DNA of 64,000 nt. It comes from Macrostomum lignano. Taxonomy: Eukaryota. The stretch spans positions 1 through 64,000 of the forward strand of contig NIVC01002540.1 of the NCBI GenBank assembly GCA_002269645.1. The letters run 5' to 3'. This document shows, one piece after another, positions 1 to 64,000 of this stretch (its first letter is position 1; each line of letters begins with the position of its first letter). Under the pieces are notes generated by a model that was not told the origin of the DNA, did no database searches, and saw only the letters and a program-made list of their open reading frames with translations. The translations under genes and the position numbers were made by a program.

Positions 1-1073
1 TTTCAATAGAATCTTGATTTGTAACTCTACTAAAGGTAGTAGTGTAATCAGCTACATGTAGATTTTGAATAATTGACATATAAATAGGAATATGTATATA
101 ACGTGGTTTGTAAACTTGGGTGTTGACTCATTTGGATGATATTGTACATGTAGTAGGGTTTCGAGTTGTAATCTTGGGGTGTGCGCGCGCTGGGGATGAC
201 ACTGTAGATTAATGTGAGTGTACATGTAGAATTGGGGATAGACAATTTGGGATAGGGATTAATGTACATGGAATTAATGTACAATTTGAGATAGATAGGG
301 AATAATGTACATGGAATTAATGTACATATATGAGCACATGGATTATTACGACTACATATTTCCATATCACGCTTAGGATAGCGTTTTTGTATACTACTTA
401 CTTCATTTTCAGATAGTAGTATAATTTGCGTTTTTTGCGTCAAAACATCTGAAAACCCTGCTCTATCTGCACATTACGTAGTCACATTTACGTATAGATA
501 AAGTTTGCTAACCGCTACAGGGACTGCACCGAATTGACATCTCTGTAGTACGAGCGTATTTGTCAATTATTCTGTCATAGACCCTTATAGGCCTACTTGT
601 AGTAATAAGAAGAATGGGTTCGAGTGGGGCATGGCAAATTATGGCTGGCTGTTCCAAATTTGCCGCTGATAGCAGACAATTTTGCTTGTGAAATTCTGCT
701 TTAAATTTAATAGCTATAGTAGACGATTAGAGATTTAGTATATTTAGATTAGAATTAGAGTTCATATTCAGATTTGGATAGAGAAACAGTTCAGCTTTCA
801 AATTGAAGCAACATTCATAAATTAATTAGGGATACAATCTGGTCTTACTACGAGACAATTGAACGCATTGGCAACAGAGACCGCTAAAAAAGTTCAAACT
901 TCTGCAGGAAATTTTGTTTCGTGCGGCTTCACTTATAAAATCTATTGATTAATCACAGGCTCAAAATTATATTATTAGCATATAACTAAGTAAATCAGTA
1001 AGCACAGCAGCTCCTCTGGTGGCGTCTTCGACTGTGCCTGGTAGCTTCCAGCTTTCGGCTTCCACTTCGCAAC

Positions 1074-3642
1074 TCAGGCGCAGCTGCCAAAGCGTTTCTT
1101 CCAAAACAGCAGCAGGCCGCTGTCGCTGAGCGAGTTGCCGCCCGACTCGCCCCTGCAGCCGACGCCGGAGCAGAAGGAGCCGCCGCCGCCGCCGGCCTGC
1201 GGATACCAGCTACCGGCTCCGCCGCCGCTGAAGCCGCCACCGCCTCCGGCAGCGCCGCTTTGATGGCTGCCACCTCCGCCTCCACCGAAGCCTCCGACGG
1301 CACCCTTGTTGCCGTGTCCGGCGACGCCGCCAATCCAGCTCTCGTTGATACCGCCTCCACGATCGCCGTAGCAGGTTCTGGTCCTGGAGATGGCCACTCC
1401 CAGCCAGCCGGCTCCCAGGCCGCCCTTGAATGACCTTGATGACGGTCCGTAGCTCCCGGCTGCCCGTTCGCACCGCCGTAGCCGACGTAGGAAGCCGTGC
1501 CGACAGAGTCGGTTCCGTTTGGACCAGCCGATCCGTTCACGCCTGCGTTGAGGCCACAAAGATAGCAAAGATCGGAGCTGTGAGTCACCTAAATGCACAT
1601 GCAGTATTACATGTTGATCATAATAGCCTGTATCTGAATTTATACCCTTGTATCCGATGGAGCCACCGCCGCCTCCGCCGGCAGCCAGGTACAGCAGGTT
1701 GTCCGAGCTCCGGTACACGAAGGTGCCGCCGCCGCCGCCAGAAGCTGCGTGGTTGTAACTTTGAGTCGCGTTGCCGCCCCGCTGTCCGATCACCAGGCTG
1801 AGCTGCGTTCCCGCCGTCAGGTTGAAGCTGCCTCCGATGCGGGCGCCGAATCCGCCGGTGTAGACGGGACTGTAGGCCGGGTTGGAGCTGCCGCCTCTGG
1901 CTCCGAGCGCCTCCATGCGGTAGCAGCCGGTCTCGTTCACCGTCAGGGTCTGGATGGAGCCGGTCCTGCCCGAGCTGCTGTCTGGAATGCGGGTCAGCTC
2001 CTCTGTGAGCTCCGGTGTCGCTGTGCGATCAAAACTCACACACAAAAAGTTCATCAAAGGCCTCACTTCTATAGACGATGACGGCTTTGCTCAGATTGAA
2101 ATTTTCTGACACAAGGACCTCCTCGTCCCGTGTGGCTTTGAATTCGTTTTCGATGTCGCACTCCATGATCTTCGCATACAACGCAGGAATCGCGAACCAC
2201 CGAACCATCTGACAGACTCCGTTCTTGAAGGCCACAGCCGAGAAGCCGGAGCTGCTGGCCCTCACGGCGCACTCGGTGCTGCTTCGAGTGTCCTGGAGAG
2301 TGTGCACCAACTTGCAAACGTTCTTCTCCACCTCGAGCTTGAAGGCGGCTGAGCCAGTTGGCGCTTTCGTCAGATGAAAAGTCTCACCGGAGCTCGGGGC
2401 TGAGCCGATGAGTCCTGGAACAGTTCAGAGCGGAACAGAATGGAGGAGCTGGTCAGTTAATGAGTGGTGAAGTCATGAGTCCTGGAACAGTTCAGAGCGG
2501 AACAGAATGGAGGAGCTGGTCAGTTAATGAGTGGTGAAGTCATGAGTCCTGGACAGTTCAGAGCGGAACAGAATGGAGGAGCTGGTCAGTTAATGAGTGG
2601 TGAAGTCATGAGTCCTGGAACAGTTCAGAGCGGAACAGAATGGAGGAGCTGGTCAGTTAATGAGTGGTGAAGTCATGAGTCCTGGAACAGTTCAGAGCGG
2701 AACAGAATGGAGGAGCTGGTCAGTTAATGAGTGGTGAAGTCATGAGTCCTGGAACAGTTCAGAGCGGAACAGAATGGAGGAGCTGGTCAGTTAATGAGTG
2801 GTGAAGTCATGAGTCCTGGAACAGTTCAGAGCGGAACTGAATGGAGGAGCTGGTCAGTTAATGAGTGGTGAAGTCATGAGTCCTGGAACAGTTCAGAGCG
2901 GAACAGAATGGAGGAGCTGGTCAGTTAATGAGTGGTGAAGTCATGAGTCCTGGAACAGTTCAGAGCGGAACAGAATGGAGGAGCTGGTCAGTTAATGAGT
3001 GGTGAAGTCATGAGTCCTGGAACAGTTCAGAGCGGAACAGAATGGAGGAGCTGGTCAGTTAATGAGTGGTGAAGTCATGAGTCCTGGAACAGTTCAGAGC
3101 GGAACAGAATGGAGGAGCTGGTCAGTTAATGAGTGGTGAAGTCATGAGTCCTGGAACAGTTCAGAGCGGAACTGAATGGAGGAGCTGGTCAGTTAATGAG
3201 TGGTGAAGTCATGAGTCCTGGAACAGTTCAGAGCGGAACAGAATGGAGGAGCTGGTCAGTTAATGAGTGGTGAAGTCATGAGTCCTGGAACAGTTCAGAG
3301 CGGAACAGAATGGAGGAGCTGGTCAGTTAATGAGTGGTGAAGTCATGAGTCCTGGAACAGTTCAGAGCGGAACAGAATGGAGGAGCTGGTCAGTTAATGA
3401 GTGGTGAAGTCATGAGTCCTGGAACAGTTCAGAGCGGAACAGAATGGAGGAGCTGGTCAGTTAATGAGTGGTGAAGTCATGAGTCCTGGAACAGTTCAGA
3501 GCGGAACAGAATGGAGGAGCTGGTGCGACTGCATGCAGGTCGAGCGCTGATTATGAGCAATCTGTCGGGGGAAGCAAACGATAGAAGCAGAACTCTTACC
3601 TATTAAAAGCAGAGAAAAATGCAGTTGCATAACAGAGACCAT
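1074..3642 (-). CDS. Secreted PAN/apple-like + ALK/LTK-type glycine-rich domain protein, copy 1 (4 exons: 3600-3630/3642, 2067-2414, 1646-1981, 1074-1542; ~394 aa)
   Basis: Manual splicing at GT-AG sites gives signal peptide MQLHFSLLLIG|LIGSA, then a PAN-like segment (VCKLVHTLQDTRSSTECAVRASSSGFSAVAFKNGVC), then the glycine-rich domain motifs TGCYRMEALGARGG...GARIGGSFNL...LVIGQRGG...SGGGGGTFV...LYLAAGGGGG...GGFGGGGGG...GGGFSGG...GGGGGSF. One base is missing in the G run at ~1458 relative to copy 2; restoring it gives a continuous frame. Confidence 0.8.
2409..3524. repeat. 67-bp tandem minisatellite, ~16.7 copies, in intron 1 of the copy-1 gene
   Basis: Unit TGAGTCCTGGAACAGTTCAGAGCGGAACAGAATGGAGGAGCTGGTCAGTTAATGAGTGGTGAAGTCA; units start at 2409, 2476 etc.; copies are nearly identical. 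Confidence 0.97.
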
Positions 3643-4609
3643 GTTCACTAGTTGCAGGAACAGAGTTTGGAACTGAGGCTTGGGACAACAGGCGCATTTC
3701 AAGACAACGAGCCGAAGCTTTATTTAAACAGGCAGCCGGTTTAGCAACCGTTGCCATTGTCAACACACAGTGATTCCTTCCCGCGGATTGGCAGGCAGTT
3801 ACCTGCAAACTTCAGCTGTCCAGGTGTGGACACTGCAGGTACTTCAGTCCTGACAGCGAGTTTTAGGCAAGTGGTGTCAGTCTTTGCTAGTTAAGATGCA
3901 GCCCGCGTAAACAAAGCGAGCTCTTGCATACCTCAGCTTCTCTGCTTCATCAATCTGTCCATCAACTGGGCAGCTCCCTACCCAGAAAGTGCTTTGTCAA
4001 GCAAGCATTTATCGATTTCTTACAGGCGTCACGTGTATCTCCAGTCCAGTTTTCGCCAGAAATAAGATTTGCAAATTTGAAGTTGCGATTCTTCAAGAAT
4101 TTTCCTCAAACATTCACGGTCCCGCGAAACAGGTGCATGGAGTCTGAAGACGCTGTCACGGTGCTTGGGGGGGGGCTTGTCAAATCTGCTGTGTGATGCA
4201 GCTTGACGAGGCACTCAATGTAGATGAAAATGGACAGGACTTGGTGGTAAGAAATCTTGTTTTTGTCGATTCCCCAACACTCAATAAGAATTTCGAACTG
4301 CTGGAGAGAGAACCCCGCAAACTACTTCAAGTAGCTTAATGAGATCAATCGCACATATAGTAGCTACATGTAAAACATGTGAACGTCTCGTACTGTTCTG
4401 CCCAACTACTGAATGCATGGCGCTTCGACGCAAACTTTCAGTGTGCTTGTTCGTTTTATCATCGGTGTGTTGCAGAAGCAGGGCCTGTGTGCACCGCACC
4501 CTATGGCGCACTTTAAGCGACATTGTCACACAACCGGCGAGAGGCATTACTGCCATTCCGCCGACTCCCCTGAGCAGGCACACAAGCGCGCGGATACGTA
4601 CGCAGTCAT

Positions 4610-4847
4610 ACGCACAGACACACACTCACACAGGAGTGTACAGCGGCCCTCACTTTATTTTATCGTTAGGCATGTACACTTCACTGCGCCTTGGGGGTTG
4701 GCCCTTAAGCTGGGCGTTAATTGCACGAGCAGAGCCAAGCCGAGATTCCAATTTAGCCGCCCAAAAAATTAATGTGACTGCACTTGGAATCGAGCCTGGG
4801 TCGCTGGCACATCAGAGCGCCGCGCCAGACCACTGGGCTACGCCCCC
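4610..4847 (-). mobile_element. tRNA-derived SINE-like element
   Basis: Minus strand begins GGGGGCGTAGCCCAGTGGTCTGG (A box) ... CCAGGCTCGATTCC (B box), then a body ending in AATAAA and a TG-rich tail. A related, internally deleted copy lies on + at ~63940-63995. Confidence 0.65.
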
Positions 4848-5646
4848 CGCTGTCATGCTTAGACGACACGCGGTGGCTTTCAATAAACTCAAATTTAATT
4901 TTTGTGTAAGCATTTTTTACCAAAACGGGGAATTCTCTGACATAAACAAAAAACTGGTTCTTTGACAAAGCTGAAATAAGTTTAATAAGTTACTGCAGCA
5001 GCCTTCAGTAAAACGTACAGTTTATATGCAAGTGCTATTCTAAAGTCTTAAAGAAAATAATTCAACAGTTTATTGCCACAAGGGAAAATATTTTGTTGAC
5101 AAAAGAGTGGGTTCAGATTTCGAAAATACGATCCGTAGAAACAACAAGCAAAATTTTAAATATGAACACAGAATTTAATAAATAGTAGAAGTGTTATTAA
5201 AATATTATTAAAAAATGATGGCATTAGGTTGGCTGAAACCTATTTTGAAAATTAATTTTGCGTAATTTGATAACTGAAGGTTTACAGTTTATCATAGAGT
5301 ATAAAGCAAGGAACGTTTATCGTATGCCCAAGCGTATCGTGTGTTAATAAAGATTAACAAGAGAAAAGCCATATTTGACTTAAGTTGATTAAGTTTTTTA
5401 AACATTTAAACAGGAACAAAACATCTCATCAGCTTCAGTAGAGAACATAGCATAAATTTTAATCCGTCTCGTAAGAACTCGCAAAAGCTTTTTGAAAATA
5501 AAAATCCATCAGCTATGCAGTGTCCGCAAAGGTCAGTCAAAAACACGTGTTGGTCGAAACCTGTCCTAAACTCAAACGCCAAGTTGTCAGAGTCATCCAA
5601 ACCACAAAATTTTGTCTTTTTGCCTCCAGTAGAAGGCATGGCCGGC

Positions 5647-7063
5647 TCAGGCGCAGCTGCCAGGGCGGATCAGGCCGAACAGCAGCAGGCCGCTGTCGCT
5701 CAGCGAGTTGCCGCCCGACTCGCCGCTGCAGCCGACGCCGGAGCAGAAGGAGCCGCCGCCGCCGCCGGCCTGCGGATACCAGCTACCGGCAGCGCCGCCG
5801 CTGAAGCCGCCACCGCCTCCGGCAGCGCCGCTTTGATGGCTGCCGCCTCCGCCTCCACCGAAGCCTCCGACAGCGCCCTCGTTGCCGTGTCCGGCGACGC
5901 CGCCGACCCAGCCCTGGCTGATGCCGCCTCCGCGATCGCCGTAGCAGGTTCTGGTCCTGGAGATGGCCACTCCCAGCCAGCCGGCTCCCAGGCCGCCCTT
6001 GTATGTCCTTGTAGACGGTCCGTAGCTCCCGGGCTGCCCGTTCGCACCGCCGTAGCCGACGTAGGAAGCCGTGCCGACCGAGTCGGTTCCGTTTGGACCA
6101 GCCGATCCGTTCACGCCTGCGTTGAGGCCACAAAGATAGCAAAGATCGGAGCTGTGAGTCACCTAAATGCACTACGGTGATCACCATTAAAAGTACTTTA
6201 GAATCGTTGGTATCGTTAGAAGTGAAATCACGTTAGAAGTATCATGTTATTCTTAATTCATAGCCTGTATCTGAATTTATACCTTTGTATCCGATGGAGC
6301 CACCGCCGCCTCCGCCAGCAGCCAGGTACAGCAAGTTGTCCGAGCTCCGGTACACGAAGGTGCCGCCGCCGCCGCCAGAAGCGGCGTGGTTGTAACTTTG
6401 AGTGGCGTCGCCGCCCCGCTGTCCGATCACCAGGCTGAGCTGCGTTCCCGCCGTCAGGTTGAAGCTGCCTCCGATGCGGGCGCCGAATCCGCCGGTGTAG
6501 ACGGGGCTGAAGGCCGGGTTGGAGCTGCCGCCTCTGGCTCCGAGCGCCTCCATGCGGTAGCAGCCGGTCTCGTTCACCGTCAGGGTCTGGATGGAGCCGG
6601 TCCGGCCCGAGCTGCTGTCTGGAATGCGAAGCAGTATGCCGTAATAAGCAAATCTTTGAGGAAGTCTTATATCTCATTGAAATCTGAGCATTAGAAGGCA
6701 ACTGCTCACTTCTATATGTATTATAGGTGATGTTCCACAGGATGTTGATCTTCTGTGAAACAAAGACCATTTCACCGCTGGTGCCATTGAAGGTTGTGTT
6801 GCATTCCGGCCTGGCCAGACGGAACAGCACAGGCTCAACATGAACAGTCCTGCAGACGCCGTCCTTGAACGCCGCAGCTGCACAGCCTGAGCTGCTGCAC
6901 CGGAAAAGGCACTCAACGCTGCTGCGGATGCCCTGCAGAACTTCCACAGTCTTGCAGCTGTTCGTCCCCTGCCCCACGGTAACGACCGAGCCAGTGAGCG
7001 ACTGTGCCAGACGAAAAACTTCGCTTAAATTTGCCTCTTCGGCTGCTAACGGGCAGACGAGAC
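5647..7063 (-). CDS. PAN/apple-like + glycine-rich domain protein, copy 2 (exons 6710-7063, 6283-6618, 5647-6116; first/signal exon not located)
   Basis: Same exon structure and intron phases as copy 1. PAN-like segment SCKTVEVLQGIRSSVECLFRCSSSGCAAAAFKDGVC; glycine-rich exons nearly identical to copy 1; ends LLLFGLIRPGSCA*. Confidence 0.78.
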
Positions 7064-7317
7064 CTGGAAGTGTTTTTAGAGCAATGATACCGCTTTTGCA
7101 GAAATCATTCGTACGCTCGTAATGTTTTATTCCTTGCCTTAGAGGCAAACTCGTAGATATTGCTGAATCATTGTCGCTTTAAATATAGGAATGTACATCT
7201 CGATCTATATGTACATTGATGTCAATAAATATATCGTTCGCTGCCCCGCAGGGTTTTCGTGTTTTTGATCTCACACTGCCAAATACCGCGTGTCACAAGT
7301 GGTAGCAGAGCTCAGAA

Positions 7318-7520
7318 TGGCAGAGGGCAGCCACCGCGCGATTCCAAGAACTTTTGGCGCTCTGGCAACTTTAATGAGTGGCTGCAGCGGTTTGAGCTGT
7401 GTGCAGCAGCCAACAAGTGGACAAATGACAAACACCTGCATCTGCCAACGTTTCTGGATGGCGAGGCTCTGGTGGCCTTCCTTGAGCTCAGCGACAAGGA
7501 CAGAGCGACTACAGTCAGGT
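7318..7520 (+). pseudogene. Truncated, frameshifted Gag N-terminus
   Basis: GNFNEWLQRFELCAAANKWTND...LPTFLDGEALVAFLEL is a typical Ty3/Gypsy capsid N-terminal pattern; it breaks off after ~65 codons. Confidence 0.7.
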
Positions 7521-8799
7521 GACCAAAGACAGCACGACTCCGCCAAGATGGTCCGACAACAGACTGCGACACCTCAGCCGCATCTGGCGGAAGTTGCGAA
7601 TTCAAGACGGCCTTCTCTGCCCGGCCTTCAACGACGCTGCAAGACCGAGGGAGGTTCCCGTGATTCCGGAGTTGCTGCGGCGCCAGTTCCTGACCGACAT
7701 TCACGAGGGCATCGGCGGTCATTTCGGACCGGAGAAAATGGCCGACACGCTGAAGCAGACCGCGAGTTTCTGCCAGGAGTGCCAGAACTGCCAGCTGAAA
7801 AAGGCGCAGCGCCGGCCCGCAGCCCCTCTCGGTGAGATGCCGATCGGCAAGCCCTGGCAGACGGTGGCGATCGATGTGCTGAAGGTGCCGACATCGGACC
7901 GAGGCAACAGCTACCTACTGGTGATGCAGGACCAGTTCTCCAAGTTCCTGACCGCCGTGCCGATGCCAGATCCGACCGCCAAAACCATCGCGGACGCTGC
8001 AGTGAAAGTCTTCTCTCTGCTCGGAGTCCCGTCCGTCATCCACTCGGACCAGGGCGCGAACTTCGAGAGCGAGCTGTTCCAGGAGACGCTGAAAACACTG
8101 GGCATCAAGAAGATGCGCATTACGCCGTACCATCCGCAGGGAAATGGACTGGTGGAACGCGGCAACAAGTCGCTGCTGCAGCTGCTGAGGCTGTTCGCCG
8201 AGACTGAGTCCAGCTGGGAGGAGCAGCTGCTGCTGGTGGTCCTGTCCTACAACTACAGGGTCCACAGCTCAACCAATGTGGCGCCGCTGACGGTGATGAC
8301 CGGCCGCGACCCGCAGCTCTCGCCGGAGGTGCAGAGCAGCGAGCAGCAGTTCGACATCGGCACCTACTCAGCACTGCTGGAGCGGCGGCTGGCCCGGATC
8401 CGCGAGTTCATCGAGAAGAACCTGGTAGCCGCCGGGCAGCAGCAGAAGGCCGCTCACAACAAGAAGGCGGCGGACCTGCCGCAGTTCCCGCAAGGTGCCA
8501 AGGTGCTGCTCAGCATCGAAATGCGGCGCTCAAAGTCGGCGCCCTACTGGGAGCCGGGCTGGACGGTGCTTGAGCAGCGCGGTCACTCGGTGTGCATCCG
8601 CCGCGCCTTCGGCAGCCGGCCGGTCCGCTGGGTGCACGTGAACCGGCTGCGCAAGCGGTTCGCAGCCCAGCCCGACTCTGACCAGCTCCGTCAGCAGCCG
8701 GTGACCCACCAGGTCGCGCCGGAGACCAGCCAGACCGAGCGGCGGTACCCGGCCAGGCAGCGGCGGCCTCCGGACTTCTTTGGCGTGAGCACTGAGTGA
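7519..8799 (+). CDS. Ty3/Gypsy integrase (with end of the RH-IN linker)
   Basis: HHCC zinc finger (IHEGIGGHFG...CQECQNC, internally shortened); DDE core VAIDVL / HSDQGANF / NGLVER; C-terminal RYPARQRRPP. No PR, RT or RNase H upstream. Confidence 0.85.
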   Translation: MTKDSTTPPRWSDNRLRHLSRIWRKLRIQDGLLCPAFNDAARPREVPVIPELLRRQFLTDIHEGIGGHFGPEKMADTLKQTASFCQECQNCQLKKAQRRPAAPLGEMPIGKPWQTVAIDVLKVPTSDRGNSYLLVMQDQFSKFLTAVPMPDPTAKTIADAAVKVFSLLGVPSVIHSDQGANFESELFQETLKTLGIKKMRITPYHPQGNGLVERGNKSLLQLLRLFAETESSWEEQLLLVVLSYNYRVHSSTNVAPLTVMTGRDPQLSPEVQSSEQQFDIGTYSALLERRLARIREFIEKNLVAAGQQQKAAHNKKAADLPQFPQGAKVLLSIEMRRSKSAPYWEPGWTVLEQRGHSVCIRRAFGSRPVRWVHVNRLRKRFAAQPDSDQLRQQPVTHQVAPETSQTERRYPARQRRPPDFFGVSTE

Positions 8800-9831
8800 G
8801 AGACAGAGACCGGTGTGGACTGTTCTTTTATTGCATCTGTTGTAGCTGGTTGTCTTTTTGTGCTACCGTTTGATTTTATTACCTCATTTGCTTTTACTCT
8901 TTTTGTTGGGGGGAAAATGGGAAATTTCTTGCCTTAGAGGCAAACTCGTGGATATTGCTGAATCATTGTCGCTTTGTATATAGGAATGTACATCTCGATT
9001 TATATGTACATTGATGCCAATAAATATATCGTTCGCTGGGTTTTCGTGTTTTTGATCTCACACTGCCAAATACCGCGTGTTACAATTATACGGTATTAAA
9101 ATGAACTTACGGACAGCACTTTTTCTTGCTCTTTCTCATATTTTAAACAAAATGTCAATCATGGATTTTGAGCTGTTCTATCAGAACCGTGACTTTTTGG
9201 TAGTATTCAGAATTCGCATTCTTACCTATCAGAAGCAGAGCGAGCACCAAATTCAAGGCAGAATTCATACTCAATTGCTGCAGGTAAAAACGCTGGTGAA
9301 ATCACTTGAGATAGGAGCAGACAGTCGCACATGTCGCTCATTTGCCCTCAGTTTTTAAAGGCGAGCTAGGCCTCTTAGGCCGAGCTAAAACTGGGGTGTT
9401 GGGAAGCTAATCGTTGCCATGCCAACCGATCGGGGCTCCAAACAACAGCTGACTGGCTAAGAGGGCCGTTGGGGCAGAAACATGGAGGCCTCACCCCATT
9501 GACTCTGAGAGGGATCAACTCCTGGGAGTCGACATAGAAGCAACATAGTTTTCGAACAATTTTATATAGCATTTAACAAAATGCTTTCGTAAGCCACAAC
9601 AATACACCAGAGACCAATGGGCGAGATTAAAAAACTAGAAATTCTTCTCAGCATGAGCTATTGTCAGATTGAATTTGAATTTTAATGATTTAAATCAGAT
9701 TGATCGAACAATAAAAACAAAAATTTTCACGGTAACTTTCCGAAAATTGGGGCTTATAACAATATTTAGGTCGATTCACTGGGATTTAAAGTGTGAAGCT
9801 GAGCGCTTGATGCGCTACGGTATTGACCGGT

Positions 9832-12668
9832 GGCTGTCTATGGTAGCCTTCCGTGATAAACGGGTGTCTATGGTAGCTGTCCGTGACAAACGGGTGTCTA
9901 TGGTAGCCTTCCGTGACAAACGGTTGTCTATGGTAGCCTTCCGTGACAAACGGGTGTCTATGGTAGCCTTCCGTGACAAACGGGTGTCTATGGTAGCCTT
10001 CCGTGACAAACGGGTGTCTATGGTAGCTGTCCGTGACAAACGGGTGTCTATGGTAGCCTTCCGTGACAAACGGTTGTCTATGGTAGCCTTCCGTGACAAA
10101 CGGGTGTCTATGGTAGCTGTCCGTGACAAACGGGTGTCTATGGTAGCCTTCCGTGACAAACGGGTGTCTATGGTAGCCTTCCGTGACAAACGGTGTCTAT
10201 GGTAGCCTTCCGTGACAAACGGGTGTCTATGGTAGCCTTCCGTGATAAACGGGTGTCTATGGTAGCCTTCCGTGACAAACGGGTGTCTATGGTAGCTGTC
10301 CGTGACAAACGGGTGTCTATGGTAGCCTTCCGTGACAAACGGTTGTCTATGGTAGCCTTCCGTGACAAACGGGTGTCTATGGTAGCCTTCCGTGACAAAC
10401 GGGTGTCTATGGTAGCCTTCCGTGACAAACGGGTGTCTATGGTAGCTGTCCGTGACAAACGGTGTCTATGGTAGCCTTCCGTGACAAACGGGTGTCTATG
10501 GTAGCTGTCCGTGACAAACGGGTGTCTATGGTAGCTGTCCGTGACAAACGGCTGTCTATGGTAGCCTTCCGTGACAAACGGGTGTCTATGGTAGCCTTCC
10601 GTGACAAACGGGTGTCTATGGTAGCTGTCCGTGACAAACGGGTGTCTATGGTAGCCTTCCGTGACAAACGGGTGTCTATGGTAGCCTTCCGTGACAAACG
10701 GGTGTCTATGGTAGCCTTCCGTGACAAACGGGTGTCTATGGTAGCCTTCCGTGACAAACGGGTGTCTATGGTAGCCTTCCGTGACAAACGGTGTCTATGG
10801 TAGCCTTCCGTGACAAACGGGTGTCTATGGTAGCCTTCCGTGACAAACGGGTGTCTATGGTAGCCTTCCGTGACAAACGGTTGTCTATGGTAGCCTTCCG
10901 TGACAAACGGGTGTCTATGGTAGCCTTCCGTGACAAACGGGTGTCTATGGTAGCCTTCCGTGACAAACGGGTGTCTATGGTAGCCTTCCGTGACAAACGG
11001 TTGTCTATGGTAGCCTTCCGTGACAAACGGTTGTCTATGGTAGCCTTCCGTGACAAACGGTTGTCTATGGTAGCCTTCCGTGACAAACGGGTGTCTATGG
11101 TAGCCTTCCGTGACAAACGGGTGTCTATGGTAGCCTTCCGTGACAAACGGGTGTCTATGGTAGCCTTCCGTGACAAACGGTTGTCTATGGTAGCCTTCCG
11201 TGACAAACGGGTGTCTATGGTAGCCTTCCGTGACAAACGGGTGTCTATGGTAGCCTTCCGTGACAAACGGGTGTCTATGGTAGCTTTCCGTGACAAACGA
11301 GTGTCTATGGTAGCCTTCCGTGACAAACGGGTGTCTATGGTAGCCTTCCGTGACAAACGGTTGTCTATGGTAGCCTTCCGTGACAAACGGGTGTCTATGG
11401 TAGCCTTCCGTGACAAACGGGTGTCCATGGTAGCCTTCCGTGACAAACGGTTGTCTATGGTAGCTGTCTGTGACAAACGGGTGTCTATGGTAGCCTTCCG
11501 TGACAAACGGTTGTCTATGGTAGCTGTCCGTGACAAACGGGTGTCTATGGTAGCCTTCCGTGACAAACGGGTGTCTATGGTAGCCTTCCGTGACAAACGG
11601 GTGTCCATGGTAGCCTTCCGTGACAAACGGGTGTCTATGGTAGCTTTCCGTGACAAACGAGTGTCTATGGTAGCCTTCCGTGACAAACGGGTGTCTATGG
11701 TAGCCTTCCGTGACAAACGGTTGTCTATGGTAGCCTTCCGTGACAAACGGGTGTCTATGGTAGCCTTCCGTGACAAACGGGTGTCCATGGTAGCCTTCCG
11801 TGACAAACGGTTGTCTATGGTAGCTGTCTGTGACAAACGGGTGTCTATGGTAGCCTTCCGTGACAAACGGTTGTCTATGGTAGCTGTCCGTGACAAACGG
11901 GTGTCTATGGTAGCCTTCCGTGACAAACGGGTGTCTATGGTAGCCTTCCGTGACAAACGGGTGTCCATGGTAGCCTTCCGTGACAAACGGTTGTCTATGG
12001 TAGCTGTCTGTGACAAACGGTTGTCTATGGTAGCCTTCCGTGACAAACGGTTGCAAACGGTTGTCTATGGTAGCCTTCCGTGACAAACGGTTGCAAACGG
12101 TTGTCTATGGTAGCCTTCCGTGACAAACGGGTGTCTATGGTAGCCTTCCGTGACAAACGGGTGTCTATGGTAGCTGTCTGTGACAAACGGTTGTCTATGG
12201 TAGCCTTCCGTGACAAACGGTTGTCTATGGTAGCCTTCCGTGACAAACGGTTGTCTATGGTAGCCTTCCGTGACAAACGGTTGTCTATGGTAGCCTTCCG
12301 TGACAAACGGTTGCAAACGGTTGTCTATGGTAGCCTTCCGTGACAAACGGTTGCAAACGGTTGTCTATGGTAGCCTTCCGTGACAAACGGGTGTCTATGG
12401 TAGCCTTCCGTGACAAACGGGTGTCCATGGTAGCCTTCCGTGACAAACGGTTGCAAACGGTTGTCTATGGTAGCCTTCCGTGACAAACGGTTGCAAACGG
12501 TTGTCTATGGTAGCCTTCCGTGACAAACGGGTGTCTATGGTAGCCTTCCGTGACAAACGGGTGTCCATGGTAGCCTTCCGTGACAAACGGTTGCAAACGG
12601 TTGTCTATGGTAGCCTTCCGTGACAAACGGTTGCAAACGGGTGTCTATGGTAGCTGTCTGTGACAAAC
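9832..12668. repeat. 30-bp tandem minisatellite, ~95 copies
   Basis: Unit GTGTCTATGGTAGCCTTCCGTGACAAACGG with recurrent variants (GCTGTC, TTGTCT, GTCCAT) and a 10-bp TTGCAAACGG insertion in distal copies. Confidence 0.97.
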
Positions 12669-12759
12669 CTGTGTTTATGGTGTGTTCAACTGTTTGGCTT
12701 AGGCGCAGGTAGAGTTCGTCAGCAGCTTTATTTTTACGCAGCCGTCGTTGCTGACAACG

Positions 12760-13900
12760 TTTGCTCCAGGGTTGGCTGAGCAGCCGACGCCGGAGCAGAA
12801 GGAGCCGCGCCGCCGACAGCCTGAGAATACCAGCTACCGGCTCCGCCGCCGCTGAAGCCGCCGCCGTTGAAGCCGCCGCCGCTGAAGCCGCTGCCGCCTC
12901 TGGCAGCGCATTTATGATGGCCGCCGCCTTCGCCGAAGCCTTCGATGGCGCCCTTATTGCCGTGTCCGGCGACACCGCCGATCCAGCCTTCGTTGATGCC
13001 GCCTCCACGATCGCCGTAGCACGTGATGGTCCTGGCGTTGGGGACTCCCAGCCAGGCGGCTCCCAGGCCGCCCCTGCATGTCATTGTGGACGGTCCGTAG
13101 CTCCCGGACTGTCCGTTCGCACCGCCATAGCCGATTAATAAGGCGTTGCCGATGGAGTCGGTTCCGTTCAGACCAGCTGATCCGTTGACACATGTACCAA
13201 GCACATCGTAATTAATGAGCTCAGATCACGCTTGTGGAGTGCCGTTTTTCACTTGTTTTAGAAATGATGCAAAAAGGGCCTGAATATAAGTTCCATGCCA
13301 GTCTTTCTCGTGAGCGCATGTGTTTGACTGGATTTTAATTTACCGCTTTCAAATATCATCTACGCGTTTTGAGTGGCGTCGCCGCCCCGCTGTCCGATCA
13401 CCAGGCTGAGCTGCATTCCCGCCGTCAGGTTGAAGCTGCCTCCGATGCGGGCCCCGAATCCGCCGGTGTAGACGGGGCTGAAGGCCGGGTTGGTGCTGCC
13501 GCCTCTGGCTCCGAGCGCCTCCATGCGGTAGCAGCCGGTCTCGTTCACCGCAACGTAGATAATTTTGCCAGTTCTGCCCATGCCGGAGCCTGATGAATGG
13601 GTAGTTTAGTGGCACACGGGTTTCTTAGATGCTCAATCATCTGAGTAAGCAGCCACAGATATACTTGAGTATTCGTACTATAAATTACAGTTGCGACACG
13701 GGCAGAAGCAACGGCGATCGTGTCTGCCATCAGTTCGGCCTGTAGAACTCGTTGATTTGCATTCGCAGCAAGTTCTCTGCTCCGCCAGCAGTCAGCCGCG
13801 GCCGAGGCAGCCGCAGGCAGAAGCCACAAGAGCTGGCAGTCCCCAACTGGCGGAGTTGTGCATCAGAGCGTCCCAGCAGTTGGAGCATCCAAAAAGCTTA
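12760..13900 (-). pseudogene. Degenerate third PAN/glycine-rich domain paralogue
   Basis: Fragments VNETGCYRMEALGARGGSTNPAFS...LVIGQRGGDATQ (13377-13549) and CVNGSAGLNGTDSIG...GGFSGGGAGSWY (12790-13190). The GRD is truncated after DATQ and several Gly motifs have decayed. A weak PAN-like remnant (VGDCQLLWLL...AADCWRSR) lies at ~13690-13900. Confidence 0.65.
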
Positions 13901-14780
13901 CCAAAAATCAAAATAATCATAAAAATCATTTAGAGCCTTCTGACTCCAAATAATTGTTAGTATGCTTCAGCTAGGCTCGCGTAATGGTTTCTATAATATT
14001 GCCACGGAAAAGCTACGGAAGATGCAACAGCTCAAACCTTCATGGAGCTGGCTGTCTTTATAGCAGAGAAATTCGCAGCTGTGGCCAGAACACACACAGC
14101 TCTGCAGCATACAGAGTAACCGAATATTGAAAACATGAAATCGCTCAAGAACGCTCAAGATTCCGACTTCAGCATTAGGTGTCTAGAATGCGAAAGATGG
14201 AGAGCATCATCGAAGAGAAAAATTCACTCCCCTCCTCTGTGGAATAGATTTCTCGCGACTGGCAGCTGAGCGCTCAGGAGCAATGCTCAGATGAGGCGAA
14301 ACAGCTGCTGGAGCGAGCGTAGCATGAAGTTTGACTAGCTGAGCCCAGCTCACCCAACCGCAGCCAGCGTTGGAACATACTTCAAGACTGGTTAGACAGT
14401 CTTTAACAGCATAGCAACCGACAGCAACCTACCTGTTAGTTAATGTCAATTTTCTGCTTTAGTTTCTGCTTCAGCGACTCTGCCAACAAGAGCAACTACC
14501 TGCTGAGAGATGCCTAGGTGAGTCTTGCAACCGTGAACCGTAACGCGATGCTGAGTAAGTTGAATGAGGCCAACTTATTGGAGAAATTTTTTTGTGAGTA
14601 GCGTCTGCCGGTCCGTGTCAGTTGGAAATGAATTAAAGCCTTCATGATTCCATTGAGACAAACCCATGCCGGATTTTAATTTTATTTATTCTGTTATTAT
14701 TACTATTGCTAGTCAAAAGAAACACAGCTCCTTTGCGGCAATGCTTGTAGAAACATCAGATCTAGACAATCTCAAGCAGG

Positions 14781-15707
14781 AAGATGAGGATGAGGATGAA
14801 GATGGGATGAGGATGAGAATGAAGATGAGGATGAGGATGAAGATGAGGATGAGGATGAAGATAAAGATGAGGATGAGATTGGGGATGAGGATGAGGATGA
14901 GGATGAGGATAAGAATGAGGATGAGGATAAAAATGAAGATGAGGATGAAGATGAGAATGAGAATGGGGATGAGAATAAGGATGAGGATGAGGATAAAAAT
15001 GAAGATGAGGATGAGGATGAGAATGAGAATGGGGATGAGAATAAGGATGAGGATGAGGATAAAAATGAAGATGAGGATGAGGATGAGGATGAGGATGAGA
15101 ATGAGAATGAGGATGAAAATGAAGATGAGGATGAGGATGAGGATGAGAATGGGGATGAGAATAAGGATGAGGATGAGGATAAAAATGAAGATGAGGATGA
15201 GGATGAGGATGAGAATGGGGATGAGAATAAGGATGAGGATGAGGATAAAAATGAAGATGAGGATGAGGATGAGAATGAGAATGGGGATGAGAATAAGGAT
15301 GAGGATGAGGATAAAAATGAAGATGAGGATGAGGATGAGGATGAGGATGAGAATGAGAATGAGGATGAAAATGAAGATGAGGATGAGGATGAGGATGAGG
15401 ATGAGAATGAGAATGAGGATGAAAATGAAGATGAGGATGAGGATGAGGATGAGAATGGGGATGAGAATAGGATGAGGATGAGGATAAAAATGAAGATGAG
15501 GATGAGGATGAGGATGAGAATGGGGATGAGAATAAGGATGAGGATGAGGATAAAAATGAAGATGAGGATGAGGATGAGAATGAGAATGGGGATGAGAATA
15601 AGGATGAGGATGAGGATAAAAATGAAGATGAGGATGAGGATGAGGATGAGGATGAGAATGAGAATGAGGATGAAAATGAAGATGAAGATGAGGATGAGAA
15701 TGAGGAT
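14781..15707. repeat. (GATGAG)n-derived microsatellite with higher-order units
   Basis: Purine-rich GATGAG/GATGAA/AATGAG hexamers with a recurring GAGAATGGGGATGAGAATAAGGATGAGGATGAGGATAAAAATGAA block. Confidence 0.95.
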
Positions 15708-17150
15708 GGAAAACGAAAAGACGAAAAAGCGCAATTAAACGACCATTAACTACTGGAGAAAAGTAATTAAGAAAGACAGGAGACGAGCCGGACAACATTG
15801 AACAGATAGCGCGGGACCGAAAATCATGGAAGTCAGTAATCAAGGCAAGAATGGACTACCTAAGAAAATGGGAAGGGTCGAAAGCTGCGGATAAGGGTGG
15901 TTGTCGACACAGCGGGGAGGCGAGGATCGCCCATTCCGCTAGCCCCTGGAGGCCCGCAGACAGGCAGAGGCGTGGGGCCGGTCAGGGTGGTCCGCCGGTC
16001 CGTCCGGCAGCGGGATCTTCCGTGGAGAAGAAAGTGGCTCGTCTTGTCGCCCGAAGGAACTGGATGAGATTAGATAGTTGCTCCGTCAAAAAATTGTCAG
16101 GGGGGGATTCCCCCCCCCTTGGTAGGTTGACGGCAGAAAACTGAAAAATGGCTTGGTATTCCTACTGTTATGCTATTGCATACCTACTAATAGGAGCATA
16201 TACTGAACGAGTGCTCTACATTAAATTCGTGCCAGGTGGTAAAGGTTTAAACGAAATTGTTTAGTCTTATGGTTTGAATTTGTTGGCACTGAACAGAAAT
16301 TTCCCTATTGAATAGTATAGCATTTTCCACTAAGATCGTCAGGAAGCTTCCAGATCGGAATCAATTCCCGGGTCGGACGGGCAAGGCGAAGATTGGCCTA
16401 AAAAGTATTTGCTGTTTGTGAAAGCTTCTGTCTCGCAGTTCCTGACTCATTGCCGCGTTAGTTGCTACGGGAGGGGCAAAACTTGTCAGGAAAGCCCAGC
16501 GGAACTCAAAGCTTTGGCTCCCATATTCCTCGACAAGGCGTGACAGGCAGGCAGCTTTATCAATGCTGACTCCAAATTTCCCGTTTCACCCCCAGTCTGG
16601 AAGCGCAGGATGTGGGACTCCAGTCGCAGACAAGGCACTTCAAACTTGCCATCCGGAAATGTGCAGCGTTTTCTCCTCCGTCACGGCGCGGGCGGGGCGG
16701 CAGGCCATGCAATATGCAGCAGCGGCGCAACGGGTCCAGCAAGGCCTGAAGAAGTGCTGGGCCTGAATTATTCACTGCAGCGGAAGCAGCAAGGACAGGG
16801 TGGCGACAGGGAGGGACATGAAGAGGAGGGGGGGAGGAGCGAACCCCACTGACTGGTCAAAACAATGGAGGGGAATTGAGCTGCCTGGGGGATGGGGCTT
16901 AAAAAGCTTAAAAAGCTTCTGTAGAGATGCCCCTGGAAAACTAGGATTGCAGCGCCACAGAGGTGCAGCTAATGAGCAGTGGGAAGTTGTCCGGCCGCCG
17001 CCGACCTCCCCAAACTCTCTCCTTTCCAGCGCTTCTGTTAGCCCTTCACGGCCCCATCTATCCTGCTGGCCTGATATAAAACAGCTGTTTCCAGGGCCGA
17101 CTGAGTTAGGAGCGACGCCCGTTTTCCGCTGCAGCTCCTCCGCTCTCAAA

Positions 17151-18302
17151 ATGTTTCCATCAGCGGACGGCGGCGGCGGCTTCACCCAGCAGCAGCAGAT
17201 TCACCGCTACAGCTTGCAGCCGCCGCAGCCGCCGAGGCCGCTGAGCTACCGCGAGCAAAAGGCGGAGAAAACCAACCAGTCGGAGGGCCAGAGGCTGGAA
17301 ACGCGGCTCAGGGTGATGGAGAAAGAGCGCGAGCACAAACGCCATGTCGGGTCAGTAGAGAAGCGGAAGGTGCTTCGTCAGGTAGAGGAGATTCACCGAA
17401 CTACCGGCTACAGCCCGCTGGGCGTTCGACCGGAGCGCGGCGACCAGGTGCTGCGCGAGTCCGCCTACTTCACCTCGGGCCGGAAGCTGAGCGAGAAAGC
17501 GCTCGGGCGATGGAAGCTGCACGAGGCGTCGGCGGAGAGGGCGCTGCGCCTCACCGGGGCGGAGGTGCGCCAACGTCAGGACCAGCAGGATGCCCTCAAC
17601 CACCTGCTGCTTGAGCTCGGCGTCATCGAGCGGCGCCGGCCAACGCTGGCCGCCTCCTCGGACGCGGCACCGTCCAGGCGTCTTCACAGTCGGTCACAGT
17701 CGACGCCGCCTGTCACCGGGAGCGACAACAGCGGAAGCGGCATTGGCAACGGCGTTTGGCAGGCACGAGCGGCCGCCAGGGCGGAAGCCGCGGCAGCCTC
17801 GGCGGCTGTGGCGGCAGAGGCGCCCAGCAACAGCCGGATGGTCCGGGCGGACGCGGTGGCCGCGCTGAGCCGCCTGGCGGACAAGCAGAGCCGGATGTTC
17901 AACCAGAGCGGCGAGCTGCTGCGCAAGGCCACCATTGGCGCGGGCGGTCGCAGCGCCTCGGCGTCAGCTGCTGCGGCGCCTCTGCCTGCCGCATCGGCTG
18001 CCAAAAAGGATGCCGACAATGATTCCGACACTGTTCAGTCAGACGATGATGACAGCCAGGACCTCGCTGAAGGAGCCGACGAGGAGGACGCTGCTGAGTC
18101 AGGTCCACAGTGGAAACGGCAGCTCAGATGCGAGGCGCCGCCTGGGTTGCACGAGCCGAGACGGCGGGCGGCCCGGGTGCAGCTGGCCGTGTCCCGGGCC
18201 AGCCTGAGGCAGCAGCTGCGGGACCTGGTGGCCAGCCAGAACCGCCCGGGTGACCTGAGGCTGCCGACCATGCGGGTGGTGCGCCGGTCCATGACAGAGT
18301 AG
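17151..18302 (+). CDS. Uncharacterised basic/coiled-coil, Ala-rich protein (~383 aa; start uncertain)
   Basis: GC-rich coding-like ORF. The ATG at 17151 follows a pyrimidine tract/CAG. Contains a helical charged segment EGQRLETRLRVMEKEREHKRH...KRKVLRQVEEI and an acidic DADNDSD...EEDAAE patch. No family recognised. Confidence 0.6.
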   Translation: MFPSADGGGGFTQQQQIHRYSLQPPQPPRPLSYREQKAEKTNQSEGQRLETRLRVMEKEREHKRHVGSVEKRKVLRQVEEIHRTTGYSPLGVRPERGDQVLRESAYFTSGRKLSEKALGRWKLHEASAERALRLTGAEVRQRQDQQDALNHLLLELGVIERRRPTLAASSDAAPSRRLHSRSQSTPPVTGSDNSGSGIGNGVWQARAAARAEAAAASAAVAAEAPSNSRMVRADAVAALSRLADKQSRMFNQSGELLRKATIGAGGRSASASAAAAPLPAASAAKKDADNDSDTVQSDDDDSQDLAEGADEEDAAESGPQWKRQLRCEAPPGLHEPRRRAARVQLAVSRASLRQQLRDLVASQNRPGDLRLPTMRVVRRSMTE

Positions 18303-19197
18303 CGCCCGGAATGTTGATAACTTAATTCTCAAATCTTGCACAAGCTGACAGTCTTTTATGCCCAGATTGTCCTTCAGATTGTCTTTGGCACTCCTCATTG
18401 CTCTTTTTCCCGGTTGCAGCTGCCTTACCAGCCAATTAGATTGTTTGAACTATTTACTTATCTAGGTTCCCCAAGCTCTTCAGATACTTGATAACGTAAC
18501 TGTCTCACTCCGCCATGCAGCCAATCAGATTGCTCACAAGATGCCTTAATGACGTCACTGTCTCAAGCACTCCGCCAGCCAATCAGATTGTTCACAAGAT
18601 GCCCTAATGACGTCACTGTCTCAAGCACTCCGCCAGCCAATCATATTGTTCACAAGATGCCCCAGCATCCATGTTTTTGCCTGAGTGTAGACACCATTAG
18701 CATTTTCCTACTGTCGATGGTTGAAATTTGATACCCTCATACTGGTAAAGCCAGGTATTGACTGACCAATTAAGCCTTGTTTCACAAGAAGACACGGAAT
18801 AATGCGTAACTGCCTAACAGAAACATTCTCCTTCTTGCTTTTGCCTTTGTCTACCTAAGAACCCTGCAAACGGACTCGCTGCTCACTGCACTTCCTTAAT
18901 CCCGAGCTTACTTCAGATTTTGTACTTTGTTTACACTGAGACTGCCTTGCTCATGAAATAGAAGCACTCCAAGTGTGATTGCAATTACTGGCAAGTTCGC
19001 TAGTCTCCATCGATCGGACAATCAAATCTGCTGTGAATTATTCAACTCAATTTTTGTGAGAGCAACTTCGCCTGATGGCAGTTTGAGTAGAAAAATCCCA
19101 TAAACTTGCTTCAAGTTGAAGCCAAGAAGAGAAGACGGGCAGTTTTTGAGGATAAATTCCAAAAAACTTTCATGAAGTCAGTCCTTGAGATTTGAAC

Positions 19198-22100
19198 TCA
19201 TTTTTTAGCTATGTGGTTTATATTTCTCGGTCTCTCAATCGCTGGCTCAGATCCAGGACTACTGCTACAGGCTGGTGACGAACAGAGTTGGTGGTGGCCT
19301 GCCCAGCCTCGTTGACAGCTGCTGCAGCTGACGCTGCCTCTTTGGAACTCGCTGCCCGTGTTGCGGAGCTCGCCAGCTTCCCTGCCCTGGCGTTGCTGCT
19401 GTTGATGCTTTTGTGAACTTTGTTGCTGCTGTTGCTGTTGAGAATGCTGCCCTTGTGGTGTTTTCTGCTGTTGTTTTTGAGCATGGTACTGTTTCTTTAT
19501 CCCTGTTTGACAGCTCCCTGAGTCCAATCCATTAGGTGCAGTTGTCTCCGTTAAACACCTGCAGGAACGTGAAGTGAAGGCTAGAAAGTACATGATTTTA
19601 ATGCAACCGACCTTTCACGCATCTATCGCCTTGCTAGCTTGGCCCGTCCAAGCGATCTATTGCGCTGTCAGGCAACTTATATAATACAGTTTAATTGCTG
19701 CATCATGAGGCTGCAAAACACAGAACTACAGTTTTTCAAGCTAGTAAAATAGGGGCTAAACAGGTAACACCGCTATAAACAGATATTTCCACTTCTCAGC
19801 CAGACGTTTGCCAGCCTAATAAAAATTGCACCCATGCAGTATCGATTAATCTTTGGTTTTGAACATGTTCACTCTCGCCATGGCGTGAACTGTCGAACTT
19901 TATTCGGAACAGACAGTAAATGCATGCATGTACTTGCACTCGCCTTGTGCCGAACTGTTGCTGAAGGCTCCCGGCCGCAGAGCTGGCCTGAAATTTCGGG
20001 CTTGCAGGGCTGCATCCGCCCTTGCAGTTGCACCGGCGCTGGAGCACCTGGGCGAGCAGACCGGACAGTCGGCGTTGAAACTTTCCAGCCTCCGAGCTGA
20101 AGTAGCGCTGCTCCTCCATCAGCAGCAGTTCGTCCTGCTCACCAATGTTGTGCTCAACGAAATCGGCGCCCAGAATCTCCTCTCGTATCGACATGCGGAC
20201 CCCCATGGTCACTTTCAGAAGCTGAAGGAGATGGGCGACCGTTGATTCTCAGCTAAGATCCTCAGCACTGAGACAAGATCCTCAGCCCTTAACCCTAATG
20301 CTCAGCCGTCCTGCCAGACTGCCAGAAACCACAATCAGATAAAAGAATCCAAATTGACAGAAGCCGCTCACCCCCAGCGACAAGAAAGTGATGACGGCAC
20401 TCCAGCACCCGATGCACAGGCAGGTGAGCAGCTGCACGCCCAGCAGTCTGAGTCCACCGCCGTGGAACAGGCCAATCTGCCCATTGTTCATGTTCTCCAC
20501 TGTGTCAGTGTCTACAAACAGGCCGCAAGCCAGCATGCCCTGACCAGGACAGGTAGCATGGAGGCAAATTCTTGGACTCAAGAAAAGATAATTTAATTAC
20601 TTACAGAAAAACCATCACACTGGCTGAACTCATATTCCCACTCACTTCAATGAAGTACGTTGAAAAGACAGCAAAAGTGTTACAGCCCATAACACAAGGC
20701 AAAAAAACGCACCAACTAAATCCATGGCAACACAATCCACAGCAGCACAACCCACAGCAGCAGCACAACCCACAGCAGCAGCACAACCCACAGCTACAGC
20801 ACAACCCACAGCAGCAGCACAACCCACAGCAGCAGCACAACCCACAGCTACAGCACAACCCACAGCAGCAGCACAACCCACAGCAGCAGCACAACCCACA
20901 GCTACAGCACAACCCACAGCAGCAGCACAACCCACAGCAGCAGCACAACCCACAGCAGCAGCACAACCCACAGCAGCAGCACAACCCACAGCAGCAGCAC
21001 AACCCACAGCAGCAACACAACCCACAGCAGCAGCACAACCCACAGCAGCAGCACAACCCACAGCAGCAGCACAGGTCAAAACAGCAGCAGCACAACCCAC
21101 AGCAGCAGCACAGCCCAACAGCAGCAGCACAACCCACAGCAGCACAACCCACAGCAGCACAACCCACAGCAGCACAACCCACAGCTACAGCACAACCCAC
21201 AGCTACAGCACAACCCACAGCAGCAACACAACCCACAGCAGCAGCACAACCCACAGCAGCAGCACAACCCACAGCAGCAGCACAGGTCAAAACAGCAGCA
21301 GCACAACCCACAGCAGCAACACAACCCACAGCAGCAGCACAGCCCAACGCACCCACAGCCCGCCGAATCCGTGCACCGGGATGGCCGCTACGGGGTCGTC
21401 CAAGCGGATTTTGTCCAACAGAGGCTCCGCTAGCACAACAATGAGGCCGCCTATCAGGCCGATGATGAGGGCCTCCCAGGGCCGGACAATTGAGCAGCTT
21501 GCTGTAATTGTGACGATCGAACTCAACTGAGCAGGAGCAGAGTGGGGAAGCTTCTCAAATTACGGAGTAGATCACAGAACTCACCGGTGACGGAGACCAG
21601 CCCAGCCAGAACGGAGTTCACGATGTCGTTTATCTCGAACTTGCCTTTGTTCATGAGAAACCTATTGTTGTGGGTTTAAACTTCTCGGCAATCAGATATA
21701 CTAATGCATAGAAATGCCACCTAAAAAATCAAAACTGATCAACTTACGTGAAGCAGATTCCACTGAGCCCCCCACCCATGGAAGCATTTAGTGTGGTCAC
21801 AGCGGCCCTACAATTAGGAGAAAGTTATTGGCACTTTACCAATCAGCAATGTCACATCATTACTGACACTTTACCTATCAGCAATGTCACATCATCACCG
21901 ACACTTTACCAATCAGCAATGTCACATCATTACTGACACTTTACCAATCAGCAATGTCACATCACTACCGAAACTTTACCAATCAGCAATGTCACATCAT
22001 TACCGACACTCTACCAATCAGCAATGTCACATCATTACCGACACTTTATTAATCAGCAATGTCACATCATTACTGGCACTTTACCAATCAGCAATGTCAC

Positions 22101-25100
22101 ACCATTACCGACATTTTATCAATCAGCAATGTCACATCATTACTGGCACTTTACCAATCAGCAATGTCACATCATTACCGACACTTTACCAATCAGCAAT
22201 GTCACATCACTACCGACACTTTATTAATCAGCAATGTCACATCATTACTGGCACTTTACCAATCAGCAATGTCACACCATTACCGACATTTTATCAATCA
22301 GCAATGTCACATCATTACTGGCACTTTACCAATCAGCAATGTCACATCATTACCGACGCTTTACCAATCAGCAATGTCACATCACTACCGACACTTTATT
22401 AATCAGCAATGTCACATCATTACTGGCACTTTACCAATCAGCAATGTCACTTAAACGGCACTTAAAAGTGGATAAAGTTCGTTATCGAGAGCATCACAAT
22501 CAGTCTGGGTTACTGTTGAAAACCCAAGCCAAACTCACTTGGCAGCCAGCTTCCACTTGCCGTTGGAGATGCCGAACGTGCTGCCGCAGTTGAACGCCAG
22601 CCAGCCCCACCTGTTCAAGTTGAAAAATTGACCCAGCGGTGAATTTTTGGTGAATACGAATTTTAGTCCTAGAGCCACTCACCACAGCATGAACATGCCA
22701 ATCATGGCGTTTGTGGGATCGCCGCTCTTGGGAAACTCGCGGCTCGAGTCGTAGCGCCCCAGCCGGGGCCCCAGCATCCAGGCGGCCACGGCGGCCGACA
22801 CGGCGCCGAGAAAGTGCACAGCCCGGAGCCGGCGATATCAACGCAGCCGAGACGGTGCAGAAAGCCGCGCCGGTCCCACACCCAGTGGGCCGGGATGCAG
22901 TACACCAGGGTGTTCACGAAGGAGAACACGATGTACGAGTCCAGGCGAGCTCGCTCGGCCATCGCGCCGGACACTATGGTGGTGGCCGTGGTGGCAAAAC
23001 TGCGGGGGCGTGAGAACATCATTTTGGGCGATTGACCTTTTCGGATGCTTGGCACTACGCGGTGCCAAGCAGTCCGAGACCGTCCTGCTGTACAGCACGG
23101 AGAACTGGAGAGCCGATGTGGCAATGCTGGAACAAAGCGATCGATTGTCAGGCGTCGTGACCAATGTCATCCTGGCCCGGTGACGGCGGCTGCCTGACTG
23201 GGCCAAGTCCCAGCGCGCGGTCCGGACGGAGCCTGTGCTGTTTACTCTCAGCTTTTTTGCTGTGTTTCCTGCAGTTTTGCTGCTGCTGATGAGGACGATA
23301 TCCTACTTGACTCAAAGACATGTACTTTTCCTTCATCCATGGCAAGTACTTCATTCATCACTTCAAGAAGAGCAGCTCCTGCAAAGTTTCCTCCAGTTCG
23401 ATGTAACACCACATCCTTCTTTCATCAGGCCCTGTAATCTCCTCTCGTTTTTGCAAAAACTAACCGATTTTTTATTATACTTTTGCACCCGAAGTGTACA
23501 GGCAGTGAACCTGTCTTACTACTAGTAAGCTCGTACAAGTACGCTCGTAGTAGGTAAGCATTGGATTACCGGGTTGGAATATTCGAATTTTAGAAGTATT
23601 CATATTTTCAGATTACAATAAATTTTCATCGTTTTCAAGATTGTCATATTCATAACTTTTGCTCAGTTTCGCGTTCCTCGTTCCCGACTTCACCGTCCAC
23701 AACTTCCACCAAAAACTTTCCCAATGAGCCCCGTCTCCCGTCTTGAAGAGCAACCCGAGAGCCGCTACCTCAGCTGGAATACGAAGGTGGCGAAGCTCGT
23801 GCCCATGTCCGGGGCCCCGGGGCTCCGGTCTACGAAGAAATCGCCCCAGCCGGAGAAGCCGCCCGCGTTGTCCTTGCCGAATGATAGCCCGTAGCCGAAC
23901 ATCCAGTAGGAGATGCCGCCGAACACCACGTCGACAACGTTCTTCACCATGATGTTTACCTGGTTCTTCAGTTGCACGTTGCCAGCCTCCAGCAGTCCGA
24001 AGCCTGCAGGAGAAAGTCAGCGGTGCAGCTTTTGTTCCTGACGATATTATGTTATTCAATAGATGAAATATATATATTTATACGTAAAACTTTACAGCTA
24101 ATGGCGAACTATTCATGAATTTTTGCCATATCTATTCTATCTGTCTCGCGCTGTCTTCGAGTAGACAAAAACGCTTTGCATAGCGGAGTGTGAGGATGAC
24201 AGCGATTAGTCTATGGCCCAGCCCCATTACATAGCGATAGTCTATGGCCAGCCCCATTACATAGCGATAGTCTATGGCCGGTCCCATAACCACGCTGGCA
24301 GAAACTGGACCTTTGTTTTTCGGCTTTAACTTGAAAAGTTTAAAATTTGGAAAATCTGAAGGCCCGAAATCCAAGTTCTGTTCCTGTAAATTCCGATTCC
24401 CGTGTATCGAGTCCCGATTCCCGTGTATCGAGTCCCGATTCCCGTGTGTCGAGTCCCGATTCCCGTGTATCGAGTCCCGATTCCCGTGTATCGAGTCCCG
24501 ATTCACGTGTGTCGAGTCCCGATTCCCGTGTATCGAGTCCCGATTCCCGTGCATCGAGTCCCGATTCCCATATGTCGAGTCTTGATTCCCGTGTATCGAG
24601 TCCCAATTCCCATATATCGAGTCCCGATTCTCGTGTATCGAGTCCCGATTCTCGTGTATCGAGTCCCGATTCTCGTGTATCGAGTCCTGATTTACGTGTG
24701 TCGAGTCCCGATTCCCGTAAATGGCATCCCGATTCGCGAATTTCGAAATTCCCGAAATTGCATGTAAGAGTCTTAAATGTCTAATCCTTGATGTCTGCAT
24801 CTAATCGCATATAACCGTGTCCGGATCTCAAAATGTCCTGAGTCTTAACTCCTGAATCCCAAAATGTCAAAAACCTCAGGGACGTGCCAGGATCATCCTT
24901 GATCTCAATCTATGGTCTGCCGACCTACAACACAAGTCAATGTACTTGTAGAACCTTAGTCTCAAATGCATGCATCATTCAATAATATCCCGTTTTAGGC
25001 GCTTTGGCTCTATAGCCTTCCCCAGGCTCACCGGACTGCATGGTGAAAATGATGAAGCTGCAGGCCAAAATCCAGGTGGCATCATCGTGAAGGACAACCT

Positions 25101-25188
25101 CGGTAGCAACAGTTGTTAGGGCCCGATCATTCGTAGTTATATTAACCATTGCACCGCCACTGCCAGGTGTGCTGTCCAGGAATGACAT
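19198..25188 (-). CDS. Amt: Ammonium transporter (Amt/MEP family, invertebrate type)
   Basis: Exons 25032-25188, 23769-24003, 22683-22999, 22539-22610, 21748-21807, 21585-21661, 21353-21501, 20372-20539, then from 20221 to ~19940, plus a tentative Q-rich terminal exon at ~19198-19560. Motifs: DATWILACSFIIFTMQSGFGLLEAG, FQLSFATTATTIVSGAMAER, DIAGSG, WWGWLAFNCGS, LDDPVAAIPVHG, EEILGADFVEH. One base is missing in the C run at 22822-22824. Confidence 0.93.
20739..21347. repeat. 18-bp (ACAGCAGCAGCACAACCC)n minisatellite in Amt intron
   Basis: Tandem 15-18-bp units starting immediately after the splice donor of the Amt exon at 21353. Confidence 0.95.
21829..22450. repeat. 35-bp tandem minisatellite in Amt intron, ~18 copies
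   Basis: Unit GCACTTTACCAATCAGCAATGTCACATCATTACTG with variants. Confidence 0.95.
24394..24716. repeat. 21-bp tandem repeat in Amt intron 1
   Basis: Unit CCGATTCCCGTGTATCGAGTC, ~15 copies. Confidence 0.93.
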
Positions 25189-25195
25189 TGTGAGG

Positions 25196-26272
25196 TCTAG
25201 ATATTCAGCTTGTAGATCCGTCTTGCGGAAGGTCTAGATCAGTTTGTAGATCTGGCTTGCGGAGGGTCTAGATCAGTTTGTAGATCTGGCTTGCGAAGGG
25301 TCTAGATCAGCTTGTAGATCTGGCTTGCGGAGGGTCTAGATCAGTTTGTAGATCTGGCTTGCGGAGGGTCTAGATCAGTTTGTAGATCTGGCTTGCGGAG
25401 GGTCTAGATCAGTTTGTAGATCTGGCTTGCGGAGGGTCTAGATCAGTTTGTAGATCTGGCTTGCGGAGGGTCTAGATCAGCTTGTAGATCTGGCTTGCGG
25501 AGGGTCTAGATCAGTTTGTAGATCTGGCTTGCGGAGGGTCTAGATCAGCTTGTAGATCTGGCTTGCGGAGGGTCTAGATCAGCTTGTAGATCTGGCTTGC
25601 GGAGGGTCTAGATCAGCTTGTAGATCTGGCTTGCGGAGGGTCTAGATCAGTTTGTAGATCTGGCTTGCGGAGGGTCTAGATCAGTTTGTAGATCTGGCTT
25701 GCGGAGGGTCTAGATCAGTTTGTAGATCTGGCTTGCGGAGGGTCTAGATCAGCTTGTAGATCTGGCTTGCGGAGGGTCTAGATCAGCTTGTAGATCTGGC
25801 TTGCGGAGGGTCTAGATCAGTTTGTAGATCTGGCTTGCGGAGGGTCTAGATCAGCTTGTAGATCTGGCTTGCGGAGGGTCTAGATCAGTTTGTAGATCTG
25901 GCTTGCGGAGGGTCTAGATCAGTTTGTAGATCTGGCTTGCGGAGGGTCTAGATCAGTTTGTAGATCTGGCTTGCGGAGGGTCTAGATCAGCTTGTAGATC
26001 TGGCTTGCGGAGGGTCTAGATCAGTTTGTAGATCTGGCTTGCGGAGGGTCTAGATCAGTTTGTAGATCTGGCTTGCGGAGGGTCTAGATCAGCTTGTAGA
26101 TCTGGCTTGCGGAGGGTCTAGATCAGCTTGTAGATCTGGCTTGCGGAGGGTCTAGATCAGCTTGTAGATCTGGCTTGCGGAGGGTCTAGATCAGCTTGTA
26201 GATCTGGCTTGCGGAGGGTCTAGATCAGCTTGTAGATCTGGCTTGCGGAGGGTCTAGATCAGCTTGTAGATC
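25196..26272. repeat. 34-bp tandem minisatellite, ~31 copies, directly upstream of the Amt start codon
   Basis: Unit TCTAGATCAG(T/C)TTGTAGATCTGGCTTGCGGAGGG; period 34 (25267 to 25301). Confidence 0.96.
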
Positions 26273-26464
26273 CGGTTTCTTTTCCTAAAGAAGCTAACTG
26301 TATTAAAATTATGCCAGCCAGCTCACCGCGCTGAGCCCCGCCCTTTGAGCATGAGTCAAACTCAAGCTGTGAGCACGTAAAATTATAGGTAGTAATAATG
26401 GTAGAAACACGAGACGTCACGTACTTAGCAAGGTAATATGACACCCTCCGCACTACTGCTTTAG

Positions 26465-27521
26465 TGTAGAGTGTTCTACCTCCCATAAGAAGACATAAAA
26501 GTGTTAATGTACTACTCATACATTTTATTCAGTAGTAAGTTGAAGAGCATGAATAAAGGTATGCTTTGAATTATAAGTTTATTCTGACTAACCAATAGGA
26601 AGAGAGAGACCTTGTGCATGTTAAATTTAGAAATCACCCAATCACGTGTAACCTGTACTTGTCAAACGCAAACCCCAGGAAAGATGCATCATTCAACTGT
26701 ACGCACGTGACCCAATCAAATGTAACTAAAAATAACTCGAATGCGATGACCAATCACGCGCTTTTACACTGAACCAATGGAATGACTTTCTACCCTGCCA
26801 AGTTTGACAGCAACCAAACCGTGACCTTTTTGACAGCTGAAGAGTTGGACTCACGTGACCTCATGGGGGTCCAATTGCCTATAAATACAAGTGGTCCGGA
26901 ACGGACCCGGAGCCAAAAAAATCTCCAAGAGAGAGAAGCTCCGAAGAGGAAGCTCTAGTGAAGCCTTCCTGAAGAAACTCGCGTCGTGGACGAGTTCTTG
27001 CGGTAAGCCTTACTCATTTGCGCCCGTTGGTTGAGACGTCTCGCTCAAGTCTATTGAGACTTGAGTTTATTTGAGTCTGTTGAGACTCCTGAGTCTGTTT
27101 AGACTCTACTGGTTGCAGTCTCCAGAAGGACTGCCCCTGATAGATCTTAGAAGACTATCAGTGGTTTCCGGAGCTATACCTAGAGTGCATAGAGGCACTG
27201 CTAGAAGGAGTAGGCTTATATTAAACCGCAGATTGGCGCAGGGTACCCATTGTTAATTTGGAAGCTTCCCATTGGTCCGCACTACAGATACCGGCCGGAA
27301 ATACTTCGAAGGGAGAGAAAAGGAAACTCGGACCCAATCGACATCTGAAGACGTCTAAAAGTCTAAGAGATCTACAGAACCGAACGACTCAAGAACGATA
27401 TCAAGGAATCCGGATCAAGGTAATTGAATACCTTCATTTGATTACTGGGTTGCCTAGCTACAGAGCTAGAAGTGATTGTTCCTTGATTACAGTTGAGGAC
27501 TGGTAATAAGGAACGCCATCA
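26465..27521 (+). repeat. 5' LTR
   Basis: TGTAGAGTG...GAACGCCATCA; direct repeat of 36339-37395. By eye I saw one difference (CCCATAAG vs CCCGTAAG). Confidence 0.96.
26580..26890 (+). promoter_or_regulatory. LTR U3 promoter: clustered CCAAT boxes, CACGTG E-boxes and TATA box
   Basis: At least five CCAAT motifs, three CACGTG motifs (TCACGTGT, GCACGTGAC, TCACGTGAC) and TATAAA at 26880-26885. Confidence 0.6.
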
Positions 27522-27523
27522 AT

Positions 27524-27534
27524 TGGTGATCTCG
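27524..27534 (+). other. Primer-binding site, probably tRNA-Trp
   Basis: TGGTGATCTCG starts 2 nt after the 5' LTR. It matches the tRNA-Trp-type PBS TGGTGACCCCG with two G:U-compatible changes; the tRNA identity is an inference. Confidence 0.6.
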
Positions 27535-28295
27535 CCCTCTCGGCACTACTCAAACTTTGAGCAATAGCCCTGATCAAGCTATTGTAACGTGACGAAAGAG
27601 CGACTTCATTAATTTTGCGCGCACGTGTTAGAGTTAACACTTTTGAAGTCCGAACGTTTTGAAACTCGAGTAAAAATTTTGGTGTACAGGTTTGAGCACC
27701 TGTCAATTTTGAGTACAGTTTGAGCACGCGTGTAAATTTTTGTTTTAACGAGCTCGAGCAAGTGTGAGTTTAAAATAAACCGAAAAACAAACCGAAAATA
27801 AAAAGAATCGTCGAAGCAAAACAAACAAAAAAATAACTAAAACATTTTACCGGCACAAAAACTAAAACAAAACCGAAAAACAACGTCCGGTACACTGAAA
27901 ACAAACCGAAAAGTAATCAATACACACTAAAACAAAACCGAAATTAAAAACACTTGACGAAAGCTAAAACAAACCGAAAATTGATAAAACGTGACAAGGC
28001 ACGTCACAAAGACAAGAAAGGCCTTTGAAAAAAACAAGAAGACAAAGTCCACTTCAACGTGAAGATACACTTTGCGGGACGCCGCATAAGTGCGAAATCA
28101 GCAAGCGAACAGAACAAGTTCATTTGAGGACAACCAGTGGCAGCAAGCCACACCGCATTCGAGGCCAACGAATAACAAATCGACACCACAAGGCAATTCG
28201 TTACAGTCGAAGTTTATTCCGAGGCAAACACCACACTGGACGATCCGTTACAAATCGATCCAGATCTTGAACTACCGTTCTACCCTATCAACAAC

Positions 28296-31200
28296 ATGGC
28301 GCGGCGCAATCCAACGGTACACAGAGACATCAAAGAAACGGTCGGTACTTTCTCGATGGAGAAAGATTTTAACACATTTGTCGACCATTTCGACCTGGTA
28401 TGTAGGGAATACAACCTAAAAAATCCAGAGAAGGCACAGCTGCTGCCACCTCTTCTCCAAGGTACTGCGCGAGAAATTTACGGCAAGCTGGACGCGGCAA
28501 CACAGCAAAATTATCCAGCACTAATCATTCAACTGCGCGCGCATTTCAACCGTTGCGGCACAAACAGATCAGTGCTGCTGCACAAGTTACATACCAGAAG
28601 GATGCAAGCAACGGAATCCTTCCTCGCCTTTGTGGACGATATCCGCCAGATAATTAAGGCACTGCATCAGCCACCGCTGCAAGCTGCGGACCAACCGCCA
28701 CTGGGAGCGGCAGAATTGGCCGCCAGAGAAAGACAGCGATTGATGGATCGCGAACAAAACCTAATCCTGCACGTAATAAACAACGCACAGCCGTCACTTC
28801 GGGATAGACTTTTACGAGAAAATATCGAAACCGAAGAAGACCTTTTGCGGTGCGGAATGCAATGGGAAGCCAGTGCCCCATTAATGACGACAGGCAACAA
28901 TGAAGTGCAGAAACTGACGCAGCAATTAAACAAGTTAATGCAGCACCAGACAGCTGCTATCGCCGAACAAAAAAGACGAAATGAACAAGCCTCAGCCAGA
29001 TGTTACTACTGCGGACAAGAAGGACATTATCAGATTAATTGTCCTCATTGGTCAACAAGATACGACAAGCCGCGACAGATATTCAACAATCAAAAGCCGC
29101 AGAAACCATGGCAGCAATATCAAAATCGCCAACAACAAGGCATGAGACGCTTCGGAAATGATAGACGCTTCGGAAATAATGACCGCTCCGGAAATGATGG
29201 CCGCTTCGGAAATGATGGCCGCTTCGGAAATGACGGCCGCTTCAGAAATAATAGCTACAGGCCACGCAACGCCAGGTACACACAAAGACAGCCAACGCAA
29301 GCAATGCCACGATACGCGAATGCCATCACGTACACACCGGAAAATGAGCAGCAAGAACAGCAAGTGTTCACAATTGATGACTTGGAAATGGACTTCACAG
29401 TCCCGGAACTTGACATCAGCTTGATCGAAAAAAAGACAACGCACGAGGACAACACTGACAAGGCAGAAGAGGCGAATGAAACCGAAATGATCGAATTAAA
29501 AGAGACCACCGGAGACAGCAGAGAAAACAGGAAGAAAGTAAATCACAAAAAAAGGGAGGAGGCGGAGAGCGATACCGGCAACGAAGAAAAGAGGGAGACC
29601 AACGAAGAGAACAACTATGAATCAACAGCAGTGAAAGACGACAAAATAAGCATGAAAGACAAAGAAATAAAAGAAGAAGAATGTAAGAGTTACGGCAACG
29701 ATCACGACTGCGAGGTGCGTGATGACACGAACGTCTACCAAGCCGAAGAAGGAATGCAGGAAGAACTGAGAGCGGAAAATCTAAGCTCCGACAGCGATCA
29801 AGGCTACGAAATACAATGGAAGGATGAAGAAATGGAAAAAGAACAGAGGAAAGAAAAGCCGAGTTCCGACAGCGACGAATGCTACGAGATCCGATACAAA
29901 CGAAATGGTGAAGCCTACATTCAAACAGTCGACTACAAGACAGAGAGAAAATACCAAACGCAATGGAGTGAAACAACTGAAACATCAGAAGAAGCGGCAG
30001 ACGAAGATACTGAAATAACCAAAAAGCAAAGCGAATCAGAACCCTTCCGCCTGAAACAGCCAATAGAGCAACCGGAAGGATATGATGCGGACATGGAAGA
30101 TAACGAATGGCAGTCGCGGCCAATGCCAGCAAAGACAACGGCAAAGTCCAAAAAGTGGAAAAACTGGCTACTCTGGATCATCGTGATACTACTGATAGCA
30201 GTAGTCGCCAAAGCAAAGGCAACGGAAAAGCCAATGATCTGTCCAACGGATGCGCATATCCAACCGATGATCTACAAGATACCAACCGACATCAAATGCA
30301 GCTACTTCAAGACAAACCAGACGAAGCCAAAGAAGATTACACTTGATCTCTACAAGGCTAACATCAAAAAGCATCGACAACACGGAATAGTGTGCTGCAG
30401 AGACAAGCACCTAGTGGAAAAAGTCTGGCGCGGACAATGGAATAGGATCCGATTTAAACAACATGAGCTACATGTGTCGCACGCGGAATGCCTACAATGG
30501 AACCAAACACTGTTTTCAAAGGATGGTGAACTGGAACCAGATGAGAAGGTCGGCAACGCACAGCTGTTCAGAACAAAGAATTCAGCCAACGGTCGATACA
30601 TTCACTTCTTCGGAAAATGGAAAGAATATGTAGCACGCAACAGCTACTTGATCAGAAATATTCCATTCTACTACAATCCATACGAGAAAATGGAATCGCT
30701 ACAGCTACAACTAAGCGAATGTCGATACAGTGAAGGATGGTGTCCAACACCAATTCTACGGAAGGAAGAATTACACAGTCTACCACTGAGTCCAACATAT
30801 CATCAAAACTATCGATGGCAGATTGAGCACAGAGCACAATCACACTATGAGGAACCGTACAAGGCACGACAATATTACTTCGCATGGGAAGTAGAGCCGG
30901 AAATTGACTGCAAGCTTCAAAAGTACCACACAGTGGAAGGAGGGCTACTGTCGAATACATTTTTGGCAAAAGCAGGAGACTTGGCCTTGACGTTTCAAAG
31001 GAAGCCGGTCGAACAGGAACTCAAATGCAAAGATACGGACAAGACGCTATTCATTTCGGAACAAGAAATACCAGTCTACGTGAAGGATGCTGACAAACAA
31101 ACCTTCCTGGCAATCATAAATGGAACATATCAGCAACAAGAGAGACAACGACGCGGCATAGAACGTCCACGATTGGTGTCAAACCGACTGCTGTCAGCAA

Positions 31201-32450
31201 AGATCACGGCGCTGGATCACAACCTGCATAACCAGCTTAACCACTTACATCGGTCACTGGTTCAGCTAACTTGCAAAATGCACGCAATCAACTTGAACTA
31301 CGCAAGGCAAAACTACTATGTCAACCCTACGATGACATTTCGCAAGATCACGGGAATGAGAGAGGTTCTGGCAATTCCGATATATGGACATCTCCTGATA
31401 TACAAGTGCACGCCGATACAGCACTTCAACATCTTGCCGTCGAACACTTCAACAACTTGCTACGACAAGCCGAGAATTGAAGCATTCTACGAAGGCAAAA
31501 GAATACAAGGATTCTTGGACACAGTACACAACATCATCGTTGGCACAGCCATACCAAGACCCTGCACCACTGCAGCAAACTACTATCAACTGGACAATGC
31601 ACTACACGTCATTAAAACGACAGGAACGACAGCGAACATCACGGAACCAGAAGTGATTGTCGATGAAACGTACGATATGGACGATCTGAAGATACGGTTC
31701 AACAGAACGAAGTACACGCCATTCGCCGATATCCAACTCGATGAGATAACACCCGGATGGACCATCAACGACTTCTTGCAAGCGTTCATCACTCAACGGA
31801 AGATGATTCGTCAACTCTTCACACGAAAGAATAAAGGAACAGGCACAGGCAGTTTTCCGGTCCTAGTGTCTATGGACAACGCCATCCAATCGTTTTGGAC
31901 CAACAGCTTCTTAGAGCTGCTTAACGGAAAAGGCAGCCTCTATCAAGGCTTCATCTTCTACAGTGCCTGTGTTGTATGGGTAGTTACGGCAATCTTTATC
32001 ATCTCGTCGATAGTACGATGCTTCAGCAACACTTGTCCCACAGCGAAACGAACAGTGAACGCCATCATGCAGAAGATACCAAGGGAAGAAGACAACAACT
32101 TGGAATTGACAGAGGATGCACGTCAAGAAACTCAAGGACAGCCGACACCATCAACGCGAATGTATCCATCGATTCCGACAACACCAACAGCACCGAGAAT
32201 GCAGCCACCTGGCTATCAGCAGGATCAACACGAGCCGAAATGGCCAGAAAACTACGTCTGCACGCTACACGCTGAGATTGGCAAGGCAATGGCTCAGGTC
32301 ATTGTCAACAACTTGCCATGTCGAGCACTACTGGATTCAGGCAGCTCTATCACCGTCATCTCGCAACAATTATGCAACAAGCTACGACTCGCGGTACGAC
32401 CAGCAGCAATCGCAGTTGCAGGAGCAGGAGGACATTCACTCAATATCTAG
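28296..32450 (+). CDS. Gag - acidic linker - signal peptide - Env-like glycoprotein - TM - cytoplasmic tail - N-half of aspartic protease (1384-aa ORF)
   Basis: Kozak AACATGG. Capsid-like FNTFVDHFDLVCREY...KAQLLPPLLQGTAREIY. CCHC knuckle CYYCGQEGHYQINC at 29001-29042. Signal WLLWIIVILLIAVVAKAKA at ~30156-30221. Cys-rich ectodomain with N-glycosylation sequons (NQT, NGT, NTS, NIT, NRT). RQRR at 31143-31154. TM FIFYSACVVWVVTAIFIISSIV at ~31950-32015. Protease LLDSGS at 32328-32345. Confidence 0.9.
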   Translation: MARRNPTVHRDIKETVGTFSMEKDFNTFVDHFDLVCREYNLKNPEKAQLLPPLLQGTAREIYGKLDAATQQNYPALIIQLRAHFNRCGTNRSVLLHKLHTRRMQATESFLAFVDDIRQIIKALHQPPLQAADQPPLGAAELAARERQRLMDREQNLILHVINNAQPSLRDRLLRENIETEEDLLRCGMQWEASAPLMTTGNNEVQKLTQQLNKLMQHQTAAIAEQKRRNEQASARCYYCGQEGHYQINCPHWSTRYDKPRQIFNNQKPQKPWQQYQNRQQQGMRRFGNDRRFGNNDRSGNDGRFGNDGRFGNDGRFRNNSYRPRNARYTQRQPTQAMPRYANAITYTPENEQQEQQVFTIDDLEMDFTVPELDISLIEKKTTHEDNTDKAEEANETEMIELKETTGDSRENRKKVNHKKREEAESDTGNEEKRETNEENNYESTAVKDDKISMKDKEIKEEECKSYGNDHDCEVRDDTNVYQAEEGMQEELRAENLSSDSDQGYEIQWKDEEMEKEQRKEKPSSDSDECYEIRYKRNGEAYIQTVDYKTERKYQTQWSETTETSEEAADEDTEITKKQSESEPFRLKQPIEQPEGYDADMEDNEWQSRPMPAKTTAKSKKWKNWLLWIIVILLIAVVAKAKATEKPMICPTDAHIQPMIYKIPTDIKCSYFKTNQTKPKKITLDLYKANIKKHRQHGIVCCRDKHLVEKVWRGQWNRIRFKQHELHVSHAECLQWNQTLFSKDGELEPDEKVGNAQLFRTKNSANGRYIHFFGKWKEYVARNSYLIRNIPFYYNPYEKMESLQLQLSECRYSEGWCPTPILRKEELHSLPLSPTYHQNYRWQIEHRAQSHYEEPYKARQYYFAWEVEPEIDCKLQKYHTVEGGLLSNTFLAKAGDLALTFQRKPVEQELKCKDTDKTLFISEQEIPVYVKDADKQTFLAIINGTYQQQERQRRGIERPRLVSNRLLSAKITALDHNLHNQLNHLHRSLVQLTCKMHAINLNYARQNYYVNPTMTFRKITGMREVLAIPIYGHLLIYKCTPIQHFNILPSNTSTTCYDKPRIEAFYEGKRIQGFLDTVHNIIVGTAIPRPCTTAANYYQLDNALHVIKTTGTTANITEPEVIVDETYDMDDLKIRFNRTKYTPFADIQLDEITPGWTINDFLQAFITQRKMIRQLFTRKNKGTGTGSFPVLVSMDNAIQSFWTNSFLELLNGKGSLYQGFIFYSACVVWVVTAIFIISSIVRCFSNTCPTAKRTVNAIMQKIPREEDNNLELTEDARQETQGQPTPSTRMYPSIPTTPTAPRMQPPGYQQDQHEPKWPENYVCTLHAEIGKAMAQVIVNNLPCRALLDSGSSITVISQQLCNKLRLAVRPAAIAVAGAGGHSLNI

Positions 32451-34471
32451 GAAAAGCAGATATCGACTTGAAAATTGCTAATAAACATCTGACGGTCCCG
32501 ACGTACATCATCGACAAACTACCAAACCAAGACGTCATTGTTGGAATCGACACGTTCAAGCAGCTTCGACTACCATTGACCTTCGACTTCAACAAGCAAA
32601 CGTTTAGGATTGACACGGTGGAGCAACCACTGATTAACCAGATTCGAGTACTACCAAAAGTTACCTTACAGCAAGATGTCATCATCCAGCCTGAAAGTGC
32701 ATGCTGGGTCAGAGCGAAAGCGACCAGCGCGGCAGATGAAGCAATGATATTTGATCCACACAGGAGAGTCACGGCAAAACATCAAATCATGATGCCTACG
32801 GCACTAGTGCTGGTGGCGAAAGATAAGCAGCTGCCAGTACAAATCTTCAACCCGAACGCGGAAATGGTTCATCTACGACAAGGAATGTGCATCGGTCATC
32901 TCAACACTCAAGCATCAGTTATGCTGATTGAGCACACGACTCCACGACTAACAGAAGAAGAATTTCAAAAGAAAATCAACTTGGACGACAGCCCGATCAC
33001 GGAACAGCAAAAGAAGAAAGTTCGACAACTGTTGTGGAAGTACAACGAAGCCTTCTGCCATCATGATTACGACATCGGACGCGCTAAAGACATTAAACAA
33101 GAAATCAAGCTTCTACCGCACACTGAACCAATTCAGTGCAAGCCGTACCCGATTGCCAAGCATCTGCAACAACACTTTGACGAAATTATTGATAAAATGC
33201 TAAAGCACGGCATCATCAGCAAAGCAATTTCAGCCTATTCCTCACCGTGCCTACTGGTACAAAAGAAAGAGACTAACGAGAGACGACTTGTATGCGACTT
33301 CAGACTGCTGAACAAGTACATACCGACGGATCAGCAAAGCCTACCAAAGATCTCCGAGCTACTAGCAAAGCTCAACACAGCAAAATTGTTCACGGTGTTC
33401 GACCTACGTCATGGATTTTGGCAAATTGAAATCGAGAAAGAATCACGACAGTACACGGCTTTTAAGACCTACAATGGACAAGTCTACGAGTACAACCGAT
33501 CGCCAATGGGACTCAGCAACAGCCCAGCAACAATGAGCCGACTAACGGCATACATGCTTGCAGGATGCACAAACCTGCTGCACTATGTCGACGACATCTT
33601 GGCCTACGGAGAAGACTTCCAACGACTCTATGAAGCTACGGAGAAGGCCCTAGCGCTCATTCAACGCCAAGGTCTTAAGCTACAACCGACGAAATGCAAA
33701 TTCTTCCGAGACAACGTACGTTACCTAGGACACCAAGTGACAGCCAAAGGAATCTCACCGGACCCAGACAATGTGGAGAAAGTAAAAAAGTTTCCTACGC
33801 CAACTAGCATTACGAAGGTCCAATCGTTTCTTGGACTAGCGCAATACTTCCGAAAGTTCTTACCGAACTTCGCGAAGACAGCAAAACCGCTGTACGACCT
33901 GCTCAAATTCGACAAGTGGAAACGAGAGAACTGGACGCAAAAGCAGCAAGAGAGTTTCGACGAAATCAAACGACAACTGACATCAGACGCACTACTACAG
34001 CATCCGGACTTCGACAAACCCTTCATCATCGAGACAGACGCCTCAGGAACGGGACTCGGAGCCGTCCTACTACAGGAAACCGAGGACAAGAAGGAGCGAC
34101 CTATCGCCTACGTCAGTCGAGCACTCAAGCCAAATGAAACAAAGTGGTCAGCTACGGAACGCGAGCTACTAGGAGTCTTGTTCGCCCTACGACAGTTCCA
34201 TTACTACATCTATGGTTCTCCAATACCGACGATAGTACGCACAGATCACGCACCGCTGACCTACGTCGTAACTACAAAAGGACAAACAAATAACCGACTC
34301 ATCAGGATGACACTCAAGATCCAGGACTACAACTACAAGCTCGTCTACAAACCAGGAATTACTAACAAGGCGCGGACGCTCTGTCAAGAGCCTACGAAGT
34401 CAACGCCATTCATCCAATCCCTAACATCAAGGAATTGGTGGATGAGACTGAACACGACAACTTCTACATAG
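32318..34471 (+). CDS. Pol part 1: protease C-half, dUTPase-like spacer, reverse transcriptase, RNase H (true reading starts ~32448 via a -1 shift)
   Basis: DVIVGIDTF (protease end); YSSPCLLVQKK...RRLVCDFRLLN; FTVFDLRHGFWQI; YNRSPMGLSNSPATM; YVDD at 33584-33595; RNase H IETDASGTGLGAVL, WSATERELLG, RTDHAPL. Confidence 0.95.
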   Translation: MSSTTGFRQLYHRHLATIMQQATTRGTTSSNRSCRSRRTFTQYLGKADIDLKIANKHLTVPTYIIDKLPNQDVIVGIDTFKQLRLPLTFDFNKQTFRIDTVEQPLINQIRVLPKVTLQQDVIIQPESACWVRAKATSAADEAMIFDPHRRVTAKHQIMMPTALVLVAKDKQLPVQIFNPNAEMVHLRQGMCIGHLNTQASVMLIEHTTPRLTEEEFQKKINLDDSPITEQQKKKVRQLLWKYNEAFCHHDYDIGRAKDIKQEIKLLPHTEPIQCKPYPIAKHLQQHFDEIIDKMLKHGIISKAISAYSSPCLLVQKKETNERRLVCDFRLLNKYIPTDQQSLPKISELLAKLNTAKLFTVFDLRHGFWQIEIEKESRQYTAFKTYNGQVYEYNRSPMGLSNSPATMSRLTAYMLAGCTNLLHYVDDILAYGEDFQRLYEATEKALALIQRQGLKLQPTKCKFFRDNVRYLGHQVTAKGISPDPDNVEKVKKFPTPTSITKVQSFLGLAQYFRKFLPNFAKTAKPLYDLLKFDKWKRENWTQKQQESFDEIKRQLTSDALLQHPDFDKPFIIETDASGTGLGAVLLQETEDKKERPIAYVSRALKPNETKWSATERELLGVLFALRQFHYYIYGSPIPTIVRTDHAPLTYVVTTKGQTNNRLIRMTLKIQDYNYKLVYKPGITNKARTLCQEPTKSTPFIQSLTSRNWWMRLNTTTST

Positions 34472-35796
34472 CAGTTAAAAACAACGACAAGGACATCAAG
34501 CTCAGCCCCGTGGAACGAAAATTCCTGCGCAAGCAGCGACAACATTTAACAATCAACAAGTCACGACTCTACTGGATGAGTGACAACAAACCTAAAATCT
34601 ACATGCCATATTCGTTTAGGCAGGCCATTCTCAACGAGCTGCACGACAACCCACTCGCTGGACACCTGTCGGCAGCCAAAACCATTGCAAGAGTGGAGCA
34701 ATACTACTTTTGGCCAAGCATGCATGGCGACATCAAGCAGTATTGCAACAACTGCCACTCATGCGCAGCATCGAAGACAGGACGACGACAGAAACCACAG
34801 CTACAATCGATACCGAAGTCAACAACTATGGACTGTCTCAGCATCGACATCACCGGACCGCTGCCACCGAGCTGTCTCCATGGCATAGCCTACACCTACA
34901 TCCTAACAGCCTTGGACATTTTCTCAAAGTTTGCTATTGCCATACCAATACCGGACATCACAGCTCAGACAGTGGCAATGGGTTTCTTCAACGACATCAT
35001 CTGCAAGTACGGTACGCCAAAGAACCTCACATCGGACAATGGATCGCAGTTTACGTCTCAACTCTTTCAGCAAGTGGTGAAGATCCTCAACATCACGCAG
35101 ATCTACACATCGACCTACAATCCGAAGGCGAACATGGTTGAAAGGTTTCACCGCAACCTACACGAGATGATTACACACTTCGCGCATCAACAACCGGACG
35201 ACTGGATCATCTATCTGCAAGCAGTAACAATGGCCTACAACAGCGCTATTCATCGATCAACGGATAATACGCCATTCTTTCTAATGTTTGGGCGAGACTT
35301 CCAGCCGCCAAACCTATTGGCACAGCAACTACTACCATCGCAATATGTGGAAGTCCCGACGTCCATTCAAAAGTTCGTCACGCAACTACACCTCGCATGG
35401 AAAGTAGCCAAGCACAACATCGACAATCAGGTGGCTCTAACCACCGGCACCGACACGAGATCGACAACTCTGACAGCCGGCGACATCGTCTACCTGCACT
35501 ATCCGCCGCAACAGACGCACAAACACGCACAGAAGTACAAAGGACCATATCGAGTGGTCCAACTAACGTCACCGACAACGGCACGCCTGGCCAATGTGCA
35601 AGATCCTCATCAGCACCAATTCTACGTGCACATTCATCGACTAAAGAAGATCAACACTGACACGACAACGTTTTTACCGTCACTAGACAACGCTGATCGC
35701 ACGCGTTCGGCGAACCGCCACATCGCAACAAAACACGAGGAGACACAAACATCAACCGAGAAACAGCAACATGGCTACAATCTGCGACCTCGTTAA
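34373..35796 (+). CDS. Pol part 2: integrase (continues from RNase H via a -1 shift at ~34370)
   Basis: The frame opens with ADALSRAY (end of RNase H). HHCC LHDNPLAGH...CNNCHSC; DDE SIDITG / SDNGSQF / MVERF; KYKGPYRV (GPY/F module); ends GYNLRPR*. Confidence 0.95.
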
Positions 35797-35907
35797 GTTG
35801 CGAAAATAACCCGTGTAGAGACCGGGTCAGAATAGCTCTACAGCTTCGCAAGCTTGTCGTAAGAGGCGACTAATCTGAGCGACTTCAAACTTCAAGCGAC
35901 GACGACA

Positions 35908-36120
35908 ATGGGCAACGCACTGTCCAAACAGGCGCCCCAACTACAGCAACTCTACGAATGCCCAATATGTTTAACTGACGACTTGGCTGTCAAGCCACCA
36001 ATTATTTGTGAAAACAGACATCGCATATGCGGACAATATTTAGGCGACTCACATTATATTCAGCTCTGGCAGAATTGCCCGATAGGTAGAAGAAGTTTGC
36101 GGCAGTGCGCCTATCGTTAG
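35908..36120 (+). CDS. Small accessory ORF: N-myristoylation motif plus degenerate RING finger (70 aa)
   Basis: Strong Kozak ACAATGG; MGNALS fits MGxxxS; CPIC-x12-C-x3-H-x2-C-x2-[Y]-x12-C-x2-[G]R follows C3HC4 RING spacing with two ligands replaced. Confidence 0.65.
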   Translation: MGNALSKQAPQLQQLYECPICLTDDLAVKPPIICENRHRICGQYLGDSHYIQLWQNCPIGRRSLRQCAYR

Positions 36121-36338
36121 TCTTGGCGCACATGTCAATACTGTAACCAAAAACATTTTATTTGCATGAGTATACTTACCTTTAAATAACTTTTATAACC
36201 AACGCTCTTAACTACCCATTACTAAATACCTGTAACACTTGTGACAAAAGATTTTTATAAAGACATGCTCGAACTTTTTACGCGTTTCAATCCTCTATTT
36301 AAAACTCGGGACGAGTTTTTTGTAAACATGGGAGATTT

Positions 36339-37395
36339 TGTAGAGTGTTCTACCTCCCGTAAGAAGACATAAAAGTGTTAATGTACTACTCATACATTTT
36401 ATTCAGTAGTAAGTTGAAGAGCATGAATAAAGGTATGCTTTGAATTATAAGTTTATTCTGACTAACCAATAGGAAGAGAGAGACCTTGTGCATGTTAAAT
36501 TTAGAAATCACCCAATCACGTGTAACCTGTACTTGTCAAACGCAAACCCCAGGAAAGATGCATCATTCAACTGTACGCACGTGACCCAATCAAATGTAAC
36601 TAAAAATAACTCGAATGCGATGACCAATCACGCGCTTTTACACTGAACCAATGGAATGACTTTCTACCCTGCCAAGTTTGACAGCAACCAAACCGTGACC
36701 TTTTTGACAGCTGAAGAGTTGGACTCACGTGACCTCATGGGGGTCCAATTGCCTATAAATACAAGTGGTCCGGAACGGACCCGGAGCCAAAAAAATCTCC
36801 AAGAGAGAGAAGCTCCGAAGAGGAAGCTCTAGTGAAGCCTTCCTGAAGAAACTCGCGTCGTGGACGAGTTCTTGCGGTAAGCCTTACTCATTTGCGCCCG
36901 TTGGTTGAGACGTCTCGCTCAAGTCTATTGAGACTTGAGTTTATTTGAGTCTGTTGAGACTCCTGAGTCTGTTTAGACTCTACTGGTTGCAGTCTCCAGA
37001 AGGACTGCCCCTGATAGATCTTAGAAGACTATCAGTGGTTTCCGGAGCTATACCTAGAGTGCATAGAGGCACTGCTAGAAGGAGTAGGCTTATATTAAAC
37101 CGCAGATTGGCGCAGGGTACCCATTGTTAATTTGGAAGCTTCCCATTGGTCCGCACTACAGATACCGGCCGGAAATACTTCGAAGGGAGAGAAAAGGAAA
37201 CTCGGACCCAATCGACATCTGAAGACGTCTAAAAGTCTAAGAGATCTACAGAACCGAACGACTCAAGAACGATATCAAGGAATCCGGATCAAGGTAATTG
37301 AATACCTTCATTTGATTACTGGGTTGCCTAGCTACAGAGCTAGAAGTGATTGTTCCTTGATTACAGTTGAGGACTGGTAATAAGGAACGCCATCA
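36339..37395 (+). repeat. 3' LTR
   Basis: Preceded by a short purine tract ATGGGAGA; same sequence as the 5' LTR at offset 9874; followed by TSD TTAG. Confidence 0.96.
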
Positions 37396-37418
37396 TTAGG
37401 AGCAATGTACCTGTTTTA

Positions 37419-39082
37419 GGCTTAACAGTCGGATGACGAAGCTATTTTTCCATTGCACGGATGCCGATGGGGGGGGGGTATTTCAAATACCCAAAAAGTT
37501 ATCCACGCCATAACTCTTGAACCCGACCATGGATTCGTCTGAAAATTCACAGTACGGGCTAAAATTTATCGAGTAATCTGATGAAGCCATCGCCGACTCT
37601 CTCCGACATCGAGATCGTCGAGATATTCAGCGATTCTCAAGGAGGTCCCCCTGTTTTTGAAGGCAAACCGTCGAATTCAGTGGCTAGGTCTTGACACCAG
37701 GCAGTAAGGTGCACAAAATGATCCCAAACCTCATTTCAGCCATTGGTGAGGTAACCCAGAACACTTGTAGTGCGCTACAACAATGCCCCGTGGCCACCGT
37801 CGACCATCGTCAGGACATTCAACGAGCACATTCTGACATCATCGGAATTTGAGATCCGAAACAAATTTCGGTCAAATATTTATTATGAAATTTTGTCAAT
37901 GAGCAACCTACGAACCACTGCAGTCACGCCTAGTTATTTTGCGCCGTTTCGCTTATCGATCGTTAGGAAAAATGTCCAAGGATCAATTTGAAAAAAAACA
38001 GAATCGCACGAAGTTTTTATTTGTTCATAAACGCAGCAATTTTCTTTTTTTAGCACACAGAAAGTGCTTGTGAATTGTTCTTAAAACTGGCGCAACAGAG
38101 TAAAGTCGCTATGGAACGGTGTCATTGAATAAACAGTCTAATAAACATGGAATAAACAGTTGTAAAGGAATAAACAGTCTGCAATGATCTGCAATAAACA
38201 GCATGCAATGGACGCATGAACCAAAATTGTACACAGCAAGGCCTCCACTTTTTTCATTCACCGCCATGTCTTGTCCCACCTGTCTTGTTCCACGTAAACT
38301 TTTAGTGTCACTTTCTCTTACTCACTCAGACTTTTACACTAAAAGATGTACCCAGTTTTGTCCAAATTAACGAAAAAAATCGGTTTAGCTGAATCGAAAT
38401 GCAGAATCTATATGGACTAATAACTAGGCGTGACTGCAGTGGTTCGTAGGTTGCTCATTAGTTAGTTGCGCGCTTAGATTGCTAGGGTGCTCATTGGTGA
38501 GGCTTGATCAAGAATTTCTAGCCAAAGTATATGCTAGACTGTCAGAAGTCGGATGGACACATCCGTTGAAGGTCCCGACGGTCGTCCAGACGGTCGGGAT
38601 GGTGCAGGAAGTATAGTGACTGCAGTGGTTCGTAGGCTGCTCATTGACAAAATTTCATAATAAATATTTGACCGAAATTTGTTTCGGATCTCAAATTCCG
38701 ATGATGTCAGAATGTGCTCGTTGAATGTCCTGACGATGGTCGACGGTGGCCACGGGGCATTGTTGTAGCGCACTACAAGTGTTCTGGGTTACCTCACCAA
38801 TGGCTGAAATGAGGTTTGGGATCATTTTGTGTACCTTACTGCCTGGTGTCAAGACCTAGCCACTGAATTCGACGGTTTGCCTTCAAAAACAGGGGGACCT
38901 CCTTGAGAATCGCTGAATATCTCGACGATCTCGATGTCGGAGAGAGTCGGCGATGGCTTCATCAGATTACTCGATAAATTTTAGCCCGTACTGTGAATTT
39001 TCAGACGAATCCATGGTCGGGTTCAAGAGTTATGGCGTGGATAACTTTTTGGGTATTTGAAATACCCCCCCATCGGCATCCG
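37419..39082. mobile_element. Foldback/MULE-like non-autonomous DNA element with ~470-bp inverted arms
   Basis: 37458-37927 is the near-perfect reverse complement of 38616-39082. A 9-bp direct repeat CCTGTTTTA lies at 37410-37418 and 39083-39091. No transposase ORF inside. Confidence 0.75.
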
Positions 39083-40125
39083 CCTGTTTTAAGAATCCTA
39101 AACTAATGACAATTCTCAAGATGGATTAACGATGATATCTGATACTAAGTGACAAACTTTTAACTGAGTAACGAATCTCTTTTGAGTTCTGAAATCCCCA
39201 TCTCAGAATCCGAAATATCATCTCCAAATCCGAAATCCCAATCTCAAGTTCCGAAATCCAAATATTTTAAGTTTCAAAATCCTAAAATCTTAAGTTCCAA
39301 GATCCCAATCACAAAAATCGAAATCCCAATCTCTGGCTTTGAAATCCCAATCTTAGGACATATGTAGCCACCAAGGCTTGACAATTTTAATTTATTGCAT
39401 GTGGCGGCCAGACTACGCGACCGGCAGCACCAGTGCAGACGCACTGGAAACCCCCCCCCGCCTCTGTCTAGCTGAGGTGGGGTGGGTGCGCGCCAAGCTA
39501 GCCGGCTCGCTAAGCCAGGGGGGTTGGCGTAGCCAATCACGCCACGCCACATGTGCGCACCTCCCTCGGCCCCTCAATAATCTCGCGCTGTTTTCACTTG
39601 TATAAATATACGCGCAATGCAGTGCAACATCTTCGCTGCCATTCCATCTATTGAAACAAAAAAAAGGCCTTCCGCCTCATGCAGAAAAATTATTTTTTGG
39701 ATTCTAATAAATGAGACGGTTTATGTAATAACGAAGTAATAAAACTCTAAGCATTGCTAAAAAGTGACAAATTTTGATTATTAAAGTACACCACAAGGCA
39801 AGCAAGCGGTACAATAGTTACGCATGTACATGTACCAGTACAGCAGACTTACAGTTCGACATGCCAATCTGAATCAGCGCACGTGAAATTGGGGCAGAAA
39901 ATGCAAGCAGAAAAAAATAATATACTCGTATACAGCTTCAATATTTACAGGCTTCATTGCTTGTTGAGTTGCGGCACGAATACACGCGACCGAACTACTA
40001 TTAGTAGTATTGTAGCGAGTTTCATTTCACTCCAGTTTATCTACAGTCTATGAAACGAGCTCTAGAGAATTAATTATCCGCGCGTGTCGACAGCTGTTGA
40101 CATCTGCGATTTGAAAGTCCAGGGT

Positions 40126-41585
40126 TCAGACAGTGGTCAGTTCAACAGTGTCGCTGCTGACGGCGGCGGTTGTGGCGGCAGCGGTGGCGGTGCCAGCGTC
40201 GTTGCTCTGCTGTCGGTGTCGTCGGCGCTTGTGCCGGTCGGCAACAGGCGCCGGGCGCCGGCACGCCTGCCAGGCGTCGGACTGGCCAGCCGCAACCAGC
40301 AGGCGGCGCAGTTCGCCAACTGTGGCGGCGGCGGCGGCGGCGGCGGCGGATTCGGAGTAGCGACGCAGGAGGAGGCCGGCGGGGCTGGTGGAGTCAGCTC
40401 GGGCGCGGGACTCCAGCTCGGAGACGGCGTCAGCGTTGTTGCCTGAAGAGAGGTGGGTAGCGATGTATTTTATCGCGCTAGTGGGCAAACTACTCTACTG
40501 ATAGTAGGAAGGGCCGCAAATGCAATTATGATGCTTCCGATAGCATAGATAAACTGAGCTGCAGTCCCTGCACTGCCCTGAGCTGCAGTCCCTGCACTGC
40601 CTGAGCTGCAGTCCCTGCACTGCCTGAGCTGCAGTCCCTGCACTGCCTGAGCTGCAGTCCCTGCACTGCCCTGAGCAGCAGTCCCTGCACTGCCCTGAGC
40701 TGCAGTCCCTGCACTGCCCTGAGCTGCAGTCCCTGCACTGCCTGAGCTGCAGTCCCTGCACTGCCCTGAGCTGCAGTCCCTGCACTGCCCTGAGCTGCAG
40801 TCCCTGCACTGCCTGAGCTGCAGTCCCTGCACTGCCCTGAGCTGCAGTCCCTGCACTGCCCTGAGCTGCAGTCCCTGCACTGCCTGAGCTGCAGTCCCTG
40901 CACTGCCTGAGCTGCAGTCCCTGCACTGCCTGAGCTGCAGTCCCTGCACTGCCCTGAGCTGCAGTCCCTGCACTGCCTGAGCTGCAGTCCCTGCACTGCC
41001 CTGAGCTGCAGTCCCTGCACTGCCTGAGCTGCAGTCCCTGCACTGCCCTGAGCTGCAGTCCCTGCACTGCCCTGAGCTGCAGTCCCTGCACTGCCTGAGC
41101 TGCAATCCCTGCACTGCCTGAGCTGCAGTCCCTGTACTGCCCTGAGCTGCAGTCCCAAGGACCGCCAGACTCACCCATCTCAGCAGCCAGAGCTTTCCAA
41201 CCATCTCGACAGTCCAGCGCCAGCTCCAGACGCCTCAGTCGCGAGTCGGGCAAGTCAGCCAGCGGCAGCGCATCGTCTGGAAAGTCGTCTTCGGCTTCGA
41301 AGTCGGGCACAGCAGCCTCGGTCAGCGGAGCGGTGACGTCGGCTGTGTGCGACGAGTGCAACGGCGGCTGCAGCTTCGAGTCGCGGCCGCGGCTGCGCGC
41401 GTGCTTGAGCACAACCCAGAGCACCAGGCCGCAGATGAGGGCGCCAAGGAGGCCGCAGTACAGAGGGATCAGGTTGCTGGCGCCCGCGTTGGGCGCTCTG
41501 GACGGAAGAGGCTGCGCCAGCGGCTCTGTGTGATGGGGAACGGGGAGGGAACTGGCGTTGATAGATGCTGTCTCATTGGGGAGAT
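40126..41585 (-). CDS. NGFR: p75NTR/NGFR-like TNF-receptor-family protein: stalk, TM and death domain (last two exons 41175-41585 and 40126-~40490; upstream exons not located)
   Basis: TM segment NLIPLYCGLLGALICGLVLWVVLK closely resembles p75NTR NLIPVYCSILAAVVVGLVAYIAFK, including the TM cysteine. Death-domain helices RLRRLELALDCRDGWKALAAEMG / PAGLLLRRYS...ATVGELRRLLVAAGQSDA. Confidence 0.72.
40554..41156. repeat. 23/24-bp tandem repeat in the p75-like intron
   Basis: Unit CTGAGCTGCAGTCCCTGCACTGC(C), ~26 copies. Confidence 0.95.
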
Positions 41586-42304
41586 CTGGGAGAGTGGTTG
41601 GGGAAAGAAAAAGAAAAATTAGGCCAAAATCCACGCCTTATGAAAGCCAACCCCTAAACTGATTGACTGATTACAAGACTGATTACAAAGGCTTACAGAT
41701 TACAGTTCTCTGTACAGTGTATAGTTTACAAAGTTGTCAAATGCACTCAGTGTCTGAGTTTTATTAACTGCCGATTCCACAGCCCTCAGGTCTTAGCGAC
41801 AGAGCGTCAACCTGGAGGAAAAAATGGACAGTTCAGAACACCTAGCAAAACAAGCATGGAGTTATCTAACTCATATTTCATAATCAACGGTTTCGATGAC
41901 AGCACAGAATTCACGTAGAAGATTGAAAGCAACCCAAACAGACGGAACCCAGGCTCCTTATCGCGCCTCATCAATCAGTAGCTACCGGAGCGGCCCCCCG
42001 GGATTCTCGGTGGGACAACAAATCGCTGCCTGTTACGCAATCGCATCGCGACTGACTCGGATGAACGCGAAACACCAGGCGCAGACAGTCGCAATATACA
42101 GTATAGAAGTCAGCCACGAGTATACAAGCTACAGATAAGGAATCTGTTTGACTATCTCTTAGGACAAGAAAACAATTCACTTCAAGGAACAACCAACTCT
42201 TAGCCAAACCCACACTACATACACAATGAGGCCGACTGCAGGTTTTCAGTTTCAGATTGGGGAGTTTTTCTGCATCATTTTTTGCATTTTTAGAATAGCT
42301 AGCT

Positions 42305-42715
42305 TCTGAGTCTCAGTCCTCTCTTTTGAGTCTACTGTCTACTCTTCTGAGTCTACTGTCCTCTCTTCTGAGTCTACTGTCTTCTCTTCTGAGTCTACTG
42401 TCCTCTCTTCTGAGTCTACTGTCCTCTCTTCTGAGTCTACTGTCTACTCTTTTGAGTCTACTGTCTACTCTTTTGAGTTTACTGTCCTCTCTTCTGAGTC
42501 TACTGTCTACTCTTTTGAGTCTACTGTCCTCTCTTCTGACTCTACTGTCCTCTCTTCTGAGTCTACTGTCCTCTCTTCTGAGTCTACTGTCCTCTCTTCT
42601 GAGTCTACTGTCCTCTCTTCTGAGTCTACTGTCCTCTCTTCTGACTCTACTGTCCTCTCTTCTGAGTCTATTGTCCTCTCTTCTGACTCTACTTTCCTCT
42701 CTTCCGAGTCTAATG
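42305..42715. repeat. 21-bp tandem repeat
   Basis: Unit CTCTCTTCTGAGTCTACTGTC, ~19 copies. Confidence 0.93.
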
Positions 42716-43299
42716 TCTCCCCTCTCCGCTTTCCCACCTCACTCCGCTAAAAGCGACACATCGCGACCAAAAAGCCAGGGAAACGCGGAACATTTGGCCG
42801 GCACTGCAGCACAAAGCAAGCATCGAAAGCCATTCAGCAAAGAGATCGTGAGCGGGTTTGGCTGTTGCCTCAGGCATTCTTGTTGCCATAGTGGGGTCAG
42901 CCGAGGCTAACTGAAGCTACTGAGCGATAAATCAGTGACCAGCCTTTGGCAGGCGGGCGGCGGGCAGCACTGCAGCGGCCCATCTGCTGCAAGTCCTGCA
43001 GGGTCCGCCGTTTCTGTCCGAACTGAATATTCATTTCCTTTTAGCCCGCACCGCCATCCGCGCGCCTGACGCAAGGGCTAGCCCAGCCCAGCCGGCTAAG
43101 ACTGATGACGACGCCCAGAGGCTGGGCGACCAGGTTCTCCAATTGGGGATCGGAGGGCAACGGTGCATGGGCCGAGCTGGCTAGAGGCATGCGTGTGAAG
43201 CATTTCTGTAAAGCAAAGCTGTTTAAGTACGCATGTACTTTAATAAAAGATAAGCTCAAATAGTTGTACGCAGTATCAAAGGGACTTCCGGGATTCTCC

Positions 43300-43455
43300 G
43301 TAGCGCTTTTAAGGGATTTCAGGGGGTTCGCTCAGGGACTTCAATGATTCTTCAAGGGGATTTCAGGGGATTCCTTCAGGGACTTCAGGCATTATTCAAG
43401 GGGATTTCAGGGGCTTCTCTGAGGGACTTCAGGGATTCTTCAAGGGGATTTCACC
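43300..43455. repeat. Short degenerate tandem repeat
   Basis: Recurring AGGGACTTCAGGGATTCTTCAAGGGGATTTCAGGGG-like blocks. Confidence 0.7.
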
Positions 43456-45162
43456 TTTAGTCTTTTTGGGATTCGGGATCAGGATTTGCAAGCTTGCTGC
43501 AATTCTGGACTCTGGATTAAAGGCAAGAAAAATCAGGGCCATAAACGGCAGGATCCCCCAACAGAATGATTTGTTGCACCTGCCAGAAGTTCCCCCCCCC
43601 ACCCCGAGTAGCGCCATCCCAACTTTGATAAATAACAATAGCGGGGCAATAACGTTCCTATGGTTTATGCTTGCGAACTGCTGCGCAACCAGCCACAGTG
43701 CTTAGCCATATATTAGCATGCAGGCAACCCCCGGCCAGCGAACACCTTTTAAATTAGGCGGAGTGTAGTTGGAGTGGAGCGGGCGTATGTCGGTGTGTGT
43801 GTGTGTGTGTGTGTGTGTGGTTAAGACCCAACCCGCACCCAGCGCCCGAACACAGTCAGAAATATATGGGGCTTGCGCAAGCGCGGTCCCTTTGTGGCGC
43901 CGCCCGCTGCCGCGCGGCTAAAGGGCTGATGGGGTTGGCGGCCGCCTCTGTGAGTCAAAAATAAGAGAGGCCAGCACCAGCCGCCCCAGGATTTTACAAC
44001 CCGAAAAAAGTTTTATTGCCAATCCCTCCGTCCCGTTGGCCTGGCCTATCCAGAAAAATTAAGCAGCGAGTGAGAGAGAGATCAAAGGGGCCGCTAAAGA
44101 GAGAGCAGCCTCATTTAAAATGAACCAGACTGTGACTGTCTGTCTACCTGGGCCCGCGCCTCCCCAAGATCATATTAGCATTTTTTATCGTGATTTACTG
44201 CCACCTTGCGGCCTAGACTGGCTGGGAGGGAGAGAGTTTAGCATTCACTAGCTGCTATTATAGAACTGTTACAATTGCCGAACTGCAGGAAATTAACGGC
44301 GAAAATGGTATTAAAAATGAATCAATAGAATGTCATTTTTTACCGATGAAGTTTTAATAACAGAATTTTTTTATTTATTATCCCCGGGGAGGCAGACTGT
44401 CTGGGACTGACGGGCCCAGATTGGGGACACGGGAAGGGCCCAGATGTGGGACGGTGCTCGTCAACTCAGCTATTTTATATAAGTAGTCGCAGAGAGCCAA
44501 TTAATTCTTTCAAAGCTTTCGTTTTCTGACGCAGAACAGCCTCTTGGAGGATGGAGAGGATGGCTGGGAATCTGGAGCAGTAAAAAGAAAGATGGAGAGA
44601 AAGACGAGACGAGAACAGGGGTAGAATGGCTGGTATATAGTGTTTCTAGGACCTACGAACTCTCGTAATTCTAAACAGAGGGGCGGGTTCCTCCCCAGTT
44701 AATGGCTCTACACTTTGATGACGCCCCGGAAACTGTGCAACCGCCTCGTTTGTCAAGTGGAAAATTGAATGGTTTGCATTCTTAAAATACTCGTAATGCG
44801 AAATCAAGGGCAAGGCTGCTAATCTGCTATGCTGTTAATGTAACTGTAGCTTGTGACACGATGTGGTGCACTTGCAGCCTATATGGGCCTTGATTTTCGT
44901 TGGTTATTACATTCAATTTAAATTCGTGCCAAAACGGACATCGTTAAAATCGTTCCGGTTATTCCCCAAAATACAATTAGGCTTAAGAGTAAGTGAATAC
45001 TTTCAGGACTTCATAAATTAAAATGTGTTTACTGTTTAAAGTTAGTTTTCAAGGCGTTCAATGATGATTAAAAAGTTAGTTTTTGGCGCGAATTTGAATT
45101 AAACAATCAAAACCATAAAGCACTCTGTGACGTCAAAACGGCACAGCTATATAAACACGAAC

Positions 45163-45346
45163 CTTCAGTCGAGACAGCGGCGGTGAAGTTCTTCAGTCGA
45201 TCTTGCACCAGGCCGTTGTCAATCAGCACCTTCCAGTCCATCAGCGAGGAGCCGCCGCCGCCGCCGCCAGCATCAACCGATGACGCCTCGGACGAAGCAG
45301 CTGCACCGGCACTGCGTTCGCTGACTGATGCCGCTGCTGGTGGCAT
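45163..45346 (-). CDS. Candidate first coding exon of an unidentified gene
   Basis: GC-rich ATG-initiated frame MPPAAASVSERSAGAAASSEASSVDAGGGGGGSSLMDWKVLIDNGLVQDRLKNF... ending at a GT donor (45161-45162). Confidence 0.35.
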
Positions 45347-45956
45347 GGACGATCTGTCGCGAGCGTGGAATAATCTTCGAAATCTTGGTTGGGATTAATT
45401 GGTTCCTTGCAGAGTCTGTGTGGGCAATGGCTCTGTTGCTAGTGTCGGCTTTTTAAAAGCTTTTTTCTGGCCAATGACAGAAGAGCACTGACTAGTGACT
45501 TGCAGCTTTTGCCCCGACCATGGACCGCTAAAGAACTGGATTGGATATAGCCGAGAATCTTCCGTCTTCACACAGATTGCTGAATATTAGGAGCGCTGCG
45601 CAAATTCATTATACTTCTTAATCTTGATGGATTTCAAGTAACGATATTCACACAGTAAAATTATATTAGCAAAATCAGTGAAGAGCTGAAGAACTCTGCA
45701 GGCTGAACGATTTTTCCTATCTCTGTATATTAGGCGCACGGGTCCGCTTCCAGTCCAGACATCTATAGAGGTCTCTGGCCCGACGGTGCAGGAAATGAAA
45801 ATTCCCTTGTTAGCCAATGGCGAGCGAGCAGTTGGACAGCCTTCTGACAAACTTGGGAGACTATAAAACCAATAATTGTATTATAGATCCATTCGAAAAC
45901 CGCATCATAAGTCTCAATAAAATTACGATGTAACATGATACAGCTACTGAGCGTCT

Positions 45957-46620
45957 TTGGCGCCGAACTCGGCTCTGTTTGGAGCGCTATAAAATAAGTG
46001 TCATTGGCGCCGAACTCGGCTCTGTTTGGAGCGCTATAAAATAGGTGTCATTTGGCGCCGAACTCGGCTCTGTTTGGAGCGCTATAAAATAAGTGTCATT
46101 GGCGCCGAACTCGGCTCTGTTTGGAGCGCTATAAAATAAGTGTCATTGGCGCCGAACTCGGCTCTGTTTGGAGCGCTATAAAATGGATGTCATTTGGCGC
46201 CGAACTCGGCTCTGTTTGGAGCGCTATAAAATAAGTGTCATTGGCGCCGAACTCGGCTCTGTTTGGAGCGCTATAAAATGGATGTCATTTGGCGCCGAAC
46301 TCGGCTCTGTTTGGAGCGCTATAAAATAAGTGTCATTGGCGCCGAACTCGGCTCTGTTTGGAGCGCTATAAAATAGGTGTCATTTGGCGCCGAACTCGGC
46401 TCTGTTTGGAGCGCTATAAAATAGGTGTCATTTGGCGCCGAACTCGGCTCTGTTTGGAGCGCTATAAAATAAGTGTCATTGGCGCCGAACTCGGCTCTGT
46501 TAGGAGCGCTATAAAATGGATGTCATTAGCGCCGAACTCGGCTCTGTTAGCTCGTAGGAGCGCTATAAAATAGGTGTCATTAGCGCCGAACTCGGCTCTG
46601 TTAGCTCGTAGGAGCGCTAG
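45957..46620. repeat. 47/48-bp tandem minisatellite, ~14 copies
   Basis: Unit TGGCGCCGAACTCGGCTCTGTTTGGAGCGCTATAAAATA(A/G)GTGTCAT(T). Confidence 0.95.
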
Positions 46621-47269
46621 AATCCTTTATTTGTTTTGTCAAAGCCAAAAAATAAAAAAGTCAAAATCGCAAACATAATTAGGTGGGAGGGGGGTTTAAA
46701 GAGCTCACAGCTCGGCACCAACTCAATTCGAATCGAATAGAAGAGGGTCGTGACTATCAATACATTTTAGTCAGTTTTATGACCCAGCCAGCCGGTTCAA
46801 AGCAGCTTGGGCGCGCAAGTGTACACAGCAATTTATCAGTACCCTTTTGCCCCAGGCCTATATACGAGTGAGCACGACATGGGTTAACAGCCAGCGGTGT
46901 AGCTACGAGAGGCCAAGTATAGAACAGCCGGCCTTTTGAGTCACTCATCAGCTTTTTGATCTTACCGCCCAAGATAAGAGGGAGAGGCGGGGGGCGGAGT
47001 AGTATAGGGGTGGCGGTTTTTGTTTGAGCGCCCACTGCACAGCTATGGCGGCGGCTACCATGAAGCTGTGTGAGCAATGTTATAAGGATTTTCGGTCAAT
47101 ATTAATAATGAGGAGGATAATTATATCGAATGAGCCTGTCCAGAGACTCACAAATTCAGGATAAACAGCAGAGCAGACTCCTTCCGGTTTAACAGTAAGC
47201 ACCCAAGGCCGATTCTATGATGGTAGCTCTTGCATTCCATGTAACAATGGGCCGAAGTGCCAACATCGT

Positions 47270-47890
47270 GGGGAGTCAGAGAGCGCCAACATCTCACGAA
47301 GTATCAGGATTAAGAAACGCCAACATCCTGGAGTGTCAGGGGCGCCAAAATCTTGGAGAGTCAGGAGGCGTCAACATCATGGTGTTAGGGGGCACCAAAA
47401 TCTTGGAGAGTCAGTAGGCACCAAAATCTTGGAGAGTCAGGAGGCGCCAACATCATGGTGTTAGGGGGCGCCAAAATCTTGGAGAGTCAGTAGGCACCAA
47501 AATCTTGGAGAGTCAGGAGGCGTCAACATCATGGTGTTAGGGGGCACCAAAATCTTGGAGAGTCAGTAGGCACCAAAATCTTGGAGAGTCAGGAGGCGCC
47601 AACATCATGGTGTTAGGGGGCGCCAAAATCTTGGAGAGTCAGTAGGCACCAAAATCTTGGAGAGTCAGGAGGCGTCAACATCATGGTGTTAGGGGGCACC
47701 AAAATCTTGGAGAGTCAGTAGGCACCAAAATCTTGGAGAGTCAGGAGGCGCCAACATCATGGTGTTAGGGGGCGCCAAAATCTTGGAGAGTCAGGAGGCG
47801 CCAACATCACAGTGTCAGGGGGCGCCGAAAACATGACGTGTCAGGAGGCGCCAACATCATGGTGAGTCAGGAGGCGCCAACATCGCGGAG
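47270..47890. repeat. Composite minisatellite, 25-26-bp subunits in a ~77-bp higher-order unit
   Basis: GGCACCAAAATCTTGGAGAGTCAG(T/G)A alternating with GGCG(C/T)CAACATCATGGTGTTAGGG. Confidence 0.9.
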
Positions 47891-48297
47891 TGTCAGGGTG
47901 GGCCAGCATGCATTATTTACGACATTTTCGCCACTTTAATAACGGCGGTGCACCCGATTTCGGACAGCACGGCCTCAAACGCAATTTAACTGTCTCATAT
48001 TACCTCCAATTGAAGAGTGAATTTAGTAGTACAATCCAGTCCAACCAAGTATTTATTAATTATGAACAGGCAACCAGGATCTTAGCATCCGAGAAAAGGT
48101 ACTCGTACATATCAGGGGACAAGTTTATTTGTTTACAAATTAAAACCAAATTGAAACGAGCAAAGAAATGCAAATTTATAGAAGACATCAGCATCGTTTT
48201 ACAAAAATACCATTTTACCAACTTAGCTACTTAAAAGTAGCGTAGTAAGACTTTTTGAAAAATTGCTGCTATTTTGACTTAAAAAATTACTTATTCT

Positions 48298-49113
48298 CTA
48301 ATTAGAATGCGACTTGGTCACCATTGCAGCGGACAGCTCAGTCTGGAAGGTGTCCACTGTCGCTGCCGCCACCTCAGCAGCCAGCCGATCACGCTGGCGC
48401 CGGTTGCAGAACCAGGTGAGAACAACTGGCTTAGGCAGGCCGAGGCGGCTGCTCAAAGCCGCCGAATCGGCTTTTGACAGATGCGGCGTGTGCAAATAGT
48501 GGCGCTCGAGCTGCGCCAACTGGGCGCCAGACGGCTGGCAGCGGGGGCGCCGGGCGCGCCGCTGTCGGATCAGCCGAGTCGGCGGCCCGACGGCGCCAGT
48601 CTCAGCTGCGCTGGCCGCGGCGGCTACGATGGAGTCGGCGGCCTCGGGACCGAGCAGCTCGCGAGCCTCGAGGTCGGCCAGCCAGCGGCGCAGCAGCGGC
48701 CAGACGTCGGTCATGTTGTCCAGACTGAGGTCGGCCAGCTCAAAGCGGCTGAGCATGCCCTGGCTGATTGTGCACTTGTACAGCCGCTCCATTGCCAGAC
48801 AGGCGTCCAGCTGCGAGTAGCCCAGCTCCTCCCGGCGCCGGCGAAACCGCTGGGCAAAGGCGGCCAGCTCCGCCATGCTGGCGCCGGAAGGTCCGGCTGC
48901 GTCGGCGGCAGCGCTGGCAGCCGACTGCTGACGGGCCGCGTTGGCTGGCAACTCGGCGATGCTGGCACTCATCGAAGGCGCCAATAACTTGGTGTCGGCA
49001 GCATCGGCCGCGGCTTCGGCGCCGGCCCGCGGCAACAGCAGGAACTGCTGCCTATCCGGCGGGTACTGGCGGCAGCTCAGGCTGGGCGGCTGCTCAACTG
49101 GCACGGCATTCAT
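48298..49113 (-). CDS. Divergent POU-domain homeobox transcription factor (no intron in this stretch; 5' end uncertain)
   Basis: POU-specific-like domain ELAAFAQRFRRRREELGYSQLD...ISQGMLSRFELADLSLDNMTDVWPLLRRWL; homeodomain ending in the POU hallmark VVLTWFCNRRQRDR. Confidence 0.88.
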   Translation of the reverse strand: MNAVPVEQPPSLSCRQYPPDRQQFLLLPRAGAEAAADAADTKLLAPSMSASIAELPANAARQQSAASAAADAAGPSGASMAELAAFAQRFRRRREELGYSQLDACLAMERLYKCTISQGMLSRFELADLSLDNMTDVWPLLRRWLADLEARELLGPEAADSIVAAAASAAETGAVGPPTRLIRQRRARRPRCQPSGAQLAQLERHYLHTPHLSKADSAALSSRLGLPKPVVLTWFCNRRQRDRLAAEVAAATVDTFQTELSAAMVTKSHSN

Positions 49114-49261
49114 GCGGCCGTCAATCAGGCTCTGGGCCAGGTGCTCCACCTGACGCTGGGTTACTAAGCCGCATAGAGGCACAAGAATGTCTGGCCTGTT
49201 AAATATGATTGTGCGATGTCAGTAATGATGGCCTCTTAGTCTCGATGCCGTATACTCTGTT

Positions 49262-50183
49262 TGGGGGTGGGTGCCACTCTATTTGAGGCGTGGGTGCCAC
49301 TCTATTTGAGGGGTGGGTGCCATTCTATTTGAGGGGTGGGTGCCATTCTATTTGAGGGGTGGGTGCCATTCTATTTGAGGGGTGGGTGCCATTCTATTTG
49401 AGGGGTGGGTGCCATTCTATTTGAAAGGGTGGGTGCCACTCTATTTGAGGGTTGGGTGCCATTCTATTTGAGGGGTGGGTGCCATTCTATTTGAGGGGTG
49501 GGTGCCATTCTATTTGAAAGGGTGGGTGCCACTCTATTTGAGGGTTGGGTGCCATTCTATTTGAGGGGTGGGTGCCATTCTATTTGAGTGGTGGGTGCCA
49601 TTCTATTTGAGGGGTGGGTGCCATTCTATTTGAGGGGTGGGTGCCATTCTTTTGAGTGGTGGGTGCCATTCTATTTGAGTGGTGGGTGCCATTCTATTTG
49701 AGGGGTGGGTGCCATTCTATTTGAGTGGTGGGTGCCATTCTATTTGAGGGGTGGGTGCCATTCTATTTGAGTGGTGGGTGCCATTCTATTTGAGGGGTGG
49801 GTGCCATTCTATTTGAGTGGTGGGTGCCATTCTATTTGAGTGGTGGGTGCCATTCTATTTGAGTGGTGGGTGCCATTCTATTTGAGGGGTGGGTGCCACT
49901 CTATTTGAGGGGTGGGTGCCATTCTATTTGAGGGGTGGGTGCCATTCTATTTGAGGGGTGGGTGCCACTCTATTTGAGGGGTGGGTGCCATTCTATTTGA
50001 GGGGTGGGTGCCATTCTATTTGAGGGGTGGGTGCCATTCTATTTGAGGGGTGGGTGCCATTCTATTTGAGTGGTGGGTGCCATTCTATTTGAGTGGTGGG
50101 TGCCATTCTATTTGAGGGGTGGGTGCCACTCTATTTGAGGGGTGGGTGCCATTCTATTTGAGGGGTGGGTGCCATTCTATTTC
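49262..50183. repeat. 23-bp G-rich tandem repeat, ~40 copies, upstream of the POU gene
   Basis: Unit ATTCTATTTGAGGGGTGGGTGCC. Confidence 0.96.
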
Positions 50184-51346
50184 GGGGGGGGGCACCAGCG
50201 CTTTAAACAAGAGGTCTTCAAAGATGGTATCAAGGGGGTGCCATATGCTTTTGCCAGTCAATTGGGTGACCTGTACTGCGTGGTTTGGAACAAAAATCTG
50301 GCACAATCTCTCTATCAAAATTGCATAGACACTGGATTTTACCTGTAGGTTCGACCAGAGAAGCGCAGGCGCACTAGGGTAGCACCAGCTGCATCAGCCA
50401 GGCCAAACTGCTCATTTCTGGGCACCTGTGCCAGTCTGAAACTGGACAGAACTTCTGCTGTTGAATTTGACTTCCTTTTGCTGGATTTAGAGTCCATTGG
50501 ATTGAAATAGCTGAGGATTGTGAAAGGGGAGACTCTGTTGATGTTTACCAAAAGTATATATTGCATATAATATGTTTTCTAGTCATAATTTTACAAAATA
50601 TTAGTCTTCAGTGATTTAATTTAACAGAAAAGCACAATAAAATAAGCCTGGGTTCTTAAGTATCAGAATTGCAGAGCCATTTGGTATCAATTGAAAATTT
50701 CAAAATTAAATATAATGCTATGGCTCATATGGGGAAATTGCTGAGATTCCAAGAGTCAATTGGGAGTTGTTGATAGGCCAAGCACCAAAGGGAGGCTTTG
50801 ATGTCAAAGCTCAAAGTGGTGCTAATATGTAAGGCTAGATAGCTAGCTTTAGCATAGATGCTTTTTGAATTAAACATCTTTTTCTTCAGTATATTAATAA
50901 TAGTGAATATAAAAACCCAATAGCTATATTTAGTTTATTCAAAAAAATATCTAGTTTATTCCTTTTTTGTTGTCTACCTAATGCAGAGGATAAAAAAAAA
51001 ATCATTTTTAAGTGTTAACACTGTATATTTTTAGTGCCAACTTGAAAAGAATTTAACTAAGAAAAAATGCATATAATAACTTCATCTTGATAATTATATT
51101 AATAATTATAATAATTTTAAAATAGGGCTGAACCAACTACATATTGATTTCAGCAAAACTGGACTCACAAAGCTACTACTAGTAATTTTGAACTTGTGCT
51201 TTAATATTTCTTTTGGTTTCTTATTAAAGATGTGATTGCCAGCCAACTTGGCTAATCTAGCTTGCAACAATGTAAGTTGCAAAAGGAATAAACAAAGTTA
51301 TATTTTTGTCAAAACAAAGTTTTATGGTTGCTATAATTTCAGAGGT

Positions 51347-51348
<2 letters not shown>

Positions 51349-51398
<50 letters not shown>
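51349..51398. repeat. (TA)n microsatellite
   Basis: Direct observation. Confidence 0.95.
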
Positions 51399-51402
<4 letters not shown>

Positions 51403-52169
51403 TCTGATTAAAGACTATGTGATATTTGCCTGATTGATTCTTTTTATAGCTTTTTGAAGTATTATAGATTAAATTAATAGTATTATAGGCCTATTTGATC
51501 TTTCCTAAAGCAATCTTATCACTGGTCTATTACCACTAAGTTATAATAAGGCTTTGCTCTGCTGTTCTTATAAAATCCTACTGCTTGTGCTAAGTTGTTG
51601 CAAATGCATTTTCTATTATGAAATATCCTTTTAGTTTTATTCCTATTCTATCATTAAACTGCTTATTAAACTAAAAAGACTATTGTTGGTACAATTTACT
51701 ATTAGTAGTGCTAGTGCCCAAGTGGCAAAACACTACTAACTGATTCTATTTTCCAAAATTATTTTACTAATGATTGATAGGTAAATTGATAGGCTTCTTT
51801 TAAGGAATTACAGTCTATCACAACTTATTAATGCATTATGTTAATATGTCTAAGCAACACACATATATTTCTTAGGGATTCTCAAATTTTTACCTAGCAC
51901 TAGGCAATCTACCTTTTATACTCTTTATATATGTTTTATTTATTAGACACTTATTTTATAGGCAAAATACCTTTTTTGACCAAAACAGTCTTTGCTTTGC
52001 AATCACTACTTTAATTGGCATATGTACTAGGGGTATTCTACTATACCCCTAGTACTCTAACCAAACCAAACCTAGTACTCTAATCTAACCAAAACCCTCT
52101 CAGATCCTACTGCTGCCACCAAGTTGTACTAGGGGTAGAGATTATAATAAGATAAGAGATTACAAAGAT

Positions 52170-52640
52170 AAGAGGGGAGATGAGAGACAGAGGGGGAGAG
52201 AAGTTAGTTAGTGAGGAGAGAGGAAAGGAAAGAGGAGAATGGAGAAGGGAGAGAGTAGAGGAGAAGAGAGAGAGAGAGAGAGAGAGAGGGGGAGAGAGAA
52301 GGAGAGAGAGAGAGAGAGAGAGAGAGAGGGACAGCTGAGAGAAATAAGAAGAGAAAAAAGAGAAGAGAAAAGAAGAGAGATGAAAGATAAGAGAGTATAC
52401 ACAAGAGAGAAGAGAGGTGAGGTAAGAGATCACAGAAGAAAGGGAGAAAGGAGAGAGAAGAGAAGAGATAAGAGAGATGAAAGAGGAGAGATGAGGGAAG
52501 GTATGGGAGAAGAAGGGAGAGAGGTGAGAGGAAAAAGGAGAAAAGGTAAGAGGAGAGAGGAGAGGAAAGACAAGGGACAAGAGAGAAAAGAGGAAACAGA
52601 AGAGAAGATAGAAGTTGCAAAGGATTCAAGGGACATAGGG
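52170..52640. repeat. GA-rich low-complexity tract
   Basis: (GA)n runs and purine-dominated sequence. Confidence 0.9.
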
Positions 52641-53519
52641 AGAGTCAGAGGCAGAGGCCAGAGTTTGCCAATACATGAAATCCTAATTTTATACAATTGT
52701 AGGCCTACTCCATTTTATGTTTACCTTATCCTACTAACTATTAACAAGTTTTTGTTTAAGTATGGTCCCAAATACAATAATACATGCAAAAACAGTTCCA
52801 CAGATTAGAATTCCCCAGGTTCAAAATCCACAGGTTTCAACAGCTTGTAATATGCAAAAGTGTATAGTAGTAGTAATAATAGTAGTTAAGTTTGGCTCAG
52901 GCAAGAAGCCTGTTTGGCCAGTATACATTAGTATATTTAATAAAAAATTCAAGAGTAGAAAGAAAACCCTATGTATAAGTACAAGTTTTGCAATAATAGA
53001 GTATTTGAAAAAGTGCCTAAATTTTTCTGAAACTTCAAACAAGCTTTAACAATTAACAAAGCAAAAAATATTTAAGTAAGGAATTAAAAAACAAGTATTG
53101 TATGAACTTGATGTATAGCAATTCAATTGATCCTGTAGGTGATAAAAATGAGTATGTAGGTATTAATCAGATAAAAACAAATTTTTATTAAGTATGGTAT
53201 TTGAATGTGTCTGGGATTTTTTTGTAGTAAATGTGATAATTTTAAATACAAGCAATTTAGACAAAAAGCAATCTAGTGTGGCCCCCTTCGGGGCGCCCAA
53301 TAAGAACGAAGCAAAAATAGTTTATGGAAATCAATGAAAAAGCACATTTTCTTAAAAACTAAGTCCTTCATCACTTTTAAAAATCACCTTATTCATTTAA
53401 AATTGTCATGGACAATAATATTTGCTATGAATCTCTTTTTTTCTAAAATTAACAAACAGACAAGAAAATATAGCTTTCACAAAGATCACAGTCATTACCC
53501 CTAAATAGAAAATATTCCC

Positions 53520-54075
53520 AAGACAGCAAGCATCCCCCCAGTAGCAAGCACCCTCCTCCAAAAGTAAACAACCGCAGATAGCAAGCATCCCCTAATACTC
53601 CTAGCAAGTATCCACCCAGATAGCAAGCATCCCCTAATACTCCTAGCAAGTATCCACCTAGATAGCAAGCATCCCCTAATACTCCTAGCAAGTATCCACC
53701 CAGATAGCAAGCATCCCCTAATACTCCTAGCAAGTATCCACCTAGATAGCAAGCATCCCCTAATACTCCTAGCAAGCATCCACCCAGATAGCAAGCATCT
53801 TGCAGATAGCAAGCATCCCCCAAATAGAAGCATCCCCCGGATAAAAGCATCCACCCAGATAGCAAGCATCCCCCAAATAATGTAGAAGCATCCTTTCAGA
53901 TAGCAAGCATCCCCCAAATAATGTAGAAGCATCCTTTCAGATAGCAAGCATCCCCCAAATAATGTAGAAGCATCCTTTCAGATAGCAAGCATCCCCCAAA
54001 TAATGTAGAAGCATCCTTCCAGATAGCAAGCATCCTGCACATAGCAAGAATTCCTAAATAGCAAGCATCCCTGGA
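53520..54075. repeat. 41-42-bp tandem repeats
   Basis: AGATAGCAAGCATCCCCTAATACTCCTAGCAAGTATCCACC(C/T), followed by a related AGATAGCAAGCATCCCCCAAATAATGTAGAAGCATCCTTTC array. Confidence 0.92.
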
Positions 54076-54134
54076 TAGAAATAATCCTATACATGTAGCC
54101 AAGCTTATCAAGCGCAGTAATTCTTGGCTATGGA

Positions 54135-54700
54135 GTGAAGTAATCCTTGGTTTATTAAGACCAATAATCTTTGGCTTATCGAGTGCAGTAATCCTTGGTT
54201 TATTAATAGCAATAATCCTTGGCTTATCGAGTGCAGTAATCTTTGGTTTTCTAAGTGCAGTAATCCTTGGTTTATTAATAGCAATAATCCTTGGCTTATC
54301 GAGTGCAGTAATCTTTGGTTTTCTAAGTGCAGTAATCCTTGGTTTATTAATAGCTATAATACTTGGCTTATCGAGTGCAGTAATCCTTGGTTTTCCAAGT
54401 GCAGTAATCCTTGGTTTATTAAGAGAAATAATCCTTGGCTTATTGAGTGCAGTAATCCTTGGTTTATTAATAGCAATAATCCTTGGCTTCTCGAGTGCAG
54501 TAATCCTTTGTTTTCCAATTGCAGTAATCCTTGGTTTATAAAGAGCAATAATCCTTGGCTTATCGAGTGCAGTAATCCTTGGTTTATTAATAGCAATAAT
54601 CCTTGGCTTCTCGAGTGCAGTAATCCTTTGTTTTCCAATTGCAGTAATCCTTGGTTTATAAAGAGCAATAATCCTTGGCTTATCGAGTGCAGTAATCTAA
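54135..54700. repeat. Composite ~21-22-bp subunit tandem repeat
   Basis: Recurring GAGTGCAGTAATCCTTGGTTTATTAATAGCAATAATCCTTGGCTTATC. Confidence 0.9.
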
Positions 54701-55354
54701 GTTTTGTTTTATTAAAGGACTAAATGTTTTATTAAAGGACTAAATATTTAATAAAAGCTTTTAATAAAAAATTTTACACTACTACTTTTAAACTACTTAG
54801 ATTCGAAACCAGGTCGCTGCATTAGCAGTCTAGCTCTTCAGCTCTAGGCTAGCTCTCATCGAAGTTATCAGTGAATTTGTACCACTTATATAATTCAACA
54901 CTCATACCAAGTCAGGTAGAGTAAAAAGTCACACAAAGCAGTTATGACATAATCAATTTCTTAGGCAAGTCAGTACCAGTGTCTATGAAAGTTAACAAAT
55001 GGTTACGTAATATAAATTGGGTACTGCGCTATGCTTTTACACTCAAAGCTGTGATGAAATTCAATTGAGTGTCAAATTCAGCCAGTACACAGACGATAAA
55101 TAAAGTGTAAATTGTGATGCAATCCATTTTAGAATTTAGAATTCAACTAGTCAGTTTTTCTGCTAGCATTCTTACAATGCATTTCAAGTCGAAAGAGCTG
55201 CTTGACCTTTGCAAAAAAGCATGTTTTTCGAATATTTAATCCCTTTAGCATCAAGCAATTTCTTAGCAACGATGCATGTACCATCACGGAAAAATTTCTG
55301 ATCGAATGGTGCAAATTTGAAGAAAATCAGTTGAGCCGTTTTTGCTAAAATCGA

Positions 55355-55390
<36 letters not shown>

Positions 55391-57301
55391 ACCATTCTTA
55401 GTTTAGACAAAAAAACAAAATGTTGATTTAAAAGAAACATTTTCTATTGAAACAATCCTTATTAAGTAGTGAACATACAATAAAAGATGCATATTGAACA
55501 TATAAAATAAAATAAAACTTGCATTATTTCATATTTTTTTGTCATTTTATTTTCCATTGCAAAAAATACCAAATTGCTAGATTTCATCTTAAATATTTGG
55601 TTTCTTGTGGTTTTAATGGTAGTTTTTTATTTAAATTGATGAAAGAATTGTTTTTTGCAAAATAATTACTTTATTCAAAAACTTTTTTTCTGTACTAAAA
55701 CATCATGATCTTAATTTGAGAACTATCTATATACCATTTTGGTATGCTGTATATATATACCTTGTATGCTAGAAGTTTTCTAGGTGTAAGAACTAAAGTT
55801 TTAAACCTTTATAGCACTCAAGTTTTAGCATATGGATTAGTCATAATAGTGCCTATAGTGGTACTGGTACCTCATAATAAGTCAATTTTTGTTATTAGGC
55901 CTAATTAAAATTAACTACTAGTCAATAACAATACATTAATTATTACATTATTTAACACAAATTTGTTAGGCCACAGCTGAGAAAGGGTCATCCCCTCCCC
56001 TCTCAACTGCGTCCGCCCTAGCTGCGTGGCAATGTTTGTTTGTAACTTACTGTAACAAGCTGTTTCTTTAATCTAGTTGGATTATCAGATTTCTTCGAAA
56101 AAGCATAACTTGAAATTTACTGGTATACTTATAAAGTATAACACGAGAAAAAATAAGAAAACACTCATCTTAGATAATAAAAGACCTGATAACTCTCTGA
56201 ATCATTTTGTCTAGAAATTCTTACTGTTTTAATTAAGATCGTTCAAGAAAACATGGCAAAGTTTGTGATAAGTATGAACTATGAAGTTTTAAATCAAGGA
56301 AAATATCGTGAAAAATGGGCATGCATGCATGCATTGCATAGATGCAAGTTCATTGTGATGTGTATGTGTATCTGGCTGAGCCTGGCTCTGACAGATAGGG
56401 ACATTGTAGATTATTTCTCAAAGGTTTGATAGTGATATTCTCAAAAGGTTTTTTTGTTGATTTAAATTCAACACGACCAAGTGCTTTAAAATGAAAGCAG
56501 CAAAGCAATAAAAGAAAGCTTACAAACTCACGGGTCTCACGCATGAGTCACGCCTTTGAGCACTAAATTAACATTAACACGTAGTAGGGTGTAGACTAGG
56601 TAGTATGTCTAAACTAGTTGCAATGCAATGCCTCAAATTAAATTAATCTCTAAAGTCTAGCACTTAGCTTTTCATGTTTGTTAAAAAGCAGAATGGCTTA
56701 ATTTTACTTGTAGAAATAATTGATTTTGATACTGTACACTCTTATCAACCCCTGCCCGGTGCCCCGCCTCACTCCAATGTACACTCTTATCACAGTTTAT
56801 TTAATAAATTTATATTTGAATTGCAATATTAATATTGTTTCTAAGCAGTATTTAAATTGCATGGTCTATTGTTTAAATTTAATGGATATTTGATTTAAAA
56901 TATAATTATAATTAAATTATGTATAGTTATAGTATAGGCTATAGCTACTAAAGTCTAGAACTAGATTTTAGATAAGTAAATTTTTGGCATCAATTTAGAT
57001 CTAATAGATGGTAGCACTCAAATTGATTTCAGTTTAGTTCATTCTTCAATATTATATAATTGATTAATAAATAATTTAGACTAGATACTAGAAAGAGCTT
57101 ATATAAAAAACTAGGCCTAGGATATAATAAATCTAAATAGTATGCATACTAGAACTAGATCACTTGACTTATTAATATCAAGAATTAAAACTTTTTATAT
57201 TTTACTTTTAGAAAGTATATTTAAATAGACCTTACTAATTTTGCTTGTTTATTCTAGAGAAAATCTTGTTTATTACTCTAATATTAAGTTTATACATGTG
57301 T

Positions 57302-57472
57302 AACCTTGGAAATCACTTAGCCATTTCTATTGGCAACATACATGTAAGTTGCTATTGGCTGAGAATTGGTTAGTCTAGAAAAGACTACTATTCTATCCAA
57401 TAGCAACTTATATTGCTTTTTGTTATTGCACTGTATGTTGCCAATAGAAACAACTAGGTGAATCCCTAGGTT
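57302..57472. mobile_element. Small MITE-like hairpin
   Basis: TTTCTATTGGCAACATAC and AAGTTGCTATTGG on the left are mirrored by CCAATAGCAACTT and GTATGTTGCCAATAGAAA on the right; the termini are also inverted. Confidence 0.55.
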
Positions 57473-57974
57473 GTGCCCAAATATGATTTAGTTTTTTATA
57501 AGTCTACCTTGAAATTTTTTTAAATACAACTTTTGAATTTAAATAAGTTATTAAATGACTGCACTTAGCCAATCATTATCACTACTTATGCTATTTTGTT
57601 TAGCTGAGGAATTCCCATATAATTGACTCTATATTAATATTGTGGCTGGGGCCAAATTATAACAAATAGCTCTTTAACTATGAGTATAGTAGACAAAATG
57701 CAAATATGCTAGAGAAAGCTAGTTCCCTAATCCCTTGTTATGGACACTAGCTTTGGTATATTGGTATATGTTTTTTATCTATACTAAATGGCTATCAGCA
57801 AAAATATCATTTGGCTATAATTGGGTAAAAAACATGAAAATATTATAAGTGGGCTATGTCTAGGCATAGTTGGGATCTAGTAAACATTGAATGGGACTTC
57901 ACTATTAATCGTGAGATGGACCAATATGACAGCTGATTTAATGCATGCTTGCTTTATCTGAACCTCTAAAGGCC

Positions 57975-59855
57975 ATGATTAAGGCGATCCTCATATTCAA
58001 CAACCATGGCAAGCCGCGCCTCACCAAGTTCTACATGCACTATGCGGAGGATGAGCAGCAGCAGGTGATTCGTGAAACCTTCCAACTAGTCTCTAAGCGC
58101 GACGACAATGTCTGCAATTTTCTTGAGGGAGGCACCCTGATTGGTGGGCAAGACTATCGGCTCATCTATCGCCACTATGCCACGCTGTACTTTGTGTTCT
58201 GCGTGGACTCATCCGAGTCCGAGCTGGGCATCCTCGATCTTATCCAGGTGTTTGTAGAGACGCTGGATAAGTGCTTCGAGAATGTGTGCGAGCTCGATCT
58301 GATCTTTCACATGGATAGGGTGCATTGCATACTGAATGAGCTGGTGATGGGCGGCATGGTGCTCGAGACCAATATGAACGAGATTGTGGCCAGGTAAGGG
58401 AGTCCTAGCATCTTTCAATAGTTGAACAACCAAAGTGGGGAAATTCTCCCATCAGACTGTCGGGTGCCATTTTCAAGGTGTCAAACCCAAGCAAACTAAA
58501 AGCAACAGAAACACTTGAATTTTTTTATGTTAACAGTAGGAATACCATAGGAAGCCATTTTTCTGCCCGTCGAACTACCAGGGATCCCCCTGACAAATTT
58601 TTTGCTGCGACAGACGGAGCAATGCAGGTACACGAAATTTAAGACCGTTGCGCACCTTCTCAAACAAGAATCAGGTCGCCAGCCCTCCGGACCGTCGAGA
58701 TATTCAACAATTCTGCCAGAAGGTCGGATTTTTTCCATTAACGCTATGCGCCAATCAGCACTGCGCCTCAGTGCGGCCTTCCCAGGCCTCCAAATTTCAT
58801 CACCACGTCGACCACATGTGTCTGCATCAGCTCTGACTTCGTTAGTCACTGGCCTTCACCCAGGCGGAGCTTCTGGACCTTTAACAGGTGGCACCAGGTG
58901 ACTATAGAAACTTTATTGCGAATTTCTCTAATTTCTCTGATCAAGCCTGGACGGTGAGCAAACCTCAACTGCTGAACAACCTCAGCTAGGCTCTCAAGCA
59001 TTCCGTCACCATCGCGACGCCGTAGGCACCTTCAGCAGATGACATCAGAGGATTATGAACAATTAAATAATTAAATTACAGTGAGTAGCAATACCTTAGT
59101 ATCTATATTACGTTTATATAAGCCTAAGATTAATTATAGTCATCTTTATCCGATTGCATTTGGATGACGAATAAATGTCTAAGTTGACTATTTGAGAACA
59201 CCTAGCAGCTGAGGTTTGTCCACTGTTGAGGCTTGATTAGCGAGCGATTATAGAGAAGTTCGCAACAGGGTACATAGTCACCTGGTGCAATCTGTCGGAT
59301 GTCCAGAAGCTCCCTCTGGGTGAAGACCAGTGATCAGCAAAGCCAGAGCTGATGCAGGCACATGTGGTCGGCGTGTTGATAAAATTTGGAGGCTTGGCAA
59401 GGCTGCACTGAGACGCAGTGCTGATTGGCGCACAGGGGTGTACTGATACTGAATCAGACCTTGTGGCAGAATCGTCAAATATCTCGACGTTCCGGAAGAC
59501 TGGCGACGTGATTTTTGTTTGAGAAGATGCGCAACAAAAAGTTAGTCCGTCCGTGTTCTCGAATTTCGCGTGTCTGCGTTGCTCTGTTCCGGCGCAGCAA
59601 AAAATATTTTCAAGGTAGTTCTACCGCTAAAACCCTAGTACTATGTCAGTGCATGCTGATGGTGAGCATCACAATATCGCCTTCCATCACCGGTCCCAAA
59701 GGTTCGAAGAGCAGCAGAAGTTGCAGAAGTCAGAATCCGGCTTCAGCGCGATGCCGAATCGAGCGGTCTCCACTGTTCGGGACATGAATCTGTCGCAGAA
59801 GCTGCGCGATATAAAGATACCCGACATGCCGTCATTTTCTTCGCTGTACCAGTAG
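57975..59855 (+). CDS. AP3S: AP-3 adaptor complex sigma subunit, join(57975-58393, 59702-59855), 190 aa
   Basis: MIKAILIFNNHGKPRLTKFY...VCNFLEGG...YRLIYRHYATLYFVFCVDSSESELGILDLIQVFVETLDKCFENVCELDLIF is the AP3S1/2 signature. A GT-AG intron keeps the frame into FEEQQKLQKSESG...RAVSTVRDMNL. Confidence 0.95.
58565..59626. mobile_element. Old foldback element (diverged ~420-bp inverted arms) filling the AP3S intron
   Basis: 58565-58990 aligns by eye with the reverse complement of 59199-59626 (e.g. CCAATCAGCACTGCGCCTCAGTGC / GCACTGAGACGCAGTGCTGATTGG; GCACCAGGTGACTAT / ATAGTCACCTGGTGC). Confidence 0.7.
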
Positions 59856-62027
59856 TTGGCGTTGAATGACTTGAACCATGTACCTTATGATGGTGTACCT
59901 ACAAGAATCCATTTATAGTGTTCAGATTTTTCAATGCGATTTTAACGAAGGAGCAAAGTTGTAAATTCTGGGGCAAGTTTTTATAACAACTCAGGACGTT
60001 CACTCGCGAATGGTGGAAATTCTAGGAAAGGCCGCTCGTGCCTGCTTTAGATATGTCTATGGCACTGAAGCCTTTCGATAAAGAAGCAAATGTTTTATAT
60101 ATATTAAAAAATGACACCGAGGTCTCATTGCCATAGACATGGAGTTACTTCGGGTGACTACAGTCTATGGATTATTGACTAGGGAAAGTTCAATACAAAA
60201 TTCCAGTCATTGATTCTCTGAAAAAAATTATTGTCAGTCAGTCAGTCTGGAAAAGACGGTGACAATTGGATGGATCGTGTTCCTATTTCTATTACAATAG
60301 CAGCAAACATTTGAATCAATCGAGCATGTATTATTTCCAATAAATTTCTTGCCTCACAAAGTGTAGTTATATCAATATTTGGCAACGAGTTGGCTTGTCA
60401 ATGCTTCAATTTTGCGCTCAATGGATTCAATTGGTTGCTCACTTGCTTGACACAGTTTTTACCAAGTGCAGACTATATAGACAACAATTGTTTTTTATTT
60501 GCCTGCCCGTTCCGGCCTACCCAACTTCTGCTCACAAATCTGAGAAGGCATGCCCAGAGCCAAAAAACACATTTGAAAATTTATCGAAGAACACATTTCT
60601 ACATTTGTTTTGCAGCTGTTTGTGCTTTGCATTACGAGTAGCGTACGCGAATAAAAGAGATATTTCTTGAATTGCTGGACATTCCGGAGGCTGTCATATT
60701 GACTGGATACGGAAATCCCTTTTAAATTCAACAAGCCAATAAGGAAACGCTCGAGTTCGTTAATTTTACTCTTAACGGTATAATTGTTATGAATATAACA
60801 GACAGAAAACTGCTAATAAACGCACATCGTAAAATTGTATTTTTTGCTGGTTTTATATAGCGCGGAGTTAAATAGTAAGAATCATAGTAATGATATAATT
60901 AAAAACAATAATACAATACAGTACGTGCGAGGAAACCACACAGTCCAATATAAGCGGATGAGGGTGCTGAAGCAGCAAGCGAAGTTGAAAAAAAAGCAAA
61001 GAAAAAAGCAGAGAAGACAAACAAAAGAACGGATTTCGGAATCTACACTCGCAGAGCAGCTTAGCAACAGATATGGAGAGGGAGGGGAGACAACAGAAAA
61101 GCAGCAAAGCAGAAGCTGGGACGGGGAGACGGACGACTTTATACATAAAACGTTAAGCAAAGCTGTTAGATGTATAGAAGTGTATATCTAATTTTTTTGA
61201 GGACAAATCTACAAAAAGGTAACCTAGCGCAGTTGAGTAAATAAATGTAGATTAAATAAATATTGTGCATTTTTATGCTAAGCTGAAATGACCATGAAAT
61301 CAATAAGAAATAATTTTAAACTTATAATATAGAGAACAGATGGCAAAACACCAAAGCATGACGGAAACGAGGCTGTATTGTTGCCGAAATAAAAATTGTG
61401 CGAGTTCTAAACAAATAAGCAGTGTGTGACAATAGCGCCACACAAACAGCTTATATTAGTACGTGTGTATGTACAGGCAGGTATATATGCATATATTATA
61501 TCAACTATATATATATCAGTGGGATCGAATCAGCTGCCGCAGGCCCCGCTGCCCCGGAGGCGGGGAGGATATGGGGGAGTAGATGGAGTTAGCGAAAAAT
61601 GATTTAAAAAAAGCAGACGAGCTCTGCGATGACAAAATCACTAAAAAAAGTCATTTGTATATATGTACAGGCTACATAACCGCACACGGTTTGACTAGGA
61701 ACAGATCTGCTGTGCGAGTGATTTTGTGACAACAAACACTTTTTTATTACTGATAGTAATCGCGCACGAAACTAGCAATAAATTTATATATATATTAAAA
61801 AATCGTTTTTATGCTAAAAAAATTCTACAGGGGCTCCGCACCTCCTATTTACAGATAGTCTGAAGTCGACACCACAAACAGAATAGAAAGCGGAAACAAA
61901 TAGAAATTATTGGGGCAGCTAAGTGAACAATCCAGCTCTAGAGGAGCGTTATAAAGACTTGGGAGAGGCCGATTTGACTTCCTTCAACTGCCCAGTCAAC
62001 GGCTATATTAAGAGATTCTTATTACAG

Positions 62028-63043
62028 TCACAAGGATGTATAGGTCAGCTGCTGCTGCTGGCGATCGTGAGGCCCAGCGGAGGCGGCCGCAACGGTAGCG
62101 GAAGCGGAGGAGACCAGAGTAACGCCCGGCATTGAGGCGGCCAGCTGCGAAGAATCCAATAGCAGCAAATTAGCGAAGCCAAGCTGCTGCTGTTGCTGCT
62201 GAAGAAGCTGTTGCTGTTGCTGCGGCTGCATCTGCTGCTGCGGTTGGAGTTGCTGCGGCTGGAGCTGCTGTTGAGGCTGGAGCTGCTGAGGCTGCAGCTG
62301 CTGAGGCTGCGGCTGCTGCTGGCCATCAGTAGCGGCTTCCGGTAAAAGAAACTGCGGCCTAAAATACGGACTCTGCTGATCGGTGGCCAGCTGGTAGTAC
62401 ACAGTAGGCTGGTAGATCTGCCACTCGTAGGGCTGGCCGGGCTGCTGAGTGAGCAGGGCGTATTGAGTTCCGCCAGGCCCGCCCAGCGCAATGCCACCCC
62501 CTGTTCCCGTTGTGACTGTAGGCTGCGCAGTGGAGTCCATTTTTACTGTTCTCAGCAGAGTAGTTCCCATCATTTGCTGCTGCTGCTGCTGCTGTTGTTG
62601 TTGTTGAAGCTGCTGCTGCAATAATTGCTGCTGCTGCAACTGCTGCTGTTGTTGCAGTTGCAGTTGTTGCTGTTGTTGTTGTTGCTGTTGCTGCTGCTGC
62701 TGTTGCTGGGCTTTTGACCGGGACTTGCCTCCAGATTTGGTGGCGCGAGCCGGCGCTGCTGAATTAGCAACGGCAGCGGCTGGAGCAGTCGCCGGCGCCT
62801 CCCCGCCGCCCTGCCCATCGGCGGCGGCGGCTGCGGCTTCGGCCTTCCGTTTGCGTCGCCGTTCGGCTTTCCTGACGCTCTTGGGATCCGGCTGGGTGAC
62901 CCGCATCTCCGTGTAGTCGGTGAACACCACCTCGGCGTCGTTCAGGGCGCCAATCGACAGGCCAACCACGTGGTCGCGGAGTTTCCTCAGCGCCAGATAG
63001 AATGGCAGCTTGTCGGCGGCGCGCGCAACTGTGCGCAGCGGGC
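62028..63043 (-). CDS. Terminal exon of an uncharacterised Gln-rich protein
   Basis: Acceptor TCTAG at ~63044. Open frame RPLRTVARAADKLPFYLALRKLRDHVVGLSIGALNDAEVVFTDYTEMRV...RKAERRRKRK (NLS-like), then poly-Q tracts. Upstream exons are not identified in the window. Confidence 0.7.
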
Positions 63044-63939
63044 GCTAGACGAGGGCATAACAAACACCACAATGTCTGTGCCAGGCAGTCGCTCGGGCTG
63101 CTTGCCCATGTAGAAATTCTTGTTGCCAACAAATGCTTCATAGATGCCTGGCAAGTGAAAATGTGTGTTAAATTGATTTACTGGGTCTTGGTTCTGAGTT
63201 TCAACGAGAGAGCCTAACTACTAAAGAAGCCACAAGTTTAGCGTATCATTAAAAGTGCACTAGTAAAAGTACATCAGTACACTAAAAGTACATCAGTACA
63301 TTAAAAGTACACCAGTATATTAAAAGTACATGTATCATAAATCGACAGCGCTTTTTAACGACCGGCACTAAAACTCCATTGTTTTTTCTAACTAAAATCA
63401 CCCCAGTTGACCCTAGCCTATATGATAGAACCATAAGTTATAATTTTTCATTTTTCTCGTATTCCTAGCCGTAGGTGATTAATTTCCCGTAACTTGCCAC
63501 AACTTCTAATGGCGTCTCATGTATTGTAGAAGAATTCTGGAAATGCATTTACCTTAACTTTTGCCCCACCAGGCCACCACCCCCACCCCAACCAAAAACT
63601 CTGTTGCTTGGATTTAGGAGTCCTTCTCACAAGAGCTTTAAAATATGTGTTTCCGTAACCATATCCGTAACCGTAGCTATGGCGGAACTTAAACTATAAC
63701 TAAAATAAGCATCTACCGTAATGCCAGCTCACCTTTGCCATTGAAGACGGCAATTTTCGGTTTGTAGCGCTTTAACTTCACCAGCAGGCTTTCAACGCCT
63801 TCCTTCATTTCTTTTCTGGAAATAGATTTCAATGCGATTGGTTGTAAGCGACTTGCAGGAATGACAAGTCAAAGAAAAGCATCACATCTAGTCTGATTTT
63901 AAAGCAAAAAACAAAATTTCTAACTGGGAAAATCTGGGA

Positions 63940-63995
63940 AGCCCAGTGGTGGCGGCCCAGGCTCGATTCCAAGTGCAGTCACATTAATTTGGGGC
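63940..63995 (+). mobile_element. Truncated copy of the tRNA-derived SINE
   Basis: AGCCCAGTGGT...CCCAGGCTCGATTCCAAGTGCAGTCACATTAATTT matches the element at 4610-4847. Confidence 0.6.
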
Positions 63996-64000
63996 TGAAT

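Follow-up and report, generated by a model that had tools for sequence, protein, structure and literature searches.

A Gypsy-type retrotransposon with env between gag and pol

The window that we analysed, a stretch of 64,000 nucleotides from contig NIVC01002540.1 of the Macrostomum lignano assembly GCA_002269645.1, carries an LTR retrotransposon of the Ty3/gypsy group (Metaviridae), as is evident from its LTRs, its primer-binding site and the pol order PR-RT-RH-IN. All features of the element given below lie on the plus strand. The 5′ LTR (26465..27521, 1057 bp) and the 3′ LTR (36339..37395) differ by one mismatch, and the target-site duplication TTAG is found at 26461-26464 and 37396-37399. 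The reverse complement of the primer-binding site (27524..27535) equals the primer-binding site of Mlig_errantivirus_2 (PMC13524379, supplement 1), and the reading frame together with a domain search placed env between gag and pol. This Gypsy LTR element is young and belongs to the gB-type errantiviruses of GAG-ENV-POL layout, which have already been published (PMC13524379).

The first open frame (28176..32450, first ATG at 28296) encodes Gag, an acidic spacer, a signal or first membrane segment (TM1), a gB-type Env, a second membrane segment (TM2), a tail and the start of the protease. The nucleocapsid is marked by a CCHC zinc knuckle (29001..29042; zf-CCHC, E 6e-4, just under the cut-off), after which six 18-nt repeats encoding RFGND-like units are found at 29130-29273. 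The first ATG is followed by alanine and not by glycine, and the element's frames gave no Pfam match to a matrix family. Judged from its sequence, the segment at 30165..30221, which is preceded by lysines, is an internal signal peptide and TM1. The Env ectodomain (30222..31946) contains a furin-type RQRR site (31143-31154) and ends at the Env anchor TM2 (31947..32003), a hydrophobic segment of 19 residues with a mean KD of 2.38. The Env cytoplasmic tail (32004..32243) comprises about 80 residues, is proline-rich and poorly conserved and reaches a conserved Trp-Pro (32241..32246), the likely cut that would free the N-terminus of the protease. The protease motif ALLDSGS (Pfam Asp_protease_2) lies at 32325-32345.

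In the window copy, the reading frame is interrupted near 32450 and again near 34400. Its first frame stops inside the protease, the remaining protease, RT and RNase H occupy a second frame (32276..34471) and the integrase a third (34366..35796). Other copies possess single open frames of 2480-2866 aa, and a UniRef protein of M. lignano shares 99% identity with a sister copy of family A, the family of the window copy. A homolog search restricted to long proteins gave one match.

Downstream of the integrase, the window copy retains a truncated piece (35908..36120) of a RING-like accessory ORF. In other copies, two to three ORFs of about 210-250 aa each follow pol and show tandem RING-like Cys/His patterns (L079, L080 and L081 in family A; L084, L085 and L090 in family B), with weak Pfam matches to zf-RING_2 or Sina_RING below the cut-off. 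The first of these in family A starts with MGNALSK, which we take to fit the N-myristoylation pattern. The accessory ORFs are possibly element-encoded ubiquitin ligases. Shortly beyond the 3′ LTR, on its right, lies a perfect inverted repeat of 456 nt whose arms enclose a spacer of 688 nt (37472-39071), possibly a non-autonomous DNA transposon. The rest of the window holds dispersed repeat fragments (1272-1922, 5845-6559, 12920-13530) and numerous minisatellite arrays with units of 12-67 nt.

Env is modelled as a fusogen of the herpesvirus gB type

Searches with the single Env sequence did not identify the protein in the PDB or in Pfam, where Monjiviricetes_fusion remained below the cut-off. 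A profile built from 84 relatives, when compared to the PDB, retrieved herpesvirus gB structures with an E value of 1e-25. An AlphaFold model based on the same number of aligned sequences reached a pLDDT of 81, as opposed to only 35 with a five-sequence alignment, and Foldseek matched the model to gB with an E value of 9e-22 and a TM-score of only about 0.4. According to profile and model, the region between the signal/TM segment and the TM segment is thus a herpesvirus gB (class III) fold, with an ectodomain of about 570 aa that carries six N-glycosylation sequons. The Env of family C (L067, L131, L132) contains an insert of more than 200 aa near the furin-type site, which is Thr/Ser-rich (mucin-like) where it was read (L067), and the family B copies L069-L071 share a deletion that spans the Env anchor, the tail and the protease start. 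On the minus strand of L069, a mariner-like transposase ORF, identified by eye, adjoins the family B copy.

Three late-domain-like motifs on the Env tail

The block MYPSIPTTPTAPRMQPPGY (32160-32216), which comprises 19 residues and begins with an ATG at 32160, contains three motifs: YPSI of the ALIX type (32163-32174; as [M/L]YPSI 32160..32174), PTAP of the TSG101 type (32184-32195) and PPGY of the PPxY type (32205-32216). From YPSI to PPGY they span residues 1330-1347 of the open frame and are located downstream of TM2 and upstream of the protease ALLDSGS. The preliminary description, which reported three late-domain-like motifs within 18 residues of the Env tail and placed them between the membrane segment and the protease, is exact in both respects. 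Its comparison of this position to HIV p6 is loose in that about 570 lumenal Env residues and two membrane segments separate the block from Gag. With this separation, it is Env, rather than Gag, that the motifs would accompany.

The tail of the window copy matches both the P(T/S)AP and the PPxY consensus. The tyrosine motif ends in isoleucine, and relatives carry LYPTL, IYPKI, IYPTI or LYPKI. The consensus given in the accessible text of reviews is YPXnL, so that YPxI is non-canonical (PMC7995964, PMC10159163); the Ile form is marked as uncertain in the entry for yellow fever NS3, which reads 'YPTI?' including the question mark (PMC10159163). Beyond the tail, the 1424-aa frame holds just one other match to the three patterns, a YPAL in the capsid region. 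When the tail was shuffled 20,000 times with its composition kept, the single motifs arose in 1.4%, 2.1% and 3.3% of the shuffles; among 400,000 shuffles, PTAP together with YPx[IL] arose in 102 and all three motifs in 4.

The motifs persist in close copies and across lineages of the genome

We fetched 30 loci out of 41 matches as close copies of family A. YPSI is present in 30/30 and PTAP in 29/30 of them, and PPxY is likewise kept in all 30, the variable residue being G (3 copies), T (6), I (1) or N (20). For a codon test, 68 in-register loci, some of which represent the same place twice, yielded 24 distinct haplotypes. The pN/pS ratio was 0.02 in the 10 core motif codons and 0.44 in the remaining 9 of the block, as compared to 0.28 in the proximal tail, 0.19 at the end of the ectodomain and 0.06 at the protease start. 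The signal in the core codons comes from small counts (4 synonymous changes to 1 non-synonymous), and the contrast of 0.02 to 0.28-0.44 within family A is not significant on its own (Fisher p = 0.16).

Protein searches of the genome defined the lineage groups A, B, C and D, which share RT identities of 82% (A-B), 42-45% (A-C), 39% (A-D) and 33-35% (C-D). Between groups, the tails are just 19-33% identical, with 11-21% proline. P[TS]AP occurs in seven of eight lineage tails, the eighth having PPAP, and YPx[IL] in six of eight, each time preceded by a hydrophobic residue. A de novo search for 4-mers returned P[ST]AP as the top pattern (7/8 lineages), whereas the maximum in 200 shuffled runs was 4/8. 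Two lineages were read afterwards: L213 has PSAP and LYPTI, and L236, a Gag-Env-protease lineage, has none of the three motifs. Over all ten tails, P[TS]AP is found in 8, YPx[IL] in 7 and PPxY in 1. In three old C2 copies (L104-L106), PSAP is deleted and a stop is present. Loss of the motifs with retention of the surrounding Pro/Thr-rich linker had been named beforehand as the pattern that would speak for chance; the opposite was seen, as the motifs persist in tails that are otherwise so divergent. PPxY as a part of the module stands for the window family, but not for the genome at large.

P[TS]AP precedes the tyrosine motif in B, C1 and D1 and follows it in A, and this swapped order points to a turnover of working motifs. 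Our RT tree of 12 rows (7 own, 5 outside), built without C3 and D1, holds too few for mapping motif gains. B1, B2 and C3 have PPxY upstream of the signal segment, towards Gag, and the Gag-side spacer of some lineages that do not have them in the tail shows PPPY, PPAY or PPRY, YPPI and PSAP (L062 at aa 590, L065, L069, L132 at aa 501-521, L067 at aa 580). The Trp-Pro lies 28-35 aa before the catalytic motif in 8/8 lineages and is also found in L213; it is absent from L236. As a general trait we rejected it, since outside elements have W/F/Y-Pro in just 7/26 cases (6 of them WP).

Late-domain motifs are enriched in the tails of outside relatives

The outside profile search found 214 proteins at E ≤ 0.001, 150 of which were among the matches listed. 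A membrane segment and a tail could be called in 64, and after P0005 (own family C) and P0010 (a 6-aa tail) had been dropped, 62 tails were compared to their shuffled counterparts. Among the matches listed, these 62 tails contain P[TS]AP 8 times versus 0.68 expected from shuffling, YPx[IL] 9 times versus 1.80 and PPxY 10 times versus 1.44; any motif is present in 22 versus 3.8, and two or more classes in 5 versus 0.14. Each observed count was equalled in 0/2000 shuffles, which ignore shared ancestry. Without P0008 and six doubtful calls, the 55 remaining tails among the matches listed still gave 7, 7 and 10 versus 0.67, 1.70 and 1.42, and 40 of the 62 have no strict motif. Thus, all three classes are enriched in the outside tails among the matches listed, which argues for the late-domain interpretation at the level of sequence.

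Among the matches listed, five decoy patterns were not enriched in the 62 outside tails, nor were the motifs enriched in the lumenal stretch before the membrane segment (2/62), and they occurred in 0/23 outside Gag-side spacers. In 15 post-protease control stretches, [LIMV]YPx[IL] was found twice versus 0.14 expected. At 21 env-less Gypsy-type protease loci, which represent only a handful of families, neither the region upstream of the protease nor that downstream of the zinc knuckle contained a motif; one env-less Gypsy family has a PPKY near the start of the Gag frame. We also considered YPSI as an adaptor-type YxxΦ signal and found this assignment not supported: in the outside tails among the matches listed, the generic pattern Y[^P]xΦ occurs at chance (25 versus 24.4), as do dileucine motifs (7 versus 6.3), so that the tyrosine motif is better read as ALIX-type than as adaptor-type.

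Candidate host partners are encoded in the genome

The M. lignano genome encodes a TSG101 UEV domain (141 bits), which retains Thr58, Tyr68-Pro71, Met95 and Pro139-Val141 and has His in place of human TSG101 Tyr63 and Val in place of Phe142, two residues that presumably line the UEV pocket. ALIX-type V domains are encoded as well, and the V-domain exon keeps the KFY..LTE.L segment, which we take to have a role in YPXnL binding.

A model for budding driven by the fusogen tail

The tail motifs are, as far as comparison of sequences can establish, a real and selected feature, in which P(T/S)AP and the ALIX-type motif form a shared core and PPxY an optional extra. We propose, with a probability of roughly 0.68, that the three motifs are working ESCRT late domains on the tail of a gB-type Env, which would let the element bud as enveloped particles. 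PTAP is predicted to bind TSG101, [LM]YPSI to bind ALIX and PPxY to bind a NEDD4-type ligase. The two hydrophobic segments and the lumenal sequons suggest that the motifs face the cytosol. The polyprotein would cross the membrane twice, with Gag and the spacer in the cytosol, Env in the lumen and the tail, PR, RT and IN again in the cytosol. If TM1 acts as internal signal, Gag would remain attached to the membrane through TM1 after cleavage by signal peptidase, and a Gag tethered in this way would need no matrix domain. The alanine after the first ATG and the missing Pfam matrix family similarly suggest that TM1 may supply the membrane anchor. Env and Pol would stay joined at assembly, so that each subunit would bring late domains to the bud neck; since one frame provides every Gag with an Env tail, late domains could get there without being part of Gag. 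Aromatic-Pro is a type of retroviral protease site which the Trp-Pro resembles, and the protease would later cut there and leave the motifs on Env.

More broadly, we lean slightly towards the view that gB-type errantiviruses follow a budding strategy of their own, in which a membrane-threaded Gag-Env-Pol dispenses with a matrix domain, the tail of the fusogen instead of Gag recruits ESCRT and interchangeable late domains are gained and lost across lineages.

Since the motifs are located on the tail of a membrane protein, they might bind ESCRT factors or ligases for routing or clearance of Env through MVBs, exosomes or lysosomes, leaving less fusogen at the surface, and serve no budding function. 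In endocytosis, overlapping motifs are employed by cellular membrane proteins, ENaC among them, and HSV gB goes to MVBs (accessible text of PMC7995964), and some relatives, namely L236 and 40/62 outside tails among the matches listed, have no strict motif. We nevertheless regard such sorting as unlikely: the ordinary adaptor signals Y[^P]xΦ and dileucine are not enriched in the tails, a combination of all three viral late-domain classes whose order can change is what has been described for budding proteins (PMC7995964, accessible text), and with no motif in the outside Gag-side spacers among the matches listed, no other carrier of late domains is evident there.

It is still less probable that ESCRT serves an intracellular step, such as budding at the ER or endosome or nuclear delivery, and that no infectious release follows, as has been proposed for LINE-1 ORF1p. 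LINE-1 stays inside the cell and yet makes use of a YPXnL-ALIX contact (PMC5478143, accessible text), and a signal-anchored polyprotein would probably assemble at the ER first; however, the element has kept a complete fusogen of the gB type, including a furin-type site, and the 21 env-less Gypsy loci of the same genome have no such motifs. Chance occurrence of the motifs within a linker rich in Pro and Thr is the idea to which we give hardly any credence. The proline content of the tails and the non-significant codon test within the family would fit it, but it is largely refuted by the shuffles that preserve composition and by the de novo search, as well as by the decoy patterns and the enrichment in outside tails.

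If late domains for budding are indeed what the tails carry, they would be evidence, at the level of sequence, that Gypsy elements of non-insect invertebrates make enveloped particles that can be transmitted from cell to cell. In PMC13524379, as far as its text is accessible, env function was inferred solely from intact env folds, and late domains on the Env tail would bear independently on whether env-bearing invertebrate retrotransposons outside Drosophila leave the cell. The motifs also name candidate host partners (TSG101, ALIX and NEDD4-type ligases) in a tractable flatworm, suggest how a polyprotein with no evident matrix domain can bud and would add the tail of a fusogen to the Gag and matrix proteins as carriers of late domains.

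Comparison with known systems

Bluetongue virus has no envelope, and its NS3, a non-structural membrane protein, acts in release and is not a fusogen; the Ebola PTAPPEY motif sits on the matrix protein, which is not a fusogen either. Late domains are usually found in Gag or other structural proteins, NS3 being a noted exception, and NS3 (PSAP and PPXY) and Ebola PTAPPEY both exemplify late domains outside Gag that are clustered or overlapping (accessible text of PMC7995964). The overlapping PTAPPTY of the outside protein P0066 resembles the Ebola motif described there.

The closest known elements are the GAG-ENV-POL HSV/gB-type Ty3/gypsy errantiviruses of Platyhelminthes, Bryozoa and Nematoda, which include Mlig_errantivirus_2 and share the gene order, the gB-type Env, the LTRs and the many near-identical copies (Chary and Hayashi, PMC13524379, as far as accessible). 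The Gag-Env-Pol layout is hence already published; late domains on it we did not find in print. The main text of that paper, in its accessible part, is silent on late domains, ESCRT, the cytoplasmic tail, budding, polyprotein and RING, and neither the tail motifs nor the RING-like ORFs are described there. The openly accessible literature yielded no report of late domains on the Env tail of a Gypsy element or errantivirus, and the accessible text of the late-domain review PMC8402826 mentions neither 'Env' nor 'cytoplasmic tail'.

LINE-1 ORF1p likewise links a retrotransposon to a late domain and ESCRT, but LINE-1 is a non-LTR element, has no envelope and one motif and is assigned an intracellular role (accessible text of PMC5478143). 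In retroviral Gag, the same three classes occur, with PT/SAP and YPXnL in HIV-1 p6, PPXY in oncoretroviruses and YPXnL in EIAV, and they are similarly combined and independent of position (PMC7995964, accessible text). In contrast to retroviral Gag, the motifs of the M. lignano element are located on the Env tail, with two membrane segments between them and Gag, and isoleucine is often the last residue of the ALIX-type motif.

Follow-up and report, generated by a model that had tools for sequence, protein, structure and literature searches.

Chary and Hayashi (PMC13524379) described errantiviruses with the gene order GAG-ENV-POL and an ENV of the HSV/gB type from Platyhelminthes, Nematoda and Bryozoa, and supplement file 2 of that paper lists an element from Macrostomum lignano, Platyhelminthes_Rhabditophora_Mlig_errantivirus_2. 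The words 'RING', 'zinc finger' and 'accessory' do not occur in the main text of PMC13524379, and a 3' cassette is not described there. Accessory genes located 3' of pol have been reported for other LTR elements. The ORF3s of rotifer elements are env, GDSL esterase or DEDDy exonuclease genes, with no match to 'RING' or 'ubiquitin' in the portion of the article covered (PMC5408684), and sORF2 of the MDG1 group of Drosophila, according to the portion of the source covered, specifies a single-pass, fusogen-like protein that often carries an MGxxxS/T motif (10.1101/2025.03.14.642691). One C3HC4 finger was noted in a Mutator transposon in the part of PMC6446971 covered. Extra 3' ORFs as such are already known in LTR elements. 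No LTR retrotransposon with a RING accessory gene or a tandem-RING cassette was found reported in the literature searched, which consisted of portions of papers; 'RING' is absent from the main texts of the papers covering these elements.

The sequence analysed here, referred to as the window, is a stretch of 64,000 nt from M. lignano (contig NIVC01002540.1 of assembly GCA_002269645.1, positions 1 to 64,000, forward strand). At 35908..36120 on the plus strand it contains a 70-aa ORF behind an integrase gene, and the original prediction was a small myristoylated RING protein, either a matrix factor reminiscent of arenavirus Z or a captured E3 ligase. From the analyses described below, the ORF appears to be what is left, with ligands missing, of the leading gene in a cassette of tandem-RING genes carried by a Ty3/gypsy element of the GAG-ENV-POL type. 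The full-length genes probably specify RING E3 ubiquitin ligases, which would mark host defence proteins for degradation. The probability of this reading is put at about 0.6. The ORF of the window is a broken marker leading to the RING family.

The retroelement carrying the ORF

The ORF resides in a young Ty3/gypsy insertion, the parts of which are all on the plus strand. The 5' LTR (26465..27521; 1057 nt, TG...CA, with a 4-bp target-site duplication at its flank) and the 3' LTR (36339..37395) are identical at 1056 of 1057 nt with one mismatch, and a 12-mer primer-binding site (PBS) is found at 27524..27535. ORF1 (28296..32450) comprises, in this order, Gag, a first hydrophobic segment, the Env ectodomain, a second hydrophobic segment, late-domain-like motifs and the start of an aspartyl protease. 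Gag contains a zf-CCHC domain at aa 236-251, and the hydrophobic segments are located at about aa 620-645 and 1217-1245. The C-terminal part of the protease, RT and RNase H follow at 32276..34471. In the window copy a frame break lies between them and ORF1, and a second break at the junction of RNase H and IN precedes the integrase (34366..35796). Pol of the order PR-RT-RH-IN, LTRs, PBS and target-site duplication are all present, and the element belongs to the published type of GAG-ENV-POL errantiviruses. Like the elements in the covered part of PMC13524379, it combines a Ty3/gypsy pol with a class III env between gag and pol, and it shares the same 12-nt PBS and a similar length with Mlig_errantivirus_2. 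The LTRs given for that entry in PMC13524379 measure 864 nt, however, versus 1057 nt in the window, and the window element is therefore regarded as a related subfamily and not as the entry itself. A heat-shock-element pattern is absent from the LTR.

The frame breaks were compared with sibling sequences. From the Env tail to PR-RT the frame is unbroken in all four sibling stretches spanning the junction, and from RT to IN in three out of five. Among 14 copies of the window subfamily none has an unbroken pol frame, and the break positions differ from copy to copy; these scattered breaks may be assembly indels. The stretch 28296-35796 seems to specify Gag, Env and Pol as a single polyprotein that includes two membrane segments.

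The 70-aa ORF had originally been placed in the normal position of env. The ORF does not replace env, since an Env-like region was detected upstream of pol inside ORF1, in frame between gag and pro (30153..32027). The region contains 13 Cys, six sequons and two hydrophobic segments, and the approximately 570 aa between these segments resemble class III fusion glycoproteins of the Monjiviricetes / rhabdovirus G / gB type. Their Atlas feature score to the respective clusters is 0.95, with 207 of 256 features in common, a lead that comes without an E-value; Pfam gives no match for the region. In the Env tail, YPSI, PTAP and PPGY late-domain-like motifs are present (32163..32216), and across five lineages, the window included, YPxI is found in five and PTAP in four. 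These motifs sit between Env and protease, and the polyprotein with its two membrane segments would tether Gag and Pol to the membrane.

Other features of the window surround the element. Perfect inverted repeats of 456 nt, starting 77 nt behind the 3' LTR, bound an element at 37472-39071, likely a non-autonomous DNA transposon. A reading frame on the minus strand (40495-41637) matches the TNFR16 (p75NTR) transmembrane family (E 3.7e-06), extends into a tandem repeat and probably represents an exon of a host gene. At 1-26400 and 40400-63000 the window is dense in minisatellite arrays, the units of which measure 18-67 nt.

The 70-aa ORF and its near copies

Several features read from the ORF itself were confirmed. 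It begins with MGNALS in a strong start context (A at -3, G at +4) and shows C3HC4-type spacing in which ligands 6 and 8 read Tyr and Gly, respectively, and Gag, which begins MARR, has no Gly2 and hence no myristoylation signal. Among the 124 ORFs of at least 60 aa in the window, an MGxxxS/T start is found in two and a RING half-pattern in two, both features together only in the 70-aa ORF; the start alone is not rare within the window. Lacking ligands 6 and 8, the ORF falls short of the eight ligands of a RING. On its own it is assigned to no Pfam family, the best match being baculovirus IE-0 with E 0.077, and its 11 matches in the PDB, to TRAF6 and SIAH1, are weak (best E 0.044).

The small ORF had been taken for a complete gene, which proved incorrect. 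Its stop codon lies just inside a second RING (RING2), and the frame beyond the stop continues into this RING up to 36168, leaving a RING2 remnant (36121..36168, plus strand) outside the ORF. Homology to relatives ends at 36168 and resumes at 36299. The 130 nt in between (36169..36298, plus strand) stand in place of about 1.3 kb in the relatives, which hold there the remainder of the first RING gene, ORF-A, and the whole second RING gene. Judged by these comparisons, the 70-aa ORF is almost certainly a truncated relic of a larger gene family.

At least 22 near copies (96-100% identity) and more distant ones at 82-87% were detected, with 40 of 341 candidates of the DNA search scored; the copy counts may overstate the number of insertions, as the assembly of this species has been called redundant in the part of PMC12801592 covered. 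The position of the stop codon that follows codon 70 is identical in all 22 near copies. The question had been raised whether the consensus of sibling copies has Cys at both degenerate ligands. At ligand 8 all 22 specify Gly, and at ligand 6 six copies have Cys and 16 have Tyr. Variant sites among the near copies amount to 9 N : 5 S in the ORF vs 35 N : 113 S in the integrase (Fisher p 0.003), where the sites counted in the integrase come from two internal lineages. The proposed check for neutral evolution gave a divided answer: with a pN/pS of 0.48 for the ORF, obtained from few sites, neutrality was not rejected (p 0.15), and there may be residual constraint. Compared to full-length relatives, the window copy shows dN/dS values of 0.15-0.19, from which it is concluded that its decay is recent.

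These data also bear on the idea that the truncated 70-aa peptide is functional itself, as a membrane-anchored decoy or dominant-negative protein. In 20 of the 22 near copies the start codon with its surrounding context and the frame of 70 codons are intact, and the pN/pS value points in the same direction. A common frame is expected by descent, however, in copies that are 96-98% identical, an earlier frameshift is present in the other two copies, the ligands 6 and 8 are lost, and the N:S ratio is significantly above that of the integrase, which makes a function of the peptide highly improbable. The relic is not the only truncated form: the 48 distinct variants starting with MGNA in the fetched loci include nine of 222 aa, 16 of 70 aa and eight of 124 aa.

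The full-length tandem-RING family

In sister subfamilies, the cassette consists of two to three paralogous genes for proteins of 200-222 aa, each with a first RING (RING1), RING2 and a helical domain. A protein search of the source genome yielded 145 matches among 150 scored candidates. Twenty distant loci were fetched, and in 17 of them integrase or other pol/ORF1 sequences lie beside the RING genes (tblastn). Locus L079, in which only sibling cassettes were matched (blastn), raises the number of element-associated loci to 18; L070 matches siblings over 3 kb, with the integrase match absent, and L073 is a decayed solitary copy. The two most numerous young subfamilies carry truncated cassettes of 70 aa and 124 aa, and the cassette is therefore considered dispensable in cis. 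On contigs C2121, C1130, C87, C272 and C4009 of the source genome, G000, many copies of different subfamilies are adjacent in one orientation, some with duplicated cassettes; such clusters might have arisen as tandem arrays or might serve as sources of small RNAs. At locus L033, unannotated tandem ORFs of 428 and 221 aa are located beyond the 3' LTR of the element; from their appearance they might encode capsid proteins of an element resembling Polintons.

The members of the family are diverse. In an alignment of 19 open ORFs, which were selected with broken copies left out, pairwise identity drops to 20-27%. Of the 16 zinc-ligand columns, 15 do not vary and the remaining one is almost constant; the spacing is that of complete eight-ligand RINGs. 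A Trp-Pro motif is kept in the C-terminal part. Paralogues are 20-40% identical to each other, and the profiles of ORF-A and of the following genes, ORF-B/C, are homologous end to end (197 columns, probability 99.6). Values of dN/dS are 0.12-0.28 for ORF-A (7 of 45 pairs) and 0.14-0.29 for B/C (6 of 55 pairs), counting pairs with dS defined and below 1.5, the remaining ones being saturated. Constraint is present in the RING as well as in the C-terminal parts, and the full-length genes are under purifying selection.

A HMMER scan of 1.84 billion proteins gave six matches at 1e-10 or better: an M. lignano gene model containing segments identical to one cassette gene, four Logan proteins, three of which are full-length with 28-41% identity to family members, and one multi-RING protein. 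Going by these sequences, the RING family probably extends beyond the source genome. Word-seeded protein searches gave no match with P0002 and none with alignment A3, and for the helical domain only P0005.

Regarding the fold, Sina_RING is the best Pfam family for 17 of 19 members, with E values down to 3e-07, and the Pfam RING scores of the proteins of the window clade are all below the curated cut-offs. PDB profile matches include TRIM5, SIAH1, RING1B and TRIM21. The AlphaFold2 model of a full-length protein has a mean pLDDT of 87.8, and its residues 10-73, corresponding to RING1, align to RING E3 domains with Z values of 3.4-4.5. The motif CPxCR is present in RING1 of 23 out of 23 proteins, and the corresponding Arg in RING2 of none. 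With C-x3-H spacing and CPxCR, RING1 resembles the C3HC4 domains of Siah/Sina and TRAF-type E3 ligases. Siah/Sina proteins combine the RING with two zinc fingers and a substrate-binding domain, but in the cassette proteins the Sina_RING part alone is matched, followed by a second RING and the helical domain. Because of the Sina_RING and PDB matches, a host ligase resembling Siah or TRAF proteins is the likely source of RING1, which would have been captured and duplicated.

The C-terminal domain is predicted to be all-helical and has no Pfam family at E 10. Structure searches against BFVD with models of the whole protein and of the helical domain gave no match at E 0.001. In a VIA fold search the whole protein reached a Z of at most 5.0 and the helical domain one of 5.6, both below the level of more than a common arrangement, values which do not imply a new fold.

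With the full-length product at hand, the comparison to arenavirus Z can be judged. Z proteins carry an N-terminal Gly2 myristoylation motif and late domains (C-terminal PTAP or PPxY). A separate myristoylated matrix or budding protein working like Z would fit the MGxxxS start of the window's clade, the lack of Gly2 in Gag and weak phmmer matches of RING2 of one ORF-A to four Z chains (E 0.086-1.9). With a RING2 profile, however, the Z matches weaken to E 3.6-8.2, behind TRIM32, and no Z protein is found among the 60 matches listed in the PDB profile searches or among the 11 of the window ORF. Z chains measure 90-99 aa with one RING, whereas the ORF-A family reaches 222 aa with two RINGs. The Gly2 motif is present in four of eight ORF-A proteins and in none of 11 B/C proteins; the four form a single clade with support of 100/99, placed within a set of other ORF-A genes that start with MAKK, MANT, MDCP or MTAI. 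Late-domain motifs were detected in none of the eight ORF-A proteins, and a single YPxxL-like match in one of the 11 B/C proteins. Finally, ORF1 supplies late motifs and two hydrophobic anchors of its own, which, joined to Gag and Pol, would anchor both without a separate matrix protein. A Z-like matrix function, as suggested originally, can be given hardly any credence, and the myristoylation motif was probably added in one clade for localisation, as far as sequence comparison can tell.

Expression and proposed function of the cassette

The first RING gene is preceded by a predicted non-coding RNA motif of 66 nt (35810..35875, plus strand), an H-type pseudoknot in which the loop of a stem pairs with a downstream strand, followed by two small hairpins. 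The motif is kept across lineages whose integrases are only about 65-70% identical. In the alignment, 98% of the cells pair compared to 32-42% in slid controls, and in two pairs of the pseudoknot both partners are altered (10 cells), a cell count reached in none of 500 shuffles and a pair count reached in 419; as the structure was derived from the same 12 related sequences, these values are support and not proof. The motif core occurs at 103 sites in the source genome vs one for a control pattern, and a RING match lies 60-200 nt downstream in 98 of 100 sites listed. Apart from one match at chance level (E 0.5), Rfam gave none, and to our knowledge none of the known ribozyme folds fits the motif. 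Possible precedents are intergenic xrRNAs upstream of coding ORFs, of which the xrRNA-D type agrees in position and in the presence of a pseudoknot (covered part of PMC6299227), and ribozymes aiding translation (covered part of PMC13725137).

There is no ATG between the integrase stop and the 70-aa ORF. Readthrough of the stop codon from the integrase into ORF-A was considered and rejected, since the spacer varies in length and contains an in-frame stop in one lineage (by eye). Contigs presumed to derive from RNA cover the element and the cassette, a coverage that does not bear on transcription, starts or splicing, and their joints match deletions present in the DNA. A skip of 209 nt before the ORF is supported on one side by no more than 20 letters and lacks GT-AG ends. 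By eye, CAG is found within 2 nt of the ATG in nine of nine second-position genes shown and in none of three third-position genes, which hints at splicing of the second gene. The first gene, in turn, might be translated from the 3' part of the RNA, assisted by the pseudoknot, and the second from a spliced RNA.

The notion of a captured E3 ligase fits the gene family, with its Siah-type RING1, invariant CPxCR, purifying selection and paralogue expansion, but not the copy in the window, which is truncated and lacks ligands. In RING E3 ligases, an Arg of the RING1-type loop, the linchpin, locks E2~ubiquitin for transfer. RING1 of the family has the E2-facing loop residues together with this Arg. 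A Trp in the central helix is found in many active RINGs; Siah-type RINGs are without it, and so is RING1 of the family. A complex predicted for ORF-A and a host Ubc4/5-like E2, in which alignments were unused, scored 0.06 (mark 0.34) and counts neither way. Based on CPxCR and the linchpin Arg, RING1 would bind and activate E2~ubiquitin, and RING2, lacking the Arg, would serve as a structural partner in an arrangement resembling a fused RING heterodimer. The divergent helical domain would select the substrate, giving each paralogue a different target, and myristoylation would put the enzyme of one clade at membranes.

Instead, the full-length proteins could be non-catalytic RING scaffolds or regulators, for instance of transcription or translation like some viral RING proteins. 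Compatible with this are the helical domain without assignable fold, the weak Pfam match of RING1 to baculovirus IE-0 (E 0.0039), seen also with the window ORF, and the nearest Atlas and BFVD neighbours, uncharacterised RINGs encoded by large DNA viruses and all short of significance. The strict Pro and Arg in loop 2 of RING1 but not of RING2, however, are expected under selection for E2 activation, and a scaffold function is considered unlikely. Alternatively, E3 ligases might act on the element's own products or receptors, in Gag/Env ubiquitination for ESCRT budding, receptor down-regulation or superinfection exclusion. While PTAP, YPxI and PPxY motifs in the Env tail and the Gly2 membrane-targeting motif of one clade would suit such a role, subfamilies without an intact cassette amplified recently, as the nearly identical LTRs and the near copies of the window element indicate, and two to three paralogues at their level of divergence suggest several targets; the probability of this alternative is regarded as quite low.

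E3 ligases directed against host defence remain the preferred reading. To overcome defence, retroviral proteins such as Vif and Vpu recruit ligases of the host, and it is mainly in large DNA viruses that RING ligases are known to be self-encoded. Accessory RING E3 ligases of viruses, such as ICP0 of herpesviruses and PE38 / IE-0 of baculoviruses, have a counter-defence role, and by analogy to them the cassette may have one as well. Virus-encoded RINGs, giant-virus proteins included, fill the BFVD and Atlas lists, but there is no match at E 0.001 or better, one RING alone is alike, and the carriers are large DNA viruses and not retroelements. Dispensability in cis together with strong selection elsewhere is what is expected of a trans-acting accessory factor, and a cassette working in trans would allow subfamilies without it to amplify. 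From the accessory genes of sORF2 and rotifer ORF3 type, as far as described in the portions of PMC5408684 and 10.1101/2025.03.14.642691 covered, the cassette differs by its two RINGs and several paralogues and by the presence of Env in the same element; the location 3' of pol is common to all of them, and the MGxxxS/T motif is shared with sORF2.

In a broader and more tentative picture, which we regard as possible but somewhat doubtful, these flatworm elements would be 'complex' invertebrate endogenous retroviruses. They would combine Gag, class III Env and Pol with an expanding multigene family of tandem-RING E3 ligases that has a new substrate-binding domain and a dedicated expression pseudoknot and degrades host restriction or silencing factors, with cassette-less subfamilies riding in trans. 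If true, an LTR retroelement with a RING cassette that is under selection and duplicated would represent a new way of transposon counter-defence in animals, and the targets of the cassette would hint at host anti-retroelement factors in a tractable worm model.

As a separate observation, the source genome is rich in intronless E2 (UQ_con) genes, including Ubc4/5-like and Rad6-like ones, an example being located at L105:1480-1923.
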